Translations under genes and position numbers: made by a program | Origin: Myxococcales bacterium | GTDB taxonomy: Bacteria; Myxococcota_A; Polyangia; Polyangiales; Ga0077539 | Length of the DNA: 64,000 nt | NCBI GenBank assembly: GCA_016793325.1 | Contig: JAEUKI010000001.1 | Location: forward strand, 50,625-114,624 | Direction: 5' to 3' | The notes under the pieces: generated by a model | What the model was told of the DNA's origin: nothing | The model's input: the letters and a program-made list of their open reading frames with translations, nothing else | Database searches by the model: none | Part shown: piece after piece, positions 1 through 64,000 of the stretch | How the letters are laid out: every line of letters begins with the position of its first letter | Position numbering within the stretch: position 1 is the stretch's first letter

Positions 1-1
1 G

Positions 2-97
2 CTCTCCCAACGGCAACGAACGCTCGTGCGGCAAGGCGTCTACACGCTGGCCGAGCTGGCGTTCTCGCAGCCGCTCGAGGGCGAGGGCCATGCGTAA
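2..97 (+). CDS. 3' end of a CDS truncated by the window edge (product not determinable; possibly the ATPase partner usually found upstream of DUF4276 genes)
   Basis: The frame is open from base 2 to TAA at 95-97 (LSQRQRTLVRQGVYTLAELAFSQPLEGEGHA*). Its stop overlaps the ATG at 90 by 8 nt (ATGCGTAA), which suggests translational coupling. Only 31 codons are visible, so the product is inference only. Confidence 0.35.
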   Translation, partial: LSQRQRTLVRQGVYTLAELAFSQPLEGEGHA

Positions 98-740
98 GGT
101 GTATCTGATCGTCGAGGGGCAGGGCGACGAACAGGCGTTGCCGAAGCTGCTCAACAAGTTCGTCAAGGCGTTGGGCTTGGAGGACGCGGTGTTCGCGGTC
201 GCCCAGCGGTCGTCGCGCTGCTCCGACGAAGACCTCCGGAAGCAGTGCGCAGACCTGCGTACGCGTCGGCAGATCGCGGGAGCGATGTTCGTGCGCGACT
301 GCGAGGACGGTTGCCCGAAACACGAAGCTCCGCGGATGGCCGCGGTGTTGCGCGCCGAGAAGCTGCCGTTTCCAGTGGCTGTCGTGCTGTTCTATCGGGA
401 GTACGAGACCTTGTTCGTCGCGACGCTCGATGCGCTCGCAGGCAAGCGCTTGGTGGGGCCCCAGGGAAGCGAGCTTCCACCCTTGGACGCGAGCGCGAGC
501 GCGCCGCCAGACCCCGAGCGCAACCGTGACGCGAAGGGGCAGCTCAACAAGTACTTGCCGAAGACACACCCGTACCGCGAAACATCGCATCAGCTCGCGA
601 TGACGCAGGCGCTCGACATCGAGGCGTTGCGCTCCGCTGCGCTCCCTTGCGTGGGCAGCTTGGAGCGGGCGCTCACGTTCGTGCTCACGTCGCCGGTCGC
701 TGGCGTGTATCCGCCGTCGCCGGAGGCGCGCGAGGCGTGA
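90..740 (+). CDS. DUF4276-family protein (Toprim-like fold)
   Basis: 216-aa ORF. The N-terminus MRKVYLIVEGQGDEQALPKLL and the later acidic cluster FVRDCEDG fit my recollection of the DUF4276 / OLD-type Toprim signature (Glu after beta-1, then DxD-like). The start is coupled to the upstream stop. Confidence 0.6.
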   Translation: MRKVYLIVEGQGDEQALPKLLNKFVKALGLEDAVFAVAQRSSRCSDEDLRKQCADLRTRRQIAGAMFVRDCEDGCPKHEAPRMAAVLRAEKLPFPVAVVLFYREYETLFVATLDALAGKRLVGPQGSELPPLDASASAPPDPERNRDAKGQLNKYLPKTHPYRETSHQLAMTQALDIEALRSAALPCVGSLERALTFVLTSPVAGVYPPSPEAREA

Positions 741-761
741 GCGCGCCGCGTAGGCTCGCAG

Positions 762-868
762 CGCGAGACACCCATTTTCAAGAGCGCCCGAAAATGTGTC
801 TGGCGCCCAGCAAATGTGCCGTCGCCGGTCGACTGGCGGCGAAGAGCGCGCCGCCAGGAATGGCGACG
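762..868. repeat. Copy 1 of a ~107-bp structured intergenic repeat (two hairpins)
   Basis: Near-identical to 3954-4060 in direct orientation. The core 'gaaaatgtgtctggcgcccagcaaatgtgccgtcgcc(g/a)gtcgactggcggcgaagagcgcgccgccaggaatggcgacg' has one mismatch. It contains the stem ctggcggcg/cgccgccag nested inside cgtcgcc/ggcgacg, and a second stem agacac..attttc/gaaaat..gtgtct. It ends 5 nt before the stop (874) of the minus-strand gene. Confidence 0.85.
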
Positions 869-873
869 TCGCG

Positions 874-2805
874 CTACGCGTTGGCCGTGAGCACTGTAGA
901 CGAGGCGCTCGGTTCGCACGGCGCTCGTTCGTTCGTTGCGCGAAGGTGCCGCGCGAGATCCGCGCCCACGGCCTCGTAGCGCGCGAGGCCCTTGCACGCC
1001 CGGTCCCAGAGCGCTCGTCGCGCGAGGCCGCTCGCGCGCAATGTCTGTCGCAGCCGGCATCGCGTCGCGTCGATGGGCTCGAGGCGCATCGTGTGCTCGA
1101 GGCGCAAGAGCTCTGCGGCGCCGAAGCGCTGCTCGAACACGAGCTCGAACGGCGCGACCGATTGCAGCACCGGCCGCACGGTCGCGTGCGTGTCGTCCGC
1201 GCGGAGCACGGTGACGTCCCACGTTGATCCCGGGCGCATCTCGCCGCGGACGCTTCGGACGAACTGGCTCCATTGCGGCCAGCGCTCGATCGCTTCGAAC
1301 ACCTTCCACGCGCGATCGATGTTCGCGGGCAGCTCGGTGCACACGTCGAAGCGACGCTCGTCGCGCGACGTCTCGACCCACGGGAGCTGCTTCGCGTGCT
1401 GCGCTCGGCCGGTCGGCCACCGCTCGACCGACGAGTCGATCGCGATCGCCGCGGCCGCGCCCGCTTGAATCGCAGACTCGAGCGACGAGGTCACGTACGG
1501 AGCCATCCCGCCGAGGTTGGTCGCGAGATAGACCGGCGCGCTCGCGCACACGGGTCGCAGCGGCCCGTGCCTCACGAGCTGCGTCGCGCTGGAGGTGCCC
1601 CAGACGTGATGGCCAATGGGCTTCGGCAGCGACGGATCGGCGCGGCGCTCGTCGGCCCAGAGGATCTCTGCGAGCTCGTCGGGCGAGTGGTCGCGCGAGC
1701 GCGTCCCGAGGCGAGGATGTGCGAAGTCCGTATCGAGGCTGATCGACCCCACGACGGCGGTCACCGCGGGAGGACGCAGCCACGGACGATACTGCGGATA
1801 CTCTCGAACGATCGGGTGCCAACCGCGACGAACGTTGTGGCCTCCCAGCGGGAGCGCGCGATCGAACGCGCGATCGAAGTACCACGTGATCCCGAGGTGC
1901 TCGTACACCGAGTCGCGCAGCACGTCTTGCAGGCGCGCCGGCTCGAAGCCGAACCCCTCGGCGATGGACGCGTCGCTGCGCGCGAGGAGCTTCGCGAGCG
2001 CCGGCGGAGGAAGCGCCAAGACGACGCGCTCGACGTCGGCGTGCCCTTCGGTGAGGCCCACGCGAACGCTCGCGCGACCGCGCCCCTGCGCGAGGCTCCG
2101 CGCCGCGGTGCGTAGCCGAATCTCGACTCCGAGCCGCGCGAGCTCTCGCGCCCAGAGCGAGAGGAAGCCCTCGGGCGCGTTCGGGGGCTGGGCGTTCCAG
2201 AAGAGCGTGCTCTCGCGTTGCTGGAACAGGGCGTCGAGGTTCGCTCCGATGCGATAAAAGAGCTCCCACACAGTCATGCGAAGCGTCCCCGCGATGCCGC
2301 CGAGGGCCGTCGCGCGAAGCCAATTGCGGCACGTCTCGCTCAGGGCGTTGCGCTCCAAGAAGGCCTCGACCGAGCACTCGTGCGGCGCGCCAAGACCCGC
2401 TCGATACCGCGCCCACTCCGCGGCGATCACCGCGAGATCCGACGCCGTGCACGCGCGCACGAACGGAACGAGCCAATCCGCCCGCAGGCTGTACTGCGGG
2501 ACGAAGTGCGACTCCCACCGCGTGCCCAACAGTCGAAACAAGTGCGGCGCGGTGCGGTAGGTGCCCTGGTACACCTTGCAAGAGTTTTCGCCGCAGTAGT
2601 AGCCGTCTTCATCGAAGCGCGCGGCCCACAGGCCGCCGAGCTCGCGACCGCTCTCGAAGAGCGTGACGCGATGGCCTGCGCGGGCGAGGAGCAGCGCCGC
2701 GGTCATTCCGCCAGGGCCGCCGCCGATGACGGCGACGCGTCGCGCGTTGGGTGATGTTGATTCTGTGTGTTTCTGCGGAGGACCCGCGTCGCGCCCGTCG
2801 TTCAC
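874..2805 (-). CDS. FAD/NAD(P)-dependent oxidoreductase (amine-oxidase/desaturase-like) fused to a C-terminal SRPBCC/START-like domain
   Basis: The GTG at 2805 overlaps the upstream TGA (GTGA). Rossmann motif VAVIGGGPGGMTAALLLARAGHRVTLFESGRELGG. The last ~150 aa (RFDVCTELPANIDRAWKVFEAIERWPQWSQF...) look like an SRPBCC ligand-binding domain. The Arg-rich extension of the track ORF up to 3198 overlaps the upstream gene and is rejected. Confidence 0.75.
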   Translation of the reverse strand: MNDGRDAGPPQKHTESTSPNARRVAVIGGGPGGMTAALLLARAGHRVTLFESGRELGGLWAARFDEDGYYCGENSCKVYQGTYRTAPHLFRLLGTRWESHFVPQYSLRADWLVPFVRACTASDLAVIAAEWARYRAGLGAPHECSVEAFLERNALSETCRNWLRATALGGIAGTLRMTVWELFYRIGANLDALFQQRESTLFWNAQPPNAPEGFLSLWARELARLGVEIRLRTAARSLAQGRGRASVRVGLTEGHADVERVVLALPPPALAKLLARSDASIAEGFGFEPARLQDVLRDSVYEHLGITWYFDRAFDRALPLGGHNVRRGWHPIVREYPQYRPWLRPPAVTAVVGSISLDTDFAHPRLGTRSRDHSPDELAEILWADERRADPSLPKPIGHHVWGTSSATQLVRHGPLRPVCASAPVYLATNLGGMAPYVTSSLESAIQAGAAAAIAIDSSVERWPTGRAQHAKQLPWVETSRDERRFDVCTELPANIDRAWKVFEAIERWPQWSQFVRSVRGEMRPGSTWDVTVLRADDTHATVRPVLQSVAPFELVFEQRFGAAELLRLEHTMRLEPIDATRCRLRQTLRASGLARRALWDRACKGLARYEAVGADLARHLRATNERAPCEPSASSTVLTANA

Positions 2806-3800
2806 GCGATCCCTCCGCGTCGGGCGCTGCGCGGCGAGCCTGCGGGCCGCGCGACGGGGCGACGGTCGCCGTCGAGGAGCCAGCGCGCGAGGAGCTTTCC
2901 GATCCCGAGCTCGAAGAGCCCGGCGAGCGTCGCGCACAGCGCCGTCGTGCTCGCGAGCAGCAGCGCGGGGTGCCTCGCGAGAAACGTGCGTGCGCGCTGC
3001 GCGGGCGCCTCGGGCAGCGCAAACGGACGCCGCAGACCCGGCGCCTGCACGCTCGCGACCGTGCGCCACCGCGGGTGCGCGAGCAGCGCTGCGCAAAGAT
3101 CGTACGGCGGAACCTGACACGGCACGCCCTCGATCGCGCGCGCTTCGCCAGCGTTTCGCGCGGCGAGGTGCAAGATCGTGCTCACGAGGCCGCTGCACGT
3201 GATCAGCGCGTCGGTGCTGTCGAAGCAGCTGCGGTCGCCTTCGATCGCGCGCTCGAGTCCCCGCAAGAGCGCGTCATCGTCGCGCCCCGGTGCCACGGCG
3301 ATCTGCAACATCTGCCACAACAACCGAGCGGCGCCGTAGACCTTCTCGCTGCCCGCGTGGCGCGAGACGGCGCGCGCGATGGCTCCTGCGTGCGCGGCGA
3401 CGGCGCGGTCTCGACAGCGGAGCACCGTGGTCATTCGCTGGTGCTTCGCGAGGTACTCGACCGCATTGTCGGCCTCGAGGACGAAGCTGTCCCAACCCGG
3501 CCCCGAAGCGTGCAGAAGAACGCCGTCGCCCGCGTAGATCGCCGCGTGGCAAGCCCACGCCGGCCCGAGTCCCGACAAGAGTTCGGGCCGCACGGCGCGG
3601 GACCACACGTTGAGGCACGCGACGAGGTCCGAGCATCGGGCTGCGCCACGGTCGTTGTCGCCGTAGACGCCGAAGACGAGAACGTCTCCAGGCTGGAGGG
3701 GGCTTGTGCCGACGAGGGGGGTCTCGAGAGCGCTCCGCTGCGAGGGTGTCGGTGCAGCGGGGGCGTTGTTCAGCGCGGTCATCGAAGAGCGCTCGAGCAA
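2802..3800 (-). CDS. Hypothetical membrane-anchored protein, possibly NlpC/P60- or YiiX-type papain fold
   Basis: 332-aa ORF with ordinary composition. C-terminal hydrophobic helix (ALLLASTTALCATLAGLFELGIGKLLA). The segment LQPGDVLVFG...CHAAIYAGDGVLLHASG resembles papain-fold amidases at motif level only. An alternative start is M7 at 3782. Confidence 0.55.
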   Translation of the reverse strand: MLERSSMTALNNAPAAPTPSQRSALETPLVGTSPLQPGDVLVFGVYGDNDRGAARCSDLVACLNVWSRAVRPELLSGLGPAWACHAAIYAGDGVLLHASGPGWDSFVLEADNAVEYLAKHQRMTTVLRCRDRAVAAHAGAIARAVSRHAGSEKVYGAARLLWQMLQIAVAPGRDDDALLRGLERAIEGDRSCFDSTDALITCSGLVSTILHLAARNAGEARAIEGVPCQVPPYDLCAALLAHPRWRTVASVQAPGLRRPFALPEAPAQRARTFLARHPALLLASTTALCATLAGLFELGIGKLLARWLLDGDRRPVARPAGSPRSARRGGIA

Positions 3801-3953
3801 CGCGCGCGCCAGACTCGAGCACGAGCCAAAAACCGAGGATATTCAGCGTCGAACGCGCCTGGCCGCGCGTCGGACGAAGGGGGCGATGTCCAATCCGCGT
3901 ATCGGCCGAACGTTCAATTGGACAACGCGCGTGCCGCGGCGCGCAGGGCGGAG

Positions 3954-4060
3954 CGTGAGGCACACGTTTTCGAGAGCGCGCGAAAATGTGTCTGGCGCCC
4001 AGCAAATGTGCCGTCGCCAGTCGACTGGCGGCGAAGAGCGCGCCGCCAGGAATGGCGACG
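3954..4060. repeat. Copy 2 of the ~107-bp structured intergenic repeat
   Basis: Direct repeat of 762-868. It ends 11 nt before the stop (4072) of the minus-strand ParB-like gene, the same position relative to a gene 3' end as copy 1. Confidence 0.85.
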
Positions 4061-4071
4061 AGGCTTCCCCC

Positions 4072-5088
4072 TCAGCTCGCCGCCGCCCAGAGCTCGCCCT
4101 CGCTCGTATCGTCGAGCCACCGTCGCAGCCGCGTCGCGCCCGCGATCACCTCGCGGAGCTTCGAGGCGCCCTCGGCCGACGAGCCCTCTTCTTCGGTCGG
4201 CCACAGCGACTCGGCCTTTTCGAGCGCCGTGATCGCGGCGGACACGGCGTCGACGATCGCGTGCTTCTGTCTCTCGCGGCGCAGCGCTACGTCGGGGCCC
4301 GCCCACGCGTCGAAGCCTCCTTCGGCCGCTTCGTGCTCGCCGCTCGGGTGCTCGTCGCCGTCGATCGTGGTCATCGCCTCGTAGGCGTCTTTGACCTTGG
4401 GCTCTTTCTTGGCCTTCTTTCGAACGGACTTCGCTTCGCCGTTCTTCACGGCCGCCGCGGCCTCGAGCGCCTCGGGCTCTTCCATCTTGGTGAGCGCGAG
4501 CAGCTCCTTCTTGTTGTGGCTGATCGGCGTCGAGCGGATCGTGTCGCGCACCTCTACGGGCATCTCGCCGATCTTGAGCTCTTCTTTGATGGCCCGCTTC
4601 GCGCGGCCGGTGAGCCGCGCGGTGTCGTCGACGAACGCCGTGAGCTCGGGCTCGCGGGGCTTCTCGGCGCGCTTGGACTTCTTCTTTCCGTCGCCGCTGT
4701 CGGCGGGGGCGGACTTCGCGACGCGCTCGGCTTCGATCTCGCACCAGATGCGCTTTCGCTTGGCGATGTGCTCGGCGCGCTCGAGCGCAGAGAGCTCTCG
4801 GCGACACAGGTTTTCATCGATCTCGGCGAGCTCGGCCTGCGGTCGATCGAGGGCCTCGATCATCGCGGGGATCTCGGTCCAGCCGAGCTGCTTGCACGCC
4901 TCGAGGCGATGCAAGCCGCACACGAGGGTCATCGAGCGATCGAGCAAGATGGGCTGAAGCAGACCGCCCATCGAGATCGACTCGCGGAGCGCGTCGACGT
5001 CACCGAGCGAACGAAGCCTCGGCGCGGGAATCCGAATCGACGCGATCGGAACAGACTGCACATCGGGCAAAGCGTTGAGCGAGGTCAC
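4072..5088 (-). CDS. ParB/Srx N-terminal-domain protein with a long charged C-terminal region
   Basis: GTG at 5088 (VTSLNALPDVQSVPIASIRIP...). ParB-N signature: LLQPILLDRSMTLVCGLHRLEACKQLGWTEIPAMI. A Lys/Glu-rich low-complexity tail follows. The track ORF extension to 5472 is Arg-rich and rejected. Confidence 0.75.
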   Translation of the reverse strand: MTSLNALPDVQSVPIASIRIPAPRLRSLGDVDALRESISMGGLLQPILLDRSMTLVCGLHRLEACKQLGWTEIPAMIEALDRPQAELAEIDENLCRRELSALERAEHIAKRKRIWCEIEAERVAKSAPADSGDGKKKSKRAEKPREPELTAFVDDTARLTGRAKRAIKEELKIGEMPVEVRDTIRSTPISHNKKELLALTKMEEPEALEAAAAVKNGEAKSVRKKAKKEPKVKDAYEAMTTIDGDEHPSGEHEAAEGGFDAWAGPDVALRRERQKHAIVDAVSAAITALEKAESLWPTEEEGSSAEGASKLREVIAGATRLRRWLDDTSEGELWAAAS

Positions 5089-5147
5089 GGCCCGAGTGTG
5101 CGAGCACTCCCGCGCGCGACGCGAATTTGCCGCACATTTGCGCGCGA

Positions 5148-5762
5148 TTACCGGCCGAAGTACTCGCCGTACCAGGGGATCTCGCGCACGTCGATCGCGT
5201 CCTCGGGCACGACGTAGCTCGGGTCGAGCATCGCGATGACCTTGCCGAGCGTCCGGCGGTCGCGCTCGGCGATGACCGTGAAGCCCTCGCGCGCGAGCAT
5301 CGCGGCGCTCACGCCCGCGCCCCGCTGATAGCGCTTCTCTTCGGGGCGTCCGAGGTAGACGAACGTCGTTCCGCACGAGTCGCTCACTTCGAGGGTGACG
5401 CAGAGCTCGACCCGCTCGCGCGCAGCGAGGTCGCACATCGCGCGCGCTCCCTGGACGAGCGCGTCGGTGCAATCTCGCTCGGTGGTGTCCATCACGCGCG
5501 CTTTGCCGTCGAGCACCGCGAAGCCATCACCGTCGTGCAGCGTCGTGAGCGGACGCGGCGTCCCGAGGCCGACGTGCTCGGGGCAAAACGACACGGCGCG
5601 GACGTTTGGAAGACGAACGAGGCGAAGCACGAGGTCGTCGGCGTAGTCCGTTCCCTCCCAGCCCGTGGGCTTTCCAACGAGGCAAGCGCTCGTGAGGACG
5701 CGCAGCGGGTCTTCGGGCGTCGCGCGGCGGACGCGCTCCCAATCGATCGTTCCGTGCAGCAT
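5148..5762 (-). CDS. DUF523-family protein (YbbK / 2-thiouracil desulfurase-like)
   Basis: Start at the ATG giving MLHGTIDWERV.... The motifs LTSACLVGKPTGWEGTDY and SFCPEHVGLGTPRP match my memory of DUF523 (SaCLlG..vRydG ... CPEv.gGl..PR). The longer track ORF would overlap the divergent gene at 5872. Confidence 0.7.
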   Translation of the reverse strand: MLHGTIDWERVRRATPEDPLRVLTSACLVGKPTGWEGTDYADDLVLRLVRLPNVRAVSFCPEHVGLGTPRPLTTLHDGDGFAVLDGKARVMDTTERDCTDALVQGARAMCDLAARERVELCVTLEVSDSCGTTFVYLGRPEEKRYQRGAGVSAAMLAREGFTVIAERDRRTLGKVIAMLDPSYVVPEDAIDVREIPWYGEYFGR

Positions 5763-5871
5763 GTGGGAGACATGAGGGGCGATCGAATCGATCGTCAATG
5801 GCTCGTACACAGAAGCACGTGCGTGCAAACACGGATCGCGCGCGAGCGCGGCGACGTTCGACAATCGTCGA

Positions 5872-8040
5872 ATGACGGCGAACACGTTGGCGTTGCTTCG
5901 AACCTGGTTGGGGGTCTGGGCGCTCGCGGCCCTCGCGTCTGCGTGCAGCGACGGCTCGCAGACCTCTTGTACGCAAAACGCCGACTGCCCTATCGGCGCG
6001 CAGTGCGTTGAATCTGTGTGCCGAGTCGCTCCGCGCGACGCCGCGGCGGACATGGGCTCGGTCGACGCCGGGAGCGCGATGGACGTCCCGCGACCGATGG
6101 ACACGCGCGCGCCGCGCACGCTCGCGGGCGTGTCGATCGAGCCGATGATGGCGCAGATCGTCGTGCGGCCGGGCGAGCGAGGGACGCAGCGGTTCACGGC
6201 GACGGCGCGCTACGACGACGGCTCGACGAGCCCCGCGCCCGCGCCCGAATGGAGCCTCTCGAGCCGCGCGCTCGGCGACATCGGCGTGGCGACGGGACTC
6301 TTCGAGGCCAACGGATTCACCGGCGGAACGGTGCAAGTCACGGTGCGCATCCCCGACGGCGCGGGCTCGACGATCAGCGCGACGGCGACGCTGCGCGTTC
6401 GACTCGAGAGCGAGTCGTTTGCGATGGGCGTCGCGCCCGACGCGCGCTCGAACTTCGCGGACCTCGAGGCCGTCACGCCCAGCGTCTCGGCGTCGATCGT
6501 GTATCCGCTCGACCGCGCGGTGATGCCGCAAAACGTCTATCCCGCGAACGTTCAGTGGCTCGAAGGCGCGGCGGGAGACCTCTATCGCGTGGAGCTGCGC
6601 AAGCCGAACTTCACGGCGCGGTTCTATCTTCGACACACGGGGGCGGGGTTTACGAACAGCTTCTTGCCCGACGTCGCGACGTGGCAAGCGTTCGCGCAGA
6701 GCGACGTCGCGGACGCAGGCGAGATCACGGTCGCGCGATGGGTGGCTGCGATGGGGCGCGGCTATGCGAGCGCGCCTGTGCGCGTGAAATTCGCGCCAGG
6801 AGCGCTCACGGGGAGCGTCTACTACTGGACGGTCTCGAGCGCGCGCATCGTCCGCATCGACGACGGAACCGCGACGCGCGTGAACTTCATGCCCAACCCG
6901 CCGTGGCCTCGCAACCGCGACCAGAACTGCATCGGCTGCCACACGGTCTCGCCGAGCGGGCGCTACATGGCTGGTCGATTGGGCGGCGGATTCAACACGG
7001 GCACGGTGTTCGACCTCACGACGGACCTCACGGGAAACCCGCCTCCGAGCCGGTTCAATCCGACGCAGACGGACTGGTGGTTCAACTGGTGGAGCCCGGA
7101 CGAGACGCGGTTGATCGCGTCGCGCGGCCCCAATCCGACGGGGCTCGGGCTGCTCGATCCTGTCACAGGAAATCAAGTTCCCACGATGGGCACGCCCTTG
7201 CCGGCGAACAACGCGACGCACCCGTCGTGGTCGCCCGACGGGCGCGAGATCGCGTACGTCTCGGGCGCTTCTGATTGGGGCGTCGACTATCGCAACGGGG
7301 ATCTCTCGGTGATCCCTGTGACCGCGCGCGACACGTTTGGTCCTTCGCGCACCGTGCACCGCGGCGCGATGTTGCCCGGCGCGAACCCAGCGCACGCGGC
7401 GATCAGCTATCCCGTGTGGTCTCCCGACTCGCAGTGGATCGTGTTCGCGCACGGGTTCAGCGCGCGCTCGAGCGCGCAGCCCGCGGCGCTGTACGTCACG
7501 CGTCGCGACGGCGCCGAGCTGCTTCGACTCGACAACGCCAACGGAGGCGCGAGCGGACAGAGCTCGTTCGAGCCGCGGTTCAGCCCGTTCGACTCGGGTG
7601 GGTATTTCTGGCTCGCGTTCTTGTCGCGTCGCGACTACGGAAACACGCTCGCGGGCACGCGCGGAACGAACCGCGAGCAAATCTGGGTCACCGCGATTCG
7701 CCGCACGCCCGCTGGCCCCGATGGGATGCGCGACCCGGATCCTCGCTACGGCGGTGACCCTTCTGAAGTGGGCTATTGGCTCCCGGGGCAGGACCCGCAG
7801 TCGCGAAACATCTCTGCGTTTTGGGCGCCGCGTCCGTGCAGGCCCAACGGCGAGCGGTGCTCGGTCGCCAGCGAGTGCTGCAGCAACGACTGCCGTCCGC
7901 CGAGCGGCGGTGGGCCGGCGGTGTGCTCTCCGCCGCCGCGCACCGAGTGCAGGATGGAAGGGCAGACGTGCTCGGTCGACGCGGATTGTTGCGACGGGCT
8001 GACGTGCTTCAACCGGTCGTGCTTGCGCGGACCGGGCTGA
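5872..8040 (+). CDS. Lipoprotein with a TolB-like (PD40/WD40-like) beta-propeller, Ig-like region and Cys-rich termini
   Basis: Signal peptide and lipobox LAALASAC. PD40-type repeats HPSWSPDGREIAYVSG and YPVWSPDSQWIVFAHG. Cys-rich N-terminal segment (CTQNADCPIGAQCVESVC) and C-terminal segment (CSVASECCSNDC...CSVDADCCDGLTCFNRSC). Confidence 0.8.
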   Translation: MTANTLALLRTWLGVWALAALASACSDGSQTSCTQNADCPIGAQCVESVCRVAPRDAAADMGSVDAGSAMDVPRPMDTRAPRTLAGVSIEPMMAQIVVRPGERGTQRFTATARYDDGSTSPAPAPEWSLSSRALGDIGVATGLFEANGFTGGTVQVTVRIPDGAGSTISATATLRVRLESESFAMGVAPDARSNFADLEAVTPSVSASIVYPLDRAVMPQNVYPANVQWLEGAAGDLYRVELRKPNFTARFYLRHTGAGFTNSFLPDVATWQAFAQSDVADAGEITVARWVAAMGRGYASAPVRVKFAPGALTGSVYYWTVSSARIVRIDDGTATRVNFMPNPPWPRNRDQNCIGCHTVSPSGRYMAGRLGGGFNTGTVFDLTTDLTGNPPPSRFNPTQTDWWFNWWSPDETRLIASRGPNPTGLGLLDPVTGNQVPTMGTPLPANNATHPSWSPDGREIAYVSGASDWGVDYRNGDLSVIPVTARDTFGPSRTVHRGAMLPGANPAHAAISYPVWSPDSQWIVFAHGFSARSSAQPAALYVTRRDGAELLRLDNANGGASGQSSFEPRFSPFDSGGYFWLAFLSRRDYGNTLAGTRGTNREQIWVTAIRRTPAGPDGMRDPDPRYGGDPSEVGYWLPGQDPQSRNISAFWAPRPCRPNGERCSVASECCSNDCRPPSGGGPAVCSPPPRTECRMEGQTCSVDADCCDGLTCFNRSCLRGPG

Positions 8041-8257
8041 GCGACGAGCGCGAGGCGAATGGGGCGGAGGGTGGGGGGGCTTATGACAGACACCCTCTGA
8101 GTCCAATATGCAATCGAGGCAGTGGGGATGCGGCGGATTGCAAATGTGAGGATCAGAGCACCGTCCCCATGTGAGCTGCTACCGTCCCCGGTCCTTCGGC
8201 ACCATACAGGGCGCCCCACAGTGACAGATCGTTGAAGAGCGAAGGAGTGCAGTACCT

Positions 8258-9253
8258 ATGGCGAACATCCTCGAGGACAACACGCGCGCGATCGGCAAGA
8301 CCCCGTTGGTTCGGATCAATCGACTGACGAAGGGCGCGCACGCGACGGTGCTCGCGAAGATCGAGGGGCGAAATCCTGCGTACAGCGTGAAGTGCCGCAT
8401 CGGCGCCGCGATGGTGTGGGACGCCGAGCAGTCTGGCGCGCTCAAGCCCGGGATGACCATCGTCGAGGCCACCAGCGGAAACACTGGGATCGCGCTGGCG
8501 TTCGCCGCCGCGGCGCGCGGCTACGAGTGCGTGCTCACGATGCCCGAGACCATGAGCATGGAGCGTCGCAAGGTGCTCGTCGCGCTCGGCGCGAAGCTGG
8601 TGCTCACCCCCGGATCGATGGGTATGAAGGGCGCGATCGCGAAGGCCGAAGAGCTCGCGAAGAACGAGCCGAGCAAGTACCTGCTGGCGAGGCAGTTCGA
8701 GAACCCGGCCAACCCACGAATTCATGAGCAGACGACGGGCCCCGAGATCTTCGAGGACACCGACGGCAAGGTCGACATCTTCGTCGCCGGCATCGGAACG
8801 GGCGGAACGATGACGGGCGTCTCTCGGTACCTGAAGCAGACCAAGAACCTCCCGCTCGTGTCCGTGGCGGTCGAGCCCGTGCACAGCCCGGTGATCTCGC
8901 AGACGATCGCGGGGCAGCCGGTGCAGCCGGCGCCGCACAAGATTCAGGGGATCGGGGCGGGGTTTGTTCCGAAGAACCTCGAGCTCGCCCTGGTCGATCG
9001 CGTCGAGCAAGTGTCCAACGACGAGGCCATCGCGATGGCCCGTCGCATCGCGAAGGAAGAGGGAATCCTCTGCGGAATCTCTTGTGGCGCGGCGATGGTC
9101 GCCGCCCTCCGGCTCGCCTTCGACGAAGCGAACAAGGGCAAGACCATCGTCGTCGTGCTCCCCGACTCGGGCGAGCGCTACCTCTCGGGCGCGCTCTTCG
9201 AGGGCATGTTCGCCGAGGTCGAGACGATGCAGGCGTCCCAGGTGAATCCATGA
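8258..9253 (+). CDS. cysK: Cysteine synthase A (O-acetylserine sulfhydrylase)
   Basis: [23 protein letters not shown]..., PLP-lysine motif [11 protein letters not shown], and [10 protein letters not shown]. Length is 331 aa, typical for CysK. Confidence 0.95.
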
Positions 9254-10182
9254 CAGACGCGGCGTTGCCTTCGCTCGTCGACGCGATGCTCGAGAGCTAT
9301 CGCGCAGACGAGCGTGGGCATCACATCAACAAGAAGTTTCTGCCGTCGCGCGACGAGATCATTCGTTGCGTCCAGCTCTTCTTGCAGCTCTTCTACCCCG
9401 GGTACTACGGGCGGCAGGACCTCACGGACGACAACGTTCGCTATCACGTCGGGTGCCTCTTGTCCGAGCTGCGCGGCGCGCTCGCGAAGCAGATCGAGCT
9501 CAGCTTGTGCCACCAAGCCGAGTCGTGTCGCGACTGCACCAACACGTGCGCGGGCGAGGCCAAGCGCGTGACGGACGCGTTGCTCACGAAGCTCCCCGAG
9601 ATTCGCGCGAACCTCTTGCGAGACGTTCAAGCGGCGTTCGACGGTGACCCCGCGGCGACGAGCCTCGACGAGGTGATCCTCGCGTACCCAGGCCTGCTCG
9701 CGGTGACCGTGTACCGCGTCGCGCACGAGCTCTACGTGATGCGCGTGCCGCTCATGCCGAGGATCATGAGCGAGTGGGCGCACACGAATACAGGTGCAGA
9801 TATTCATCCTGGCGCAGAGATCGGCGCGAGCTTCTTCATCGATCACGCGACGGGCATCGTCGTCGGCGAGACGAGCGTCCTCGGAGCGAACGTGAAGCTC
9901 TATCAGGGCGTCACGCTCGGGGCGATCTCGCACCCGAAGGACGAGCGCGGCCGTGTGATTCGCGGAACGAAGCGACACCCGACGGTGGAGCCGGGCGCGA
10001 CGCTGTACGCAAACGCGACGGTGCTCGGCGGGCAAACGGTGGTGGGCGAGGGGAGCGTGGTGGGCGGAGGTGTGTTCATGACGAAGAGCGTTCCGCCTGG
10101 GGCGCGGGTGGCGATGAAGCCGCCCGAGCTCTCGGTGCGCGGCGTCACCGAGGCGCCCCGCGACGTCGACTTCGAGATCTGA
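9250..10182 (+). CDS. cysE: Serine O-acetyltransferase
   Basis: The ATG overlaps the cysK stop (ATGA at 9250-9253). Left-handed beta-helix hexapeptide region: [43 protein letters not shown]. The upstream part of the track ORF (from 9082) is out-of-frame noise within cysK. Confidence 0.9.
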
Positions 10183-10214
10183 GCGCGCGTTTTCTCGCGC
10201 CTCGCGACGCCCGA

Positions 10215-11507
10215 TCAGAAGATCAGCATCGATTGCAGGCGCACGGTGTGCTGGGCGTTCGTCGCGTCGCGCGGGTCGCGGTTGGTGTAGTCGATCGAGA
10301 CGTTGAGCGCTCCGTCGAGCGCGAGGTACGCGATCACGGCGGACACTTCGCGCGTCGCTGTGAAGGCGAACACGCCCATCTCATCGAACACTGGAAATGT
10401 CTGCGAGATTCTCGACCCGAGCGCGAGGTGGACTGGCGTGACGAACCCGAGCTGCGCGAGATAGCCCACGCCCGAGCGCGCGCGAATCACGTCGGCTTCG
10501 AATCCGGTCGGGTGCCACCGCGCGAGCGCTTCGAACTGCAGCGTGAGCCCTCGCCACTTGAAGAGCATGTCGAAGACCGCGCTGAAGCGATCGGTGCGCT
10601 GAGGGATCGTGCCTGCGCCGATCGCGGCGGGATCCGTGAGGAGCTGTCGATGGTTGAGCGCGCCGGCGATTCCCAGGGCGAGGCGCGGTCCTGTGCGCGC
10701 GAGGTCCCACTCGCTGTCGCTGTCGTCGAAGCGGCCCAGGGGATTGACGTTGAATCGCGCGACGTAGAGCAACCCGTAGTCCGCGTCGAGTCGATTGCGC
10801 CCTGCGCCGGCGAAGACTCCCAGCGCGTAGCCGAGGCGCCCCTGCGCGCCGAACAAGTCGTTGGAGAACGCCATCACGCCGATGTCGCGATCGAGGTTGA
10901 ACTCGTTTGTCGACAGCGGCCGCTCGATGAACATCTGCCGCATGATCGAGATCCATCGATTGCGGTTGAACGGGACGAAGAACTGCCCCGCGCGCAGCTG
11001 GAAGTTCGGCGACGGCGCCCACGTGACGAACGCGTCGAACAGCGGCGACTGAGCGCTGATGTCCAGCGGGGCAAATCCCAGGTGAAGTTGGTACGTGAGC
11101 GCGGGGCCGAGCAGCGCGCCCTGGAGGATCAGCCGCGCGCGCCGCACGGTGAAGCCGACCGTCGGCGGCGCTTGTACGGCGCCCGTGATCGGCAGCGCGA
11201 CGTCCACCGTCACGCGCGGCTGAACGAACGCGCGGATCGTGAGCGAGACGCGCTCGTCCGCGGTTCCGATGCTGAATCCCCGACCGACGCCGATCCGGAG
11301 CGTCGCGGTCCGCGGCCGCGAAGCGCCCCCCGCCGCGCCTGTGGAGTCACTCGCGCTCGCTGCGGAGGGAGCGCCGTTCGCGCCGACGGTCGCGCGGGGG
11401 GCGTCGTCGAGCGACGATTGGGCGCGGGCCCCGCGCGGAGCGAGGGCGAGGGTCAACGCGCCGAGGGCGCCTGGGAGAATCGTTCGGCGGTGGGTGTAGC
11501 TCTGCAT
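10215..11507 (-). CDS. Outer-membrane beta-barrel porin (OprO/P-like)
   Basis: Start MQSYTHRRTILPGALGALTLALAPRGARAQ (signal peptide). Alternating amphipathic strands run throughout. The C-terminus ...VRLQSMLIF ends in the aromatic residue typical of outer-membrane beta-barrels. Confidence 0.6.
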   Translation of the reverse strand: MQSYTHRRTILPGALGALTLALAPRGARAQSSLDDAPRATVGANGAPSAASASDSTGAAGGASRPRTATLRIGVGRGFSIGTADERVSLTIRAFVQPRVTVDVALPITGAVQAPPTVGFTVRRARLILQGALLGPALTYQLHLGFAPLDISAQSPLFDAFVTWAPSPNFQLRAGQFFVPFNRNRWISIMRQMFIERPLSTNEFNLDRDIGVMAFSNDLFGAQGRLGYALGVFAGAGRNRLDADYGLLYVARFNVNPLGRFDDSDSEWDLARTGPRLALGIAGALNHRQLLTDPAAIGAGTIPQRTDRFSAVFDMLFKWRGLTLQFEALARWHPTGFEADVIRARSGVGYLAQLGFVTPVHLALGSRISQTFPVFDEMGVFAFTATREVSAVIAYLALDGALNVSIDYTNRDPRDATNAQHTVRLQSMLIF

Positions 11508-11598
11508 AGGGTGAAGCAACGCGCGGGCGGTTGTACCGCCGCGACGGGTGCGCCGTCCTTCGCAGTCACGCCCCGCAAAATCCGCGGCCACGAAATCA

Positions 11599-12090
11599 AT
11601 GCGCAGCGAACTTCTGTCCCTGATCGAGTCGCTCTCGGGAGTCCAGCAGTCCCCGACGTTTCATCCCGAAGGGGATGCGATGTTTCACACGTTGCAGGTC
11701 TTCGAGCGCGCCCTCGAAGACACCCGCGACCCGCGCCTGCTCGCCGCGGCCCTCTTGCACGACGTCGGAAAGGCCATCGACGGACCCACGCACGACGTCG
11801 AGGGCGCGTCGCTCCTCGAGGGGCTCGTTCGGGCGGACGTCGTGTGGCTCGTCGAGCACCACCTCGACCTCTTGCGCGAGCCCGGCCGCGCGCGTCGTCG
11901 CTTCGCAGGCGACGAGCGCCTCGCTCTGCTACAACGATTGAGACGCTACGATCTGGCGGGCCGAGACCCCGCCGCCCGCGTCCGCGACCCCGCGTGGGCC
12001 GTGGACACCCTTCTCGAAGAAGCGCTGCGCCAAGGGCGCGGCGAAAACATGCTCGAAGCTCGAGACACCCAGAAAGGAGGCCATGCGTGA
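11599..12090 (+). CDS. HD-domain phosphohydrolase
   Basis: MRSELLSLIESLSGVQQSPTFHPEGDAMFHTLQV...ALLHDVGKAID shows the H...HD metal-binding signature. 163 aa. Confidence 0.8.
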   Translation: MRSELLSLIESLSGVQQSPTFHPEGDAMFHTLQVFERALEDTRDPRLLAAALLHDVGKAIDGPTHDVEGASLLEGLVRADVVWLVEHHLDLLREPGRARRRFAGDERLALLQRLRRYDLAGRDPAARVRDPAWAVDTLLEEALRQGRGENMLEARDTQKGGHA

Positions 12091-12418
12091 AGATCGATCA
12101 CATTGGTTCGGCGAGGCGCTCGACGACGACGACAACCACGATCGCGACGAAGCGGCCTCCGGAGACCGCGCGCCGCTGACGGTGTGCGGCGCGAGCCGCG
12201 AGCGCGTTCGAGAGGCGGTTCGCAGCGCGCTGACGCCGCGACAGCGGCAGACGGTCGAGCTGCATTTCTTCGAAGGGCTGTCGCAGTCCGAGATCGCGCG
12301 GCGATTGGGCATCACGCAGCAGGTCGTCCACAAGAGCATCTACGGCGTCGAGCGTCGCGGAAAGCGCATCGGCGGCGCGCTCGCCAAGCTCCGCCGCGCG
12401 CTCGCGCAAGGGGTGTAA
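12083..12418 (+). CDS. Sigma-70 region-4-type HTH protein (stand-alone)
   Basis: LTPRQRQTVELHFFEGLSQSEIARRLGITQQVVHKSIYGVERR is a sigma-70 region 4.2 / LuxR-like HTH. No region 2 is present. The ATG overlaps the HD gene stop by 8 nt. Confidence 0.65.
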   Translation: MREDRSHWFGEALDDDDNHDRDEAASGDRAPLTVCGASRERVREAVRSALTPRQRQTVELHFFEGLSQSEIARRLGITQQVVHKSIYGVERRGKRIGGALAKLRRALAQGV

Positions 12419-12424
12419 ACAGCC

Positions 12425-13303
12425 ATGGGAATCGATCGCTTTGGAGGCGTTCGCGCGGCGGTTTGCGCCGAGGCCGCGCGGGTCATGTACGAAGAGGGCG
12501 TCAAGCAGTACTTCACGGCCAAGCGCATCGCGGCCAAGCGCGTGCTCGGCCGACAACGCGCGAAAGAAGCCCGATTTCGCCCGTCGGAGCTGCCTTCGAA
12601 CGGCGAGATCCGCGACGCGCTCTTGGCGATGGCCGAGCTCGCCGAGGGGCCCTCCCGAAGGCGCGTTCTGTTCGCGATGCGCGTCGTCGCGATGGAGGCG
12701 ATGGAGGCGATGAGCGCGTTCGAGCCGAGGCTCATCGGCTCGGTCTCGACGGGGCACATCCGTCGCGGGAGCGACATCGACGTGCAGCTCTTCACGGACG
12801 ACCCCGACGGGCCCGAGCTCTGCGCGAAGGCGCTCGGCTGGCCGTTCGAGACCGAGCGGGTGTGCATCCGGAAGGGCGGCGAGTTTCGCGAGTACACACA
12901 CATTCATGTCGCAAGAGCATTTGCCATCGAATTTACGGTCTACCCCCGGCGCGACCTACGCGAGCGGCCCCGCTCGTCCACCGACGGAAAGCCCATCGAA
13001 CGAAAGACCCTCGCCAGCGTCCGCGCGATCCTCGAGCGCGAGCACGGAGAAGAGTGGGCCACCTACCAAGTGGTAGGTACACTTCCAGAGTGGTCGTGGG
13101 ACGAGGACGACGACGAGCCTCCTGGGCCGTACGACGGGCTCATCGCCGAGTGGGACGACCTGGGAGATCCCGAGGATTTCGTGGCGAGCGAAGAAGAGCG
13201 CGCGATGCTCGAGGGCGACGGGGACGACGAGGCGTACGAGCCGCTCCCGGGGTTCGAGTCGTGGTCGCGTCGTGAAGCAACGATGGAGACGAGCGAAGAT
13301 TGA
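12425..13303 (+). CDS. Nucleotidyltransferase (Pol-beta superfamily) domain protein with an acidic tail
   Basis: Motif LIGSVSTGHIRRGSDIDVQLF matches GS-x9-11-(D/E)xD. The C-terminus is Asp/Glu-rich (WSWDEDDDEPPGPYDG...EGDGDDEAYEP). Confidence 0.75.
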   Translation: MGIDRFGGVRAAVCAEAARVMYEEGVKQYFTAKRIAAKRVLGRQRAKEARFRPSELPSNGEIRDALLAMAELAEGPSRRRVLFAMRVVAMEAMEAMSAFEPRLIGSVSTGHIRRGSDIDVQLFTDDPDGPELCAKALGWPFETERVCIRKGGEFREYTHIHVARAFAIEFTVYPRRDLRERPRSSTDGKPIERKTLASVRAILEREHGEEWATYQVVGTLPEWSWDEDDDEPPGPYDGLIAEWDDLGDPEDFVASEEERAMLEGDGDDEAYEPLPGFESWSRREATMETSED

Positions 13304-13353
13304 TGACGCACAGCGGCAAGGCTTGGGCTACCGTTCGTCAACAGGACAACGCC

Positions 13354-13686
13354 ATGACTCACCTCCGTCGTGCCACTCTTCTGTTCGTCGCGCTCTTGCT
13401 GGGAGCTTGCGCGCCCGATCCTTGCGCGAAGCGCTGCGCGAACGACCCCGAGCCGGACAACGTCACCGTCACGCGCTGCCGCGACACGCAGTCGCGGATC
13501 AACACGGCGACGGGGCCGTGCGCGACCGAGATCCGCGCCGCGAGGGACTGCATCAACGTGAACACCGTCTGCAACTCGGGCGGTCGTAGCGAGTACGTCG
13601 CGGGCACCTGTGATCGACAGAACAGCGCCGTGGTCGAGTGCTGTTTGCGCAACATCGGACAGGCGCCCGCGTGCGCGCTGCGCTGA
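13354..13686 (+). CDS. Small Cys-rich lipoprotein
   Basis: MTHLRRATLLFVALLLGAC (lipobox), with Cys residues scattered through the ~90-aa mature part. GC3 is high in this frame. Confidence 0.6.
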   Translation: MTHLRRATLLFVALLLGACAPDPCAKRCANDPEPDNVTVTRCRDTQSRINTATGPCATEIRAARDCINVNTVCNSGGRSEYVAGTCDRQNSAVVECCLRNIGQAPACALR

Positions 13687-13693
13687 GTCGCCG

Positions 13694-14515
13694 ATGCCGA
13701 TCGCGAAGTCGACCGACGGGCTCGGCGTCCATTACCGAGTGGTAGGCGAGCGCGGGCCGTGGCTCGTGTTCGTGCAAGGGCTGAGCTTGAGCGGGCGGTT
13801 CTGGTTCGACACGCCCGATCGGATGGCCGAGCGCTTCGGCGCGCGCGCGATCGTGCTCGACAACCGAGGGACCGGACGAAGCGAGCGGCCGCCAGGGCCG
13901 TTTTCGATGGGCCAAATGGCGGACGACGTCCGCGCCGTGCTCGACGACGCCGGGTGCGATCGCGCCACGGTCGTCGGGATCTCCATGGGGGGGATGATCT
14001 CGCAGCACGTCGCGATTCGACACGCGCCCAAGGTCGAAGGGCTCGTGCTCCTCGCGACGACCGCTGGCTTACCGCTCGGTAGGTTGCCGGGGCCAACGGC
14101 CCTTCAGCTGCTCGCGAGGATTCCGTTTACGAAGGGGCGCAAGGGCGGCGAGCTCGCGGCGCGCTTGCTGTTGCCTCCGTCCAAGCAGTCGCGCTTCGAG
14201 GAGTTCTTCTCGCGTTGGCCCGAGGCGTTTGCGCAGGACCCGCAGGACCCTCGGACGTTCTACCTGCAGCTCGGAGCTATCTCGTTGCACTCGACGGGGG
14301 CGAAGCTCGGGGCGATCGCGGCGCCGACGGTCGTGATGGCCGGGCGCGAGGACATCCTCGTTCCCCCGGTGAATTCGCAGCGGATCGCGGCGAAGATCCC
14401 CGGGGCAGAGCTCGAGTTGATCGCCGACGTGGGCCACGCGATCCCGGCGGAGGACCCCATGGCGATCGAGCGCGCGATCGGCCGCGTGTGGGCGCGGCTC
14501 GGCAGAGTGCAGTAG
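13694..14515 (+). CDS. Alpha/beta hydrolase
   Basis: Begins MPIAKSTDGLGVHYRVVGERGPWLVFVQGL, has the nucleophile elbow VVGISMGGMIS (GxSxG), and a late His (DVGHAIPAE). Confidence 0.85.
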   Translation: MPIAKSTDGLGVHYRVVGERGPWLVFVQGLSLSGRFWFDTPDRMAERFGARAIVLDNRGTGRSERPPGPFSMGQMADDVRAVLDDAGCDRATVVGISMGGMISQHVAIRHAPKVEGLVLLATTAGLPLGRLPGPTALQLLARIPFTKGRKGGELAARLLLPPSKQSRFEEFFSRWPEAFAQDPQDPRTFYLQLGAISLHSTGAKLGAIAAPTVVMAGREDILVPPVNSQRIAAKIPGAELELIADVGHAIPAEDPMAIERAIGRVWARLGRVQ

Positions 14516-14527
14516 CCTCTGTCGACG

Positions 14528-16120
14528 ATGTCGTTTTGGCCGTTTCGTTCGAAGACGCAGTGGTCGAAGCAGAGCGAGCGATCGTGCACGTTCGGCGTGG
14601 ACTCGGTCTCGCCCAACCTCGATCGCATCGCGCTCGATGACCCGCGCGCGCGATGGAAGTCTCGCGGGCTCGACGCGCTCGAGGCGCTCGACAAAGACGA
14701 CGTCCCGTACGTCGTCAGCGAGCCTTTGCACGGGCTGATCGCCGCGGTGCACCTCGCGTACGACGAGCACCGGCCGCTGGTGCTCACGCCGGACGACGCG
14801 CTCTTGTGCATGCTCCAAGCGCTCGGGCGCGTGATCGAAGAGAGCCCCGAGAAGCACCGCTCGATGTTCGTTTCGCACGAAGGAAAGCAGGTCGTTCGCG
14901 TGCAGCGCGACGAGTTCGTCCCGGGCTCGCCGGACAACGATTGGGCCGGCACCGTCACCGAGCTGTCGTCGCTCGTCCGCAAAGAGCTCTCGGACGAAGG
15001 GCGCGCGATCGTGTCGGGCACGGGACGCTCGGAGACCGCGACCGTGGCGTGCGACATCACGATGCTCGGCGCGATGCAGAACTACTTCGAGCTCGAAGTG
15101 CACACGATGTGCGGAATTCCTTCGATCACGCTCGAAGGCACCGCGCGCGAGTGGCAGGCGCTCGTCGCGCGCGCCAAAGACTTCGAGCGCTTCGGGCTTC
15201 GCGACTGGAGCCGCTCGCTCACGAAGGTGCTCGAGCGCTTCGTCGCCGCGGCGACGGGCGACGTGGACGTGAAGTTCTGGCGCGAGATCTACAAGCGCGA
15301 GGACGCCTCGGGAGGGCCGCACGTCTCGGGGTGGATCCACGCGTTCTTTCCATTTCTCGGCGATCGCGGGACGAGCCAGCAAAACCGCCTCGCGCACTAC
15401 GGCGCGCACTGGCCGTCGACCCCGCTCGAGGCCATTGGCCTAGCGTCTCTCCCGCCGGGGCTCGCGAGCGCGCCGTTCGTGTGGCAGGTGCTGAACGAGC
15501 GCGTGCCCATGTCGTTCGTCGCTGGATTTACAGGGGTCACGCAGGATCCCACGGGCGCCGTCCGCGCGCGGATCGGGTGGGCGATCGCGCCGCGCGTCGA
15601 GCGTCGTCGCTTCTCGGTGCAGCGCAACGACGTGCCCGGCGGTGTTCCGACGTTGTACCCGCGGCCCGGCGAGCGCTTCATGGATTGCCAGGGCGTCGCG
15701 GACGAGGCAAAGGGCTTCGAGCGCTGGGGCGTGGAGTTTCCCTTCGCAGGGACGCTCGTCACGCTCGACGGTCTGCAATCGAGCGCCGGCCTCGTATCCA
15801 TCGGGACGCTCTCGACGAACATCCCGACGCTCGCGCCGCTCGAAGGGCACCCGACGCTCGAGCGGCTCTGGATCCATCAAGACAGCTCGCTCGTCGACGT
15901 CCGCGCCGTGGCGAGCCTCCCTGCGCTGAAGCAGCTCGCGTTCAACCACTGCGACAAGCTCGTGGACTTCTCGCCGCTGCTCGCGCTCGAGTCGCACCCA
16001 CACATTCAAGAGCTCATCCTCCACGGCAAGACGGTCCCTCGGGAGTGCATCGGCGTTCACAAGGGGCGCGACGCGGTGATGGCCGTGCTCGCGAAGCTCC
16101 GAGCGTCGCGATCGAGCTGA
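14528..16120 (+). CDS. DUF4419-family protein with a C-terminal leucine-rich-repeat-like extension
   Basis: HRPLVLTPDDALLCMLQAL, MLGAMQNYFELEVHTMCGIPSITLEGTAREW and GGPHVSGWIHAFFPF match my recollection of DUF4419. The last ~130 aa carry LRR-like units (LERLWIHQDSSLVDVRAVASLPALKQLAFNHCDKLVDFSPL). Confidence 0.65.
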   Translation: MSFWPFRSKTQWSKQSERSCTFGVDSVSPNLDRIALDDPRARWKSRGLDALEALDKDDVPYVVSEPLHGLIAAVHLAYDEHRPLVLTPDDALLCMLQALGRVIEESPEKHRSMFVSHEGKQVVRVQRDEFVPGSPDNDWAGTVTELSSLVRKELSDEGRAIVSGTGRSETATVACDITMLGAMQNYFELEVHTMCGIPSITLEGTAREWQALVARAKDFERFGLRDWSRSLTKVLERFVAAATGDVDVKFWREIYKREDASGGPHVSGWIHAFFPFLGDRGTSQQNRLAHYGAHWPSTPLEAIGLASLPPGLASAPFVWQVLNERVPMSFVAGFTGVTQDPTGAVRARIGWAIAPRVERRRFSVQRNDVPGGVPTLYPRPGERFMDCQGVADEAKGFERWGVEFPFAGTLVTLDGLQSSAGLVSIGTLSTNIPTLAPLEGHPTLERLWIHQDSSLVDVRAVASLPALKQLAFNHCDKLVDFSPLLALESHPHIQELILHGKTVPRECIGVHKGRDAVMAVLAKLRASRSS

Positions 16121-16193
16121 GAGGGTGGAGGGGGACGCGGATTTTCTCGGAATCTTTGCTGCCCCCATCGGCGTTGCGATAAGCACTGCCACC

Positions 16194-17672
16194 GTGGATC
16201 GACGAAACGTGCTCGCGCTGCTCGGACTCGCGGCGACGGGACTCGCGCGATGCAGTCGTCCTCCCCTCGAAGACCCATCGTCGACGACGCGCGATCGCGC
16301 TCGGCTCGACGTCGACAGCGGTCGAGAGGACGCTGGCGTCACCCAAGAGCGCCGCGTCGATGTGGTGGTCGTCGGCGCGGGTGTCGCGGGGCTGCGCGCG
16401 GCCGAGGTGCTCGTTCGCGCAGGGGTCTCGGTGCTCGTCGTCGAGGCGCGCGATCGGCTCGGCGGCCGCGTGCACAGCGCCCGCGCGTTGGGGACGACGA
16501 TCGAGCTCGGCGCCGATTGGCTCTTCGACACAGGTTTTCATCCGTTGGCTGCGCGCGCTCGGGCCTGGGGCATCGACGTGCGCCCGAGCGACGGGTCGTA
16601 TCGACTGCTGACGCGCGACGGTCGACACGTGAGCACCACGCGAGAGCGACGGTGGCGCGAGGCCCTGGTCGAACACATCCAGCGCGGTCGCGCGGCGGGC
16701 GCCGAAGGGGCTGACCGATCGGTAGGCGAGCTCGTCCGCGAGCTCGTGGCGCGGCGCACCGAGCGCGAAGCCGATCGCGAAGGGATCGCGTGGGCGGCGA
16801 CCGCGGAGATCGAACGTCGCTACGGAGCCTCGATCGACGAGCTCTCGCTGCTTCACTTCGACGACGCTCCCGCGCCGCGCGGCGTGGACGGTCGCGTGCT
16901 CGACGGGCTCTCGCGGCTGATCGATCGGCTCGCGTCGGGGATCGAGGTCGAGCGGTCGTTCGCGGTCGCGCGGATCGAGCACGGGCCGCAGGGCGTTCGC
17001 ATCGAGGGGTCGCGAGGGGCGGTGCGGGCGAAGGCCGCGGTCGTGACCGTCCCGGTGGGCGTCTTGTCGAGCGGCGCTGTGACGTTCGCGCCGGGCTTAC
17101 CAGACGGGAAGCGCGCGGCGCTCTCGCGCTTGAAAAGTGGTGCGGTGGCGAAGGTCTTCGCGAAGTTTCCGAGCGCCTTTTGGGAGCCGCGCGAAGAGTG
17201 GATCGGACGCGTGCTCCCGCTCGACGAGCGCGGGCGCTGGGTCGAGCTCGTCGACCTCGCGCGCTACGGAGGCGCGCCGATTTTGTGCGCCGTGCTCCGC
17301 GGCCCCAACGCGATCGAGGTCGAGCGCATGGCCGAGCGCGCCGCGCAGGGCGAGCTCGAGCGCGTGGTGCGAGCGCTGTTTCCGGGGGTGTACGTCGCGC
17401 CCGAAGCGATCGCGCGCACGTCGTGGTCGACGGACCTGTACGCGCTCGGGACGCACTCGTGCCTCGGGCCTGGCGCGACGCTCGCGGATCGCGACGCGCT
17501 CGCGGCCCCTGTGGGAAGCGCGCTCTTCTTCGCGGGAGAAGCGACGGATCGCGCGCACGCGGCCTCGCTCCGCGGCGCGTACGCGAGCGGCGAGCGGGCC
17601 GCAGGGGAGGTGCTCTCTGCGCTCGGGCTCGTCGGAGACGCAGGCGCTCAGAGCGCCGCGAGCACGTCGTAG
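16194..17672 (+). CDS. Flavin-containing amine oxidase family protein with a Tat-like signal
   Basis: GTG start gives VDRRNVLALLGLAATGLA (twin-Arg). Dinucleotide-binding motif VVVVGAGVAGLRAAEVLVRAGVSVLVVEARDRLGGRV. C-terminal FFAGEAT motif typical of amine oxidases. Confidence 0.85.
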   Translation: MDRRNVLALLGLAATGLARCSRPPLEDPSSTTRDRARLDVDSGREDAGVTQERRVDVVVVGAGVAGLRAAEVLVRAGVSVLVVEARDRLGGRVHSARALGTTIELGADWLFDTGFHPLAARARAWGIDVRPSDGSYRLLTRDGRHVSTTRERRWREALVEHIQRGRAAGAEGADRSVGELVRELVARRTEREADREGIAWAATAEIERRYGASIDELSLLHFDDAPAPRGVDGRVLDGLSRLIDRLASGIEVERSFAVARIEHGPQGVRIEGSRGAVRAKAAVVTVPVGVLSSGAVTFAPGLPDGKRAALSRLKSGAVAKVFAKFPSAFWEPREEWIGRVLPLDERGRWVELVDLARYGGAPILCAVLRGPNAIEVERMAERAAQGELERVVRALFPGVYVAPEAIARTSWSTDLYALGTHSCLGPGATLADRDALAAPVGSALFFAGEATDRAHAASLRGAYASGERAAGEVLSALGLVGDAGAQSAASTS

Positions 17673-19015
17673 CCCGTGAGAATAAACGTCTCGTCCGCAG
17701 GAAAATCCCTCACGAGAACCGCAGGGCTCTCGGCGGTGATCATCCCCGCGAGGAGCTTCACGGGCGTCTCGATGTCCACGTAGCGAAACGGCTTCTGCAT
17801 GATCGCGCGCACGGGCTGCTCGCGGATCTTCGGGTCGTCGACCATCTTCGCGTACACGTGCGCCTCGCTGAGCGAGCCCACGATGCGGCCCGATCGCAGC
17901 ACGGGGATCTGCGAAAAGTCATTCTCGCGCATGCGAAGCACGGCCTGCGCGACGGACTCGGTCTCTTCGACGCCGACGACCGCGGTGACCTTCTTGTTCT
18001 TCACCAGCGAACGCGCGGTGTTTCCGTCGGTGTCGACGTAGCCCATGCTGCGCATCCAGTCCGGGTTGAACATCTTGCCGAGGTAGCGCGTGCCGTGATC
18101 GTGAAAGATCACGACGACGTGCTCGCCTTCTTTGAAGCGGTCTTTCAACTGCAAGAGGCCCGCGATGGCCGAGCCCCCTGAGTTTCCGACCCAGATGCCC
18201 TCTTGGCGAACGATCTCGCGCGTCCACATGGCCGCGTCGCGGTCGGTCACCTTCTCGAAGTGATCGATCACGGACATGTCCACGTTTTGCGGGAGAAAAT
18301 CCTCGCCGATGCCCTCGGTCACGTACGGGTAGATCTGCCCTTTGTCGAAGATCCCTGTCTCTTTGTACTTCTTGAATACCGACCCATACGTGTCGACACC
18401 CCAGACCTTCATCGAGGGCTTCTTCTCTTTGAGGAACTTGCCCGTCCCGCAGATGGTCCCGCCCGTTCCGACGCCCACGACGAGGTGGTCGATCTTGCCG
18501 TCGGTCTGCTCCCAGAGCTCGGGCCCCGTCGTCTCGTAGTGCGCCTGCGCGTTGGAAGGGTTGTCGTACTGGTTGGCCTTCCACGAGTTGGGCGTCTCGC
18601 GCTCGAGCCGCGAGCTCACCGAGTAGTAGCTGCGGGGATCTTCGGGATCGACGTCCGTCGGGCACACGATCACTTCGGCGCCGAAGGCACGAAGCGCGTC
18701 GACCTTCTCTTTGGACTGCTTGTCCGTCGTCGTGAAGATGCACTTGTAGCCCTTCACGATCGCGGCGATCGCGAGGCCCATGCCCGTGTTTCCGCTCGTG
18801 CCTTCGATGACCGTCCCGCCGGGCTTCAAGAGGCCCTTCTTCTCGGCGTCCTCGACCATCTTCAAGGCCATCCGGTCCTTGATGCTGTTGCCGGGATTGA
18901 AGGTCTCGACCTTCGCCCACACTGTGGCGCGAATGTCCTTGGTGATGCGGTTCAGTCGAACGAGCGGCGTGCGGCCGATCGCGCCCAAAATGTTGTCGTG
19001 AACGTTGGTGCCCAT
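17648..19015 (-). CDS. Cystathionine beta-synthase (PLP domain plus CBS-pair)
   Basis: Contains MGTNVHDNILGAIGRTPLVRLNRI, NPGNSIKDR and GTSGNTGMGLA. The C-terminal ~130 aa form tandem CBS domains. There is a 25-nt convergent overlap with the amine oxidase gene. Confidence 0.9.
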   Translation of the reverse strand: MGTNVHDNILGAIGRTPLVRLNRITKDIRATVWAKVETFNPGNSIKDRMALKMVEDAEKKGLLKPGGTVIEGTSGNTGMGLAIAAIVKGYKCIFTTTDKQSKEKVDALRAFGAEVIVCPTDVDPEDPRSYYSVSSRLERETPNSWKANQYDNPSNAQAHYETTGPELWEQTDGKIDHLVVGVGTGGTICGTGKFLKEKKPSMKVWGVDTYGSVFKKYKETGIFDKGQIYPYVTEGIGEDFLPQNVDMSVIDHFEKVTDRDAAMWTREIVRQEGIWVGNSGGSAIAGLLQLKDRFKEGEHVVVIFHDHGTRYLGKMFNPDWMRSMGYVDTDGNTARSLVKNKKVTAVVGVEETESVAQAVLRMRENDFSQIPVLRSGRIVGSLSEAHVYAKMVDDPKIREQPVRAIMQKPFRYVDIETPVKLLAGMITAESPAVLVRDFPADETFILTGYDVLAAL

Positions 19016-19082
19016 CGCGGCGCGCACGATACCGCAGCGAGCGGAAGGCGCGATGCCGTTCGAAGCGTGGTGCAGTGCGTTA

Positions 19083-21275
19083 TCAGTACCAACGCGCAAA
19101 TTTGTCGAACGTCGTCCCCGACGCAGGCGCGTTCACCACGCTCGTCATGGGCGTCGCGCCGCGCGAGCGCACGAGCACGAGTCGGTCGGTCATCATCGAC
19201 GACGAGCGAAACACCGCGACGGCGTCGGGAGATCCGTCGCCATCGCAGTCGCCGATCGGGCCCATCACGTCGGTGGGCACCTCGTCGCCGACGCCCGGCA
19301 CCGTCGCGACTGCAAACGCTGCACGCGTCGCCGCTCCGCGCACGAGCTGCAATCCGAGCGTCGGGCCGCCGTTGGTCGCGGGGCCGAGCACGAGCGCGTC
19401 GCCGAAGCCGTCGCCGTCGCTGTCGCCGATGTGCGCGACGTTCGAGCGCACGACCGCGGTGGTGCTCCCCGTGAGCAGCGCGCTCGCGGCGGTCGTCAGC
19501 GCAGCGCCCGTGCTGCGTTGAAAGAGCACTTGCCCGAGCGTGTTGATCATCGGGAGCATCATGACTTGGTACTCGGGCGCAGAGCCGAAGAGGTCCGCGC
19601 GCCCGTCGCCGTCGCTGTCGCCGCCGAGGACGACGCCGCGACCGAGGTGGGCGTTGGGGCTCGTTCCCGTCACGAGGCCGAGGCTCGCGTGGGCGCGCGA
19701 GGTCGAGCCTGCGAGCGCTCTCGCTTGCCCTTGATTTTGTGGGACGCCCGCGGGCTCGCCGAACGGCGCGCCGATCACGAAGTCGCTGATGCGGTCGCCG
19801 TTGATGTCCCCTGCGCCGCCGACGGCGCTCCCGAGCTGCTCGGACGCCGCGGTTCCCTGCGCGACCATCACGCCTGTGAGCATCGCAGGCGCGGCGGACC
19901 CGTAGAACAAGTGCGCCTGTCCGACGTTGGTCATCGACGAGGGCGCGCCCACGAGCACGTCTGCGTATCCGTCGCCATCGACGTCGCCGACGCCCGCGAC
20001 CGCTGCGCCGAAGGCCGTGGCTCCCGCGGGGCGCACGAGCGGCGCGCTGCGCGAGAGCGCGTTGGTCTCGGCGCCGAACAGCACGCGCGCGGTGTTCGCG
20101 GTGCCATTGGCGATGACGAGATCCACGAAGCCGTCGCCGTCGACGTCGCCCGCGGTCGCGATGGACGAGTACGTCTCGGCCATCGAGAGGGTGCGGTCCA
20201 TTGTGGGAGCCATTCCATTTCGGCCGCGAAAGAACTCGAGCCGCGTGGCGCCGCCGGCGCGAACGCCCACGACGATGTCCGCGAGCCCGTCGCCGTCGAA
20301 GTCTGCGTCGCACCCGTGCGCGGTGTCCGCGACGGTCATCGGGTTCGTGACCTGCGCGGGGATTCGCACCTGCCACGTGGGGCTCGCCGCCGCGCCGTAG
20401 ACGCCCGGTGAGAGCAGCGCGCGGGCGCGGAAGAAGACCGTTCCCGTAGGCAATTCGCAGGGCAAACGCGCTTCGGTCCCCGTCTGTTCGAGCGCCGCGA
20501 TCACGCGGGTGCACGCGCGGTCCTGGCAGAACTCGACGCGCGCCCCCGTGGTGGTCATCGCGTTTTGCCAGCGAACGGTCGGGTTCTTCGTGGTCGCGGT
20601 GCTGCCGACAGGGGGCCACGTCAGGCGCGGCGCGCTCGGGCCAGCCATGAGCATCCCTGCGGGCGGCGTCGTGCACGTTCCGCTGCTCACCATCGCGTCG
20701 GTGCTCGTGCCGCCGTCGCGGTTGGTGCTGGCGCCGTACTCTTCGAGCGTCGGTCGGTCGACGGCGACGCATTGACCGCCTTCGCCGCACGTGAGGCCCA
20801 TGCTCTCGCACTCGGCCTGGCGCGCGCCGACGCACTCGGCTGCGAGATACATTCTCACGACGAGGCGTCGATCACGGGCGAAGCTCACGCGCGCGGTCTG
20901 CCTCACGACTTCGCGATTGGAGAGCTCTCCGGTCACGATGACCGTGAGCGGACGCGACTCGTCTCCGCCACGATCGGGGCGAATCACGGTGTGGCCCGGC
21001 AGCGCGAAGCTCGGCATCGGACCCACGAGCGAAAATGGAACGTCGAGCTCCGGGTCCCCCATCGCGCTCGTTCGCCCGGTGATTCGCACGGCGTCGATGC
21101 GCGGCGTCGCTGTCCCCGTGATGGGAATGTTCGAGTCGACGATCACCCACAGCTCCGTGGGACGACGCGCGCAAGACGCGCCGAGCGTCGCGAGGACGAC
21201 GAGCGCCGCCGTCCATCGTCCGTTCGTCACGGGGCGCATCACGTTGGCGAACTTGGTCTTCATCGTGGTGCTCAT
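19083..21275 (-). CDS. FG-GAP/VCBS-repeat lipoprotein
   Basis: MSTTMKTKF...AALVVLATLGASC (lipobox). At least 7 Ca-binding FG-GAP loops: DFDGDGLADIVVG, GDVDGDGFVDLVI, GDVDGDGYADVLVGAP, GDINGDRISDFVIGAP, GDSDGDGRADLF, GDSDGDGFGDALV, GDCDGDGSPDAV. The ATG overlaps the upstream stop (ATGA). Confidence 0.85.
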   Translation of the reverse strand: MSTTMKTKFANVMRPVTNGRWTAALVVLATLGASCARRPTELWVIVDSNIPITGTATPRIDAVRITGRTSAMGDPELDVPFSLVGPMPSFALPGHTVIRPDRGGDESRPLTVIVTGELSNREVVRQTARVSFARDRRLVVRMYLAAECVGARQAECESMGLTCGEGGQCVAVDRPTLEEYGASTNRDGGTSTDAMVSSGTCTTPPAGMLMAGPSAPRLTWPPVGSTATTKNPTVRWQNAMTTTGARVEFCQDRACTRVIAALEQTGTEARLPCELPTGTVFFRARALLSPGVYGAAASPTWQVRIPAQVTNPMTVADTAHGCDADFDGDGLADIVVGVRAGGATRLEFFRGRNGMAPTMDRTLSMAETYSSIATAGDVDGDGFVDLVIANGTANTARVLFGAETNALSRSAPLVRPAGATAFGAAVAGVGDVDGDGYADVLVGAPSSMTNVGQAHLFYGSAAPAMLTGVMVAQGTAASEQLGSAVGGAGDINGDRISDFVIGAPFGEPAGVPQNQGQARALAGSTSRAHASLGLVTGTSPNAHLGRGVVLGGDSDGDGRADLFGSAPEYQVMMLPMINTLGQVLFQRSTGAALTTAASALLTGSTTAVVRSNVAHIGDSDGDGFGDALVLGPATNGGPTLGLQLVRGAATRAAFAVATVPGVGDEVPTDVMGPIGDCDGDGSPDAVAVFRSSSMMTDRLVLVRSRGATPMTSVVNAPASGTTFDKFARWY

Positions 21276-22282
21276 CGAAATGAAAACGAGCCCCAGTAAT
21301 TGGGCGGTGTCACGATGGGCGCAGGCTCGATGGGCAACGTCGCGAGCACAGCGGGAACGGTGATCCCCACCGCGAGCGCGACGCCTCCGCCGACGAGCAG
21401 CCCGACGCCCCACGCGGGGATTCCGCCGCCGCGTTGGAGCACGACGTCGACGCGCACGATCCCGTGGCGGCCTACGGTGACCGAGCGCGTGACGCGTCGG
21501 TAGCCGGGGGCGTCGACGATGATTCGATGGGTTCCTGGCGTGGCGTCGACGGTCGCGCGTCGCTGGCCCACGAGCCGTCCGTCGAACGTGATGGTCGCGC
21601 CGTCGACGTTGCTCTCGACGGCGACCCGCGCGTCCGCCGCGGTCTGAACGAGCGTGGCCTGCACCGTTCGCCGCTCGCTCCGTTGCAAGTCGAGCTCGAG
21701 TCGCTGCGGGGTGTAGTCGCTCGCGGTCACTTCGATCACGTGCCGGCCGGGATCGACGCGGAGCGCTTCGCCGAGGGACGCGATCGGCCGCCCGTCGATC
21801 GTGGCCGTGGCCTCCGACGGCGCGAGCGCGAACCGAAGCTCTGGAACCTCTGCGCGAACGCCCTCGAGCGCCCGCTGCGTCTCTGCGAGCGACTCGCGCG
21901 TGGCGCGCGCTCCGGGGTTGGCGAGGTAGCGCTCGAACGCTGTGATGGCGTCGAGCAATCGGCCGACGCCTCGGTACGCCATCGCGAGGTTGTACTGAAC
22001 CACCGGCGAGGGTCGGAGCTGCATCGAGCGCTCGAACGCCGTGACCGCGTCCGCGTAGCGACCCTCGTCTGCCGCGGCGATTCCCTGGTCGAAGAGCGAG
22101 CGCGCCTCTGCGAGCTCCGCGGGGCTCGGCTGCGCAGTCTGCGCGGATCGAGCAGGCTGCGCAGATTGCGCAGCGCGGGCGGTGTGCTGCTGCGCAGTGT
22201 GCGCCGACTGCGCGCTCGCGGGCGATTGCGCCACGGTGACCAGCGCGAAGAGCGCTGCGGCGATCGAGTGTTTCACGGTCAT
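21272..22282 (-). CDS. Secreted/membrane TPR plus PEGA-domain protein
   Basis: Signal peptide MTVKHSIAAALFALVTVAQSPASAQ. TPR-like helices (AVTAFERSMQLRPSPVVQYNLAMAYRGVGRLLDAITAFERY). Two PEGA-like units (ATIDGRPI...VIEVTASDYTP; ITFDGRLVG...HRIIVDAPGYRR). C-terminal TM helix. The ATG overlaps the kinase stop (ATGA). Confidence 0.8.
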   Translation of the reverse strand: MTVKHSIAAALFALVTVAQSPASAQSAHTAQQHTARAAQSAQPARSAQTAQPSPAELAEARSLFDQGIAAADEGRYADAVTAFERSMQLRPSPVVQYNLAMAYRGVGRLLDAITAFERYLANPGARATRESLAETQRALEGVRAEVPELRFALAPSEATATIDGRPIASLGEALRVDPGRHVIEVTASDYTPQRLELDLQRSERRTVQATLVQTAADARVAVESNVDGATITFDGRLVGQRRATVDATPGTHRIIVDAPGYRRVTRSVTVGRHGIVRVDVVLQRGGGIPAWGVGLLVGGGVALAVGITVPAVLATLPIEPAPIVTPPNYWGSFSFR

Positions 22283-24012
22283 TCGTACGCTCGCTGCATC
22301 GGCCCGCGGGAGGTGCTCTGGGTCGCGTTGGTCTGCGAATTCGCAGGGGTCGCGGGGCTGCCCGTCCGGGGGCGCGCGGTGGTGGGCCGCGCGGCGCCGG
22401 GGATTCGAACGAGCGCGACCCTGGGCGGCGGCGGGCTGTCGCGAAACTCGATCACGGTCGGTTGGTAGCCGTCCGCGCGGACGCGGAGCGTGTGCTGCGC
22501 GCCGTTCGCGAGAAAATTTCCAGCGAAGGCGCCGACGCCGACGACGCGTCCGTCGATCTCGATGACCGCGTTCGGCGGGTCCGTGCTCACCGCCGCCGCG
22601 AAGGGCTGCGCCATTGGCTGCTCGCGCAGGTCGCTTCGCGCGGGGCCCGTTGATTCTGTGTGCTGCGTGGGCTGCGAGGCTCGCGTCGGCGCGCTGACGA
22701 CGGGTGGAACCTGCGGCTGCGTGCGACCGCGCGCGACGAGGGCGGCGCCTCCGCCGGCGACGAACAAGCCCACGGCCGCGGCGATCGCGAGGCTCGGTGT
22801 GGCTGGTTTTTTCTTGGCCGATGGCGTCTCGACGACGACGCCGGACATGGTCGCGGCGACCGACGGCTGCGCGGGCGAGGGGGTGGGTGAGGGGGCGCGG
22901 GCGTCGACGGTTCCCGCGAGGGTGGCGTCGCGTTCGAGGGGCGCGTCTTCGAAGACGGCGGTCGACGGTCGCGCGTCGTTCGAGCGCTCTGCGTCGGGTG
23001 CATTCGTGCTCTTCGGCGCGCGGGCGTCGAGCGTGGCGGCGTCGTGAATGGCCGCGGCGCCGCTGGTCGCGGGCTCGGAGGGGTCGTCGTTGCTCCGCGG
23101 GTCCGCCGCGCTGATCGCAGTGAATACACGGTCGATCGCGAAGTCCGCGCACTCGCGAAGGGCGCTCGCGAACGAGCCCATCGTCGCGAAGCGCTCTTGG
23201 CGCCCGGGTTCGAGCGCTTTGGCCACGACGTCGCACACGGTCGAGGGTGTTCCCGGGGCGAGGCGATCGAGCCTGGGGGCGCGTTGGGTCAGGATCTTCG
23301 CGAGGACTTCGTTGTAGGACTCGCCGAGAAACGGGCAGCGGCCCGAGAGGCACTCGAAGAGCACGACGCCCATGGACCAAACGTCCGTCTGCGGTCCGAC
23401 CGAGCGCTCACCGCGCGCTTGCTCGGGGGACATGTAGAGGGGCGTTCCGATCGCGGTTCCAGTGCGGGTGACCGAGACGGACTCGCCGTCGTGCTCGGTG
23501 AGCTTCGCGATGCCGAAATCGATGATCTTCACGATCGGCGCGGCGCCCGCGCGCTCGATCACGAACAGGTTGTCCGGCTTGAGATCCCTGTGAACGACGC
23601 CGTTTCGATGCGCCTCCGCGAGCCCTTCGAGCACCGGAAGCAAGAGCGCGCGCGTCTCCTTCGGTGATAGCTGTGTGCGCTCGTCGAGCAGCGATTTCAG
23701 CGGCCGTCCGTCGAGCAGCTCTTGAATGAGAAAGAAGCTCCCGTCCGTCTCGCGACCGACGTCGAGCACCTGCACGATGCTCGGGTGCTGGATCTTCGAC
23801 GCCGCGCGCGCCTCGCGAAGAAAGCGCTCGACCTGCTCGGGGTGCTGCGCGTGCGAAGGCAGCATGAGCTTCAGCGCGACCTTGCGGCCCGTCCACCGAT
23901 TGAGCGCCTCGTACACGGCGCCCATTCCCCCGACGCCGAGGAGGCGATGGAGCTCGTACTTCTCGCCAACGGTGCTTCCGATCAGCGCTTCGAGAGAGGG
24001 CGATGCCGTCAC
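22279..24012 (-). CDS. Ser/Thr protein kinase with a TM segment and C-terminal PEGA domain
   Basis: Hanks motifs are present: GVGGMGAVYEA, VALKLM, HRDLKPDNLF, DFGIAK, GTPLYMSPEQ. A Pro/Ala-rich linker follows, then a TM helix (LAIAAAVGLFVAGGGAALVA) and a PEGA-like end (VIEIDGRVVG...LRVRADGYQP). The start is uncertain; GTG 24012 was chosen. Confidence 0.85.
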   Translation of the reverse strand: MTASPSLEALIGSTVGEKYELHRLLGVGGMGAVYEALNRWTGRKVALKLMLPSHAQHPEQVERFLREARAASKIQHPSIVQVLDVGRETDGSFFLIQELLDGRPLKSLLDERTQLSPKETRALLLPVLEGLAEAHRNGVVHRDLKPDNLFVIERAGAAPIVKIIDFGIAKLTEHDGESVSVTRTGTAIGTPLYMSPEQARGERSVGPQTDVWSMGVVLFECLSGRCPFLGESYNEVLAKILTQRAPRLDRLAPGTPSTVCDVVAKALEPGRQERFATMGSFASALRECADFAIDRVFTAISAADPRSNDDPSEPATSGAAAIHDAATLDARAPKSTNAPDAERSNDARPSTAVFEDAPLERDATLAGTVDARAPSPTPSPAQPSVAATMSGVVVETPSAKKKPATPSLAIAAAVGLFVAGGGAALVARGRTQPQVPPVVSAPTRASQPTQHTESTGPARSDLREQPMAQPFAAAVSTDPPNAVIEIDGRVVGVGAFAGNFLANGAQHTLRVRADGYQPTVIEFRDSPPPPRVALVRIPGAARPTTARPRTGSPATPANSQTNATQSTSRGPMQRAYE

Positions 24013-24128
24013 GAAGGGGGAAAGTCTGCAACGCCTGGGCCAAGTGGGGAGGAGGGACAAGGGGGCCGTGAGTGCGGGGGGACGCCAGCAACGAGTGCAT
24101 CGGGAAGCAGCGGGCGCATGCGACGGGC

Positions 24129-24671
24129 GCATGCAACGAGTGCATGCGCATGGGCGCCGCGCACGGCGGGGCGTCTGCGGTCGAAGCGACCGGACGCCGC
24201 AGAGAATTGCGCATCCGAGCGAGGCGGCCTCACCCCCGCTGCCGCGCGCCCCTCTCCCGCGCGGGCGCGCGGGAGAGGGGCTACTGGGACCGAAGCGTCG
24301 TGGCAGAAAACCAACGGCTGTCTACGATGCACACAAAATCAAAGCCCCTCTCCCGCGATCTCGCGGGAGAGGGGCGCGCGGCAGCGGGGGTGAGGCAAAC
24401 CACCGCGCAAAACGCGTGCTCGGATCGACGTGCCTTCCACGTGGGTTGGGCTGTGACGCTCGATCGCACGACACGCTGGAATGCTCCCCACAGAACTCGC
24501 GAAGCGGTGCGGCACTTTTCGGCGCCTATGGGATCGCGCACTGAGCGCGTTGATTCATCAGTGAATTCACTGGAAGAGACGCGCTTCGCGCGTGACTCCT
24601 CGGCGTCCGGGCGCCTTGGCCCGTGACGCCCCGCCGCGCACGGCGCCCATGCGCATGCACTCGTTGCATGC
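24129..24671. repeat. ~543-bp element bounded by 47-bp inverted repeats with nested internal palindromes
   Basis: 24129-24175 'gcatgcaacgagtgcatgcgcatgggcgccgcgcacggcggggcgtc' is the reverse complement of 24625-24671 with ~4 mismatches. Inside, 24228-24261 pairs with 24362-24395 (34 nt). Two local hairpins share the arm gcccctctcccgcg (24248-24281 and 24344-24375). Confidence 0.8.
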
Positions 24672-24720
24672 GCTCGCTGCCTGCGCTCTGCTCTCCATGC
24701 GCTCTCTGCATGCGCTCGGC

Positions 24721-25158
24721 TCAATTGGCGCTCGTTGCCGGCGCGCACTCGGCGCAGCAGCGACGGAGCGCGCGGATGTTGATGACGTGCGCGACGACGA
24801 GCAGCGACGCTCCGACGATGGACAGCGCGAGCTCGGTGCGCTCGGAGGAGAACTCGATCGCGCGGCTCGCGACGAGCACCGCGGCGCCGGCGCCGAGCGC
24901 GAGGTACACCCGGCGATCGTTGTGCAGCGCGACGCCGCGTCGAAGCGCGATCGTCGCGAGCACGATCGACACCGCGACGAACAGCCGCTCGACCCACTCG
25001 CTCTCAATCACGCGCAACGCGGGAACGGCCGCCGCGACCGCAGCCCCCGCCGCGCAGTGGATCGCGCACAAGACGGACGCGGTCATTCCCACGCGATCGA
25101 GCCGCTCGTCGGAGGCGCGCTCCAAGAGCGACGGTGCGGGGGGAGGGCTCGTGCTCAC
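24721..25158 (-). CDS. MerC-domain membrane protein
   Basis: The GTG at 25158 lies 5 nt after the sigma gene stop. The N-terminus ...LDRVGMTASVLCAIHCAAGAAVAAAVPAL matches the 'LD..G...S..CA.HC' start of MerC-domain proteins. About 4 hydrophobic helices. C-terminal CCAEC. Confidence 0.7.
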   Translation of the reverse strand: MSTSPPPAPSLLERASDERLDRVGMTASVLCAIHCAAGAAVAAAVPALRVIESEWVERLFVAVSIVLATIALRRGVALHNDRRVYLALGAGAAVLVASRAIEFSSERTELALSIVGASLLVVAHVINIRALRRCCAECAPATSAN

Positions 25159-25163
25159 GATGC

Positions 25164-25808
25164 TCAGGCCTTCTGTCGATGGTGTGACGAGTCGGTGTGG
25201 GTTGGCGACGATGACGCCCGGAGCGCCGCGATCCCGTGGGACGCGCAGCAGCCGCGCTCGTCGCAGCCGCACGCGCTGCACTGGGCGGCGCTCGACGTTC
25301 CACAGTGGGCGATCATGCGCTCGCGAAGGGCGCTGCGGGCGCGGGACAATCGCACGGTCGCGTTGTTGACGGTGATCGACAGGGAGCCCGCGGCTTCGTC
25401 GAGCGTCTCGCCTTCGACGTCGATGCGACGAAGGATCTCTGCGTACGACGCAGGGAGCGCTTCGAGCTGCGCGAGCGAGCAGCGACAGCGGTCTTCTTCG
25501 TGCTCGCGCGAAGGCGCCGCGGCGCTCTCGGTGTCCGCGTCCGCATCGATCCACTGCTCGCGACGCGAGAGGGACTTTCGATACAGATCGAGGGCCGTGC
25601 GCGCGACGGCGAAGAGCCACGCGCGAGCTCGCGTCGGGTCACGGAGCGTCGACGACTTCTCCCACGCGCGCTCGAGCGTCGCGGCGAACACCTCGTCGGC
25701 CGCGGCGTCGTTGGGCGTTCGACGACGCACATAGCCCCAAATCGACGAGCGATGCTCGGCGAGCATCGCCTCCCACGCGGCGCGATTGGGTGTCGAGTCG
25801 TCGTTCAT
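25164..25808 (-). CDS. ECF sigma-70 factor with a Cys-rich C-terminal extension (CorE-like)
   Basis: Sigma-2 region (EVFAATLERAWEK...ARAWLFAVARTALDLYRK) and sigma-4 region (LPASYAEILRRIDVEGETLDEAAGSLSITVNNATVRLSRARSALR). A CRC motif sits in the linker. The tail HCGTSSAAQCSACGCDERGCC has 6 Cys. No anti-sigma gene is adjacent. Confidence 0.85.
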   Translation of the reverse strand: MNDDSTPNRAAWEAMLAEHRSSIWGYVRRRTPNDAAADEVFAATLERAWEKSSTLRDPTRARAWLFAVARTALDLYRKSLSRREQWIDADADTESAAAPSREHEEDRCRCSLAQLEALPASYAEILRRIDVEGETLDEAAGSLSITVNNATVRLSRARSALRERMIAHCGTSSAAQCSACGCDERGCCASHGIAALRASSSPTHTDSSHHRQKA

Positions 25809-25824
25809 CGGGGCCGTGTGCCTC

Positions 25825-25989
25825 TCAGGTACGGCGGGCGCGGGCGGCGTCGCATCCGCACGAGGCGGGGCATCCGCAGTCGGGTGGGCACTTGCACGTC
25901 GGGCCGCAGCAGCACTCGCCCTCGGGGCGCGGTTGGTTGCACTTGCAGGTTCCGGTGTTGCAGCAGGGGCAGGCGTTCTTCTCGGTCAT
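25825..25989 (-). CDS. Metallothionein-like Cys-rich small protein (54 aa, 14 Cys)
   Basis: Hand translation: MTEKNACPCCNTGTCKCNQPRPEGECCCGPTCKCPPDCGCPASCGCDAARARRT*. ATG at 25989-25987, TGA at 25827-25825. A purine-rich 'gaaagagag' lies 6-14 nt upstream. GC3 is about 89%, as in real genes here. The stop is 16 nt before the sigma ATG. It is not in the ORF track because it is under 60 aa. Confidence 0.7.
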   Translation of the reverse strand: MTEKNACPCCNTGTCKCNQPRPEGECCCGPTCKCPPDCGCPASCGCDAARARRT

Positions 25990-26415
25990 GATGGGTCTCT
26001 CTTTCGATGAGTTGGTTGGGGTTCGCCGAGGTAGACACCCGAGGAGGCGGGATTCTTACACGGGGCGAAGGTGAAAAACGTCGAGCGCGAAAGTGTCTGC
26101 GAAATGGCAGGCGAGAGTGCAGCACCGCAGCAAGCGAGCGGAGCGCGGCGGCAAGCGGGCTACGGCGCGGCAGCAAGCACTCATCATTCGTTACCTGCGT
26201 CGAAGCATACGGCCCGAGAAACACATGGCTAGAGGGCAAGCCTGAGGCTCGACCTCTGGCCGTGTGACTCGGCCATCGATGAGGCCACTCGCCCCCTGCG
26301 CATGTGCGTGCCCCGCGACGACGACTGCCTGCGCCTGCGCTCGCAACATGATTGTGTGGTCTCCGTCCGCCGCCTTGCGTTCGTGTGTCGCGGCTCGTTA
26401 CGATCCCGTCACTCC

Positions 26416-27222
26416 ATGGCAACACCGAAGCGAGGGGCACGCGGCGCGGCCCCGAAGAAGAAGCCCGCGGCTCGCGCTGCGAAGACCACCACCCTCACCA
26501 TCGCCTCGATTCGCGCGAGCATCGTGGCGCTCTCGCGCAGCGACTTGCCCGAGAAGCTGCGCTGCTCGGTGAGCGACCTGCTCTTTCACGCGGGGCGGCT
26601 TCGCCGCAGCGCGAAGAAGCTACGCGAGGAGCTCTTGGCCAACAGCAGGCTCAAGCCCGCGGTGATCGACTCGCTGCCGTTCTGCATCGAGGTGCTCGAA
26701 GAGGCGGAAGACGAGTGGCAGACCCTCCGCAGCAAGGGCGCGCCGAAGGCGCTGAAGGACGCGCGTATTGCGGCGGCCAAGCTCCGCGGCGTCGCTGTCA
26801 AAGCGCTGCGCCACTTCTGCGAAGAGGACAACGAGCTGCAGGTGCGGCTCAACGAGATCATGGAGGGCGACGGAGACGCCGACCTCGTGGACGACTTGAA
26901 GAAGCTCGCGCCGTTGGTCGACGCCAACTGGGACGCGATCAGCGCAGAGAAGAAGCTCCCGCGCGACAAGAGCGACGCGTATCGCAAGCGCGCGGCCCAG
27001 CTCGAGGAGCTGCGGCTCGCCAACGAGCCGACGCCCGAAGCGAAGCGCGCGCTCGAGTTTCGCGACAAGGCGTTCTTCTACTTGCTCGACGCCGAACGCG
27101 AGATTCGCAAGTGCGGGCGCTACGCGTTCAGCGAGGAGCCGAAGCTGGCCGAGCTGTTCGCGGACCCGTTCGGGTCGAGCGGCGGGTCGAGCAACAATGG
27201 CTCGGCGCCGCCGGCGACGTGA
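26416..27222 (+). CDS. Hypothetical helical protein with a Lys/Ala-rich N-terminus
   Basis: MATPKRGARGAAPKKKPAARAAKTT..., followed by a Leu/Glu/Lys-rich region that looks all-helical. Composition is ordinary and unlike the mirror frames. I recognise no family. Confidence 0.6.
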   Translation: MATPKRGARGAAPKKKPAARAAKTTTLTIASIRASIVALSRSDLPEKLRCSVSDLLFHAGRLRRSAKKLREELLANSRLKPAVIDSLPFCIEVLEEAEDEWQTLRSKGAPKALKDARIAAAKLRGVAVKALRHFCEEDNELQVRLNEIMEGDGDADLVDDLKKLAPLVDANWDAISAEKKLPRDKSDAYRKRAAQLEELRLANEPTPEAKRALEFRDKAFFYLLDAEREIRKCGRYAFSEEPKLAELFADPFGSSGGSSNNGSAPPAT

Positions 27223-27419
27223 TGGACTGGGCACCGGGGGAAAGCGGGGGCAGCGCGCCTCGGGGTGCGCGAGCGCTTCCACTGGGCGCGCGGGCGCTCC
27301 ACGGGCTGCGGAGGGACTCCACGGCGTGTGTGGGGCGCTCCACGGGCTGCGCGACCGCTCCCCGAATGCGGTGGAGTGAAAATGTGTGCCGGGGGCGCGC
27401 GAAGCGGGCGCGTGGTGGG

Positions 27420-29609
27420 TTAGAGGAGCAAAAAGGTGAAGGGGCGCGTCATCCACGAGGCCGTGGAGACCTCGCGCCGCAGCCACTGCGCGGGGTCGCG
27501 GTGTCCGCTGAATACGCGCACGTCCGAGCCCGCCGACTCGAATGGCGGCCGAGTGTCGATGGGGAATTGCACATCCACCGGCAGGTCGTCCGCTCCGTCG
27601 TTGTCCATGTCGCCCGGAGAACCGAACTGCATCAGCCACCACCGACCGTACGTGTTGCCCTCGATCCCTTCGTCGGAGTACGTGAACGGCGTCGGCATCC
27701 GCAACGCGAGCGTGGGAGCGCCGAGCGCTGACAGCGTGGGGTTGCGATAGACGCGAAGGAATTCGGGGTCTGCCGCCGACGGAAGGCGGCTGAAGATGAG
27801 CTCGTGCGTTCCGTCGCCGTCGAGGTCCGTCGAGCGTGCGGCCGCGACGAATGCCGGAGGCAGCACGATCTCCTCCATCGTGATGCGATGCGCACCCGCG
27901 GCATCGCAGACGACGCGGGCGATGATGGCTCGTGGTTGTTGTGCACGCGGGCGGATGAGCGTCTCGGGCTGACCGTCACCATCAACGTCGCCGATGTCTT
28001 CGAGTGAGGGCCCCACCATCGAGAGCATCGGCGTGTCTGCGAGCTGACGGATCGTTGTGCCCGTAAACTCGAACGCAGCGAGTCGATACGGCGGGCTCGA
28101 TGGGCTGCCCGTTTGTGCGAGAACGACGCGCGATCGGCGTCCGCCGGTCGTCGGGCACTGCGACGAGCGAACGATCTGACGCAGGTAGCTCCCCGTGACC
28201 GTCGTAGTCGCGACGAGCTCTTCGCGTGCGTTGCCGAGAAACAAGCGGAGCCATGTCGTCGGGAGCATCCCCGGTGCGAAGGTGAGAGACGCGAAGTCGC
28301 TGAATCCATCGCCATTGACATCACCGAGGTTGGCGACGGCGCGACGGAGGGAGCGAAGCTCGGTCAGTTCGACCGGTGAGAACCACTCGTTCCATGGATC
28401 TACGGACCAGAACGAAGTGGACCATCGCGGGGCAGTCCTGCTCGGCCCGCCGAAAGCAACGCGCATTCGTTGACCGTTCACCGCCGAAAGCACGTCGGAG
28501 AACCCGTCCCCGTTGAAGTCGCCAATCGGCTGCACTTGCTCGCCGCCGAGGCCGGTCTCGATCGGGGAGGTGACGAGCTCGAGTCGGCGTGCTTCGTCGA
28601 CGAGGTTCGATCCCCCAAAGGACACCGTTGGCGGAGAGCTACTGGATCTCAACGTGCAGGAGAGAACGTCCGCATACGCATCGCCGTCGAAGTCGAAGAA
28701 TGGCGTGTCGTACCCGCGCGTTGCGCGGCGCGTGAGCCGAAACGGCACCGTGGTCGCCGCGCGTTCGGTGCCGTCGCTCATGATGCCCGTCACGCGCCAG
28801 TACTGAACGACGTTCGGCGCGATGGGAATCGGCGGACGCGACGCGGCATCCGTCGTGAACCACGAGCCGCGCCCGAACGTGCACAGCCGATCGGTGCACA
28901 GGCGGTGCTCGTAGCGCACGAAGTCCGGGCGCGTCGTGATGACGAACGTGGGCTGCACGCTGTTGTACGTCCACGTCGAGAGCGGCTCGATCGGACGCGG
29001 GGGGTCGGGCAGGCAGCGGCCGGCGACGAGCTCGTAGGTCGCGTTGCAACGGAGCGCGCATGCGCCCATGGCGCACGAGGCGGTGCCGTTGGGGTCGGTT
29101 GGGCAGCGCGTGCAAGAGCTTCCGCAGGCTTCGGGGGTACCGGTCGTGGCGGTGTTGCACTGCGTGCCGCAAAGGACGCCGCCGTCGGCGACGCACGGGT
29201 GGATGACGTCGGGCGAGCTCTCGACGGTGACATCGGCGAACGCATCGGCGTCGTTCGCAGAATCCTCTGTGACCGCGGCGTCGAGAGAGTCTGGAGAACC
29301 CGCGTCCTGCACATCTTCGAAGGAATCTCTCGCGTCGATCGCATCTGTGGCCGGTGTGCGATCACCTGGACTGTCAACATTGTTGGCATCCATCCCCGAA
29401 GGATTGACCGAGGTTCCACAAGCACTGGTTTGAAGACCAACCAATGTGGCCAATAGGAAACTACGGTAGGTGTGGCTTGACGCGATGACGGTCGCGTGGT
29501 GTCCTCTAGCTCTCCAACAAAGAGGTGGTGGTATGTTGCAGGGCGATCGGGTGAGGACGGCGTTGTCGTGGTCGGGCAAAGCGGATGACGTTCGGGGACG
29601 GGGGCTCAT
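27420..29609 (-). CDS. FG-GAP/VCBS-repeat lipoprotein with a Cys-rich N-terminal module (start codon unresolved)
   Basis: Lipoprotein signal YRSFLLATLVGLQTSAC at about 29470-29420. Cys-rich module (CVADGGVLCGTQC...CGSSCTRC...CAMGACALRC). FG-GAP loops: FDFDGDAYADVLS, GDFNGDGFSDVLS, GDVNGDGFSDFAS, GDVDGDGQPETLI, TDLDGDGTHELIF, GDMDNDGADDLPV. The only canonical in-frame starts upstream of the signal are ATG 29609 and TTG 29579. Both overlap the divergent rhs start. Confidence 0.75.
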   Translation of the reverse strand: MSPRPRTSSALPDHDNAVLTRSPCNIPPPLCWRARGHHATVIASSHTYRSFLLATLVGLQTSACGTSVNPSGMDANNVDSPGDRTPATDAIDARDSFEDVQDAGSPDSLDAAVTEDSANDADAFADVTVESSPDVIHPCVADGGVLCGTQCNTATTGTPEACGSSCTRCPTDPNGTASCAMGACALRCNATYELVAGRCLPDPPRPIEPLSTWTYNSVQPTFVITTRPDFVRYEHRLCTDRLCTFGRGSWFTTDAASRPPIPIAPNVVQYWRVTGIMSDGTERAATTVPFRLTRRATRGYDTPFFDFDGDAYADVLSCTLRSSSSPPTVSFGGSNLVDEARRLELVTSPIETGLGGEQVQPIGDFNGDGFSDVLSAVNGQRMRVAFGGPSRTAPRWSTSFWSVDPWNEWFSPVELTELRSLRRAVANLGDVNGDGFSDFASLTFAPGMLPTTWLRLFLGNAREELVATTTVTGSYLRQIVRSSQCPTTGGRRSRVVLAQTGSPSSPPYRLAAFEFTGTTIRQLADTPMLSMVGPSLEDIGDVDGDGQPETLIRPRAQQPRAIIARVVCDAAGAHRITMEEIVLPPAFVAAARSTDLDGDGTHELIFSRLPSAADPEFLRVYRNPTLSALGAPTLALRMPTPFTYSDEGIEGNTYGRWWLMQFGSPGDMDNDGADDLPVDVQFPIDTRPPFESAGSDVRVFSGHRDPAQWLRREVSTASWMTRPFTFLLL

Positions 29610-32600
29610 TGCGCTCTTCCTCTCCGCAACGGTAGCGCTGCTCTCATTGTGGCCGCAAGTCGCGAGCGCGCAGTCGATCACGATCTGCGGCGCACAGCGA
29701 GTGTCGCTACCGTGCGGTAGCCCGCAAGGAGGATGTTGCCAACAAGTGAGCCCTTGCTCTGGCGATTGCACCCCGGGTGCTGCTTCCTGCGCGACAACCC
29801 AACTCGTGGACTGCAACAACGGGAGCGTGCTGCCGACCGGAGGCACGCTGAACACGATGTGCGGCGCGAACACAACGACGAGCTGTGGCGCAGCGGCGAT
29901 CCCCGACTCGGTCGCTTGCACGCCGTGCGCCGGTGGAGAGCCGCAGCCAAACGAACGACAACCGGACAAAGAGAATCGCCCGTTTCCGCCGATCCCTGAG
30001 CCGGGGCCTCCACCACCAGGACCGGGACCCGAAGGACCACCGCCACCACCGCAGCCCGACTGCACGTCGGGCTGCTCGTGCCCGATCGAGCGAGGTGAGC
30101 CGGTTAGCGTTGGAGGTGGACGCCACACGCTGCATCCCATCACGCTCGTATCCGTTCCTGGGCCCTGGCGTGTGCCTCTCGAGTTCACGCTGCACTATTC
30201 GGACACAAACGAGTGGACGCCGACGCTTCACTCCGATGGTCTCGGCGGCATCGGTGTGATCGAAGACACGTCCTATGTGGCTCGGGGCTGGACCCACACG
30301 CTTTCCGAAGCGATTGTCGGCATCAGCACCACCGCGATCACCGACGGTTCTTGGTCTCCCAACACGTTTCCCTGGACGAGCGGCAACCCTTGCCAGGCCG
30401 CGGAGCGTGTGACTGGCAAGCGCATTCTGCATCGTCACCCGGAGGGAGGCTACGAGGAGTTTGGCTTCGCGACCAGTGGGACGGGCGGCGAGTCGTGCGC
30501 GGTCTCGGGGGCAGATGTTCGGCTGTCTTCGCGGCGCGGGACGCCCTATCGGTTGCGTGTGCTCAATTTTGCGAGCGCGACACGCGAATTCGAACTCACC
30601 GACCTGCGCACTGGCGTCGTCACAAAATTCGATCGACACGGACGAATTCTCTCGAAGAAGGCGCCGAGCGCGGCTGGGCTATTCGGCTGGACGGTCGAGT
30701 ACAATTCGGCGGATAGCATCGACGCACGTCGTCGCCGTATTGTGGCAATCAACCACGACTCGGGGCACCGCATCCTCTGGACGGATTTCGGAAGCCCTTC
30801 GCCGCGCAACTTCCTTCGGCGATTGTCGCTCCAATTTGGTACTACAACGCTCGAAGTCGCTCGCTTCAACTGGAACATCACCGCCAACGCGTATACGGAA
30901 GAACAGCGAACGTTCCTCAAGCTGGACTCGATCTATCTGGCGCAGACGGCAACCCAGTGGTTGTTCGAGTATGCCACCACGACGATGGGTTCCGCCACGC
31001 CGATCCCGATTCCCAACCGGATGACGCGTGCGACCAATCCGGCGGGTGTCCGCGTGTACGACGGAGAGCTCAGCCCGCGTTCGCATGGCAACCTGGGTGC
31101 GTACGCGGCGCGAACCCTCGCGTTCGACGACGCCGAAGGGGGCTGGGAGTTCCGTCGCCGTGGCTATGCGCAAGTGCAGCAAATGAACAGCGCTGGCGCG
31201 GTGCTCGGCGAGACCAACCCCTGCTCCACCGTCGGAACGCCCAACTCCATCGCGGTCATCGACCGTCGCGCGCGCAAGCTCGACAGCGGCGGCAACCCGA
31301 TCTCGTGCACAGTTGACAGCGACTGTGGGCCTACTGGCAGCGAGTTTCTCTGCACCCAGCGCCCGTATCCGGGCGGGAGCACGCGCTACTGCGCGCGGTT
31401 CATCTGCCAAGCCACGACAACGCCGGATTCGCCGGACGAGCCCTCGCAGTTGTCCGAGACGTGTGGGTGCAACACGAGTTCGTTGCTTTGGGCAAACGTT
31501 CCTTTGTCGGGGCCCAATCAGGTGCGGCGCATTCAGCGAAGGACGTCTTCGACCGGAGTGCGTACCTCGTACCAGCACGACGACCAGGGCCGTATCATTG
31601 CCCAGTGCGTCGGCGACGACAACGATGTCGTTGTTCGCGGCGACGCTTCGTCGTGTCCCTCGACCGGCCAGCTCGAAGAGTGGTCTTACGACAGTGAGAT
31701 TCCTTCGTATATGGGAATCACCCCGTGGGCTGTACACGAGTACCGTAGAACGAGCGTTCGCGGGTCGGGCTTTACGCCGTACAGCCGCGTGTGGACGCGC
31801 AGTCTCACTACTGGACACGTGACGTCCGACGTCGAGACGGCGTGGACGTACAGCCAATCGACGTGGACGTGGGCGTTGCAAACGCGTACGACGACGTACT
31901 CGTTTACGGGCTCTCCGCACGACGGTTGGACGCAGCGCGTGGGACCAGGCGACGGTAGCGCGTCCGATCCGATCCGGACCGCAGAATACTGGCCGCTTTC
32001 GACCACGAACGCGACGTCGGGACAGGTTCGCTACTCGCGTTGGCGGCGCGAGCGTCCGGGCGGAGCTGCGCTCGAGTTTCAGCGCGAGTACAGCGCTCAC
32101 ACGATCTATGGTGTGCCCGCGACCGAGCTCGACGAGCATGCCAACACGACAACGACGACCTTCGACAGCGCTGGCCGCACGAAGTCGATCACTACGCCGC
32201 TCGGCACGACGTACATCGCGTACGATTCGCTGGGACGAATGCTCTCGATGCGAAGGCCATCGGGACAGGCGACGGTGTACGAATACAACGGCAACTTCGA
32301 ACGTCCGTTTCGCATCGTGACGAGCGACACGCCAACGCTCATCGGAACCGACGCGGTTGCAGCCAGCGACGGCGCGGTGATCGAAGACACCGTCGATCCG
32401 TATGCAGTGCACATCACGCGCCTGTTTCGAGCACGCGCGATGGGCCTCAATGGGGCCGAGTGGATGCGGACGACCCAACACCTCGATGATCACGGACGTG
32501 TCGCGCGCGACGAAAACGCGGCGACGGGCGGCTTCACGACGCGCACGTACGACAACTTCGGCGAGCTGCTCGAGAGCCAGGACACCGCGGGCGTGCGCAC

Positions 32601-34860
32601 TCGCTACACCCGTGACACGCTCGGGCGTGTGACGACACTGACGCGCGACTACCTCGGTGGAATGCAGGCGTCTACGACGTTCGTCTACCAGGGCACTTCT
32701 GTGCGCGCTGCGCAAACGACGCAGCCCAACGGCCACACGCTCTATTACACGTACGACGACTGGGGACAGCTCGTATACTCGTACGCGCAGGACATGGGCT
32801 CGACGTGGTCGATCTATGCTCCGCAGGGCTACAAGACCACGCAGTACGAAGCGAACGGAACGCGCACCGCGTGGACCTACGACCGCGCGGGCCGGGTGAT
32901 CACGATCGACTACAACGCGGATTACCCGTCGCTCAACGGCGGTGATCGACGCTTCTGGTACGACGCACTTCCCGCGGGCGTGTCGTGCCCGTCTGTCGCG
33001 ACGTGCGCGAATTTGCTGGGTCGACTCGCGTACGTGGAGAACGACGCCACGCTGCCATCGGTCTACCAGACCTTCTACGGATACTCGAGCGCGGGTCTCG
33101 TTCAGCACGAGGACTATCTCGTCGGCGGCGTGTGGATGCGTACGCAGTACGAGTACGACACGATCGGGCGGCGGACGCGGACGGTGTTCCCGTTCTGGAC
33201 GGGCGATTCGATTCGCTACACGTACAACGACGGGACGATCTCGCACGACGCCGAGCAAGTGAGCGCGGCGCACTGGGACAAGAGCGGCGTCGCCCACCGA
33301 CCTGTGGTCGAGCGCATCGAGCGCATGCCCAACGGGCCGATCTCGCGCATGTGGTACGCGCAGCGGGCTAGCGGAGGACTTCCGACCAACGCGAGCATCG
33401 AGCGCAATTGGCGACTCGATGGCACTCCGTCGAGCGTGAGGTGGCGTTCGGGGTTGAACACGAGCGCGGACGTCGCGGACTGGTCGTACTCCTATCATTC
33501 GAGCGGGCAAATCGCGGGGTTGGCGAACGCATCGACGCCCAGCGAAACGGTCAACTATCAGTACGACACGCTCGGGCAGCTCACGTGCGCGACCGAAGGC
33601 CCGGTGTCTTCAACGTGCTTCGCGGGGGCGACGCAGGCGATCGCGACGTACTCGGTCGACACGTCGGGCACCCGAACGCAAGCGTGGGATCGCTTCACGA
33701 ACGATCTGCGAACGAATCTCCTGGGCACTCAGGCGATCGGGCCCAATCGGCCCGGTGGCTGGACGCGAACCGCGTGGAGCGGGCAGCCGGAGTTGAAGTG
33801 GACGTGGGGCTATGGATGGTCCAACGCGTCGCCTGGGCAGCGCATTCAAGAGTCTCGCTCGGGCTACACGCGAACGACGTCGTACTGGCCCAGCGGCGAA
33901 GTCGCTGCCGTGCAAGTGAACGACACGCGCGGAACGACGACGATCGCGAGCAGCAACGACCACCGCGGGCGCCGGATGTTCACGCGGACCACGTACCCGG
34001 GAGGACTGTCGATCGATCGCTTCTTCATCTACGACGACAGTGATCGGCTGATCGGCGTTCACCACACGGACTACAGCACCAATCGCAACGAGCTCTTCTT
34101 CAACGTCGAGAACGAGACCGCGTTTCGCCTCGTGATCGACAACGGGTGGAACGAGGTCGAGCGCACGTACTTCTACAACGATCACCTCGGGACGCCGCGC
34201 ACGGCCGTGTCCAGCGCGGCCAACGGCGCGAGCTTGGGTGTGACCTACCGCGCGCCGAGGGAGCCGTTCATGGCGAGCGCTCCCGTGGTTCAGAACGCGG
34301 TGCCAGTGCGACTGCGCTTCCCCGGGCAGTGGGAGGACGACGCGAGCGAGTTCGTGGGAACGAGCAACGAACAGTGGAGCACGAACCTATTGGGCAACCA
34401 CGCGCGCGTCATGGAGCCGACGGCGGGTGCGTACGGGAGTGTGGAGCCGGTGTGGTATCGGCCGCCGCACTTCATCGGGGCGTTCGCACCGATTCCGTTC
34501 AGCACATACGCCATGGCAGATCCGGTCGGTCTGTTCGACCAGTACGGTGATCTGCCAAGTGGATTCGGGCCAAACAGGACGAGCGATGGTTGGAACCCGC
34601 GCGCGCGGGATTCTTCGGATGGCTGCGGGACGCAGCGCGAGCCCGTGCAAACAGAAGCGTTGCCAATGTCCGGTGCGCCTGCTGGGCCACCGCGACCCAG
34701 CGAAGGCAAATACTGCCCGCACGCCGGTTCCGGCGCGTGCGACGGACGGAATATGCGGTGTTCTTACGGATGTGACGACGGTACGAAGTGCGAACTGACA
34801 GTTCGGTGTAGCGAACGTGGTTCGACTGATGGATGCCCGAGTCAGGCATGGTGCTTCTGA
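29533..34860 (+). CDS. RHS/YD-repeat polymorphic toxin with an N-terminal Sec signal
   Basis: ATG at 29533 is preceded by aagagg (8-nt spacer). Signal peptide LIALFLSATVALLSLWPQVASAQ. Many YD repeats (YTRDTLGRVTTLTRDY, YTYDDWGQLVYSY, WTYDRAGRVITIDY, YQYDTLGQLTCAT). RHS core end: YFYNDHLGTPRTAV...LRFPGQWEDD...YAMADPVGL. About 108 variable C-terminal residues follow. Confidence 0.9.
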   Translation: MLQGDRVRTALSWSGKADDVRGRGLIALFLSATVALLSLWPQVASAQSITICGAQRVSLPCGSPQGGCCQQVSPCSGDCTPGAASCATTQLVDCNNGSVLPTGGTLNTMCGANTTTSCGAAAIPDSVACTPCAGGEPQPNERQPDKENRPFPPIPEPGPPPPGPGPEGPPPPPQPDCTSGCSCPIERGEPVSVGGGRHTLHPITLVSVPGPWRVPLEFTLHYSDTNEWTPTLHSDGLGGIGVIEDTSYVARGWTHTLSEAIVGISTTAITDGSWSPNTFPWTSGNPCQAAERVTGKRILHRHPEGGYEEFGFATSGTGGESCAVSGADVRLSSRRGTPYRLRVLNFASATREFELTDLRTGVVTKFDRHGRILSKKAPSAAGLFGWTVEYNSADSIDARRRRIVAINHDSGHRILWTDFGSPSPRNFLRRLSLQFGTTTLEVARFNWNITANAYTEEQRTFLKLDSIYLAQTATQWLFEYATTTMGSATPIPIPNRMTRATNPAGVRVYDGELSPRSHGNLGAYAARTLAFDDAEGGWEFRRRGYAQVQQMNSAGAVLGETNPCSTVGTPNSIAVIDRRARKLDSGGNPISCTVDSDCGPTGSEFLCTQRPYPGGSTRYCARFICQATTTPDSPDEPSQLSETCGCNTSSLLWANVPLSGPNQVRRIQRRTSSTGVRTSYQHDDQGRIIAQCVGDDNDVVVRGDASSCPSTGQLEEWSYDSEIPSYMGITPWAVHEYRRTSVRGSGFTPYSRVWTRSLTTGHVTSDVETAWTYSQSTWTWALQTRTTTYSFTGSPHDGWTQRVGPGDGSASDPIRTAEYWPLSTTNATSGQVRYSRWRRERPGGAALEFQREYSAHTIYGVPATELDEHANTTTTTFDSAGRTKSITTPLGTTYIAYDSLGRMLSMRRPSGQATVYEYNGNFERPFRIVTSDTPTLIGTDAVAASDGAVIEDTVDPYAVHITRLFRARAMGLNGAEWMRTTQHLDDHGRVARDENAATGGFTTRTYDNFGELLESQDTAGVRTRYTRDTLGRVTTLTRDYLGGMQASTTFVYQGTSVRAAQTTQPNGHTLYYTYDDWGQLVYSYAQDMGSTWSIYAPQGYKTTQYEANGTRTAWTYDRAGRVITIDYNADYPSLNGGDRRFWYDALPAGVSCPSVATCANLLGRLAYVENDATLPSVYQTFYGYSSAGLVQHEDYLVGGVWMRTQYEYDTIGRRTRTVFPFWTGDSIRYTYNDGTISHDAEQVSAAHWDKSGVAHRPVVERIERMPNGPISRMWYAQRASGGLPTNASIERNWRLDGTPSSVRWRSGLNTSADVADWSYSYHSSGQIAGLANASTPSETVNYQYDTLGQLTCATEGPVSSTCFAGATQAIATYSVDTSGTRTQAWDRFTNDLRTNLLGTQAIGPNRPGGWTRTAWSGQPELKWTWGYGWSNASPGQRIQESRSGYTRTTSYWPSGEVAAVQVNDTRGTTTIASSNDHRGRRMFTRTTYPGGLSIDRFFIYDDSDRLIGVHHTDYSTNRNELFFNVENETAFRLVIDNGWNEVERTYFYNDHLGTPRTAVSSAANGASLGVTYRAPREPFMASAPVVQNAVPVRLRFPGQWEDDASEFVGTSNEQWSTNLLGNHARVMEPTAGAYGSVEPVWYRPPHFIGAFAPIPFSTYAMADPVGLFDQYGDLPSGFGPNRTSDGWNPRARDSSDGCGTQREPVQTEALPMSGAPAGPPRPSEGKYCPHAGSGACDGRNMRCSYGCDDGTKCELTVRCSERGSTDGCPSQAWCF

Positions 34861-34876
34861 GAGTATTGGAGACGTG

Positions 34877-35512
34877 ATGAACGCTCACACGATTAACAGA
34901 GTTCTAGAAATCGCATCGCCAGCGCTTCCTGACGACGATGGTCTGTTTGATGATGCCGACTCGCCGGTCACGATCCTTGGTCGCGGCAGGAGTTTTCGTG
35001 CGTCAACCGTCATTTCCGTCGTTTCGAAGGTCGCCGCGCGTGAGATGCTCCTTGCGTATGACAGCGAACTTACCGGGCCAATCGTAGTAGTCGCGGGAAT
35101 TCTAGGAAGCTCACGACAGCTAGTTCTGCGAGACGTTCTTACAAGCAGTTCAGCATCAAGAGTTCGATATCTGGGCGATCCAGATCCGGCCGATTGGATC
35201 GCGTTTGAGACGCTTCGTCAGTGTGTCGTTGGAGTTTTGCCGCACTGTGAGTGTACCTGGATGCTGAAAGGCATCGCGGAAGGCAACAACATCCCCGCTC
35301 CGACTTCGGGAGTCACGCTCGCGATTTCCTCTGCGGAAAAACTAGTCATGTCGGCGATTGTCTCGCTCGGTCTTTCACGCGAAGTAGCGAGCGTCGTCGG
35401 TAGGGACGCTTTCGCGTTGTGGGAGTCCGGCGCAAAGATCGAACTGGAGGGTCTCCGAAGAATTCACGGGGTGGGACTTTCGCTACATCTACGTGCCAAG
35501 TTGCAGGAATAA
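34877..35512 (+). CDS. Hypothetical protein; candidate immunity protein for the RHS C-terminal domain
   Basis: Starts 17 nt after the rhs stop on the same strand. GC is markedly lower than the flanks (e.g. 'gttctagaaatcgcatcg', 'caagcagttcagcatcaagagttcgatatctg'). 211 aa, no signal peptide. I recognise no family. Confidence 0.6.
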   Translation: MNAHTINRVLEIASPALPDDDGLFDDADSPVTILGRGRSFRASTVISVVSKVAAREMLLAYDSELTGPIVVVAGILGSSRQLVLRDVLTSSSASRVRYLGDPDPADWIAFETLRQCVVGVLPHCECTWMLKGIAEGNNIPAPTSGVTLAISSAEKLVMSAIVSLGLSREVASVVGRDAFALWESGAKIELEGLRRIHGVGLSLHLRAKLQE

Positions 35513-35518
35513 TGCCCC

Positions 35519-35761
35519 ATGCTCCGAACGCCTCGTTTGGTTCTTGAACGTATTCAATTCTGCCGAACTCGAGTGGTGCTATTTGCCGCGGTGGCCGTTG
35601 CTGCGACTGTCGCTAGTGCTCAAGGGGCTCGTGATGGCTCCTTCGAAACGCGAGTTGTCGCCGCCCTCCCTCCCCAATTCGACACCGCCGTCTCCGCCCG
35701 CATCGAACAAACGCAGCTCGCTGTCGCCATCCCGATCGACCTCAATTGGGGGCTCCCGTGA
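35519..35761 (+). CDS. Small secreted hypothetical protein
   Basis: 80 aa. Signal-like VVLFAAVAVAATVASAQG. The stop overlaps the next gene's GTG (GTGA at 35758-35761). Confidence 0.45.
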   Translation: MLRTPRLVLERIQFCRTRVVLFAAVAVAATVASAQGARDGSFETRVVAALPPQFDTAVSARIEQTQLAVAIPIDLNWGLP

Positions 35762-36252
35762 CTCGCTTCGCACTTCCCCTCTCCGCACTCTTGCTCGCGT
35801 GCCGCGAGGCTCCGCGGCGCACGTGTGTCGAGTCGCTCTGTTTCGAGTGGGCCGAGTCGCACACGACGCAGACCTCGGGTCGCCGCCACACTCTGCGCTC
35901 GGACGCGTGGGACGGCGCGTGGATCGATGTTCAATCGTGGGAGCCTGGACCCAATGCACCAACGTCGATCGGCGCGCTCCGCACGCAGTTTGCGAGGTTG
36001 CGTGAGCTCACGGCACCCGCGCGCTCGACGTCGATGCGCGATGGCTCGATCAACGGTCGCCCAGCAGCAGTCGAGGACGCCGTTATCGATTGGCGCGGGC
36101 ACGCGTATCGGCGCGTGACGTGGGTCGTTCCCTCGGTGGCCGCCGGAGCGCGGTGGATCGCGGTGGACGTCACAGCGCGCGCAGAGGATTGGGACCGCGC
36201 GAGCCCGCGCGTGCGGCGCTACATCGAGTCTGCGCGGTGGGAGACGCGCTGA
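35758..36252 (+). CDS. Hypothetical lipoprotein
   Basis: GTG start gives VTRFALPLSALLLAC (lipobox). 164 aa. No recognisable domain. Confidence 0.55.
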   Translation: MTRFALPLSALLLACREAPRRTCVESLCFEWAESHTTQTSGRRHTLRSDAWDGAWIDVQSWEPGPNAPTSIGALRTQFARLRELTAPARSTSMRDGSINGRPAAVEDAVIDWRGHAYRRVTWVVPSVAAGARWIAVDVTARAEDWDRASPRVRRYIESARWETR

Positions 36253-36315
36253 GCGCAAGCGCGTCGTACTCGTCTCCGCTCCGCGCTGACTCGACTCAGC
36301 CCCCTCCAGTTTCCC

Positions 36316-37212
36316 TCAGTAGTACCAGGGAAACTTCGCCCAATCCTTGGGGCGCTTCTCGAGAAACGAGTCGCGCCCTTCTTTGGCTTCTTCGGTCGCG
36401 TACGCGAGGCGCGTCGCTTCGCCGGCGAAGAGCTGCTGCCCCACGAGGCCGTCGTCGCACAAGTTGAACGCGTACTTGAGCATGCGGATCGCGGTGGGGC
36501 TCTTGCCCATGATCTTCTTGGCCCACTCGAGGCCGCGCGTCTCGAGCTCGGCGTGCGGGACGACCGCGTTGACCGCACCCATGTCGAACGCGTCCTGCGC
36601 GGAGTACTCGTCGCCCAAGAAGAAGATCTCTCTCGCGCGCTTTTGTCCGACCATCCGCGCGAGGTACGCGCTTCCGTAGCCGCCGTCGAAGCTCGCGACG
36701 TCGGCGTCGGTCTGCTTGAACTTCGCGTGCTCCTTGCTCGCGAGGGTCATGTCGCACACGACGTGGAGGCTGTGGCCTCCGCCCGCGGCCCAGCCGTTGA
36801 CGAGCGCGATCACGACCTTGGGCATGAACCGAATGAGCCGCTGGCACTCGAGGATGTGGAGCCTCCCGAGCTTCGCTTTGTCCGCGGCGGTGACGGGGCC
36901 GTCGCCCGAGCCTTCGTACTTGTAGCCGTCCTTGCCGCGGATGCGCTGGTCGCCGCCCGAACAAAAGGCCCACACGCCGTCCTTGGGCGCAGGTCCGTTG
37001 CCCGTGAGCAGCACCACGCCCACGTCGCTCGACTCGCGCGCGTGATCGAGGGCGTTGTACAGCTCGTCGACGGTCTTCGGTCGAAACGCGTTGCGCACTT
37101 CGGGCCGATTGAACGCGATGCGAACGCAGCCCGTGTCCTTGGCGCGGTGGTAGGTGATGTCCGTGAAATCGAAGCCGGGGACTTCGGTCCACAGCGTTGG
37201 GTCGAAGGTCAT
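36316..37212 (-). CDS. menB: 1,4-dihydroxy-2-naphthoyl-CoA synthase (crotonase superfamily)
   Basis: Contains YHRAKDTGCVRIAFNRPEVRNAFRP, AFCSGGDQRIRG, GWAAGGGHSLHVVCDMTLAS and DGGYGSAYLAR. Length (298 aa) and motifs are typical of MenB. Confidence 0.9.
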   Translation of the reverse strand: MTFDPTLWTEVPGFDFTDITYHRAKDTGCVRIAFNRPEVRNAFRPKTVDELYNALDHARESSDVGVVLLTGNGPAPKDGVWAFCSGGDQRIRGKDGYKYEGSGDGPVTAADKAKLGRLHILECQRLIRFMPKVVIALVNGWAAGGGHSLHVVCDMTLASKEHAKFKQTDADVASFDGGYGSAYLARMVGQKRAREIFFLGDEYSAQDAFDMGAVNAVVPHAELETRGLEWAKKIMGKSPTAIRMLKYAFNLCDDGLVGQQLFAGEATRLAYATEEAKEGRDSFLEKRPKDWAKFPWYY

Positions 37213-37218
37213 CGCGCG

Positions 37219-37908
37219 TCAGCCTCCCGAGAGCGCGTCGATCCAACGCGAGGGAAGGCCGCGGGTCTTGGCGATCACGCCGAGCTCGCTCTCGACGTGC
37301 TCGCGAAGGACGCGCGCGCTGTCGAGCCACGCTTCGACGCGGGCTTGCAGCGAGCCGAGCGACGCGTAGACCTCGCCGCGCTCGACGAGGGCGCGGTTGC
37401 TCACTTGCAGCGCGGTGCGAAGGGGCTCGAGCTCTTCGGCGAGGTCCGCCGGTAGATTTTGTGTGCGCTCGAGCTCGGACAGGACGAGCGTCGCGGCGGG
37501 CACTTCGGCGTCGAGCCCGAGCGCCACGATCCCCTCGTGCGGCTCGGGAAAGAGGGACTTGTAGCGCGCTCCGTCGCGGCCGCCGTGGCTCGCGATCACG
37601 ACGTTGGCGAGCGACTCGATGCGGTGATCGAGCGCGGCGTCGGCCACGCGGATGCGCGCGGCGATGGCGAGCGTCGCGGTGCGGAGCTGCAGGCGTCGCG
37701 ACTCGATCTCGCTCCACTCGTGCAGGGCTGCGCTCACGCGGCGCGCGAGCGGTTGAATCACGGGATCGTCGGACACGCTGTCGAGCGCGAACGCCGAGCG
37801 CGTGAGCGCGGCCCACGCGGCGTCCCACGCGTTGCTGGGGCCGTCGAAGACCGAGAAGGTGTGGTGGTGATGGCCGTGGTGGCCGTGGTGATCGGAGTGG
37901 TGATGCAT
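37219..37908 (-). CDS. Hypothetical protein with a natural poly-His N-terminus
   Basis: MHHHSDHHGHHGHHHHTF... followed by about 210 aa that look helical. The stop is 6 nt before the menB start. The track ORF extension to 38211 is mirror-frame noise. Confidence 0.6.
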   Translation of the reverse strand: MHHHSDHHGHHGHHHHTFSVFDGPSNAWDAAWAALTRSAFALDSVSDDPVIQPLARRVSAALHEWSEIESRRLQLRTATLAIAARIRVADAALDHRIESLANVVIASHGGRDGARYKSLFPEPHEGIVALGLDAEVPAATLVLSELERTQNLPADLAEELEPLRTALQVSNRALVERGEVYASLGSLQARVEAWLDSARVLREHVESELGVIAKTRGLPSRWIDALSGG

Positions 37909-37922
37909 GTCGATTCCCTCGC

Positions 37923-38654
37923 TCACTTCACAGACTTCTTGATGTCTTTGCTGAACACTCCGCCCATGGGCGCGCCGCCGTAGCCGCCGTAGGTGGGGCT
38001 GTACGATCCCGCGGCGCTCTTGTTGCCCGCGTCGCCCTTGGCGCCAGGAACAACCCACTGCCCCGCGCTCGGCGGCGCGAAGCCGCCACCGAATGCGCCA
38101 CCGCCAGCGCTGGCGTCGAGTCCTGCCGGAGATTGCGCGCCGCCCGCGCCGGAGAAGAGCGAGTCGAGGTTGAAGCCTCCGCCGCTCGTTCCCCCGCGCA
38201 TTTTCTCCCACAGAAAGTCGATCAGCCAGGGCGTCGCGACGGCGCCGACCGCGCCCGCGACGCGGCTCGGAAGTCCGAAGCGCGTGGCGATCACCTGCGC
38301 GACGTGGCCGCCGACGACGCCCTGCAGTCCGTCCACCGCGGCGCCCATGAAGCCGTCACCGCGGAGCAGTCCCGTGACCGCGCCCGCGATGAAATTCTGT
38401 GCGTAGTTGCTGTCGCCGATGTTTAGCAACGCGCCGCCGAGGCCCTGCGCTTGTCCTGCGCCGCCCGAGGCTCCAGGCGCGCCGCCCGAGAGAAAACCGG
38501 GGCCCGCTTTGGCCATCGCTTGCGCGGCGGCGGGGAGCGCGGCTTGGAGCATTCCAGTCGCTTGTTGCTGCGAGTAGCCCTGCCCCATGAGCTGCTGCAG
38601 CGCGCCCTGTCCTTGGCGCGACGAAGTGAACATCGAGAACAACTGATCGATCAT
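37923..38654 (-). CDS. Hypothetical Gly/Ala/Gln-rich protein
   Basis: MIDQLFSMFTSSRQGQGALQQLMGQGYSQQQATGMLQ... with Gly-rich low-complexity runs. Ends KDIKKSVK. Same strand as the His-rich gene, 14 nt upstream of it. Confidence 0.55.
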   Translation of the reverse strand: MIDQLFSMFTSSRQGQGALQQLMGQGYSQQQATGMLQAALPAAAQAMAKAGPGFLSGGAPGASGGAGQAQGLGGALLNIGDSNYAQNFIAGAVTGLLRGDGFMGAAVDGLQGVVGGHVAQVIATRFGLPSRVAGAVGAVATPWLIDFLWEKMRGGTSGGGFNLDSLFSGAGGAQSPAGLDASAGGGAFGGGFAPPSAGQWVVPGAKGDAGNKSAAGSYSPTYGGYGGAPMGGVFSKDIKKSVK

Positions 38655-38820
38655 CGAAGACGACCTTTCGTGCTGTGCGTTGTGTGCTCGGCGCAATGTG
38701 CCTCCCGAGCGGCCGCGCGGAGTGTACGTGGGATGCGCTGCGTGTGGACCCCCTGACACCACCGGGAAATTCTGCGCGCTCGACCCCGCCCGACGCTGGT
38801 AGCTTCGCTCGATCACAGCG

Positions 38821-40005
38821 ATGACGAGCGAGCCCTACGTTGCCGAACGCAGAACCAAGAGCGCCGACGACCCGTACGCCACGGTGGACCGGCAAGCGTT
38901 CGCGCGAGACATCGACGCCCTTCGAGCCGAGGCCGAGCGAGACCTCTCGCCCGAGGACCACGCGCACATGCGCAAGCTCGCGCGCTGGGGACGCCTGTGC
39001 ACCGCGGCGGGGTACGCGACGGCGTGGATCGCGCCGAACGCGCTGTCCGCGGCGCTGATCTCGACGGGCTCGATGGCGCGCTGGACGATCGTCGCGCACC
39101 ACACGATGCACAAGGCGCTGGATCGGATCGAGGGCGTTCCGGACGAAGAGACGTCGCGCGGGTTCGCGAAGGGCAAGCGGCGGTTGGCGGACTGGTTCGA
39201 TTGGCTCCTGCCCGAGGCGTGGGACTACGAGCACAACGTGCTGCATCACTTTCGAACGAGCGAGCTCGCGGACCCCGACCTCGTCGAAGAGAACGTCGAT
39301 GGCCTGCGAAACAGCTCGCTTCCCCGCGCGGCGAAATACGCGGCCGTGGCCTTCTACGCGCTCACCTGGAAGTGGAGCTACTACGCGCCGAACACCTTCC
39401 AAATCGTGAAGCGCTCGGAGCGCCGCCGCGCGTCGAACGAGCGGCCGGCGGACCCGAGCACGCACGACGCGCGCGGACCGGAGCGGTACCTCGCGACGTT
39501 CAACCCGCTGACCGAAGAGGGACGAGAGTTCTTGCGGCGGTGCGTGGCGCCGTACGGAGCGATTCGTTTCGTGGTGATTCCCGCGGCGTTTCTCGCGCTG
39601 GGGCCGTGGGCGTCGGCGAGCGTCCTTGCCAACTCGCTCGCGGCCGAGGCGATGACCAACGCGCACACGTTCGTGATCATCGCGACCAACCACGCGGGGG
39701 ACGACCTGTATCGCTTCGACTCGCAGGGACGCGGGCGCGGTGAGTACTACCTGCGCCAAGTGCTGAGCTCGGTGAACTTCCGCACCGGCGGCGATCTAAA
39801 CGATTTTCTCCACGGGTTTCTCAACTACCAGATCGAGCATCACTTGTTTCCGGACTTGCCGCCGCGGCAGTACCAGAAGCTCGCGCCCAAGGTGAAAGCG
39901 GTCTGCGAGAAGCACGGCGTTCCGTACGTGCAAGAGAGCGTGTGGAAGCGCGTGGGTCAGCTGGTCGACATCATCGTGGGAAAGCGCGAGATGCAGCGGC
40001 GGTAG
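38821..40005 (+). CDS. Membrane fatty-acid desaturase family protein
   Basis: Three His boxes are present: HHTMHKALD, HNVLHH and QIEHHLFPD. Hydrophobic segments sit between the boxes. Confidence 0.9.
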   Translation: MTSEPYVAERRTKSADDPYATVDRQAFARDIDALRAEAERDLSPEDHAHMRKLARWGRLCTAAGYATAWIAPNALSAALISTGSMARWTIVAHHTMHKALDRIEGVPDEETSRGFAKGKRRLADWFDWLLPEAWDYEHNVLHHFRTSELADPDLVEENVDGLRNSSLPRAAKYAAVAFYALTWKWSYYAPNTFQIVKRSERRRASNERPADPSTHDARGPERYLATFNPLTEEGREFLRRCVAPYGAIRFVVIPAAFLALGPWASASVLANSLAAEAMTNAHTFVIIATNHAGDDLYRFDSQGRGRGEYYLRQVLSSVNFRTGGDLNDFLHGFLNYQIEHHLFPDLPPRQYQKLAPKVKAVCEKHGVPYVQESVWKRVGQLVDIIVGKREMQRR

Positions 40006-40059
40006 GGCCGAAGGGCAGAGGGGAGAGCGGGCGCGGTAGCGTGGGACGCGGCGAGCGGG

Positions 40060-40404
40060 GCGCGGCAGCAAGCGGCCGCGAGGGCGCGGCAGCAAGCGGC
40101 CGCGCACTGTGCCTCGAAGACATCACGGGGCACTTTCACGCGATCTATCTCGGCAGGCGTTCTCGCTCGCGCTCGAACTTGGAGAGAAGAGCCGTTCGAA
40201 CTCTGCCTGCACATTTACAGCTCACTCGAAGCACGCACGCGCCACAACTCCCGTTCCTCAGTTCGAGCGCGAGCGAGAACGCCTGCGGAGCAAGCTCGAG
40301 AAGACTCGCTGACCGGGTCTGCGAAGCACAGTGCGCGGCTGCTTGCTGCCGCGCCCCGAGTGGCTGCTCGCTGCCGCGCCCCGAGTGGCTGCTCGCTGCC
40401 GCGC
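40060..40404. repeat. Composite intergenic repeat: tandem 24/25-nt units flanking nested inverted repeats
   Basis: 'gcgcggcagcaagcggccgcg' occurs twice (40060, 40084). 40084-40112 is the reverse complement of 40326-40354 (29 nt, 1 mismatch). 40153-40178 is the reverse complement of 40261-40286 (26 nt, perfect). 'cccgagtggctgctcgctgccgcgc' occurs twice (about 40355-40404). Confidence 0.85.
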
Positions 40405-40475
40405 CGCCCGCTCCCTTCTCACGCGCGCTCACTTTTCTCGGAACTTCGTCCCGCTCGCCGGTGTCGGCTCCGGCC

Positions 40476-41930
40476 ATGGAGCCGATGTTCGCACTCTCGA
40501 TGCGCGCGCCGATGGACCCGAGCGAGGTCGAGCGCTCGGAGGGTCTCGTCCTCGAAGTGACCGTGCGCTGGGGGGATCGCCTCGTTCGCGTGCAGCACCT
40601 CGCCGTTGGAGAGCGCTTCACGCTCGGGCGACGCGCGGACGACCGCGTCGCGTCGATGTGCATCGATGCCCGTGAATTGCCGGACCACGACGCGCGCTTC
40701 GTGCTCGCCGCGCACGATGGAAGCGCGCTCGTCGCGAGGCTCCCTGCTGAGGCGCACACGACGATCGATGGGGACGCGGACGCGCTCGTGGTCGAACACG
40801 AAGTCGACGGTGTGCGTCGCGTCGCGCTCGCGCTCGGAGCGCTCGTTCGCGTCACGCTCGGCGGACTGGAGTTCTCGTTTCGCGCGGTGCGCGCCCCGCG
40901 GCGTGCGGTACGGCGTGGCGCGATGGATCGAGCGTTCTCGGGCGCGCTGCTCGGAGCCGTTGTCGCGCTCGGCGTGACCGCGTCGCTGGTGTACGGACTG
41001 TCTGCACCGCAGAGCGAGCTGCTCGCGGACACGCTGTTGGACGAGCGCGACGCGACGATTCGGCACTGGGTCGCGAGGCAACGGGAGTGGTCGCTCACCG
41101 AGCGAACCGATGCGCCTGGAGCCGCGCAGGACTCGCAGCCCAACGGACGCGCGCCAGGGCCTGCCGGAGCGACAGGGGCGTTCGAGGCACCGCGGCGAAT
41201 CACGCGGTCCGCGGTGCGGGATCGCGGGCTCGTTCCGCAGCTCGCGAGGACGCGCGCGAGGGAGCTCGTCGAGACGCGCGGGATCTTCGCTGCGCTCGGC
41301 GCGCCATCGGACGCACGCGAGACGCGCGCGCCCGAGAGTCCCTTTGGGGGCCTCTTGTCATCGGGCGCGGACGCGCGCGACGCGTGGGGAAGCAGCGACG
41401 TCGGCGATGTGGCAGACGGGTTCGGCTACGGCGGGCTAGGTCGCTTGAATTCTGGTGCTGGACCGGGAGGCGGAGGATCGGGCGCCGGCGGGACGTGCGG
41501 CGTCGACTCGTGCGACGCCGGAATCTTCGGTCACGGAATGGGCTCGGGCGCGATGCTCCGCGCCCGTCGGGCAGCGATCGGCGCGCTCAGGCCCATCGGG
41601 ACGCGCGGGCCCATCGTTCGTGCCGCGCCCATCCAGGTCGGAGGAACGTACTCGCGCGAGGTCGTTCGTCGCGTGATCCAACGCAACATGGGCCAGGTGC
41701 AGCACTGCTTCGAGCAAGCGCTCTCGCGAAATCGCGACGCGACCGGGCGCGTGATGGTGCGCTTCGTGATCGCGGCCGACGGGCGCGTCGCGGGCGCGAA
41801 CGCGACGGAGAACACGACGGGCGACGCGTTGCTCGGCGCGTGCATCGCGGGCGCGTTTCGACGCTGGCAGTTTCCGTCCCCCGACGGCATCGTGACCGTG
41901 AGCTACCCGATTCTGCTTCGCGTCGATTGA
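40476..41930 (+). CDS. AgmX/PglI-type C-terminal-domain (TonB-C-like) membrane protein with an FHA-like N-terminus
   Basis: One TM helix (FSGALLGAVVALGVTASLVYGL). The C-terminus VVRRVIQRNMGQVQHCFEQALSRNRDATGRVMVRFVIAADGRVAGA...CIAGAFRRWQFPSPDGIVTVSYPILL is the myxobacterial AgmX/PglI-type domain as I remember it. The N-terminal ~100 aa are FHA-like (weak). Confidence 0.6.
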   Translation: MEPMFALSMRAPMDPSEVERSEGLVLEVTVRWGDRLVRVQHLAVGERFTLGRRADDRVASMCIDARELPDHDARFVLAAHDGSALVARLPAEAHTTIDGDADALVVEHEVDGVRRVALALGALVRVTLGGLEFSFRAVRAPRRAVRRGAMDRAFSGALLGAVVALGVTASLVYGLSAPQSELLADTLLDERDATIRHWVARQREWSLTERTDAPGAAQDSQPNGRAPGPAGATGAFEAPRRITRSAVRDRGLVPQLARTRARELVETRGIFAALGAPSDARETRAPESPFGGLLSSGADARDAWGSSDVGDVADGFGYGGLGRLNSGAGPGGGGSGAGGTCGVDSCDAGIFGHGMGSGAMLRARRAAIGALRPIGTRGPIVRAAPIQVGGTYSREVVRRVIQRNMGQVQHCFEQALSRNRDATGRVMVRFVIAADGRVAGANATENTTGDALLGACIAGAFRRWQFPSPDGIVTVSYPILLRVD

Positions 41931-41953
41931 GCGACGAAGCGACGGGGCGCTCA

Positions 41954-42111
41954 GAGGCTTTCCAGACGCAAACTCCAGGACTTCTGCGGCAGATCCGCGT
42001 CGCCGGTCGGCGTCATGTCCTCTTGCAATACCTCCAGTATTGCGGCGAGGACATTCCTTGTCCGGCTCGCGTCTCTTTGCAGAAGTCCCGGTTTCGCATC
42101 TGGAAAGCCTC
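41954..42111. repeat. ~158-nt long imperfect hairpin between convergent genes
   Basis: The outer arms 41954-41987 and 42079-42111 are complementary with a few mismatches and indels. An inner hairpin lies at 42015-42054 (atgtcctc/gaggacat and gcaatac/gtattgc). The right arm abuts the FKBP stop at 42112. Confidence 0.7.
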
Positions 42112-42972
42112 TCAGTGACCGTGGCCGGCGTGCGGATCGGCCGCGCCGGTCGTGGTCGTCGTTGTGGAGTTCGGAGCGCTCGGCGAGACGTTCGAGGGCG
42201 CGCCGCCATCGCTGTCAGCCGCTTGAGGACGCGGCGCGATGCTGATGAGCTCCACTTCGAAATCGAGCGTCGATCCCGCGGGAATCTGGCGCTGTCCGCG
42301 ATCGCCGTACGCGATGTCCGGCGGGCACACGAGGCGCGCGCGGCCGTGGACCTTCATGCGCTGAACGCCCTCGGTCCAGCACGGGATCACGCCGCCGAGC
42401 GGAAACGTCGCGGGCTCGCCGCGGCCGCGAGAGCTGTCGAACTCGGTGCCGTCCGGGAGCGTTCCTCGGTAGTGCACGGTGACGGTGTCTTGCGCGGTGG
42501 GGCTCGGTCCGTCGCCCTCGGCGATGTCGCGGTACACCAAGCCCGAGGGGAGCACTTGCGCGCCGGGCTCGCGCGCTGCGCGCTCGGCGAACTCGCGACC
42601 ACGGCGGCGCGTTTCTGCAGAGGCCGCGCGGGCGCGCTCTTCGCTCATCTCGCGGAGGCGCGGGATGTACTCGCGCGGATTGACGACCAAGCGCGCGCCC
42701 GTGAGCTGGTCGTGCATTCCGCGGTGAACGAACGCGAGCTCCGCGGGCGTGAGGTTGAACTCACGAAGCCCCTGCGCCTGCAGTGCGCCCAACGAATACA
42801 GCGCGCGCTGGCTGTCGTTTGTCGGAGCGGCCATCGCCACGCCACCGCCGCCGCCGCCGCGTCCGCCGCGTCCACGCATGCGCTTGCAGCCCGTCACCGA
42901 GGCGAGCGCGACGAGTCCGAGGATCAAACCCACATGGGCAGGGCGACGAGAGAAGCTTGTCGGTGTGTTCAT
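42112..42972 (-). CDS. FKBP-type peptidyl-prolyl cis-trans isomerase lipoprotein
   Basis: Lipobox LVALASVTGC. FKBP domain: GLVYRDIAEGDGPSPTAQDTVTVHYRGTLPDGTEFDSS...FPLGGVIPCWTEGVQRMKVHGRARLVCPPDIAYG. The tail ends in HAGHGH. Confidence 0.88.
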   Translation of the reverse strand: MNTPTSFSRRPAHVGLILGLVALASVTGCKRMRGRGGRGGGGGGVAMAAPTNDSQRALYSLGALQAQGLREFNLTPAELAFVHRGMHDQLTGARLVVNPREYIPRLREMSEERARAASAETRRRGREFAERAAREPGAQVLPSGLVYRDIAEGDGPSPTAQDTVTVHYRGTLPDGTEFDSSRGRGEPATFPLGGVIPCWTEGVQRMKVHGRARLVCPPDIAYGDRGQRQIPAGSTLDFEVELISIAPRPQAADSDGGAPSNVSPSAPNSTTTTTTGAADPHAGHGH

Positions 42973-43121
42973 GGCAGGGACGATTTGTTGAATTGCTGTG
43001 AGTGGGAGCGGCGCGTCGAAGACCCACAAGGGGGGGGGCGCGAAGGGCGCGGATGATGCCACCGTCCCGCACGTTGTCACCTCCCATTCGAGGAACGGGC
43101 GTTTCGCGGTAAGTTCTGCGC

Positions 43122-43373
43122 GTGAACCGCTCGATCCTCTCGCTGGGCGCGCTGGCGCTCGTTTCGTTCTTCGGCTCCGCGTGCGCAGCGGAGAACAACC
43201 GCACCATCCTCCTCGCGCAGCGCGGCGCAGTCACCTGTACGGCCGACGCGGATTGCGCGCGGCGCATGCGCCTTCCGCGCGCGCGTCGCTGCTCGAACGG
43301 CGCGCCGCAGACCCCGTCGCTCTGCTGCCGCATGGGCTACTGCGGCGTGTGCTGGAGCGAGTGCGGTAGGTGA
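43122..43373 (+). CDS. Small Cys-rich lipoprotein
   Basis: MNRSILSLGALALVSFFGSAC (lipobox). 8 Cys in the ~60-aa mature part. The stop overlaps the next GTG (GTGA). Confidence 0.55.
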   Translation: MNRSILSLGALALVSFFGSACAAENNRTILLAQRGAVTCTADADCARRMRLPRARRCSNGAPQTPSLCCRMGYCGVCWSECGR

Positions 43374-43765
43374 CGCAGGCCTCGGGTCACGCGTCGTTTC
43401 GCGTGCAAATTTACTACGAGGACACCGATCACTCGGGGCTCGTGTACCACGCGAACTACCTCAAGTACTTCGAGCGCGCGCGCGAGCACTTGCTCGGCGT
43501 GAGCGAGCTCGTGCGCCTGCTCGAACAAGACGGCATCGGGTTCGTCGTCTACAAGTGCGAGATGACGTTTCGCGAGGGCGCGGTCTTCGGAGACACGCTC
43601 GAGATCCGCACGACGCCCAGCAAAGAGAGCGAGTTTCGGCTGTCGTTCAAGCAGGACGTCTACCGAGGCGACAAGCTCTTGGTGCAAGGGCTCGTGCAGA
43701 TGGTGTGCGTCGATCGAGAGAAGAAGCTCGTGCGCGTCCCGTCGTCGGTGATCGATCGCCTGTGA
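43370..43765 (+). CDS. YbgC/4HBT-family acyl-CoA thioesterase
   Basis: FRVQIYYEDTDHSGLVYHANYLKYFERAREHLLG is the YbgC hot-dog signature. 131 aa. Confidence 0.88.
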   Translation: MTQASGHASFRVQIYYEDTDHSGLVYHANYLKYFERAREHLLGVSELVRLLEQDGIGFVVYKCEMTFREGAVFGDTLEIRTTPSKESEFRLSFKQDVYRGDKLLVQGLVQMVCVDREKKLVRVPSSVIDRL

Positions 43766-43793
43766 GCGCGCGCGGCGTCGTGCCTGCGACCGT

Positions 43794-44756
43794 TCAGCCC
43801 GCGAGGGACTTCTTCGCGGCTTCGTACTCGGCGGTCCATCGCGACACGAGCGCTTGCGTCGTGGGGACGTCGTCGAGAACGCCGATGCCCTGACCGCAGC
43901 CCCAGATGTCGCGCCACGCTTTGGCCGCGGAGCTTCCGCCGGAGCCGAAGTTCATCTTGCTCGGGTCGCTCTGCGGGAGATTGTCCGGGTCGAGCCCCGC
44001 GTTGACGATGCTCTGTTTGAGATAGTTGCCGTGAACGCCCGTAAATAGATTGGTGTACACGATGTCCGTGGCCGTCGCGCTGACGATTCCCTGTTTGTAG
44101 GCCTCGGTGGCGTTGGCTTCTTGCGTGGCGATGAAGGCCGAGCCCACGTACGCGAGGTCCGCGCCCATGGCGCGCGCGGCGAGGACCGAACGTCCGTTGG
44201 CGATCGCGCCCGCGAGCGCGAGCGGGCCGTCGAACCAGCGACGGATCTCTTGGACGAGGGCGAAGGGCGAGAGCGTTCCTGCGTGGCCGCCGGCGCCGGC
44301 GCAAACAGCGATCAAGCCGTCGGCGCCCTTCTCGATGGCCTTGCGCGCGTGGACGATGTTGATCACGTCGTGAAGGACCACGCCGCCGTACGAGTGGATC
44401 GCTTTGTAGAGGTCTTCGCGCGCGCCGAGCGAGGTGATCACGATCGGAACTTTGTGCTTCACGCACAGCTCGACGTCGTGCTCGAGGCGATCGTTTGACT
44501 TGTGACAAATCTGATTGACCGCGAACGGCGCGGACGGCGCGTCGGGGTGCGCGCGGTCGTACGCGGCGAGCTCTTCGGTGATCTGCGAGAGCCACTCGTC
44601 GAGCAGCTCTTTGGGCCGCGCGTTGAGCGACGGAAACGATCCCACCACGCCCGCTTTGCACTGCGCGAGCACGAGGGTGGGGGTCGAGATGATGAACATC
44701 GGCGCGCCGATGACGGGCAAGCGCAGGCGCGCGCGGAGGATCTCGGGGAGGGCCAT
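43794..44756 (-). CDS. Nitronate monooxygenase / FMN-dependent enoyl-reductase-like (NMO family)
   Basis: Contains LRLPVIGAPMFIISTPTLV and AGAGGHAGTLSPFAL. The length (320 aa) and TIM-barrel flavoprotein pattern fit the NMO family. Confidence 0.85.
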   Translation of the reverse strand: MALPEILRARLRLPVIGAPMFIISTPTLVLAQCKAGVVGSFPSLNARPKELLDEWLSQITEELAAYDRAHPDAPSAPFAVNQICHKSNDRLEHDVELCVKHKVPIVITSLGAREDLYKAIHSYGGVVLHDVINIVHARKAIEKGADGLIAVCAGAGGHAGTLSPFALVQEIRRWFDGPLALAGAIANGRSVLAARAMGADLAYVGSAFIATQEANATEAYKQGIVSATATDIVYTNLFTGVHGNYLKQSIVNAGLDPDNLPQSDPSKMNFGSGGSSAAKAWRDIWGCGQGIGVLDDVPTTQALVSRWTAEYEAAKKSLAG

Positions 44757-44783
44757 GGAGGGAGCCGCGAGACTCCCACGCGA

Positions 44784-46190
44784 TCACTGCGCGGTGAAGA
44801 GGCAGCGCGTGATCGGGATGCCGACGTCTTGCAGGACGTAGAGGTAGTACTGCGTTCCTGCTTGGAGCGCGGGGGGAGCAGCGCCCATCGCGGGCACGCG
44901 CTGCGTGGCGCCCATGGGCGCGGCGCCGTAGCGGATGCCGGTGTTCATGGGCATTCCGTCGAAGGGGACGTCGATGCGCCAGATGGTTCCCGCCGGGGTG
45001 TCGAGGTTCGGCGGAACACCGGGGTTGGTCGAGTCGGGGCGCAGGAGATACACGTAGCGCGCGGCGCCGCCGGTCCAGTTGATGGTGCCGTCGCGCGCGA
45101 TGCCGTCGGTGCCGACGCACGCCGAGGGGCGATAGGTCATTTGCGTGTAAATCGGGCCGCCGAAGGGCGTAGCGCCCGTGAAGTTCTCTCGCGTGCGCCC
45201 GCGGTTCTGCAGCTCGTTCGCGAAGAAGCGCGCCATGCGCTCGGGGTCCGTCGTGGGGATGCCCGACGTCGTTCGCGAGAAGCCGTTGTTCTGCTCGCGC
45301 GGGTACGCGCCGAGGGACGTCGAGTCGACCCAGCCTGCGCCGAGCGCGAGGCCTGTGTCGTGGAACGTGTCCATGAAGTTGCCCGCCACGTCGATGTCCC
45401 AGTTGGACGCGCCTCGCGGCGTCAACCGCGCAGAGTGGCAGCACACGCACGCGCACGACTCGATCTGGCTCTTGGCCCAATCGAGCTCGGCGCGGTACGT
45501 CGCATCGTTCATGCGGGGATCGGGCGTCGTGCGCGCGGGCGCAGGGCGCGCGGGCCAGTACGGGCGCTGCGTGAACACGGGATCGCACGTCGCGTAGTCC
45601 GCGTACCGACGACCCGGCTCGGTGCAGCCCGAGATCGCCGCCCACGTGCACACTTGTCCGCCGGACGACATGCCCGTGGGCTCGCCGGCGCGCGGCATGC
45701 GGCACACTTGTTCGGGCTGACGAAACACAGGCAACGTCGCGGGAGGCATGTTGGTCGTCGGGGGGACGCCACCGCACACCATGCTCGGGACGAAGAAGCC
45801 GCCGCCCCAGAATTCGCAGCCGTTTTGCGTTCCGCCGCACTGCGACGTGTCGCTGCCCGGAAAGGTGATCCGCGTGACGTTGGGGCGGTTCGCGTCGAGG
45901 ATGCACGTCCCGAGCGTCGAGGGGTACGTGCAGGCCATGCCGATCACCGCCGTCGCGTTGCGGCGCTGGCAGTCTTGCGTGACCGCGGTCTCGGTCCAGC
46001 CGTCACCGAGGTAATCGCGACACTCGTCGCGACCCGAGAAGTTGTTGCGGTAGATGCAGTGTCCGACGACGCGCGAGGGGACCTCGGGGACGGGGCCACC
46101 GGGCCTCCCACAGGACACCGTCGCCGCGGTGGTCGCGAGCAAGAGTGTCGTGAAGAGGTTCGAGGACGAAGATTTCGAGCGGCGTGCCAT
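44784..46190 (-). CDS. Hypothetical Cys-rich lipoprotein with a single CxxCH motif
   Basis: Lipobox LLLATTAATVSC. About 20 Cys. The motif ESCACVCCHSA contains C-V-C-C-H, which fits CxxCH. I recognise no other family. Confidence 0.65.
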   Translation of the reverse strand: MARRSKSSSSNLFTTLLLATTAATVSCGRPGGPVPEVPSRVVGHCIYRNNFSGRDECRDYLGDGWTETAVTQDCQRRNATAVIGMACTYPSTLGTCILDANRPNVTRITFPGSDTSQCGGTQNGCEFWGGGFFVPSMVCGGVPPTTNMPPATLPVFRQPEQVCRMPRAGEPTGMSSGGQVCTWAAISGCTEPGRRYADYATCDPVFTQRPYWPARPAPARTTPDPRMNDATYRAELDWAKSQIESCACVCCHSARLTPRGASNWDIDVAGNFMDTFHDTGLALGAGWVDSTSLGAYPREQNNGFSRTTSGIPTTDPERMARFFANELQNRGRTRENFTGATPFGGPIYTQMTYRPSACVGTDGIARDGTINWTGGAARYVYLLRPDSTNPGVPPNLDTPAGTIWRIDVPFDGMPMNTGIRYGAAPMGATQRVPAMGAAPPALQAGTQYYLYVLQDVGIPITRCLFTAQ

Positions 46191-46232
46191 TGCAACCCGG
46201 TCCGATGCCGGAGAAAGCGATTCGGTCGCGCG

Positions 46233-47138
46233 TCATCGACTCGGGTGGCTTCGAATCCACGAAACTGCTCGGTCAGCCACGAGCTCGGGGCGCTCGTGTG
46301 CGACGAAGTGCCCCGTGTCGTCGAGGATCTGCATCGCAAACTCGCCGGCAAAATAGCGGTCCGCGCCCTCACAAGACTCCGCGCCGATGCACCCGTCGCG
46401 CGCGCCCTGCATGTGCAACGTCGCGACGGTGATCTTCGCCGCGAGGGGCCCCCGGAGCCGCGAGAGCGCTGGCAGCACGGGCCGCGTCATCGCGCGGTAG
46501 TACTCGAGCGGCGCCGGGCCGCTCTCGGCGAAGGTCTCATGGAGCTTCGCGCGCAGCGATTCGGGCAGCGAGTACCCTGGCGACCAGTCGCGCCACAGGC
46601 GATCGACGAGCGCGAAGTCCCTCGCGGCCAGCGCGCGCTCGGGCACGAACGGCGCTTGAAAGAACAGCATGTACCAGCTCCGACGGAGCTGCGCTGGCGT
46701 CGCGAGCGCCCGGAGAAATCGCAGCGGGTGGGGCACCGCCATCGTGACCGCGCTCGCGATGCGCTCGGGCGCGGCGGCCGCGAGCCCGTAGGTGATCACC
46801 GCGCCCCAATCGTGGCCGAGGACGGGGACGCGCGCGTCGGGGCCGAGCTCGGGGATCGCGTCGATGATCGCGAGGACGTCCTTCGTGAGCTGCTCGAGCG
46901 AGAACGGGCCGCGGAGGGGGCTCGGCGCGTAGCCGCGAAGAAAGGGCGCGTAGGTCGTCACGCCGCGCGCCGCGAGCGCGTCGAACAGCGGCTGACTCGT
47001 CTCGGGCTGATCGGGAAATCCGTGCAAATACACGAGCCGATCGCGCGTGTGCGCGCCGTCGTGCGCGCGCGTCGTCACGAGTCCGAAGCGGCCTTCGCGC
47101 GTGTCGACGAACGAGCGCTCTGTCTCGGGAGAGGGCAT
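46233..47138 (-). CDS. Alpha/beta hydrolase (epoxide-hydrolase/dehalogenase-like, Asp nucleophile)
   Basis: Contains YLHGFPDQPETS, VLGHDWGAVITY (the GHDWG nucleophile elbow) and a late His (DTGHFVAHERP). Confidence 0.85.
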   Translation of the reverse strand: MPSPETERSFVDTREGRFGLVTTRAHDGAHTRDRLVYLHGFPDQPETSQPLFDALAARGVTTYAPFLRGYAPSPLRGPFSLEQLTKDVLAIIDAIPELGPDARVPVLGHDWGAVITYGLAAAAPERIASAVTMAVPHPLRFLRALATPAQLRRSWYMLFFQAPFVPERALAARDFALVDRLWRDWSPGYSLPESLRAKLHETFAESGPAPLEYYRAMTRPVLPALSRLRGPLAAKITVATLHMQGARDGCIGAESCEGADRYFAGEFAMQILDDTGHFVAHERPELVADRAVSWIRSHPSR

Positions 47139-47152
47139 CGGACGCGTGACGC

Positions 47153-47464
47153 TCAGCGCACGATCGCGGGCGGCGCGGCTTGCTCGTCGGTGACGCGGCA
47201 CTGATACGCGCCCACCAAGAGATACTGCGGCGAGCAGCGGACGACCTTGCCTTGTCGCCCGAGGTAGAACTCGAACCGCTGCTCCCACGGCCTGCGATCG
47301 TAGCGAGACAGCTGACACGCCGCTTCGCTCGGACACGCGAGGGACAAGCGCGCCTGCTTCAAGATCGGCGTCATGTCGCTGAAGGTGTTGTATGCGCCGA
47401 CGCCAGCGGCAGCAACGACCGCGACGACCACGAGCTTTCCTGCGATGTCCCGCGCTGATGCCAT
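47153..47464 (-). CDS. Small membrane-anchored hypothetical protein
   Basis: MASARDIAGKLVVVAVVAAAGVGAY (N-terminal TM helix). 103 aa. Sits 14 nt upstream of the hydrolase on the same strand. Confidence 0.5.
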   Translation of the reverse strand: MASARDIAGKLVVVAVVAAAGVGAYNTFSDMTPILKQARLSLACPSEAACQLSRYDRRPWEQRFEFYLGRQGKVVRCSPQYLLVGAYQCRVTDEQAAPPAIVR

Positions 47465-47583
47465 TGCAGGCGAGAGTCTACCGCGCTCTGCGCGCGAGCG
47501 GCAGTCGGATGGTCGGTCCACAGAGATTCCGATGAAAGATCCTGTCGACGCGCCCCGGGGTACGTTGTCAGGATCGGCGCCCG

Positions 47584-48081
47584 ATGGCCGAGCTTGTGCG
47601 AGTGATCTACCGCGACGAGGGGTGCGCGACAGCGGTCTATCGCAACGTGATGATCGCGTACTTTCGTGGGCCCGCGAACCTGACGCGCATGCGTGGCTTT
47701 CGCGCGACGCAGCGAGAGCTCGCGAAGCACGCGGACCCCGTGGGCTGCGTGATCGTGAGCGACCTGCACGAGACCGCGAAGATGGACCTCGACGAAGAGA
47801 CGCGGCGCGAGATCCAACACGCGATGACCGCGTACAACGATCGGGACCTCGCGGTGGCCGTCGCCGTCGAAGTGCAGGGCTTCATCGGGACCGCGGTGCG
47901 CGCGCTCGTCTCGGGGCTCATGCTCCTCGCGCGGCCCAAGTACCCCATGAAGATCTTGGGAAACCGGCACGAAGCAGCGCGGTGGCTCCTCGAGAAAATC
48001 CGCGGCGGTCAACCGGCGTTCACGCCCGACGAGCTCGGCGACGCGATCGCCGCGACGCGCGACGCGATCACGCCCCCGTGA
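47584..48081 (+). CDS. Hypothetical protein
   Basis: 165-aa ORF of ordinary composition (MAELVRVIYRDEGCATAVYRNVMIAYFRG...). I recognise no motifs. Confidence 0.55.
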   Translation: MAELVRVIYRDEGCATAVYRNVMIAYFRGPANLTRMRGFRATQRELAKHADPVGCVIVSDLHETAKMDLDEETRREIQHAMTAYNDRDLAVAVAVEVQGFIGTAVRALVSGLMLLARPKYPMKILGNRHEAARWLLEKIRGGQPAFTPDELGDAIAATRDAITPP

Positions 48082-48727
48082 CGGTGATCGACGGAGTCTT
48101 CTCGGTGAACGCGGGCTTCTCGCACTGATCGAGCATGTACGCAGCGACGTCGGCGCGCGGGATGGTGGCGCGTCCTGCGTACTTCTTCGCGATCACGACG
48201 CGCCCCGTGGCGGGCTCGTCGGTCAGGCCGCTCGGGCGCACGATGCACACCTCGAGGCCCGACGCGAGGTAGCGCTGCTCCATGTCTTCGAGGCTCGCGA
48301 AGACCGTCTTCATCGCCGAGAGCGCGACGAACATCTTGAATACTGGTGGAATGATCTCGCGGCTGTCCCCGACGCCCCCCGACGAGATCGCGATCACCCT
48401 GGACACGCCCGCGGCCTTCATCGCGCCCACGATCGCGTCGGTGCTTCGCTGGAGAAACGCAGGCCGTTCGGGCTTGTGCCACGGGGCGATCCCGGGCAGT
48501 CGATGGCCGAGGGCCGAGAGCACGACGTCTCGCTTGCCTCCCGCGGTGATGACCTCGCGCACGAACGCTTCGTCCTCGAGGTCGCCGCGCAGCAGCGTCG
48601 CCTTCGGCGGCAGCGTGACTTGCGAAGATCCTCGCGCGGCGGCGGTCACTTCGTGCCCACGGGCGAGCGCTTGTTCGACGAGGAGACGGCCGATGCCGCC
48701 AGATGCTCCCAGGATTGCCAACTTCAT
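48068..48727 (-). CDS. NAD(P)H-binding oxidoreductase (atypical SDR / NmrA-BVR-B-like)
   Basis: MKLAILGASGGIGRLLVEQALARGHEVTAAAR is a GxxGxxG Rossmann motif. 219 aa. Confidence 0.85.
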   Translation of the reverse strand: MKLAILGASGGIGRLLVEQALARGHEVTAAARGSSQVTLPPKATLLRGDLEDEAFVREVITAGGKRDVVLSALGHRLPGIAPWHKPERPAFLQRSTDAIVGAMKAAGVSRVIAISSGGVGDSREIIPPVFKMFVALSAMKTVFASLEDMEQRYLASGLEVCIVRPSGLTDEPATGRVVIAKKYAGRATIPRADVAAYMLDQCEKPAFTEKTPSITVTGA

Positions 48728-48792
48728 GTCGGGCCTTTCGATGCCGAGCGGGCTTCTTGTGTGGCGCGCTCCGTGCGAACTTCGGAGGCTCC

Positions 48793-50694
48793 ATGCGTAC
48801 CCCTACCCTTGTACTCGCTTCGTTTGCGTTGGTTGCGTGCTCGACGCCGACTTCGATGGAGGACGCCGCGGGCGACCGTTCGGACGCGACGAGCAGCCCT
48901 GCGGATCGCGGGGACGTTTCGAGTGTGCCGACCGACGTGATGGGCGCGGATGCAGCGGACGACGTCGCGGTCCCGAGCGACACGGGCGTCGACCCCGACG
49001 TGGCTGTGATGGACGTTCGCGTGGTGGACAGCGGCGTGTCGGACACGGGCGTGGCTTCGTCCGACAGCGCGAGCCCGATGTGTCCTCCGCCTGGCGCGAT
49101 GACGGCCAACTCGACGACGCCCGGCGCGATCACCGTGCCTGCGCCGACGCTTCGCAATCTCTCGATCGAGTGGGCGGTGACGGGGGACGCGAACAACAAC
49201 GGCGTGGTGTCCGTGCGATTTCGTCGCAGAGGCGACGCGGTGTTTCGCGACGCCATGCCGCTGCGGCGCGTCCCTGCGGGATCGACCTCGGGGTTCATGT
49301 GGGGCAATCGACACTCGGGATCGATCTTCGACCTCGAGCCGGACACCGAGTACGAGGTCGAGCTCTACCTGCTCGACCCCGACGGCGGGTGCGCCGTACG
49401 AACGGTGATGGCGAGGACGCGGCCGGTGCCGACGGTTGCCGCGGGAGCGACGGTGCGTCCGGTGACGCCGGCCACGTTTTCATCGGTCATGGCGATGGCC
49501 AACCCGGGCGACGTGATCGAGATGGGCGCGGGCAGCTACCCAGCGTTTACGATCATGCGCGACGGGGCTGCGGGCAGGCCCATCACGCTGCGATCGACCG
49601 CGGGCGCGATCGTGACGGGCAACATCGACATGTTCTCTCGGCGAGACATTCGCATCGAGGGGCTCACGATCCGCGGGCGCGTCCGCTTCAACACGTGCTC
49701 GAACATCACGATCGTTCGCAACACGATCGAGACGACGGGCGACGGCATCGTGTCGCTCTTGCGCTCGGAGAACAGCTACATCGCAGACAACGTCGTGCGC
49801 GGCGCGTCGCGCTGGGAGGTCGCCGCGTTCGGCGTCTCGGGAACGAACGTCGGCGAGGGCATCATGGTGACGGGCCCCGGGCACGTGATCGAGCACAATC
49901 GCGTGACGGGCTTTCGCGACGGGATCTCATTTCACGAGGACGCTGCTGCGGTGGATCAATACTCGATCGACGTCGTCGAGAACGAGATCGACAACGCCGG
50001 CGACGACGGGATCGAAGCGGACTTCTGCGCGCACAACTGCAGGATCGTCCGCAATCGATTGACGAACACGTTCATCGCGATGAGCTCGCAGCCCTCCCTC
50101 GGCGGGCCCAACTACTTCGTGCGCAACGTCGCCTACAACGTGATTCTGTCGGCGTTCAAGCTGCAGCGAACGAGCTACGGAGATGTGCTCTTGCACAACA
50201 CGGTGATCAAGAACGGCGACGCGTTCGGCGTGTACACCAGCGAGGGAATCCACTTCGCGTACGGACGCAACAACTTGTTCATCGGGGGCCCGGGCGGGAC
50301 GTACAACGGCTACAGCTCGGGCAGCGGACAAGTGATCTCGGTCACGACCGCGCAGCCCTCGTGCGACTTCGACTACGACGGGTTCGGCTCGACGACGGGG
50401 ATGTTCACAGGGCGCTTGGGATCCGCGCGGTTCAACTCGCTCGCGGAGCTTCGCGCGATGACGACCGAGCGTCGCGCCGTGAGCCTCGATCTGAGCGTCT
50501 TTGCTGCGACCGTCGCGTACCCGAGCATGCCCGTCCCTGCGGCGACGGCGCCCGACGTTCGACTGCGCGGTGGGAGCGCGGCGGTCGACGTGGGCGCGCG
50601 GCTCGCGAACGTGAACGACGGCTTCGCGGGCGCGGCGCCGGACCTCGGAGCGTACGAGCTCGGCAGCGCGCGGCCTGCGTACGGCCCGCGCTGA
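48793..50694 (+). CDS. Right-handed parallel beta-helix repeat lipoprotein
   Basis: Lipobox LASFALVAC. PbH1-type repeats: IVRNTIETTGDGIV, IADNVVRG, IEHNRVTGFRDGISF, VVENEIDNAGDDGIEAD, RIVRNRLTN, FVRNVAYN. Acidic Ser/Asp-rich linker after the signal. Confidence 0.8.
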   Translation: MRTPTLVLASFALVACSTPTSMEDAAGDRSDATSSPADRGDVSSVPTDVMGADAADDVAVPSDTGVDPDVAVMDVRVVDSGVSDTGVASSDSASPMCPPPGAMTANSTTPGAITVPAPTLRNLSIEWAVTGDANNNGVVSVRFRRRGDAVFRDAMPLRRVPAGSTSGFMWGNRHSGSIFDLEPDTEYEVELYLLDPDGGCAVRTVMARTRPVPTVAAGATVRPVTPATFSSVMAMANPGDVIEMGAGSYPAFTIMRDGAAGRPITLRSTAGAIVTGNIDMFSRRDIRIEGLTIRGRVRFNTCSNITIVRNTIETTGDGIVSLLRSENSYIADNVVRGASRWEVAAFGVSGTNVGEGIMVTGPGHVIEHNRVTGFRDGISFHEDAAAVDQYSIDVVENEIDNAGDDGIEADFCAHNCRIVRNRLTNTFIAMSSQPSLGGPNYFVRNVAYNVILSAFKLQRTSYGDVLLHNTVIKNGDAFGVYTSEGIHFAYGRNNLFIGGPGGTYNGYSSGSGQVISVTTAQPSCDFDYDGFGSTTGMFTGRLGSARFNSLAELRAMTTERRAVSLDLSVFAATVAYPSMPVPAATAPDVRLRGGSAAVDVGARLANVNDGFAGAAPDLGAYELGSARPAYGPR

Positions 50695-50702
50695 ATCGTG
50701 AT

Positions 50703-52031
50703 TCACCACTGCACGGGCAGGGGCGTCGGGTAGCGCTCGAGCGTGTTCGCGCTCCCGGTTCCGAGCTGACCGAACGTGTTGTCGCCCCAGCAGCGCGTGA
50801 CGCCGTCCATCGTGTACGCGCACGCGTGCTGCTCGCCTGCGCCCATCGCCAGGACGTTGCGCAGCCCCACCACTGGCGCGGGCACGGGGAATCGGCTCTC
50901 GCCCACACCGGGAATCACGCCGCGGCCGAGCTGCGCGCGCGATCCGTGGCCCCAGCACTGGGCGCTTCCGTCCATGAGCACCGCGCACGAGAACCAATCG
51001 CCGAGCGCCATCGTGCGGATGTTGTTGAGGCCCGCGACGACCACGGGGGTCGTTCGCAGCTCGAGCGCGCCGTCGCCGAGCTCACCGGAGGTTCCGTTGC
51101 CCCAGCAGCGCGCGGTGTTGTCCATGAGCAGCGCGCAGAGGTGATTTCCACCAGCGAACACAGCGCGCGCGGTGGTGATGTTCATGACGTCCATGGGCGT
51201 GCGGGCGCTGTTTCGCATGCCATCGCCGATCTGGCCTTCGCCGCCGTAGCCCCAGCACTTGATGCGCCCTGTCGAGAGCAGCGCGCAGGTGGTCTGCGAG
51301 CTGCCGCTTCGCGTGTTGGTGTGTCCCATCGCGAGGTCGATCGCGTCGGCGAGGCCCATCGGACTGACGGGGACCGCGCTGTTCGCGAGGTTCCCTGTGC
51401 CGAGATCCGACCCGCGTCCCCAGCAGCGAACGGTGCGATCGCGCAAGAGCGCGCAGCTCGCGTACGCGCCCGCGACGACCTTCGTCGCGTTGGTGATGCC
51501 CATCACTTGCACGGGCGTGTTGGAGCTGTTCATCGCGCCGTTGCCGAGCTGTCCGTTCGTGCCGGCGCCCCAGCAGTGAACCGTTCCGTCCATGCGAACC
51601 GCGCACGAGTGCTCGTAGCCGGACGCTGCGTGCGCGACGTTGGTGAGCGAAATCATCACGGGGCGAACGCGGTCCATGGTCGTTCCGTCGCCGAGTTGGC
51701 CTGCGATGTTGCGGCCCCAGCAACGGAGCGTCCCGCCGGCGATCACCGCGCAGCCTTGGTCTTGTCCGATCGCGAGCTGCGTGACCATCGGGCACGCGCC
51801 GCCTGCACAGGGATCGATCCCGCTGTCGGCGGGCGACGTTCCGTCGGGCCTCGCGTCGGTCGGGGTCGAGGCGTCTGGAAGCGATTGGCCATCGAAGGGC
51901 GTCGACGGGACGTCTTCGGGCGTCATCGCGTCCGCGGGCGTTGCGCTGTCGGGGTCGTTCGTCACCGGCGGGCTACACGCGACGATGAACGAGGCTGCGA
52001 AGAGCGAGAGGAGCGTGCGCGGGGCGTGCAT
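50703..52031 (-). CDS. RCC1-repeat (beta-propeller) lipoprotein
   Basis: Lipobox LFAASFIVAC. At least 7 RCC1 units: CWGRNIAGQLGDG, HCWGAGTNGQLGNG, CWGRGSDLGTG, CWGYGGEGQIGDG, CWGNGTSGELGDG, CWGHGSRAQLGRG, CWGDNTFGQLGTG. Confidence 0.88.
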   Translation of the reverse strand: MHAPRTLLSLFAASFIVACSPPVTNDPDSATPADAMTPEDVPSTPFDGQSLPDASTPTDARPDGTSPADSGIDPCAGGACPMVTQLAIGQDQGCAVIAGGTLRCWGRNIAGQLGDGTTMDRVRPVMISLTNVAHAASGYEHSCAVRMDGTVHCWGAGTNGQLGNGAMNSSNTPVQVMGITNATKVVAGAYASCALLRDRTVRCWGRGSDLGTGNLANSAVPVSPMGLADAIDLAMGHTNTRSGSSQTTCALLSTGRIKCWGYGGEGQIGDGMRNSARTPMDVMNITTARAVFAGGNHLCALLMDNTARCWGNGTSGELGDGALELRTTPVVVAGLNNIRTMALGDWFSCAVLMDGSAQCWGHGSRAQLGRGVIPGVGESRFPVPAPVVGLRNVLAMGAGEQHACAYTMDGVTRCWGDNTFGQLGTGSANTLERYPTPLPVQW

Positions 52032-52129
52032 CGTGGGCGAGAGTGCACGAACGAGCGGGTGTCTGACAGCGCGCGCGGTGGTTCGATCGCGTTCGCAATG
52101 CTAAGGTCGACGAACGTCAGGACAACAGC

Positions 52130-52870
52130 ATGAGCGCATACGAGGGAGCGCCGAAGCCGGCCTACTATCCGGAGACTGATCACATGGGGGAATCGATGAT
52201 TCAGAGGCTCATCGCAGAGCTGCTGCGACCGCTGCTCGCGAGGTTTCTCGCAGAGCGCGGGGAGAGAGCCTTTGTCGGGGCCGATCAGTTTTTGTACTGG
52301 GTCGAGGGCGATCCGACGTACCGCCTCGCGCCGGACGTCTACGTGATTCCTGGCGAGGATCCCGACGCGGCGCCTCGTTCGTGGCAGCTGTGGACGTTGC
52401 CGCGCAAGCCGTCGTTCGCGCTCGAGGTCGTGGGTCGCGACGTCCACAAGGACTACGAAGACGTCCCGTGCGAGTACAAAGAGCTCGGCGTCGACGAGCT
52501 CGTTGTGTTCGATCCGGACGCGGGCGACAGCGCGCGCAATCGCGTGCGGTGGCAGGTCTGGCGCAGGGTCAAGAAGCGCGGGTTTGTCAGCGTATTTCGC
52601 GGCAACAACGATCGTGTTCGATCCGAGTCGCTCGGCTGCTGGCTGCGCTGCGTGGGAGAGGGCCCGCACACCCGCGTGCGCGTCGCCGTCGGTGAGTTCG
52701 GGGACGAGCTCGTCGAGACCGACGCCGAGCGTGCCCAGCGCGAACGCCAGGAGAAAGAGCGCGAACGCGAGGAGAAAGAGCGCGAACGCGAGGAGAAAGA
52801 GCGCGAGCGTGCCGCGCGCATCGCGCTCGAGCGAGAGCTCGCGGCGCTGCGCGCGAAGCTCGGGGCGTAG
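52130..52870 (+). CDS. Uma2-family (DUF820) endonuclease-fold protein with a charged repeat tail
   Basis: YYPETDHMGESMIQRLI..., PDVYVIPG and SFALEVVGRDVHKDYEDVPCEYKELGVDELVVFDP match the Uma2/PD-(D/E)xK pattern. The tail is RERQEKEREREEKEREREEKERER. Confidence 0.78.
   Translation: MSAYEGAPKPAYYPETDHMGESMIQRLIAELLRPLLARFLAERGERAFVGADQFLYWVEGDPTYRLAPDVYVIPGEDPDAAPRSWQLWTLPRKPSFALEVVGRDVHKDYEDVPCEYKELGVDELVVFDPDAGDSARNRVRWQVWRRVKKRGFVSVFRGNNDRVRSESLGCWLRCVGEGPHTRVRVAVGEFGDELVETDAERAQRERQEKEREREEKEREREEKERERAARIALERELAALRAKLGA
52751..52813 (+). repeat. 21-nt tandem repeat x3 inside the Uma2 gene
   Basis: 'gagaaagagcgcgaacgcgag' occurs twice exactly, plus a third degenerate unit. It encodes (EKERERE)n. 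Confidence 0.85.
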
Positions 52871-53053
52871 TCAGCGAGCCACACCGCGGGTGGTGGTGCG
52901 CGCATGCAACGAGTGCATATCGAGCACCGCGCGGCGCTCGCTGCCCCTTGGCTCCCGGCGACGCGCAATACGTGTTTCGTTAGCAAATTTGCAGGGCGCG
53001 TTCATCGATCGCCGACGCTCGTCCGGGGCACGCTGGCGACGCGCGAACCGCAG

Positions 53054-54460
53054 TTACACCGCGGCGGACTCGGTCTCGTGAAGCATCGCGCGGTGGACTG
53101 CCTCGGCGCACGCGCGCCCTTCGGCGATGGCCCACACCACGAGGCTCTGTCCGCGACGCGCGTCGCCGCAGGCGAACACGCGCGCTTCGCTCGTTGAAAA
53201 CGCGCCCCACGGGGCCTCGATGTTGCCGCGGGCGTCCGTCGCGAGCGCGGTTCCGCTCCACGCGCTCGGCTCGGGGCCGGTGAAGCCCATCGCGAGCAGC
53301 ACGAGGTCCGCGCCGAACTCGATCGACGCGTCTCCGTCGGCGTGGGTCCTGACGCATTGTGCGGCGGTGACGTTGCCCGACGCGTCGCCGATGAAGCGCA
53401 CCGTGCGCACGGCGAACTCGCGCTGTCCGCCCTCTTCTTGGCTGGAGGACGTCCGAAAGATCCACGGCCAATGGGGCCATGGATCGCGCTCGCCGCGGTG
53501 GTCGGGGGCGCGCGGCGCGATCTCGAGCTGCACGATGCTCGCGGCGCCTTGGCGAAGGGCGGTCCCGAGACAGTCGCTGCCCGTGTCACCGCCGCCGAGG
53601 ATGAGCACGCGCTTGTCGCGCGCGTCGATGCGCGCAGAGAGCGCGTCGCCAGCGACCGCGCGATTGGCCTGCTCGAGGTACTCCATCGCGAAGTGAACGC
53701 CGCGAAGCGCGCGACCCTCGATCGGGAGGTCTCTCGCGATGGTGGCGCCGGTCGCCAGGACCACCGCGTCGTGCGTCGCGCGAAGGCTCGCGACGGTCAC
53801 CGCGCGGCCGACGTCGACGTTGCTTCGAAAGCTCACGCCCTCGGCGCGCATCTGTTCGATGCGTCGATCGATGAGGGATTTATCGAGCTTGAAGTCAGGG
53901 ATCCCGTAGCGGAGCAGTCCGCCGAGCCGATCGCTGCGCTCGAGCACGGTGACGTCGTGACCCATGCGCGCGAGCTCTTGTGCGCACGCGAGACCGGCGG
54001 GGCCGCTGCCGACGACGGCGACGCGACGGCCTGTGCGTCGCTCGGCGGGCTGGGGCAGAAGCCATCCCTCGTCGATCGCGCGATCGGCGACGGCGCGCTC
54101 GAGGGCGCGGATCGTCACGGGTTCACCCGAGAGCTCGAGCACGCACGCGGCTTCGCACGGCGCGGGGCACACGCGCCCTGTCACCTCGGGAAAGTTATTG
54201 GTCCCGTGCAGCGAGGCGCTCGCTTGCTTCCATCGGTCTCGGTACACGAGGTCGTTGAAGTCGGGGATCGCGTTGCCGAGGGGGCAGCCTCCGTGGCACG
54301 TCGGGACCCCACAATTCATGCAGCGCGCGCCTTGCTCGCGGGCCGCGAGCACCGGGAGCCTCCGCTCGAACTCGCGCGAGTGCGCGACGCGCTCGGCGGC
54401 CGGCTCTTTGTCCGGCTCTCGTCGGGGCTCTTCGAGAAACGCTCCGGTCCGTCCCATCAC
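53054..54460 (-). CDS. gltD: Glutamate synthase small subunit (NADPH)
   Basis: Contains CMNCGVPTCHGGCPLGNAIPDFNDL, VCPAPCEAAC and VAVVGSGPAGLACAQELAR. The ATG overlaps the gltB stop (ATGA). Confidence 0.93.
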   Translation of the reverse strand: MMGRTGAFLEEPRREPDKEPAAERVAHSREFERRLPVLAAREQGARCMNCGVPTCHGGCPLGNAIPDFNDLVYRDRWKQASASLHGTNNFPEVTGRVCPAPCEAACVLELSGEPVTIRALERAVADRAIDEGWLLPQPAERRTGRRVAVVGSGPAGLACAQELARMGHDVTVLERSDRLGGLLRYGIPDFKLDKSLIDRRIEQMRAEGVSFRSNVDVGRAVTVASLRATHDAVVLATGATIARDLPIEGRALRGVHFAMEYLEQANRAVAGDALSARIDARDKRVLILGGGDTGSDCLGTALRQGAASIVQLEIAPRAPDHRGERDPWPHWPWIFRTSSSQEEGGQREFAVRTVRFIGDASGNVTAAQCVRTHADGDASIEFGADLVLLAMGFTGPEPSAWSGTALATDARGNIEAPWGAFSTSEARVFACGDARRGQSLVVWAIAEGRACAEAVHRAMLHETESAAV

Positions 54461-57400
54461 GCGCCTCCTGCGTGGCTGTCTTTGCCCATCTCCGCGAGGG
54501 CTCGCTTGAATTCATGGGGGATCACTTTGACGAAGCGCCGGCTCCACTGGCGCCAGCCCGAGAGCACGCGCCACGCGTGGGCGCTCATCGTTCGTTGGTA
54601 GTGCTTGTGAACGAGCGCGCGGACGAGCTGGAGGTCTTCGTTGTCGAGCGGGTCGAGCGCCACGGTGCTGTGGTTGCCGTTGTCCTTTCCGAGCACGCGC
54701 AGGGCGAGCGCGCCGTCGGTGTCGAGGACGTAGGCGATTCCACCGGACATTCCCGCGGCGAAATTGCGGCCTGTGGGGCCGAGGACGATCACGCGTCCGC
54801 CGGTCATGTACTCGCAGCCGTGGTCGCCGCAGCCCTCGATGACGGCGACGGCGCCCGAGTTGCGCACGGCGAAGCGCTCGCCGGCCATCCCTCGGACGAA
54901 GGCTTCTCCCGCGGTGGCTCCGTACAGCGCGGCGTTGCCGATGATCACGTTGTCCTCGGCGTTGAACCGCGATCCCTCCGGCGGAAACGCGACGAGCCGC
55001 CCGCCCGAGAGCCCCTTTCCGAAGCCGTCGTTGGCCTCTCCCTCGAGCGTCGCGTCGACGCCCGCCGCGAGAAACGCCCCGAAGCTCTGCCCCGCGCTCC
55101 CCGTGAAGTGCAGGCGCACCGTCGCGTCCGGGAGCCCCGCGGCGCCGTACTTCTTCGCGATGTGCGAGCTGAGCAGCGTGCACGTCGCCCGGTGGACGTT
55201 GCGGATGGGCATGCGGATCTCGACGGGCTCTGCGCGGTCGAGGGCGGGGCGGCACTGCTCGACGAGGACCGTGTCGAGGGCGAGCTCGATCTCGTGCTCT
55301 TGTTTTTGTGTGCACCGGCGCGGCCCCTTGGTGGCCGGCTGAAAGAGCAGCTTGTCGAGCGAGAGGCGCGAGGCGCGATCGTGCGCGGGGAGCGGGCGTT
55401 TTTGCAGGCGATCGACGCGTCCCACCATGGCGTCGACCGTGCGAAACCCGAGCTTCGCCATGAGCTCGCGCAGGCTCTTCGCGATGAACGTGAAGTAGTT
55501 CACCACGTGCTCGGGCTCGCCGGGAAAGCGCTCGCGCAGCCGCGGGTCTTGCGTGGCGATCCCGACGGGACACGTATTCAAGTGGCACGCGCGCATCATC
55601 ACGCAGCCGAGCGAGACGAGGGCCGCCGTCCCGAAGCCGAACTCTTCGGCGCCGAGGAGGGCCGCGACCGCGACGTCGCGCGCGGTCTTCAATTGTCCGT
55701 CGGTCTCGAGGCGGACGCGCCCGCGCAGGCCGTTGAGCGCGAGGACCTGCTGCGCTTCGGCGAGCCCGAGCTCCCACGGGACGCCCGCGTTGTACACGCT
55801 CGTCAGGGGCGAGGCGCCGGTGCCGCCAGAGTCACCAGAAATCAAGATGTGATCGGCGCGGGCCTTGGCGACGCCGGCGGCGATCGTCCCGACGCCCGCT
55901 TCGGCGACGAGCTTGACCGAGACCCTCGCGTCGGGGTTGGCGTTTTTGAGGTCGAAGACGAGCTGGGCGAGGTCTTCGATCGAGTAGATGTCGTGGTGCG
56001 GCGGCGGCGAGATGAGCCCGACGCCGGGCGTCGCGTGGCGCGTCTTGGCGATGTGCGCGTCGACCTTGTGTCCGGGGAGCTGGCCGCCTTCGCCGGGCTT
56101 CGCGCCCTGCGCGATCTTGATCTGAATCTCGTCGGCGTTGACGAGGTAGTCGATCGTGACGCCGAAGCGGCCCGAGGCGACTTGCTTGATGGCGCTGCGT
56201 CGGGAGTCGCCGTTGTCGTCGCGCGCGTAGCGGGCGGGGTCTTCGCCGCCTTCGCCGGTGTTCGATCGGGCGCCGATGCGGTTCATCGCGATCGCGAGCG
56301 TCTCGTGGGCCTCGCGAGAGATGCTCCCGAAGGACATCGCGCCAGTGCGAAAGCGTCGGACGATCTCGTGCTCGGGCTCGACCTCGTCGAGCGGTACGGG
56401 GTCGCTGGCCACGAAATCGAGCAGGCCGCGAAGGAAGCCGCCGTCCGTCGTGTCGCGATCGACGCGATCGGACCACTTGACGAAGGCCTCGTAGTTGGCC
56501 GAGCGCACCGCGTGCTGCAGCGCGCCCAGCGTCTCGGGCGTCCACGCGTGGTGCTCGCCGTCGCGTCGGTACTGGTAGCGACCGCCGGACGGCAGGAGCT
56601 CTTGCACGACGTCGAGCTTCTTCTTGGCGAACGCGCGCTCGTGCCGGTGCTGCGCGTCTTCGGCGAGCTCGTGCGTCGAGACGGCGCCGGGGACGTGAAC
56701 GGCGATGCCCTCGAAGTATCGCTGGACCATGGAGGCGTCGAGGCCGATCGCTTCGAAGATGCGCGCGCCTCGGTAGGACTGCGCGGTCGAGATGCCCATC
56801 TTGGACATGACCTTGAGCAGGCCCTTCTCGAGCGCTTTGCGGTACTTCGCGGTGGCTTCTTCTCGGGATTTTCCCTCGATTTCACCGTCGCGAACGAGGG
56901 CGCCGATCGTGTCGTACGCGAGCCACGGGACGACCGCGCCCGCGCCGAAGCCGACGAGGAGACACACGTGGGCGACCTCGCGCGCCTCGGCGGTCTCGAC
57001 GATGATCCCGCACTTGTGGCGGAGGCCCTTGTCGAACAAGTGCCGGTTGACCGCGCCGAGCGCGAGGAGGGCAGGGACGGGGGCGTGCTCGTGATCGATG
57101 CCTCGGTCGGACAAGACGAGCAGCGTCGCGCCGTCGCGAATAGCGCGCTCGGCCTCGGCGCCGATGCGCGCGAGGGCCCCGTCGAGCCCCTCGCGTCCGT
57201 GGCGTACGGCGAAGAGGGTCGGGATGGTCTTGGCGCGCAGGCCCTCGCGGTCGAGCGCGCGCAGCGTCGCGAGCTGACTGTCGGTGAGCACGGGCGAAGC
57301 GATCGCGAGCTTGCGGCAGTGCTCGGGGCTCTCTTCGAAGAGGTTCGACTCGCTGCCGAGCGTCTGCGCGAGGGACATCACGAGGGCCTCGCGGATCGGG

Positions 57401-59064
57401 TCGATGGGCGGGTTGGTCACCTGCGCGAACTGTTGCCGAAAGTACTCCCAGAGCGTCGGTTCGCGGCGCGAGAGGGGGGCTGGCGGCGTGTCGTTGCCCA
57501 TCGATCCGACGGGCTCTTCGCCGGTCGCGCACATGGGCGCGAGGATCTTCGAGAGCGTCTCTCTCGAATACCCGCACACGATATGGTGACGCCGCCGGTC
57601 CGCGTCGCCGAGCAGGGGGCGCGCCGCGGCGGACGTCGGTGAGAGGGCGCTCTCGTGGACGAGGTTTCGCTCGAGCCACACGGCCCAGGGGCGTCGCTCG
57701 CAGACCGAGCGCTTGATCTCGTCGTCGTCGACGAGGCGGCCCTCGTGCGTGTCCACGAGGAACATCCGCCCCGGCCTGAGCCCGTTCTTCTGCTCGACTG
57801 AGTCGGCCACGAAATCAAGAACGCCTGCTTCGGACGCCATCACGACGAGCCCGTCGCGCGTGACCGTGTAGCGCGCGGGGCGAAGCCCGTTGCGGTCGAG
57901 CACGGCGCCGACGTAGCGGCCGTCGGTGAACGCGATGCACGCCGGTCCGTCCCACGGCTCCATGACGCACGCGTGGTACTCGTAGAACGCGCGGCGCTCG
58001 CTCGCCATGGACTCGTGGTTCTGCCACGCCTCGGGGATCATCATCATGACCGCGTGCGGCAGCGAGCGGCCCGTGTGCACGAGGAGCTCGAGGACGTCGT
58101 CGAACATGGACGAGTCCGAGCCCGTCTCGTCGATCACGGGCGAGAGCTTGCGGACGTCTTCGCCGAACACCGGCGCGCGCAGCGATGGCTCCCTGGCGCG
58201 CATCCAGCCGACGTTTCCGCGCAGCGTGTTGATCTCGCCGTTGTGCGCGATGCGTCGATACGGGTGCGCGCGCGACCACGACGGAAACGTGTTGGTGCTG
58301 AACCGCTGATGGACGAGCGCGAGCGTCGTCTTCGCCCGGGGATCGCCCAGGTCTTTGTAGAACCTCGGGAGCTGATAGGGCGTGAGCAGTCCCTTGTAGA
58401 CGACGGTGCGCGTCGAGAGCGAGGCGACGTACGGGTACTCGCCGTCGCACAGGTCCTCTGCGCGAGACTCGTGCTCGATGCGCTTGCGGATGACGTAGAG
58501 CTTGCGGTCGAGCGCGTGGTCGTCGGCGGGCAGCGTCCCCGGGCCGATGAGCACCTGAACGATCGCGGGCATCGAGGCGCGCGCGGACGCGCCGGCGACG
58601 GACTCGTCCACAGGGACCTCGCGCCAGCCGAGGACGAACTGTCCCTCTTCGTCGACGACGCGCTCGACGAGCCTTCGCGCGCGCTTCTGCGCCTGCGGAT
58701 CGCGCGGCAGAAAGAGCATCCCGAGCCCGTACGTCCCGCGCGCGGGCAGCGGGATCGCGAGTCGCTTGCACTCTTCGTCGAGCAGCGCGTGCGGGATCTG
58801 CACGAGCACGCCCGCGCCGTCGCCGGTCAGCGGGTCGCTCGCGACGCCGCCGCGGTGCTCGAGGTTTTCGAGCACGGTGAGCGCACGCTCGATCACGGCG
58901 TGCGACGGCGTTCGATCGAGCGTCGCGACGAAGCCGACGCCGCACGCGTCTCGCTCGAACTCGGGGCGATAGAGGCCTTCGCGTCGCGCGCGGCGGCGCT
59001 CGGCTTCGGTCGCAAAAGTTGGCGCGTCGTCCGTGGTGGGGTGCGCAGCGTCGTGGTCGTTCAT
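54457..59064 (-). CDS. gltB: Glutamate synthase large subunit
   Basis: 1535 aa. Ntn amidotransferase start (FERDACGVGFVA), an FMN/Fe-S central domain, and the GXGXG C-terminal beta-helix (GNAALYGATAGEAFVRGMAGERFAVRNSGA). Confidence 0.96.
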   Translation of the reverse strand: MNDHDAAHPTTDDAPTFATEAERRRARREGLYRPEFERDACGVGFVATLDRTPSHAVIERALTVLENLEHRGGVASDPLTGDGAGVLVQIPHALLDEECKRLAIPLPARGTYGLGMLFLPRDPQAQKRARRLVERVVDEEGQFVLGWREVPVDESVAGASARASMPAIVQVLIGPGTLPADDHALDRKLYVIRKRIEHESRAEDLCDGEYPYVASLSTRTVVYKGLLTPYQLPRFYKDLGDPRAKTTLALVHQRFSTNTFPSWSRAHPYRRIAHNGEINTLRGNVGWMRAREPSLRAPVFGEDVRKLSPVIDETGSDSSMFDDVLELLVHTGRSLPHAVMMMIPEAWQNHESMASERRAFYEYHACVMEPWDGPACIAFTDGRYVGAVLDRNGLRPARYTVTRDGLVVMASEAGVLDFVADSVEQKNGLRPGRMFLVDTHEGRLVDDDEIKRSVCERRPWAVWLERNLVHESALSPTSAAARPLLGDADRRRHHIVCGYSRETLSKILAPMCATGEEPVGSMGNDTPPAPLSRREPTLWEYFRQQFAQVTNPPIDPIREALVMSLAQTLGSESNLFEESPEHCRKLAIASPVLTDSQLATLRALDREGLRAKTIPTLFAVRHGREGLDGALARIGAEAERAIRDGATLLVLSDRGIDHEHAPVPALLALGAVNRHLFDKGLRHKCGIIVETAEAREVAHVCLLVGFGAGAVVPWLAYDTIGALVRDGEIEGKSREEATAKYRKALEKGLLKVMSKMGISTAQSYRGARIFEAIGLDASMVQRYFEGIAVHVPGAVSTHELAEDAQHRHERAFAKKKLDVVQELLPSGGRYQYRRDGEHHAWTPETLGALQHAVRSANYEAFVKWSDRVDRDTTDGGFLRGLLDFVASDPVPLDEVEPEHEIVRRFRTGAMSFGSISREAHETLAIAMNRIGARSNTGEGGEDPARYARDDNGDSRRSAIKQVASGRFGVTIDYLVNADEIQIKIAQGAKPGEGGQLPGHKVDAHIAKTRHATPGVGLISPPPHHDIYSIEDLAQLVFDLKNANPDARVSVKLVAEAGVGTIAAGVAKARADHILISGDSGGTGASPLTSVYNAGVPWELGLAEAQQVLALNGLRGRVRLETDGQLKTARDVAVAALLGAEEFGFGTAALVSLGCVMMRACHLNTCPVGIATQDPRLRERFPGEPEHVVNYFTFIAKSLRELMAKLGFRTVDAMVGRVDRLQKRPLPAHDRASRLSLDKLLFQPATKGPRRCTQKQEHEIELALDTVLVEQCRPALDRAEPVEIRMPIRNVHRATCTLLSSHIAKKYGAAGLPDATVRLHFTGSAGQSFGAFLAAGVDATLEGEANDGFGKGLSGGRLVAFPPEGSRFNAEDNVIIGNAALYGATAGEAFVRGMAGERFAVRNSGAVAVIEGCGDHGCEYMTGGRVIVLGPTGRNFAAGMSGGIAYVLDTDGALALRVLGKDNGNHSTVALDPLDNEDLQLVRALVHKHYQRTMSAHAWRVLSGWRQWSRRFVKVIPHEFKRALAEMGKDSHAGGA

Positions 59065-59576
59065 CGTTTACGTGGGCGCGCGGTGGGGTCGGGGACAGAG
59101 ATCGGGAGCTCGGTTCGTTCGAACTGCGTCTGCAGGACGATCATCGTTTCGGTGCGCTCGACGCCTGGCAGATCGCGGATCGTGCTGATCAAGCGCTGGA
59201 GGGTCTCGGTGTTCTCCGTGCGGACCTTGAGCACGAGCGTGTGTCGGCCCGTCACGTGGTGGCACTCGAGCACGTCGGGGACCGCGGCGATCGCCTTCTC
59301 GAACGCGTCGATGTGCCGAGGCTTGTCGATGCCGACGCCGATGAACGCGCCGATGTCGAGCGAGACCCTGCGCGGGTCGATGTGCGCGTGATAGCCGCGG
59401 ATCAGCTGCGCGGCTTCGAGCCGTCGAACGCGCTCGTGGACAGCGGGCGCCGAGAGCCCCACGCGCTCGCCGAGCTCGGCGAGCGATCGCTTGCAGTCCG
59501 CCTGCAGCTCGACGAGCAGCGCGAGGTCTGTCCGGTCGAGCTCGAAATCCGAGGGTCTTCGCGTCTTGTCGGTCAC
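59061..59576 (-). CDS. lrp: Lrp/AsnC-family transcriptional regulator
   Basis: DRTDLALLVELQADCKRSLAELGERVGLSAPAVHERVRRLEAAQLIRGY is the HTH_AsnC motif, followed by a RAM/AsnC_trans_reg domain. The stop overlaps the gltB ATG (ATGA). Confidence 0.88.
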   Translation of the reverse strand: MTDKTRRPSDFELDRTDLALLVELQADCKRSLAELGERVGLSAPAVHERVRRLEAAQLIRGYHAHIDPRRVSLDIGAFIGVGIDKPRHIDAFEKAIAAVPDVLECHHVTGRHTLVLKVRTENTETLQRLISTIRDLPGVERTETMIVLQTQFERTELPISVPDPTARPRKR

Positions 59577-59788
59577 GGCGTCCGCGCTTTCGATCGCTGC
59601 GGTGATAGCTGCGGTCGTCGCGGTGCGTCAATGATTTGTTCTGAGAATTTCACCGATCACGAACAGTATTCGGCGCAGCGTATGGGTACAGAATATTATT
59701 CAGCACGCGTCCTCGGTCGAGCGTGCCGCGGTTTCGAGCCGTTTTCGCTGCTGTGATACTCAGCAAGACAACGAAAGCAGTGGCAGGG

Positions 59789-61231
59789 ATGAGTCGGTTC
59801 GAACGGTCTCGATTCTGTGTGTCGCGCGCGGTGTGCGCGTCGCTCGCGTCCGCGGCGATCGCGCTGACGGCGGGCGCGCGTTCGGCGGACGCGCAGGTGC
59901 TCCAGCGCTTCGCGCTTCGCGGTGAAGCCGGCGTCGGAACGATGCTCTCGGCCGACCAGATGTCCCGCCAGGGCTACATGCTCGCGGTGCAGGGCAGCGG
60001 TCGGCTCGGGTTTTCGATCATCGATCCGCTCGCGGTCGAGGTCGGGTTTTCGAGCTGGTTTTTTCCGAGCGGACAGGGGGACGGGCAGGCGCTCTTGCCG
60101 AACCTCGGGCTTCGCTTCGAGCCGCGGCTCGGTCGCGTCGCGCGGCTCGAGCTCGACGCGCACGCGCAGGTCGCGCTCACGGGGCTCGCGCTTCCGACGG
60201 GCGTGCTCACGAGGTTCGGCTTCGACGTGGGGCTCGGGGTCGAGTTTCTTCCGACCGCGTGGCTCGGCGTCGGCCCGATGCTTCGCTACTCGCACATCGT
60301 CGCGGCGCAGGGGACGGACGTGTCCGACGCGATGTTCTGGAGCGGCGGAGTCGCGCTGTCCCTGCGAATTCCCCCGCCGCCACCGCCGCCACCGCCGCCG
60401 CCGGTGGTCGAGCCCACGCGACCGCCGCCCGACACCGACGCCGACGGCGTGCTCGACAGCGACGATCTGTGCGTGACCGAGCCGCAGGGCGAGAGGCCCG
60501 ATCCCGAGCGCCGCGGCTGTCCGATTCGCGACACCGATCGCGACGGCGTGCTCGACGTGGACGATCGTTGCATCGCGACGCCGCAAGGCCCGACGCCGGA
60601 TCCCGAGCGACGCGGCTGTCCCGACGGCGACGAGGACGCGGACGGCGTTCGCAACCAGCTCGATCAGTGTCGAACGGTCGCGCAGGGAAATCGACCGGAT
60701 CCCTCGCGCGCGGGCTGTCCGCTCCCCGACCGCGACGGAGACACGGTGTTCGACGACGTCGATCGTTGTCCGGACCAACCGGGAGCGCCGAGCTCGGACC
60801 CCGCGCGCAACGGCTGTCCGGGCCTCGTGCGCGTGCAGAACGGCTTCTTGCAGATCACTTCGCCGGTGTTCTTCGCGACCAACCGCGATCGCATTCTTCC
60901 GAGGAGCTTTCCTGTGCTCACGGCGGTGGCAGACACGCTGCGGGCCAATCAAGAGATCCGTCGCGTGTCGGTCGAAGGGCACACGGACGACGTCGGCGAC
61001 GACACACGAAACCAAGGGCTGTCGTCGCGCCGCGCCGAGAGCGTTCGCCGCTGGCTCGCCGAGCACGGCGTGGACGCGTCGCGCCTCGAGGCGCACGGCT
61101 TCGGCGAGAGTCGACCGCTGCGCGCGGTGACGGGCGTGCGCGGACGGGCGCTTCGAGACGCGCGAGCGCAGAATCGACGCGTAGAATTTCGCATCCTCGA
61201 CGGCGCGGGCAGCGCTGTAGGCCAACAGTGA
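59789..61231 (+). CDS. OmpA-family protein with N-terminal beta-barrel-like region and thrombospondin type-3 (Ca-binding) repeats
   Basis: Signal ...ALTAGARSADAQ. A poly-Pro linker (PPPPPPPPPPP). TSP3 repeats: DTDADGVLDSDDLC, DTDRDGVLDVDDRC, DEDADGVRNQLDQC, DRDGDTVFDDVDRC. OmpA_C: VSVEGHTDDVGDDTRNQGLSSRRAESVRRWL...NRRVEFRI. Confidence 0.88.
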   Translation: MSRFERSRFCVSRAVCASLASAAIALTAGARSADAQVLQRFALRGEAGVGTMLSADQMSRQGYMLAVQGSGRLGFSIIDPLAVEVGFSSWFFPSGQGDGQALLPNLGLRFEPRLGRVARLELDAHAQVALTGLALPTGVLTRFGFDVGLGVEFLPTAWLGVGPMLRYSHIVAAQGTDVSDAMFWSGGVALSLRIPPPPPPPPPPPVVEPTRPPPDTDADGVLDSDDLCVTEPQGERPDPERRGCPIRDTDRDGVLDVDDRCIATPQGPTPDPERRGCPDGDEDADGVRNQLDQCRTVAQGNRPDPSRAGCPLPDRDGDTVFDDVDRCPDQPGAPSSDPARNGCPGLVRVQNGFLQITSPVFFATNRDRILPRSFPVLTAVADTLRANQEIRRVSVEGHTDDVGDDTRNQGLSSRRAESVRRWLAEHGVDASRLEAHGFGESRPLRAVTGVRGRALRDARAQNRRVEFRILDGAGSAVGQQ

Positions 61232-61245
61232 TCGGGAGTGAACAC

Positions 61246-63513
61246 ATGACTTCGTTGAGGCTTGCTCTTGCGATCGTGACCGTCGCGGCCCTCGCTGCGT
61301 GCGGCGGCCGCCCCGTGCTGCGCGGACCCGATGACGGCTCCGCGGGCGACGGCTCGATGATGGACTCGATGATCGCCGACGATCGCGTGGTCCCTCCCAA
61401 CGAGGGGGGCCTCGTGTGCGGCGCCAACGAGGTCCGCTGCGGCGATCGTTGCGTCGACCCTCGGTCGGACGCGATGAATTGTGGTGCCTGCGGCGTCACG
61501 TGCGCCGCCGGCCAGGTGTGCAGCTCGGGCCGCTGCTCGGCCGACTGTTCGCCGGGCCAGACGCGGTGCGGAAGCTCGTGCGTCGACACGCAGAGCGACA
61601 ACGCGAACTGCGGCGCGTGCGGGACGATCTGCCCCGTCGGCCAGAGCTGCAACCGCGGGACGTGCGGCTGTCCGATGGGCCAGCTCTCGTGCGGCGGGGC
61701 GTGCGTCGACCCCCGATCGGACCCGATGAATTGTGGTGCCTGTGGAGCGACCTGCCCCGCGGGCCAGGTGTGCAACGCCGGCGCGTGCGCGGCGATGTGC
61801 ACAGCGCCCCTCGTCAACTGCGGCGGGGCGTGCGTCGACACGCAGAGCGACAACGGCAACTGCGGCGCGTGCGGCGGGCGGTGCACGGGCGGGACGAGCT
61901 GCTCGGGCGGGGCGTGCGCGTGCCCGACGGGCCAGACGTTGTGCGACGGGATGTGCGTGGATCCGCGGTCGAACCCCTCGCACTGCGGCGGCTGCGGGAT
62001 GTCCTGCGCGACGGGCCAGGTGTGCGCGGCGGGGACGTGCGCCGCCGCGTGCCCGCCCGGTCGAACGATGTGCGGCGGGGCGTGCGTGGACACGCAGTCG
62101 GACAGCTCGAATTGTGGTGTCTGCGGGACGACATGCTCGGGCGGGACCGCGTGCGTCGCCGGCGCCTGCGCGTGCCCTCGCGGCGGCGCGCTCTGCGGCG
62201 GGGTGTGCACGGACGTGACGACGGACGTTCGCAACTGCGGCGGGTGCGGGATGCTCTGCGCGATGGGCCAGGTGTGCGCGGCGGGGCGCTGCGTGGCGAT
62301 GTGCCCGACGGGGACGTTGCTGTGCGGCGGCGCGTGCGTCGACGCGCAGATGGACCCGATGAATTGTGGTGCGTGCGGCGTGGCGTGCACGGGCGGCGCT
62401 GTGTGCGCGGGCGGCGCCTGCAGTTGTCCGACGGGGCAGGTGCTCTGCGCGGGGCGCTGCGTGGACGTTCGTTCGGACGCGGCGAACTGCGGGATGTGCG
62501 GCGCTGCGTGCATGCCGGGCGCGAGCTGCGTCGCGGGCGTGTGCATGGGCATGGGGATGTGCCCGCCCGGCACCGTGAGCTGCGGCGGAACCTGCGTGGA
62601 CACCCAGAGCGACCGGGCCAACTGCGGGGCGTGCGGCCGCGCGTGCGCGGCGGGCGAGACGTGTCGCGCGGGCGTGTGCGCCTCGACGATGATCTCGTGC
62701 CCGATCGGCTCGACGCTGTGCGGGGCGCGGTGCGTGAGCACGCTGCTCGACCCGATGAATTGTGGTGCGTGCGGGACGGCGTGCGCTGCGGGGCAGGTGT
62801 GCCAGCTCGGCCGCTGCGTGGCGTCCATGACGATGTGCTCGGCGCCGACGAGCAACTGCGGCGGGGTGTGCCTCAATACGCAGATCGACCCGCGCAACTG
62901 CGGCGCGTGCGGAAACGTCTGCCCCACGGGACAGACCTGCGAGATGGGCGCGTGCCGCGCTCCGGTCGTGATGTGCCCGATGGGCACCACCAACTGCGGC
63001 GGCCGCTGCACGGTCACCTCGGTGGACCCGTTGAATTGTGGTGCGTGTGGAACGGCCTGCGCGATGGGGCAGTTCTGCCGCGACGGGATGTGCGTCTCTC
63101 CGACGGGGATGTGCCCGCCGTTGACGACCAACTGCAGCGGCGTGTGCACCAACACGCAAGTGGACCCGAGCAACTGCGGCGGCTGCGGGACGCGCTGCAC
63201 GACGGGGCAAGTGTGCTTGCTCGGCCGCTGCCAGACGACGGGGATGATGTGCCCTCCGACGACCACCAACTGCAGCGGGGTGTGCACCAACACGCAAGTG
63301 GACCCGAGCAACTGCGGGGCGTGCGGGATGCGCTGCGCGATCGGGCAGGTGTGCGTCCTCGGGATGTGCCGCGGCGGAATGATGATGTGCCCGCCGGGCT
63401 TCTCGACGTGCAGCGGGATGTGCGTCAACACGCAGATCGATACGCGCAACTGCGGCGGGTGCGGGATGGCGTGTCGACCTGGGCAGTTCTGCCTGCTCGG
63501 TCGTTGCCGCTGA
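61246..63513 (+). CDS. Lipoprotein made of ~16 tandem Cys-rich repeats (C..G...CGG.CVD.Q.D..NCG.CG..C..GQ.C..G.C; Stig1-like)
   Basis: Lipobox VTVAALAAC. The 'NCGxCG' motif occurs 16 times at a 37-45-aa period. The ATG lies 14 nt after the ompA-like stop. The long antisense ORFs (60918-63449, 60949-63576) are mirror artefacts. Confidence 0.85.
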   Translation: MTSLRLALAIVTVAALAACGGRPVLRGPDDGSAGDGSMMDSMIADDRVVPPNEGGLVCGANEVRCGDRCVDPRSDAMNCGACGVTCAAGQVCSSGRCSADCSPGQTRCGSSCVDTQSDNANCGACGTICPVGQSCNRGTCGCPMGQLSCGGACVDPRSDPMNCGACGATCPAGQVCNAGACAAMCTAPLVNCGGACVDTQSDNGNCGACGGRCTGGTSCSGGACACPTGQTLCDGMCVDPRSNPSHCGGCGMSCATGQVCAAGTCAAACPPGRTMCGGACVDTQSDSSNCGVCGTTCSGGTACVAGACACPRGGALCGGVCTDVTTDVRNCGGCGMLCAMGQVCAAGRCVAMCPTGTLLCGGACVDAQMDPMNCGACGVACTGGAVCAGGACSCPTGQVLCAGRCVDVRSDAANCGMCGAACMPGASCVAGVCMGMGMCPPGTVSCGGTCVDTQSDRANCGACGRACAAGETCRAGVCASTMISCPIGSTLCGARCVSTLLDPMNCGACGTACAAGQVCQLGRCVASMTMCSAPTSNCGGVCLNTQIDPRNCGACGNVCPTGQTCEMGACRAPVVMCPMGTTNCGGRCTVTSVDPLNCGACGTACAMGQFCRDGMCVSPTGMCPPLTTNCSGVCTNTQVDPSNCGGCGTRCTTGQVCLLGRCQTTGMMCPPTTTNCSGVCTNTQVDPSNCGACGMRCAIGQVCVLGMCRGGMMMCPPGFSTCSGMCVNTQIDTRNCGGCGMACRPGQFCLLGRCR

Positions 63514-63595
63514 GCTGAGCGTGGGGGTGGAGCTTCGTGGGCGGGGGACGAGCGAGGCTCTACCGCGCGAGCGCATCGCGTTGGATTATCGCGGG

Positions 63596-63865
63596 ATGTG
63601 CCGAAACATCCGGGTCCTGCTCAACTTCGCGCCTCCTGCTACGGACGAGGAGGTCCACGCGGCGGCGCTGCAATACGTACGCAAGGTGACGGGGAGCGCG
63701 AAGCCCTCGAAGGCGAACGAAGCGCAGTTCGCGAAGGCGGTCGAAGAGATCGCGGCGATCACGCGAAGGCTCGTCGACGAGATGGAGGTCAAGGCGCCGC
63801 CGCGGACGCGAGAGGTGTTCGCGGCGAAGCTGAAGGCGCGTTCGCTGAAGCGCTTTTCGCAGTGA
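63596..63865 (+). CDS. DUF2277-family small protein
   Basis: MCRNIRVLLNFAPPATDEEVHAAALQYVRKVTGSAKPSKANEAQF matches my recollection of DUF2277 (MCRNI..L.NF.PPAT.EE..AAALQ(Y/F)VRKvSG). The upstream 25 codons of the track ORF are probably not translated. Confidence 0.7.
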   Translation: MCRNIRVLLNFAPPATDEEVHAAALQYVRKVTGSAKPSKANEAQFAKAVEEIAAITRRLVDEMEVKAPPRTREVFAAKLKARSLKRFSQ

Positions 63866-64000
63866 TCGATCGCGGCGATCGCGAGGGCAGAGGGGGGCGT
63901 AGGTTCATGATGCGGCGCGGCGTAGCTGAATGAAGCCGCGGACGCGCGCTGGCGGTAGAGTGCGGCTACCACCATGGCGAAGCGACTGCCGCGATTGACC

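Follow-up and report, generated by a model that had tools for sequence, protein, structure and literature searches.

The window analysed here, a 64-kb stretch of DNA from an uncultured myxobacterium in whose numbering all coordinates are given, contains on its minus strand three consecutive open reading frames, in the order short ORF (sORF), sigma factor gene and MerC-domain gene (Table 1). The sORF and the sigma gene are separated by 16 nt (25809-25824), the sigma and MerC-domain genes by 5 nt (25159-25163), coordinates and spacing that agree with those in an initial sequence-only reading of this DNA, which had seen in the three genes a compact putative metal-homeostasis operon. Two long plus-strand ORFs that overlap them, 24592-25734 and 25236-25991, are ordinary high-GC artefacts lying opposite real genes. 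Elsewhere in the window the neighbours of the operon are a Ser/Thr kinase, a PEGA/TPR protein, FG-GAP proteins and a 306-aa protein of no assigned family. As the genes that flank the module vary from genome to genome, it has the look of a discrete unit, which bears out the proposal that it is self-contained.

Table 1. Features of the operon and its surroundings, in window numbering
Feature	Position	Strand	Basis or remark
Candidate -35 element, TGTAAG	26055..26060	-	Conserved block upstream of the sORF
Candidate -10 element, GGTGTCTAC, with GTC core	26031..26039	-	17-18 nt after TGTAAG
sORF, 54-aa Cys-rich metallothionein-like peptide	25825..25989	-	In-frame conservation, purifying selection
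CorE-like ECF sigma, 214 aa	25164..25808	-	Pfam sigma70 regions 2 and 4_2, CxC, Cys-rich domain
MerC-domain membrane protein, 145 aa, GTG start	24721..25158	-	PF03203
Terminator-like GC-rich hairpin with T-rich tail	24334..24375	-	Weak candidate for the operon end; only such site in the scanned 24100-26400

The first gene encodes a peptide in which 14 of the 54 residues (26%) are Cys, arranged in one CCC and five CxC motifs with the core GECCCGPxCxCPPxCxCPxSCGC, and from which Phe, Trp, Tyr and His are absent. Environmental loci yielded about 30 distinct variants of the peptide, between 50 and 63 aa long; twelve Cys columns of the family vary little or not at all, and the non-Cys residues Gly24, Glu25, Gly29, Pro30, Pro36, Pro41 and Gly45 are conserved as strongly as the Cys. 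In seven loci compared within the window's clade pS of the sORF is about 0.4-0.55 and pN about 0.07-0.14, and the resulting pN/pS of 0.16-0.36, together with the conserved Cys positions, indicates that the sORF is a real gene. It is usually overlooked by gene callers, or read out of frame, so that sigma acquires a spurious N-terminal extension (P0002, P0011), and among 1.84 billion representative proteins the peptide was found in only 7 clusters at 50% identity. Small, with a very high content of Cys in CxC- and CC-type motifs and no aromatic residues or His, the peptide has the properties by which a metallothionein is operationally recognised, and from its composition we infer that it is metallothionein-like and predict that it forms metal-thiolate clusters. 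The metallothionein-like sORF of the sequence-only reading is thus real and conserved, and has the composition claimed for it, but it falls outside the curated metallothionein families. The window peptide has no match at E<=1 in Pfam and NCBIfam, Pfam Metallothio_Pro (the SmtA/BmtA type) giving none, and no chain among PDB sequences at E<=10; when 12 members of the peptide family were compared with the curated metallothionein families the only hit was Metallothio_5, at E=0.17 and in 2 of the 12. Full-text literature searches for the motif ECCCGP and its variants, and for 'bacterial metallothionein' with 'myxobacteria', found nothing. A RiPP precursor is ruled out by the variable flanks and by the absence of conserved modifying enzymes nearby.

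The second gene product matches Pfam Sigma70_r2 (PF04542, E=1.4e-7, residues 17-78) and Sigma70_r4_2 (PF08281, E=3.3e-8, residues 113-161) and has no sigma3 or sigma1 domain, the architecture of a group 4 sigma factor. The signature of CorE-like sigmas is a CxC between sigma2 and sigma4.2 combined with a C-terminal Cys-rich domain (PMC4937300, PMC6851896), and both are present, in support of the CorE-like sigma proposed in the sequence-only reading. The linker motif Cys108-Arg-Cys110 is invariant in 10 close homologs, and all sORF-linked sigmas for which the contig includes the linker have a CxC. The Cys-rich domain, about 46 residues from the C-terminus (residues 168-191, HCGTSSAAQCSACGCDERGCCASH), follows the pattern H168-C169-x7-C177-xx-C180-x-C182-x4-C187-C188-xx-H191, in which the six Cys and the two flanking His are likewise invariant (10 homologs), and it falls within the 21-50 residues of such domains in CorE-like sigmas. 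By both hallmarks the sigma is CorE-like, a putative member of that group (ECF44 / part of ECF238). Its best NCBIfam match is SigZ (TIGR02959), at 73 bits and so under the cutoff of 168.65; SigZ is a member of ECF238 (PMC7826278). In the PDB the window sigma matched only generic ECF sigmas (SigL, SigH, SigE). Pfam detects no anti-sigma or zf-HC2 domain in the operon; what precedes sigma is the conserved, probably co-transcribed, Cys-rich peptide gene. In a scan of genome contigs the close sigma family was present in only 3 GTDB genomes.

The third gene encodes a protein that matches the MerC profile over its entire length (E=4e-21, profile positions 1-108 of 108), with four predicted transmembrane helices and an AlphaFold2 model of four long helices (mean pLDDT 85). 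The assignment as a MerC-domain membrane protein therefore holds, and so do the two thiol motifs originally noted, CAIHC (Cys31-Ala-Ile-His-Cys35) in helix 1 and CCAEC (Cys134-Cys135-Ala-Glu-Cys138) in the C-terminal RRCCAEC. Cys31, His34, Cys35, His79, His124 and Asn127 are invariant, the helix-1 Cys pair being conserved in the form C-A-x-H-C, and our reading of the hydropathy and the positive-inside rule places the conserved Cys/His ligands at the cytoplasmic face. No NCBIfam model matches the protein, its profile found nothing among PDB sequences, and Foldseek comparison of the model with the PDB gave only generic four-helix bundles, none at E<=0.001. The resemblance to the MerC of mer operons (Tn21-type Hg(II) uptake) extends to the full-length PF03203 match, the four predicted helices, the helix-1 Cys pair and the C-terminal Cys cluster. 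The classical MerC helix-1 motif is CxxC, however, whereas in the window protein three residues, a conserved His among them, separate the Cys, and His79 and His124 are additional invariant residues. No merR, merP, merT or merA lies near the window gene or in related loci, and the absence of this context rules out a bona fide mercury-resistance MerC.

The same gene order was found again in independent contigs, and the sequence-only reading had expected all three genes to be conserved together. This is so for sORF and sigma, which recur as a pair, but not for the MerC-domain gene, which is limited to a narrow clade. Among loci in which the DNA extends 300 nt or more downstream of the peptide homolog, a CorE-like sigma with CxC and Cys-rich domain follows the peptide gene within -8 to +81 nt in all but two; the pairing spans about 30 distinct variants, down to 35-43% sigma identity, and the sORF is found without sigma in L035. 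The N-terminal subtypes of the peptide track the subtypes of the sigma Cys-rich domain. The MerC-domain gene, by contrast, follows sigma only in the window and its close relatives L003, L004, L016 and L019. The closest outgroups, L001 and L014, lack it, an insertion that carries a transposase interrupts it in L018, and in none of the more distant loci does it come after sigma, its place being taken by other genes or by nothing; distant MerC-domain homologs have no sigma neighbour and adjoin cobW-type metallochaperone or DUF3299 genes. Judged by this synteny, the MerC-domain gene is a clade-specific accessory and the conserved core is the sORF with sigma. Within the clade its homologs overlap the sigma stop by 4 bp where the window's GTG start lies 5 nt after it, and the MerC-domain gene is predicted to be translationally coupled to sigma in five clade members. 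In two distant loci sigma is followed on the same strand by a 1-Cys peroxiredoxin (L023) or by DUF302 and thioredoxin genes (L029), and at another locus a MopE-type metal-binding-motif protein adjoins the pair. ArsR(HTH_5)-rhodanese genes are found near L003 and L023.

In seven clade loci the DNA upstream of the sORF is unalignable except for two conserved blocks, TGTAAG and the -10 element, which reads GGTGTCT(A/C/T)C in the window clade and (C)CGTCAGCA, at constant spacing, in the wider family. The -10 element stands some 42 nt ahead of the sORF ATG, and of the distinct loci that offer enough sequence 5' of the sORF, nearly all carry TGTAAG-N17/18-GTC there. The pattern TGTAA-N16-20-GTGTCT has a single occurrence in the 64-kb window, where 0.01 would be expected, and one per related locus, always just upstream of the sORF. 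Even relaxed patterns gave no second promoter site within the window, which rules out a wider regulon inside it. The strings 'gtaagaat' (26059-26052) and 'gtctac' (26036-26031), on which the sequence-only reading had built an ECF-like promoter candidate that it called weak, are present, and conservation across loci strongly supports the candidate. The 16-nt and 5-nt gaps, together with the overlapping genes in relatives, lead us to infer a single transcript for sORF, sigma and MerC-domain gene. Its end might be marked by the terminator-like hairpin of Table 1, which lies about 350 nt downstream of the MerC-domain stop within a nested inverted-repeat element; terminator-like sites in 24100-26400 show no excess over shuffled sequence.

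These features are best accommodated, with a probability that we put at roughly 0.55, by an autoregulated operon responsive to thiophilic metals, built on the two-gene core and working as a sense-sequester loop. By analogy with CorE and CorE2, sigma would directly sense cytoplasmic metal through the linker CxC and the Cys-rich domain, and active sigma would bring RNA polymerase to the TGTAAG-N17/18-GTC upstream of the sORF, an element whose conservation is observed and whose recognition by this particular sigma is our proposal. One transcript would then give the peptide, sigma and, in the window clade only, the MerC-domain protein. Binding of metal in its thiolate clusters by the peptide would reduce free metal, a negative feedback on sigma, and the additional sigma made would constitute positive feedback. 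The MerC-domain protein would transport or retain that metal at the membrane; analogy with the mer operon suggests import and hand-off to the peptide, the direction being hypothetical. The His-free, CxC- and CCC-rich peptide and the MerC domain point to the soft metals Cu(I), Cd, Zn or Hg as inducer, and the best reading of the sORF-encoded buffer is that it is the main output of sigma. That sigma follows a Cys-rich sORF with a conserved ECF-type promoter ahead of both implies autoregulation. In Myxococcus xanthus metal does not induce corE2, and the autoregulation of corE is only partial, so strong autoregulation here would depart from the characterised members. Other points that count against a metal operon are that the peptide matches no curated metallothionein family, that the MerC-domain gene is dispensable in the close relatives L001, L014 and L018, that the redox-related same-strand genes of L023 and L029 fit thiol stress equally well, and that an importer induced by metal excess would be counter-intuitive unless coupled to sequestration.

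The likeness of the window sigma to CorE and CorE2 of M. xanthus (ECF44, merged into ECF238) rests on architecture and motifs. It comprises sigma2 and sigma4, a strict linker CxC (at Cys108/110 in both CorE2 and the window sigma), a 6-Cys C-terminal domain, a myxobacterial host and the lack of a recognisable anti-sigma domain nearby. CorE and CorE2 are described as 'loner' sensors whose targets are P1B-ATPases, a multicopper oxidase and a CDF pump, and corE2 is not autoregulated. The window-type sigma, in contrast, sits behind a Cys-rich sORF with a conserved ECF-type promoter, and its apparent output is a sequestering peptide and not an efflux/oxidase system. Such a sense-and-sequester loop is seen in cyanobacteria, where the metallothionein SmtA has the adjacent ArsR-family sensor SmtB, and in RicR/MymT of M. 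tuberculosis, in which a small Cys-rich metal-sequestering protein is under a dedicated metal sensor. The sensors of those systems are repressors of the ArsR/SmtB or CsoR family that are released by metal, whereas that of the window would be an activating ECF sigma, probably made from the same transcript as its peptide, and no relationship in sequence between the window peptide and SmtA/BmtA or other curated metallothioneins is detectable.

The near-absolute pairing of peptide and sigma genes across deep divergence, often 2-18 nt apart or overlapping, is a linkage typical of sigma/anti-sigma pairs and not of a regulator with one of several targets. It could mean that the peptide is an obligate regulatory partner of sigma and not mainly a buffer, acting either as a metal-dependent, anti-sigma-like inhibitor or, through direct contact that fixes the state of the Cys-rich domain of sigma, as a donor of metal or competitor for it; on this proposal sigma would be released or activated once the peptide is loaded with metal. 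The literature likens the CxC and Cys-rich domain to zinc-binding (ZAS) anti-sigma domains, and the peptide's N-terminal subtypes follow those of the sigma Cys-rich domain, though vertical co-inheritance would explain this tracking equally well. The peptide, however, is without the ZAS motif HxxxCxxC and matches no anti-sigma domain, its gene is upstream of sigma where anti-sigma genes are usually downstream, and CorE and CorE2 work without partner proteins and have no such peptide. We consider an obligate partner unlikely, and are similarly doubtful that the peptide binds sigma or exchanges metal with it as a metal-gated anti-sigma or metallochaperone. If this were true, one module would hold both an ECF regulatory partner of a new class and a new family of metallothionein-like peptides in bacteria.

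Somewhat less likely again is that the module senses not metal but thiol-oxidative or reactive-sulfur/electrophile stress, with oxidation of the sigma Cys as the switch and the peptide as a sacrificial thiol or redox buffer. The same-strand peroxiredoxin and DUF302-thioredoxin genes of two distant loci (L023 and L029) would fit such a function, as would the ArsR-rhodanese genes near L003 and L023, and CorE itself tells copper redox states apart. Yet these downstream redox genes lie 180-300 nt from sigma and occur at two loci only, metal activates the two CorE-like sigmas that have been characterised, and according to the literature 52 of 65 other ECF44 genes are in metal-related contexts; the accessory of the window clade is a metal-type membrane protein with a MerC domain, and the one protein of MopE type that adjoins the pair carries a metal-binding motif. 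A much more sceptical interpretation would make the sORF a Cys-codon-rich leader or a spurious high-GC ORF that affects only the translation of sigma, its peptide being functionless, as it stands immediately 5' of sigma on what is probably the same transcript and gene callers usually miss it or misread it as a sigma extension (P0002, P0011). This we regard as highly improbable and reject: non-Cys residues are as well conserved as Cys, pN/pS is well under 1 with near-saturated synonymous sites, the length is kept at 50-63 aa, the gaps of 2-18 nt in most loci leave no space for an attenuator between sORF and sigma, and L035 retains the sORF without sigma.

A metal-responsive sense-sequester loop would have implications for how CorE-like sigmas are viewed, as these are presented in the literature as ECF sigmas that sense alone via their own Cys-rich extension, with two members characterised. 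A conserved Cys-rich peptide gene and promoter ahead of a whole branch of these sigmas offer a candidate for their primary output or else for a partner that had been missing; this peptide-sigma pair, promoter included, appears to be undescribed so far. Bacterial metallothioneins are rare, with few families known, and the peptides with the invariant GECCCGPxCxC core are a candidate new family, situated in an annotation blind spot in which the sORF is mostly unannotated or mis-framed as part of sigma. In the window clade, sensor, sink and thiol-lined membrane protein form a natural combination that resembles engineered designs for metal bioaccumulation, in which strains combine a MerC importer with a cytoplasmic metallothionein sink. 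The logic would be the same if the MerC-domain protein imports metal. A related engineered example is that of metallothionein/polyphosphate kinase (PMC3180271). The window combination differs from the engineered strains in being natural, sigma-associated and confined to one small clade.

At 24721-26059 the window holds three real genes, among them a sigma factor with CorE-like hallmarks, and a conserved core of Cys-rich peptide, sigma factor and promoter. The interest lies mainly in the conserved pairing of peptide and sigma, not in the three-gene combination which the sequence-only reading had described as a putative metal-homeostasis operon. The minus-strand genes are as tightly packed as that reading claimed, with gaps of 16 nt and 5 nt, and the strings CAIHC, CCAEC, 'gtaagaat' and 'gtctac' are all found where it placed them. 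Long opposite-strand ORFs were rejected as genes, being ordinary high-GC artefacts (window G+C 68%), and a terminator-like hairpin ~350 nt beyond the last gene is no better than chance expectation.

Features of the peptide-sigma-MerC region in window coordinates
Feature	Position	Strand	Remarks
Candidate promoter, TGTAA-N16-20-GTGTCT	26033-26060	minus	
sORF	25825-25989	minus	54 codons
Sigma gene	25164-25808	minus	214 codons; 16 nt downstream of sORF
MerC-domain gene	24721-25158	minus	145 codons; GTG start 5 nt past sigma stop
Palindromic element	24114-24686		
Inverted arms of the element	24114-24204 and 24596-24686		
Hairpins between the arms	24248-24281 and 24344-24377		

The close sigma family is rare, with ~11 clusters among 5.8 billion proteins and members in three GTDB species genomes, all uncultured Polyangiales/Myxococcales MAGs, and at every locus that carries it the sORF, mostly unannotated, lies immediately upstream of the sigma gene. 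For the peptide family, a profile search across 1.84 billion representative proteins gave no more than seven clusters, on whose contigs an ECF sigma gene begins 2 nt past the sORF or overlaps it by 4 nt. Scanning metagenomes with the peptide alignment added 23 further loci. Local HMM searches place a sigma gene -8 to +81 nt after the peptide in all loci but two with at least 300 nt downstream. These sigmas share 35-43% identity with that of the window, and wherever a contig covers their linker and C-terminus they all show the linker CxC and a C-terminal C-G-T-x-S-x3-C-x2-C-x-C; the subtypes of their Cys-rich domain are tracked by N-terminal subtypes of the peptide. One exception, metagenome locus L035, has a peptide homolog (339-500) with the TGTAA-N-GTC motif still upstream, followed by a convergent 180-aa gene (531-1073) with a C-terminal CxxCH that looks like cytochrome c'. 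The other, L034, carries a single 136-codon ORF (3-413) in which the peptide homolog is fused to a short degenerate remnant ending CQDCGC, resembling the Cys-rich domain; this is either an apparently decayed sORF-sigma locus or an assembly artefact. At L014, which diverges most within the window's clade, a chromate transporter gene (PF02417, 3370-4719) on the same strand as the sORF ends ~110 nt before it.

The product of the middle gene is an ECF sigma factor with Pfam Sigma70_r2 and Sigma70_r4_2 domains, the top NCBIfam match, under cutoff, being SigZ, which belongs to ECF238 (PMC7826278). CorE-like (ECF44) sigmas are defined by a CxC in the sigma2-sigma4 linker and a C-terminal Cys-rich domain (PMC4937300, PMC6851896), both of which CorE (Cu) and CorE2 (Cd/Zn) are described as needing for metal-dependent activity. 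The window sigma has C108-R-C110 in the linker, at the same positions as Cys108/110 of CorE2, and a C-terminal extension H168-C169-GTSSAAQ-C177-SA-C180-G-C182-DERG-C187-C188-AS-H191; the CxC and the C-terminal Cys/His residues are invariant in 10 homologs of 58-97% identity. With both elements present, the earlier assignment as CorE-like is upheld in those membership features that sequence can test.

The sORF product, MTEKNACPCCNTGTCKCNQPRPEGECCCGPTCKCPPDCGCPASCGCDAARARRT, has 14 Cys, no His and no aromatic residues, a composition that bears out the label metallothionein-like; it matched no curated metallothionein family in Pfam or NCBIfam, nor any PDB chain, and so would be a metallothionein by operational definition only. 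Sequence conservation marks the sORF as a real gene. Its reading frame and Cys positions are kept across seven loci of the window's clade, in which synonymous sites are almost saturated with differences (pS 0.39-0.57) and non-synonymous differences are low (pN 0.07-0.19, pN/pS 0.16-0.43 among the closest six); M1, C17, G24, E25, C26-C28, G29, P30, C32, C34, C38, C40, C44, G45 and C46 are invariant in 12 family members. The sORF was missed by automated gene calling at L003, L004, L016, L018 and L019, and in the sigma homologs P0002 and P0011 a false N-terminal extension is the sORF region translated in another frame. As a result, protein databases under-represent the peptide family.

The seven clade loci have only two alignable blocks in their upstream DNA, TGTAA(G/T) and GGTGTCT(A/C/T)C. 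The combined pattern TGTAA-N16-20-GTGTCT occurs at one site in the window (0.01 expected) and once per locus in 14/14 sigma-bearing loci examined, always just upstream of the sORF, and is absent from five MerC-only loci; in the wider peptide family TGTAAG-N17/18-(C)CGTCAGCA is likewise upstream of the sORF. In ECF promoters the -10 element typically has a GTC/CGTC core, spaced as here. Relaxing the pattern brought up no further site in the 64 kb. Because the two-block motif is conserved with one site per locus, the candidate promoter, which had been called weak, is the best-supported non-coding feature here. Its conservation implies that the sORF and sigma gene, with the MerC-domain gene in this clade, form one unit, which is probably autoregulated.

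The last gene product was correctly called a MerC-domain membrane protein: it matches PF03203 over the full profile (E=4e-21; no NCBIfam family matched), and an AlphaFold2 model from 13 sequences (mean pLDDT 85) has four long helices. Foldseek and profile searches of the PDB found no solved structural relative. D21, R22, G24, C31, A32, H34, C35, P46, G75, H79, G91, G116, H124, N127 and R129 are invariant down to 29% identity, and our reading of hydropathy and the positive-inside rule would cluster the candidate ligands at the cytoplasmic face. The clade's proteins (P0030-P0035) have RRCC near the C-terminus, distant homologs having other tails. The protein shares its domain with the MerC of mer operons but is not a mer-operon MerC. 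Planctomycetota homologs (P0037-P0039) have an extra Cys-rich loop, GCEAGCEQCCPSY..., and the P0037 gene (L006 4001-4462, L007 2436-2897) lies directly beside a convergent gene for a cobW-family GTPase, a hint that non-mer MerC-domain proteins may be linked to zinc/metal-chaperone systems.

The MerC-domain gene is a clade-specific accessory, so the three genes proposed as a combination are not a conserved unit; peptide, sigma and promoter are the core. It follows the sigma gene, overlapping its stop by 4 bp, at L003, L004, L016 and L019 (a 5-nt gap in the window). The next outgroups lack it, L001 having an unrelated 181/192-aa gene and L014 Ser/Thr kinases. L018 (4083) and L019 (5687) have one sigma (P0005) in common and share 99.7% identity until 66 nt into the MerC-domain gene, where they diverge and an insertion starts in L018; a Y2-transposase gene lies ~270 nt past this breakpoint, so that population variant has an interrupted MerC-domain gene. 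The MerC-domain gene is absent from all distant sORF-sigma loci, where the gene after sigma is convergent or varies: 1-Cys peroxiredoxin (L023), DUF302 plus thioredoxin (L029), a MopE metal-binding-motif protein, a ParB-like protein or a sigma54 activator. Distant MerC-domain proteins have no sigma beside them and adjoin genes for cobW, DUF3299 or ribosomal protein Thx. Neighbours of the module vary from genome to genome, and those in the window are unrelated to metals. Thiol/sulfur genes recur near sORF-sigma loci (L003 11589-12290; L023 2934-3593 and 917-1567; L029 5049-6238), with ArsR(HTH_5)-rhodanese fusion genes near two unrelated ones (L003, L023).

By analogy with CorE and CorE2, a thiophilic metal bound by the CxC and Cys-rich domain would switch the sigma, which would drive its own promoter; the peptide would sequester the metal and therefore damp the signal, and at the membrane the MerC-domain protein would hold or move this metal, possibly by import and hand-off to the peptide, as MerC/MerT pass Hg to MerA. 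That the peptide instead regulates the sigma directly, as its partner, we consider unlikely, and we give slightly less credence still to a module sensing thiol/redox stress rather than metals, a reading favoured by the peroxiredoxin and thioredoxin neighbours at two loci. It is very improbable that the sORF is a leader or artefact, as this is contradicted by selection on non-Cys residues of the peptide.

Metallothionein genes that have a dedicated sensor, such as SmtB/SmtA and RicR/MymT, are the closest functional analogues of this module, in which the sensor would be a co-transcribed ECF sigma that activates transcription. In reviews, CorE-like sigmas figure as 'loner' proteins that have no partner. 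A full-text literature search found no paper with the peptide motif and none linking CorE-like sigmas to a metallothionein.

Between the MerC-domain gene and a Ser/Thr kinase gene lies a 590-nt spacer with a nested palindromic element, whose 91-nt inverted arms, 84% complementary, enclose two near-identical GC-rich hairpins, GCCCCTCTCCCGCG...CGCGGGAGAGGGGC. The element looks MITE- or REP-like; elsewhere the window matches it only over 19 nt at 52900.

Follow-up and report, generated by a model that had tools for sequence, protein, structure and literature searches.

Bacterial metallothioneins are rare, and the recent literature deals essentially with SmtA/BmtA and MymT. In the SmtA/BmtA systems, a metal-sequestering peptide is encoded beside a dedicated metal sensor that controls it, as in the pairs smtA-smtB of Synechococcus and nmtA-azuR of Anabaena (PMC8790569). 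These peptides combine His and Cys ligands (Cys4 and Cys3His/Cys2His2) in a zinc-finger-like fold, and the regulator is an ArsR/SmtB-type repressor that is usually encoded divergently. MymT, the mycobacterial Cu(I) metallothionein, is a small, lineage-restricted and Cys-rich peptide of about 53 aa which is metal-induced, contains His and is controlled by the CsoR-type repressor RicR. Other examples of the class are the fungal and crustacean Cu/Cd-metallothioneins and the Tetrahymena Cd-metallothioneins, the latter with CCC motifs.

Other described systems that come close to the locus reported here are ECF sigma factors of the CorE-like group, whose hallmarks are a CxC in the linker between the sigma2 and sigma4 domains and a C-terminal Cys-rich domain (PMC4937300, PMC6851896), the criterion for this domain being about 6 Cys in 20-38 residues. 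CorE-like factors sense metal directly through these two elements, both of which are essential for the activity of CorE and CorE2 in Myxococcus xanthus (PMC4937300, PMC6851896), and both proteins function with no anti-sigma factor (PMC4937300, PMC6851896, PMC8999054). A single residue, Ala185 in CorE and Cys174 in CorE2, separates the response to Cu of the former from the response to Cd/Zn of the latter (PMC4937300). Autoregulation is partial in CorE and absent in CorE2 (PMC6851896), so it cannot be taken for granted among these factors. The targets of CorE are Cu ATPases and a multicopper oxidase, and that of CorE2 is a CDF pump, with no metallothionein-like target or partner described for either. 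The word metallothionein is unmentioned in the CorE/CorE2 papers PMC3107203, PMC4937300 and PMC6851896 and likewise in the metal-ECF review, and full-text literature searches returned no paper connecting metallothioneins with myxobacteria or with sigma factors of the CorE-like type.

The window, by which we mean the whole 64-kb stretch of DNA that was analysed, carries a short gene for a Cys-rich peptide immediately followed by the gene of a CorE-like sigma factor. The features of this region, all on the minus strand, are the following:

26032-26060, minus strand: candidate ECF-type promoter TGTAAG-N17-TGTCTA, its end 42 nt 5' of the peptide ATG
26055-26060, minus strand: -35-like element of this candidate promoter
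26032-26037, minus strand: -10-like element of this candidate promoter
25997-26005, minus strand: Shine-Dalgarno-like purine-rich gaaagagag, 7 nt 5' of the peptide ATG
25825-25989, minus strand: gene for a Cys-rich metallothionein-like peptide, ATG start, TGA stop, 54 aa, 14 Cys
25164-25808, minus strand: gene for a CorE-like (ECF44/ECF238-type) ECF sigma factor of 214 aa, Pfam domains Sigma70_r2 and Sigma70_r4_2
24721-25158, minus strand: gene for a MerC-family membrane protein of 145 aa, with a GTG start 5 nt past the sigma stop and an alternative ATG at 25086

Translation of the ORF at 25825-25989 gives MTEKNACPCCNTGTCKCNQPRPEGECCCGPTCKCPPDCGCPASCGCDAARARRT, which reproduces letter for letter both the 54-codon ORF and the peptide proposed by a first-pass annotation of this DNA. 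Recounting also returned its 14 Cys (14/54 = 25.9%) and the complete absence of F, W, Y and H from this peptide of around 5.5 kDa. The Cys occupy positions 7, 9, 10, 15, 17, 26, 27, 28, 32, 34, 38, 40, 44 and 46, and are laid out as an N-terminal CxCC-x4-CxC with 5 Cys, a Cys-free linker and a C-terminal block CCC-x3-CxC-x3-CxC-x3-CxC with 9 Cys that are invariant in the family described below. The CxCC, CxC and CCC motifs listed by the first-pass annotation are thus all present, but the four further CxC motifs that it claimed are three by Cys positions. The peptide has neither a signal peptide nor a hydrophobic N-terminal stretch, and lacks CxxC. The coding signs that had been noted were also recovered, namely gaaagagag, placed 7 nt 5' of the ATG, a GC3 of 0.89 and a stop codon separated by 16 nt from the ATG of the sigma gene at 25808; homologous loci carry GGAGG or AAGGAGA at the Shine-Dalgarno position. 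The description of the gene as unannotated and easily missed, by contrast, does not hold, given that the exact 54-aa protein is present in NCBI nr, on a 120,132-bp contig, and that its named relatives are filed as hypothetical proteins. In an AlphaFold2 (AF2) model of low confidence (pLDDT 66) the sole regular element is a 7-residue helix at the C-terminus, and such a shortage of regular secondary structure would be expected of a metal-templated fold. An Rfam search over 24000-26500 gave only two sub-threshold matches to miRNA families, which we take as chance.

The peptide is not alone. The nearest relative found with a word-indexed search is a 54-aa protein with 80% identity encoded in a Polyangiales MAG, an exhaustive HMMER search over 1.84 billion representatives found 7 relatives, and profile searches extended the family to around 35 clusters (90% identity clustering) with lengths of 52-62 aa, a range that leaves out one chimera on a 545-nt contig. 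A metagenome scan contributed 17 further loci, and a scan of a genome collection with N-terminal peptide patterns returned only the already known locus. Every named relative comes from Polyangiales, the sources being Labilithrix, Minicystis, Sandaracinaceae and entries labelled 'Polyangiales bacterium'. All relatives have in common the core CCCG-x2-CxC-x3-CxC-x3-CxC, and the whole family can be described as M-x(5-8)-CxC-x(1-2)-C-x(3-4)-CxC, followed by 8-11 Cys-free residues and then by G-E-CCC-G-P-x-CxC-x3-CxC-x3-CxC. An alignment of 38 sequences shows 12 invariant Cys columns, with the other two conserved in at least 90%, and confirms the prediction that Myxococcota relatives would keep the Cys positions; among the remaining residues G29 is invariant and G24 and E25 reach at least 90%. 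Indels are confined to the N-terminus and the linker. Cys content stays at 23-26% across the family, and among 20 distinct genes aromatic residues occur in none and His in three, with one residue each. The best explanation of this distribution, judged from the sequences compared, is a family not described before, of which the peptide is the founding member and which is confined to the Polyangiales (Myxococcota).

The substitutions within this family follow the reading frame of the peptide. Between the window and its nearest relative, differences fall 7/7/18 at codon positions 1/2/3, and the codon changes divide into 14 synonymous and 11 non-synonymous, a bias that becomes 11 versus 1 over residues 24-52. 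Nei-Gojobori dN/dS values lie between 0.15 and 0.36 in 7 of 8 pairs, dS being saturated in the eighth. The ORF is intact in 21 of the 22 distinct loci, the exception (L020) being a 1.2-kb metagenome contig in which the usual stop is missing and the downstream sigma gene is degraded. Synonymous bias and the absence of frameshifts or premature stops in homologous loci were both put forward by the first-pass annotation as checks, and both came out in favour of the gene, which by these comparisons is under purifying selection. The first-pass annotation had likewise dismissed the ORFs that overlap 25825-25989 on either strand, and we agree, as the substitution pattern fits the peptide frame and leaves them unsupported as genes. 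Around 35 clusters of relatives with all core Cys, together with the third-position and synonymous bias and the low dN/dS, place the ORF far beyond chance, and we hold it almost certain that it is a genuine protein-coding gene.

At the sequence level, the peptide presents every feature by which metallothioneins are recognised, and is a candidate metal-binding protein: it has a mass well within the limit of 10 kDa (54 aa, 52-62 aa in the family), it is rich in Cys arranged in CxC and CC motifs, and it is devoid of aromatic residues and His, which are scarce in the family as a whole. The likeness to the metallothionein class, which lies in small size, about 25% Cys, CxC/CCC motifs, no aromatics and essentially no His, is accompanied by a clear difference, as this peptide is bacterial, occurs only in Polyangiales and has no detectable homology to any metallothionein family of Pfam or the PDB. 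Searches of Pfam and NCBIfam with the window peptide gave no family at E <= 1, a PDB profile search with the family gave no match at E <= 10, and a Foldseek comparison of the low-confidence AF2 model with the PDB gave none either, the model being informative only as to the missing regular fold. PF02069 (Metallothio_Pro, the SmtA/BmtA family) matched 0 of 26 family members even at E <= 10, in agreement with the claim that the peptide is unlike SmtA/BmtA, whose His and aromatic residues it does not have. The companion claim that it is of eukaryotic type extends to the Cys pattern only, since among the eukaryotic metallothionein families of Pfam (PF00131, PF02067 and others) just PF02067 (Metallothio_5) matched, in 3 of 26 members and with a non-significant best E of 0.17. 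PF02067 is the dipteran metallothionein family. Because no sequence or fold similarity to a known metallothionein was found, the assignment rests on composition, motifs and context, and the peptide appears to belong to no described metallothionein family, with MymT set apart by description only.

The comparison with the two bacterial groups can be made more specific. As in SmtA/BmtA, a putative metal-sequestering peptide is encoded beside a dedicated putative metal sensor, but the window peptide is Cys-only and the regulator would be an activator, an ECF sigma factor encoded downstream and co-transcribed, instead of a repressor. MymT resembles it as a small lineage-restricted bacterial peptide, and has fewer Cys. 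The division of the Cys into a 9-Cys block and a 5-Cys block suggests, by analogy, one or two metal-thiolate clusters. The beta-domain of mammalian metallothioneins has 9 Cys and forms M(II)3Cys9, and from this coincidence in Cys count each peptide might hold about 4-5 divalent ions, or more if the metal were Cu(I).

The gene downstream of the peptide encodes what is, by its sequence, a CorE-like ECF sigma factor with both hallmarks of the group. Its product matches PF04542 and PF08281 and has the ECF architecture of sigma2 and sigma4 domains only; the top NCBIfam model is SigZ, with a score under the equivalog cut-off, and SigZ is a member of ECF238 (PMC7826278). The sigma2-sigma4 linker contains CRC, and the C-terminal Cys-rich domain, HCGTSSAAQCSACGCDERGCC, contains 6 Cys, so that the protein has in common with CorE and CorE2 both sigma domains, a CxC in the linker and a C-terminal domain of 6 Cys. 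In the nearest peptide relative, the partner sigma is 63% identical and keeps the Cys motifs. Both elements were found in all nine full-length partner sigmas read (among them those of L019 and L030), the linker CxC being CAC, CTC, CQC or CRC in the other eight and the conserved C-terminal pattern being CGT[DSE]S..C..C.C[DE].

The pairing of the peptide and sigma genes is conserved. In around 17 of 21 distinct loci, one of them with a truncated sigma gene (L026), the sigma gene starts 0-130 nt downstream of the peptide gene or overlaps it, and this arrangement spans Polyangiaceae, Labilitrichaceae and Sandaracinaceae while the remaining neighbours vary from locus to locus. No membrane anti-sigma gene lies next to the pair, the peptide gene being the only conserved neighbour of the sigma gene, and no consistent metal-transport neighbours were seen in the other peptide loci. 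Four loci (L003, L007/8, L021 and L028) contain a stand-alone peptide gene with no adjacent sigma gene. This genomic context, with the CorE-type sigma, the MerC-family gene and the conserved ECF-type promoter, was absent from the first-pass annotation.

Upstream of the peptide genes, an ECF-type promoter motif is conserved according to sequence comparison. In their upstream regions, the peptide genes of the window and of its nearest relative have hardly anything in common besides CGTGTAAGA-N15-GGTGTCTACCTCGGCGAAC. The generalised form TG[TC]AAN-N16/17-[CT]GTC, with the consensus TGTAAG-N16/17-yGTCT, was found in 21 of the 22 distinct upstream regions, at 50-84 nt 5' of the ATG; the background frequency in the same loci is 0.011 per 150 nt. 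In the most divergent locus, L030 from Sandaracinaceae, the motif is missing. The element at 26032-26060 is the only clean copy in the 64-kb window, where shuffled sequences gave an expectation of 0, and a scan of 24500-26500 for sigma-70 promoters and intrinsic terminators found none. The two blocks, an AAC/AAG-type -35 and a CGTC-type -10 some 17 nt apart, have what we take to be the shape of an ECF promoter. When a motif upstream of an ECF operon is conserved, it is accepted as predicting the target promoter of that same sigma factor (PMC7826278), and on these grounds the peptide gene is probably transcribed by its partner CorE-like sigma. The conserved promoter would then point to autoregulation of the partner sigmas of Polyangiales, a difference from CorE and CorE2. 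All four stand-alone peptide genes carry the motif as well, which fits an output of the regulon better than a dedicated regulator bound to the sigma factor.

We think it rather probable that the peptide is a metallothionein-like metal sink transcribed by its own CorE-like, metal-activated sigma factor from a self-regulated operon. The peptide would be a cytoplasmic metal-thiolate protein encoded by the first gene of a small operon, with the CorE-type sigma second. Under an excess of a thiophilic metal (Cu, Zn/Cd or Hg), the Cys sites of the sigma factor would be loaded and the protein would become active; its holoenzyme would then start transcription at TGTAAG-N17-yGTCT, and peptide and sigma would rise together by positive autoregulation. 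The 14 thiolates of the peptide, 9 C-terminal and 5 N-terminal, would sequester the metal, and the accumulating peptide could finally outcompete the sigma factor for it and turn the response off in a negative feedback. In the genome studied here, the MerC-family protein, probably co-transcribed, may in addition move metal through the inner membrane towards the sink, as mer operons suggest by analogy. Within this model the parts that we infer are metal binding, the identity of the metal, the match between sigma and promoter, the negative feedback and what MerC does. A bolder version, in which the peptide is a true multi-metal metallothionein from an independently evolved bacterial family and serves also as the off-switch that drains metal from the Cys-rich domain of its sigma, we would regard as doubtful.

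The serious alternative, given how tight and conserved the peptide-sigma pairing is, with gaps of 3-35 nt or overlapping genes, would make the peptide mainly a regulator of the sigma factor, either as a metal-dependent anti-sigma factor, as a co-factor or as a metallochaperone that loads or strips the Cys-rich domain. Adjacent and often translationally coupled genes in around 17 of 21 loci, with other neighbours that vary, form a typical sigma/regulator pattern, both proteins have thiolate chemistry in common, and CorE-like factors have no known anti-sigma while their resetting is only partly understood (PMC8999054, PMC4937300, PMC6851896). We nevertheless consider this reading unlikely, as four loci have the peptide gene under the same promoter with no adjacent sigma, the peptide lacks the HxxxCxxC (ZAS) motif and its AF2 model (pLDDT 66) has nothing like the helical fold of an anti-sigma factor, CorE and CorE2 operate with no such factor (PMC4937300), and a peptide-first gene order is unusual in sigma/anti-sigma operons. 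A ZAS-type anti-sigma factor in particular was considered and rejected, the peptide having no His, no CxxC and only the 7-residue helix in its model. The regulator and sink readings are compatible, and the negative-feedback step of the sink model is itself a weak form of the regulatory one.

The small size and high Cys content of the ORF, in a group rich in secondary metabolism such as the myxobacteria, could also bring to mind a RiPP precursor of the SCIFF/ranthipeptide type or a secreted disulfide-rich peptide, but this is very improbable, since the gene, whose only conserved neighbour is the sigma gene, has no conserved maturase beside it, be it a radical-SAM enzyme, a cyclase, a protease or an exporter, there is no signal peptide or leader/core organization, and conservation peaks throughout the C-terminal block, Gly and Pro positions included. 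An equally slender chance goes to a regulatory leader (uORF) whose Cys codons would couple sigma translation to the supply of cysteine or thiols and whose product would have no function: the ORF does lie directly 5' of a regulator, often translationally coupled, and has 14 Cys codons, but 52-62 codons would be long for an attenuation leader, G24, E25, G29, P30, the spacer Pro and Gly residues and the exact Cys spacing are conserved, with dN/dS of 0.15-0.36, and at the stand-alone copies such a leader would lack a sigma gene downstream on which to act. That the ORF is an accident of GC-rich DNA has practically nothing left to recommend it; high-GC genomes yield many spurious ORFs, several of which overlap 25825-25989, but this explanation is refuted by the roughly 35 clusters, the invariant Cys, the third-position bias, the low dN/dS and the conserved Shine-Dalgarno and promoter elements.

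With these alternatives weighed, the metal-sink reading is the one we carry forward, and the conserved sequences point to the Polyangiales peptide and its sigma as an undescribed bacterial metal-buffering module. The family has so far gone unstudied because every member known derives from Polyangiales that are metagenome-assembled or uncultured. As a candidate metallothionein family it would be unrelated in sequence to the described bacterial ones (MymT being compared by description only), Cys-only, eukaryote-like in its pattern and restricted to one lineage, and a third bacterial metallothionein family, if true, would broaden the view of how bacteria buffer thiophilic metals. For the poorly understood CorE-type class, the pairing provides a conserved putative target with a candidate promoter and a testable idea of how the response is reset. 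If the off-switch reading were true, this would be the first case in which competition from a metallothionein of the same transcript sets the activity of an ECF sigma factor, and the window would contain a natural sequestration cassette made of a MerC importer and a metallothionein sink. The trio of peptide, sigma and promoter, with MerC added in the window, could also supply compact natural parts for metal biosensing or bioaccumulation.

The MerC-family gene probably forms the third member of the operon in the window. It is found in none of the other peptide loci, which places it outside the conserved module. The arrangement recalls mer operons, where MerC/MerT importers feed a detoxifying protein in the cytoplasm, in that a membrane protein of the MerC family, with pairs of Cys, is joined by a thiol-rich acceptor in the cytoplasm and by a regulator that would respond to metal. 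It differs from them in having no MerA, MerR or MerP and in that the acceptor would be a sequestering peptide and not a reductase. The protein matches PF03203 over the full model (1-108) with E = 5e-21 and 75.7 bits (cut-off 27.6), and it bears CAIHC close to its N-terminus and CCAEC close to its C-terminus.

Past the -10-like element of the candidate ECF-type promoter of the peptide gene, conservation continues in the three closest loci, namely the window (26025-26045, minus strand), L001 and L003, with the consensus GGTGTCTACC[TG][CG]GGCGA. The closest group, formed by these three loci and L011, carries TGTC in the promoter, whereas the Labilithrix-type loci carry CGTC, and this split roughly follows the similarity of the sigma factors. 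Judged from the sequences, the pattern hints at co-evolution of the sigma factor with its promoter or, alternatively, at an extra operator.

Two of the compared loci carry a damaged sigma gene. In L026 (1850-2119), the sigma factor 3' of the peptide is truncated: the CxC linker and most of sigma2 are gone, and sigma4 and the Cys-rich domain (CRD) remain. In this it resembles MXAN_0974, a protein with sigma4 and CRD only (PMC4937300). In L020, the sigma gene is degraded, and the stop that normally ends the peptide is absent.

Four further features of the window were considered:
22279-24132, minus strand, Ser/Thr protein kinase of 617 aa with a C-terminal PEGA domain
24114-24686, region of some 570 nt bounded by the stop codon of MerC (24721) and the Ser/Thr kinase gene start (24132)
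26302-27222, plus strand, 306-aa ORF in divergent orientation, upstream of the peptide promoter
61417-63500, plus strand, long ORF with tandem Cys-rich repeats, running to the window end

In L001, L007, L010 and L011, too, the peptide-sigma pair has Ser/Thr kinases in its neighbourhood, a recurrence that may be coincidental because such kinases are abundant in myxobacteria. The stretch separating the kinase gene from MerC has inverted terminal arms of 91 nt that are 84% complementary, and contains two GC-rich near-perfect palindromes (24248-24281 and 24344-24377). By these features the stretch could represent a MITE-like element; alternatively, it could supply the peptide-sigma-MerC operon with strong hairpin terminators. 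Rfam returned only sub-threshold matches for the stretch, which were taken as chance. On the other side of the operon, the 306-aa ORF, with an N-terminus rich in Lys and Ala, gave no significant match in Pfam or NCBIfam and is missing at the homologous locus L001.

The Cys-rich ORF at the window end is unrelated to the peptide family. It contains a repeat unit of about 43 aa in at least 16 tandem copies, with the pattern CxxGxxxCGGxCVDxxSDxxNCGACGxxCxxGQxCxxGxC. This unit resembles the "Myxococcus cysteine-rich repeat" known from large proteins that myxobacteria secrete. The metagenome locus L029 (764-811 of contig JACCDO012325871.1) matches the peptide over 16 residues only, with the motif ECCCGPVCNCGDNCQC placed inside a far larger ORF; convergence or domain fusion could explain it. 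This contig is AT-rich and non-myxobacterial in appearance, and downstream in the same ORF lie the histidine-rich, multicopper oxidase-like motifs IHYHGM and NHPHPM.

Follow-up and report, generated by a model that had tools for sequence, protein, structure and literature searches.

The RHS gene and its C-terminal tip

The window, as the whole 64,000-nucleotide stretch of DNA analysed here is called, contains a large RHS/YD-repeat gene, which is followed by a small partner gene and a conserved right flank (Table 1). The repeats of the shell were identified both with Pfam RHS_repeat (PF05593, six stretches, E = 5.3e-12) and with NCBIfam TIGR01643 (E = 5.2e-15), and neither NHL nor any other domain apart from RHS_repeat was detected in the protein by Pfam at E <= 1. 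The public gene call for this protein, P0003, comprises 1291 aa. This call is truncated, since the N-terminal residues 157-479 match the RHS paralogue G002:C159 with 36% identity. At the predicted signal peptide, hydropathy peaks over residues 25-43 (numbered from the ATG at 29533), with a mean of 1.87 across this 19-residue window. The first 200 aa contain 14 Cys, and the Cys content is 2.3% for the whole protein and 1.1% for the shell itself. From its sequence, the Cys-rich N-terminal segment would fit an exported, disulfide-bonded protein.

Table 1. Features of the RHS locus and its surroundings, in positions of the window
Feature	Position	Strand	Basis or remark
RHS/YD-repeat gene	29533-34860	+	likely ATG 29533; ORF open from GTG 29470; 1775-1796 aa
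Predicted Sec signal peptide, MLQGDRV...GRGLIALFLSATVALLSLWPQVASA/QS	29533-29670	+	inferred by reading the sequence
Cys-rich N-terminal segment, then Pro-rich linker	29671-30084	+	sequence reading
Swapped cassette (last 26 RHS-core codons, tip, partner gene, 3' junction)	34456-35660	+	blastn break, low GC3
DPVGL, presumed C-terminal autoproteolysis boundary of RHS core	34519-34533	+	ORF reads ...STYAMADPVGL
108-aa tip, right after DPVGL	34534-34857	+	TGA stop 34858-34860
Tip linker, 58 aa, Gly/Pro-rich, 1 Cys	34534-34707	+	sequence reading
50-aa Cys mini-domain, KYCPHAGSGACDGRNMRCSYGCDDGTKCELTVRCSERGSTDGCPSQAWCF	34708-34857	+	6 family-invariant Cys and covarying pair
Partner gene, 211 aa, candidate cognate immunity protein	34877-35512	+	start 17 nt past rhs stop
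Conserved right flank, outside cassette	35519-36252	+	tblastn
80-aa signal-peptide protein	35519-35761	+	right flank
Lipoprotein gene	35746-36252	+	right flank

In the initial annotation, a canonical core boundary had been placed at DPVGL. The motif is present, and in the paralogue G002:C159 it occupies the equivalent position, followed by a different tip. The boundary is canonical only in part: TIGR03696 (Rhs_assc_core) reached 18.3 bits (E = 0.0025), below its cut-off of 32.5, in a weak match that stops at DPVGL, and the first protease-type acidic motif is VEPV, not DPxG. Since the core is divergent in both respects, autoproteolysis of the RHS protein is not assured.

Behind DPVGL, the open reading frame encodes exactly the 108-residue tip that had been described. 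Nine Cys were counted in it instead of ten (tip positions 31, 61, 69, 76, 80, 86, 92, 101 and 107), of which eight, and not nine, fall within the last 50 aa; the Cys-rich character of this region was retained, and it forms a conserved module. At the whole-protein rate of 2.3%, the binomial probability of at least eight Cys in 50 residues is 1.7e-5. The spacing in this mini-domain is C-x7-C-x6-C-x3-C-x11-C-x8-C without a CC doublet. No homologues were identified for the linker in front of it, except for a Pro-rich similarity to P0004.

A four-stranded beta fold is predicted for the mini-domain by an AlphaFold2 model (pLDDT 83.9, pTM 0.61). Neither Pfam (at E <= 1) nor NCBIfam identified anything on the tip, PHROGs gave no match, and a search of PDB sequences with the family profile of the mini-domain gave none at E <= 10. 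The comparison of the model by Foldseek, which had been proposed earlier, gave nothing significant, with a best E of 0.7 against the PDB and of 0.07 against BFVD. The knottin-like character suggested at first therefore found no support from Pfam, PDB sequences or Foldseek, and the labels knottin, defensin and conotoxin were dropped, none of them occurring among the 50 best PDB Foldseek matches listed. The Pfam Conotoxin family (PF02950) had no match on the window tip. On the homologue P0006 it scored 20.3 bits, below the cut-off of 25.1, over residues 330-391; this match sets in before the Cys region, where Cys occur from about residue 367 onwards, and appears to span also a hydrophobic stretch and a spacer. 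As stated earlier, the tip falls short of the size of the usual enzymatic toxins, and the findings support a genuine cargo that is not degenerate.

A mini-domain family on three carriers

With the window tip as query, phmmer was run exhaustively against 1.84 billion representatives and identified P0004 (E = 3.7e-9), P0006 and P0008, each aligning with the last ~50 aa of the tip. Five further mini-domains were identified in Myxococcaceae genomes by a six-frame profile search (E = 1e-18 to 1e-21), and a profile scan of metagenomes with alignment A1 added one locus, on one contig. Genome contigs searched by profile returned only the G014 locus, already in the set, and in a phylum-wide sample of 401 genomes the mini-domain was present in the source genome only. 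The homologues of the mini-domain (alignments A1 and A2) are P0004, P0006, P0008, L014, L021, L022, L023, L026 and L035. The family is small, unnamed and very rare, with about 10 loci.

The mini-domain is located at the extreme C-terminus of three unrelated carriers: the Sec-signal RHS protein of the window, a polymorphic family of the Myxococcaceae designated "YEILP", and the eCIS_core (DUF4157) protein P0006, which is encoded inside an eCIS locus. The latter two carrier types lack an N-terminal signal peptide, and P0006 has a TM helix immediately N-terminal to the mini-domain. Irrespective of the carrier type, of which there are three, six Cys, one Gly and one Tyr are strictly conserved in the alignment. 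An additional pair of Cys (after DG..xC and in the final xxC) is present in five members and missing in five, and the two never occur singly (Fisher P = 0.008). Because this pair covaries, disulfides are favoured, and the mini-domain is most likely stabilised by three to four of them. Comparison of L022 and L037 shows purifying selection on both the mini-domain (pN/pS 0.15) and the partner gene (pN/pS 0.33).

Exchange of the cassette

When the locus was compared by blastn to L010, L015 and L011 of the same genus, homology ended at 34453-34455 and resumed at 35661-35698. The identity of the flanks to G003 is 87-88% and 80-82%, with no homology between 34456 and 35660. At the orthologous locus, four different tip/partner cassettes were identified, that of the window and three others. 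The drop in GC content that had been noticed across the 3' end of the tip and the next gene was confirmed, both in 300-nt windows, where GC falls from 0.64-0.68 to 0.54-0.57 over 34750-35650, and in GC3. The latter stands at 0.81 for the RHS body and declines to 0.61 over the tip, 0.585 over the mini-domain and 0.547 over the partner gene, before it recovers to 0.79 at the lipoprotein gene.

The two genes of the right flank were considered as a periplasmic immunity function specific for the cassette. This was rejected, since in G003 and G002 both of them were located by tblastn in the neighbourhood of RHS genes that end in other tips, with identities of 83% and 63%, respectively, for the lipoprotein. 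The initial proposal of an exchanged C-terminal toxin/immunity-type cassette is borne out by the break in homology between 34455 and 35661 and by the partner homologues described below; judged from the sequences, tip and partner form a genuine swapped cassette of a new toxin/immunity-type family.

The partner protein

The partner gene is preceded by a Shine-Dalgarno sequence (GGAG, 7-10 nt 5' of the ATG). A survey for homologous tips and partners, as suggested beforehand, revealed a partner homologue behind the mini-domain in seven of nine testable loci; it was absent beside the mini-domain at the eCIS locus (L042) and on the small contig L043. One of the seven, L035, is an orphan cassette, in which another RHS gene lies about 1.7 kb upstream of mini-domain and partner. 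Conversely, of the partner homologues identified among 5.8 billion proteins, all those with available upstream sequence lie behind a mini-domain gene (L038, being too short, was left out of this check).

The partner of the window is related to that of L035 (BLASTP, E = 2e-7), which in turn is related to that of L026 (E = 2e-8), and the L026 partner to that of L014 (E = 2e-5). Direct comparison of the window partner by BLASTP to those of L014 and L026 was insignificant, and hhalign of the four YEILP-linked partners against it gave a borderline probability of 51% over 28 columns. Homology of the window partner to the YEILP-linked partners is therefore based on the transitive link via L035 and L026. 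The divergence of mini-domains and partners was not correlated in a mirror-tree comparison (Spearman -0.26, P = 0.35).

Neither a signal peptide nor a TM segment was identified in any of the six partner proteins analysed for hydrophobicity. No family was found for the partner in Pfam or NCBIfam, the Pfam Toprim family did not match at E <= 10, PADLOC and PHROGs gave no match, and a PDB sequence search with the partner family profile returned nothing meaningful. For the structure model, which is of modest confidence (pLDDT 66), the top Foldseek match was Topo VI-A (1d3y; prob 1.0, E = 1.5e-3, TMq 0.50), with further top matches to M. mazei Top6A, Spo11 and RecR. Like the Toprim domains of Topo VI-A and Spo11 (1d3y, 9o0g, 8urq), the partner has an alpha/beta fold in the model and a GDxDPxD-like motif behind a beta-strand. 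It differs from them by the missing match on the sequence level and by the absence of a 5Y-CAP domain. In addition, a conserved catalytic Glu is not evident on the preceding strand-1, and the DxD motif, which is kept in the partners of the window, L035, L014 and L023, is lost in those of L026 (DLS) and L022. The partner thus looks like a degenerate Toprim-like protein, with a likeness at the fold level only. As the 5Y-CAP domain is lacking, it is probably a non-catalytic binder.

Comparison to known systems

In M. xanthus, kin discrimination independent of a T6SS is mediated by the signal-peptide Rhs proteins Rhs4 and Rhs5 (PMC10433427). With these and with WapA from B. subtilis, the locus shares a large YD-repeat protein with a Sec signal, predicted in the case of the window, and without a T6SS context, a variable C-terminal tip past the DPxGL boundary, an adjoining small gene that is swapped along with the tip, and the occurrence of orphan cassettes. 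The differences are the tip module of ~50 aa, which lacks any recognisable enzyme fold and would be stabilised by its Cys, the divergent RHS core with TIGR03696 below its cut-off, and the partner with its predicted Toprim-like fold.

For a bacterial teneurin-like YD-shell protein (BiTLP), a CTD of 92 aa was shown to be toxic (PMC13018210). BiTLP resembles the RHS protein of the window in its Sec-exported YD shell, which surrounds a small, non-enzymatic CTD; the CTD of BiTLP contains a disulfide, and BiTLP members occur in Myxococcota. However, Pfam detected neither an NHL propeller nor an FN-plug in the RHS protein of the window, and the CTD of BiTLP acts on membranes and has no sequence relationship to the window tip. 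In eCIS toxins with an N-terminal DUF4157/eCIS_core, the position of the toxin domain corresponds to that of the mini-domain in P0006, within an eCIS locus; in contrast, the window copy is attached to an RHS protein, and the eCIS copy lacks a partner gene.

Eukaryotic knottins, conotoxins and defensins resemble the mini-domain in their length of ~50 aa, in 6-8 Cys and in a beta-rich fold, as predicted for the mini-domain. They differ from it in the spacing of the Cys, and no sequence or fold match connects them. Unlike these disulfide-rich peptides, the mini-domain is synthesised as the end piece of large delivery proteins in bacteria and is paired with a signal-less protein partner.

Models for the function of tip and partner

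We consider it probable that the RHS tip, as the cargo of a shell protein in a Myxococcaceae genome, and its partner constitute a mobile two-gene cassette of the toxin/immunity type, with the Cys-stabilised 50-aa module as its active part. In this model, the RHS protein would be exported, folding around its tip, and would cleave itself between DPVGL and the following F. The tip may then be delivered into neighbouring cells in a contact-dependent, T6SS-independent manner, as was proposed for the signal-peptide Rhs proteins of Myxococcus. A non-enzymatic, stoichiometric action by binding of a target would be expected, since an enzyme would need a larger domain with more conserved polar residues. 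The 211-aa partner, without a signal peptide and with its putative degenerate Toprim-like fold, would neutralise the mini-domain through direct binding.

Action of the tip in an oxidising compartment, as proposed in the initial annotation, is uncertain in view of a partner that looks cytoplasmic and of two carrier types out of three without an N-terminal signal peptide. A cytoplasmic target is tentatively put first, a target in the envelope appears possible to a lesser degree, and a minor share of the expectation is left unassigned. As an observation in its own right, a partner without a signal peptide fits poorly with a disulfide-dependent toxin that acts outside the cytoplasm.

It is doubtful that the tip is a knottin-like, disulfide-rich toxin acting only in an oxidising compartment, for example on the membrane, lipid II or an envelope protein. 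Such a toxin would be consistent with the covarying Cys pair as a fourth disulfide, with the predicted Sec signal and the Cys-rich exported N-terminus of the RHS protein, with the TM helix preceding the mini-domain in P0006, and with the BiTLP CTD, which is toxic only in the periplasm and forms its disulfide inside the shell (PMC13018210). It is opposed by the signal-less YEILP and eCIS_core carriers, by the Foldseek result for the mini-domain, and by a Conotoxin match on P0006 that is below the cut-off and starts upstream of the Cys. Immunity proteins to envelope-acting toxins are normally exported or located in the membrane, whereas signal peptides and TM segments are missing from all six partners that were analysed.

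Binding of zinc by the Cys, which would make the mini-domain a zinc-ribbon-like binder at work in the target cell's reducing cytoplasm, is unlikely. A cytoplasmic site of action would agree with the signal-less partner and with the eCIS and signal-less carriers, which imply production and probably also delivery in the cytoplasm, and RadD and phage zinc-finger proteins are among the fold matches, which are weak and non-significant. However, the mini-domain contains neither CxxC knuckles nor a conserved His, its six invariant Cys cannot be divided into Cys4 sites, and the fact that Cys are gained or lost strictly as a pair points to an added disulfide, not to a metal site. In addition, the RHS carrier of the window is predicted to be Sec-exported.

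We regard it as quite unlikely that the 211-aa protein is a cytoplasmic chaperone, a maturation or loading factor, or an unrelated co-mobilised gene product instead of an immunity protein. A role of this kind would explain the missing signal peptide next to an exported RHS protein, the absence from the eCIS locus and the predicted, enzyme-like Toprim fold. Against it, the Toprim DxD has decayed in two of the six members with no strand-1 Glu evident, the gene diverges fast, which is typical of immunity genes, and at L035 it is retained beside an orphan mini-domain without a delivery domain, the classic behaviour of an immunity gene. That the tip is a vestigial remnant without function, as its shortness, the lack of a known domain and the extreme rarity of the family might suggest, is very improbable in view of the residues invariant across three carrier types, the pN/pS of 0.15, the confident AF2 prediction and an intact partner gene with a Shine-Dalgarno sequence.

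Within the preferred toxin/immunity-type model, a more specific version is a long shot: the mini-domain would be a ~50-residue Cys-stabilised inhibitor of a Toprim enzyme of the target cell, such as subunit B of gyrase or topoisomerase IV, primase or topoisomerase VI, and the dead Toprim-like partner would serve as a protective decoy. YacG, a small zinc-finger protein, blocks gyrase through GyrB, and the mini-domain might act in an analogous way.

Significance for polymorphic toxins

Should the tip be inert, the locus would be an example of RHS loci gathering odd short tips. If the mini-domain inhibits an essential enzyme stoichiometrically, it would provide a compact, rigid lead for studying that target, and if the partner is a Toprim decoy, the pair would represent the first non-enzymatic, peptide-sized cargo of the RHS/eCIS type with a target-mimic immunity protein. 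The combination of a putatively Cys-stabilised cargo with a signal-less, Toprim-like partner raises the question of where and how such a mini-protein would kill. With the two families, the repertoire of polymorphic toxins gains an unnamed, very small and apparently non-enzymatic cargo and an unnamed partner, and a single 50-aa module is shuffled among RHS proteins, eCIS_core proteins and the previously undescribed myxobacterial "YEILP" delivery family.

The RHS Gene and Its C-Terminal Tip

Translation of the RHS gene gave a protein whose core ends in ...FSTYAMADPVGL, followed by a tip of 108 residues after DPVGL which reproduces the residues read in the initial annotation exactly. Nine cysteines were counted in the tip rather than the ten reported there, eight of them within the last 50 residues. 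Compared with a background of 2.3% for the whole protein and 1.1% for the shell, the Cys density of the tip end gave a binomial P of 1.7e-5.

In Pfam and NCBIfam, RHS/YD repeats were identified (PF05593, E = 5e-12; TIGR01643, E = 5e-15). The RHS-associated core is divergent (TIGR03696, 18.3 bits with a cut-off of 32.5), and its match stops at DPVGL. The protein starts with what resembles a Sec signal peptide (predicted to end in …GRGLIALFLSATVALLSLWPQVASA, followed by QS), after which come a segment rich in Cys and a Pro-rich linker; this N-terminal part is conserved in the RHS protein of a congener with 36% identity. The public call for the same protein, P0003, is truncated: it comprises 1291 aa, starts about 505 codons late (29470-30984), and lacks the three N-terminal features just named. 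Genes for FG-GAP, PEGA/TPR, and Ser/Thr-kinase proteins lie in the neighbourhood, and no T6SS domain was identified by Pfam scans of the neighbouring ORFs (19083-41930). For M. xanthus, signal-peptide Rhs proteins were described as T6SS-independent kin-discrimination toxins (PMC10433427).

Features of the RHS locus in the window
Feature	Position	Strand	Remarks
RHS/YD-repeat gene	29470-34860	+	likely start ATG 29533; ORF of 1775-1796 aa; stop codon 34858-34860
DPVGL	34519-34533	+	read in translation
Tip	34534-34857	+	last ~50 aa (34708-34857) form the mini-domain
Partner gene	34877-35512	+	starts 17 nt past the rhs stop; GGAG upstream
Right flank	35519-36252		80-aa signal-peptide protein and lipoprotein; genes overlap by a few bases

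A Family of Cysteine-Rich Mini-Domains

When 1.84 billion representative proteins were searched exhaustively with phmmer, three true relatives were identified, P0004 (172 aa, E = 3.7e-9), P0006 (418 aa), and P0008 (91 aa), which match only the last ~50 residues of the tip, here designated the mini-domain. Two other matches were set aside as low-complexity repeat proteins. In six-frame profile searches, a single copy was detected in each of five genomes out of 30 others of the bacterial family and in none of 400 other genomes of a phylum-wide sample; a metagenome scan added the contig L035. The mini-domain family is tiny, with about 10 loci, weak statistics, and phylogenetically non-independent sequences.

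The alignment contains six invariant Cys and conserved G, Y, DG, and P (consensus [YF]C..xGSGxC......RCxYxCxDG...........C........CP). Five members (the window, L021, L022, L023, and L026) have an extra Cys pair, which is missing from the other five (L014, P0004, P0006, P0008, and L035), the two Cys never occurring singly (Fisher P = 0.008, for 10 sequences which are not independent). Since they are gained or lost together, an added disulfide would fit. In the AlphaFold2 model of the mini-domain (9-sequence alignment, pLDDT 83.9, pTM 0.61), which consists of four beta-strands, the pair maps to strands 3 and 4. No match was obtained in Pfam, NCBIfam, PHROG, PDB sequences, or Foldseek, so that the earlier description of the tip as knottin-like is unsupported. 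Between the diverged copies L022 and L037 a pN/pS of 0.15 was determined, so that the mini-domain is not decaying.

The mini-domain was identified on three delivery scaffolds, RHS, "YEILP" proteins, and eCIS_core, in every case at the very C-terminal end and preceded by a Pro/Gly-rich linker, which is where polymorphic toxins have their toxin domains. A full RHS protein with the mini-domain is present only in the window. In L035, an orphan mini-domain follows another RHS gene at a distance of ~1.7 kb. On this contig (OBEQ012319207.1, 1-1916), the RHS gene has a different Cys-rich tip of ~80 aa (DPCGGSCDQCCGPQG...KCRRRCNEQ); next come a DUF6968 gene (E = 2.9e-10) and, on the opposite strand, an AAA_21 ATPase gene, beyond which the orphan cassette is located.

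The YEILP carriers form a Myxococcaceae family of 285-433 aa, starting with MKxYEILP (the motif is repeated); then come a GCGCGG-type stretch and a helical middle part that contains Cys. Genome G014 (L041, 11652-15684) contains two tandem copies with a common N-terminus and different C-terminal ends: one ends in TM helices, with a small TM ORF behind it, and the other in the mini-domain, with a partner gene behind it. The YEILP family itself is polymorphic; its C-termini vary, and each has a small gene of its own after it. This family is undescribed (L041, L036, L021, L022, L023, and L026), and a conserved gene for 126-131 aa (MxRLFNVEVFN...) is located upstream; none of these has a match in Pfam, NCBIfam, or PHROG.

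For P0006, the N-terminus was identified as eCIS_core (PF13699, former DUF4157; E = 2e-28). P0006 lies in an eCIS locus with another eCIS_core gene. In this locus (L042, 525-6485, on a JGI 3300079385 contig), the two eCIS_core (DUF4157) genes are adjacent, and a TM helix and the Cys mini-domain are carried by the second; the gene after it has a faint CIS_tube annotation only.

The Partner Gene

The partner of the window has no match in Pfam, NCBIfam, PADLOC, or PHROG. Its nearest relative is the L035 gene overlapping the end of the orphan mini-domain (BLASTP E = 2e-7, 28% identity over 130 aa), from which a chain leads to L026 (E = 2e-8) and from there to L014 (E = 2e-5). A direct hhalign comparison of four YEILP-linked partners with that of the window was borderline (probability 51%). 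Only three further members turned up when 5.8 billion proteins were searched with a profile; L036 and L037 are each located directly after a mini-domain gene, and L038 is too short to check. The partner is present in seven distinct loci (the window, L014, L022, L037, L023/L036, L026, and L035), and none was identified in the eCIS locus L042 or the 918-bp contig L043. The proposed pairing of such tips with homologues of this gene was therefore found in 7 of the 9 checkable loci, two uncheckable loci being outside the count.

All six partners analysed lack both a hydrophobic leader at the N-terminus and any credible TM segment. The AF2 model of the partner (pLDDT 66, pTM 0.71) is most similar to the Toprim domain of Topo VI-A/Spo11 (Foldseek, best 1d3y, prob 1.0, E = 1.5e-3, TMq 0.50). 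Because the GDxDPxD motif, present in four partners, is degenerate in two, and a conserved Glu is not evident across the six, the modelled partner looks like a non-catalytic Toprim-like binder.

Exchange of the Cassette

The DNA homology to orthologous loci of the same genus stops at 34453-34455 (87-88% identity with genome G003) and restarts at 35661-35698 (80-82% identity). This site holds at least four different cassettes including that of the window: a Pro-linker and 12-Cys tip (G003:C14), a hydrophobic tip of ~60 aa with 6 Cys and a 233-aa ORF (G003:C354), and a tip of ~150 aa with a 139-aa TM ORF (G002:C218). The homology break and these cassettes bear out the cassette swap proposed in the initial annotation; its GC drop into the next gene was recovered as a fall in GC3 from 0.81 in the RHS body to 0.61 in the tip (0.585 for its mini-domain part) and 0.547 in the partner gene, with a return to 0.79 in the lipoprotein gene (35746-36252). 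Different cassettes at one site are a classic mark of polymorphic toxin loci.

Within one MAG, the two G003 contigs (L010 and L015) have the RHS 3' end and the right flank in common and differ in their tip/partner cassettes, which could reflect either a mixture of strains in the bin or paralogy of the two loci. In a G002 paralogue, DPVGL is followed by a tip of ~200 aa with one Cys (not Cys-rich) and a TM ORF. An RHS paralogue in G005 (C801, 511-3348) has a tip of ~230 aa with DAFRHCVWSCSM...IHE, followed by a 164-aa ORF; this Cys/His motif suggests an enzymatic toxin.

In three loci of the same genus, the right-flank pair is conserved immediately 3' of the variable cassette, beside RHS genes with other tips. 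A role of the two genes in cassette-specific immunity was rejected, since both are kept beside other tips; their products could rather be accessory factors of the RHS system of the window.

Function and Compartment

The mini-domain is a conserved, selected, and modular C-terminal unit, which is linked to the partner and has moved with it as one unit. We infer that the cassette probably consists of a toxin, the mini-domain, and its immunity protein, the partner. With ~50 residues, and with conserved polar residues limited to Cys, Tyr, Asp, and Arg, catalysis by the mini-domain is unlikely on sequence grounds, and a stoichiometric binder is more plausible.

A cytoplasmic target is proposed tentatively: the partner has no signal peptide, and an N-terminal signal peptide is missing in two of the three carriers. 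Both observations stand against the oxidising site suggested initially. A target in the envelope seems somewhat less likely; the predicted Sec export of the RHS protein and the covariation of the extra Cys pair point to an oxidising site, as does the precedent of the BiTLP CTD, which comprises 92 aa and is periplasm-dependent (PMC13018210). For the Cys residues themselves, disulfide formation is somewhat favoured; zinc binding instead, which would go along with a cytoplasmic target, is rather improbable.

Toxin domains rich in disulfides or cysteines are mentioned neither in the 2012 polymorphic-toxin catalogue (PMC3482391) nor in a 2022 toxin-discovery screen, and the same holds for immunity proteins of a Toprim-like type; the tip and partner families are both unnamed. 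The system of the window would work like the signal-peptide Rhs/WapA-type polymorphic toxins, and it belongs to this kind by its repeats, its variable tip, and its cassette structure.
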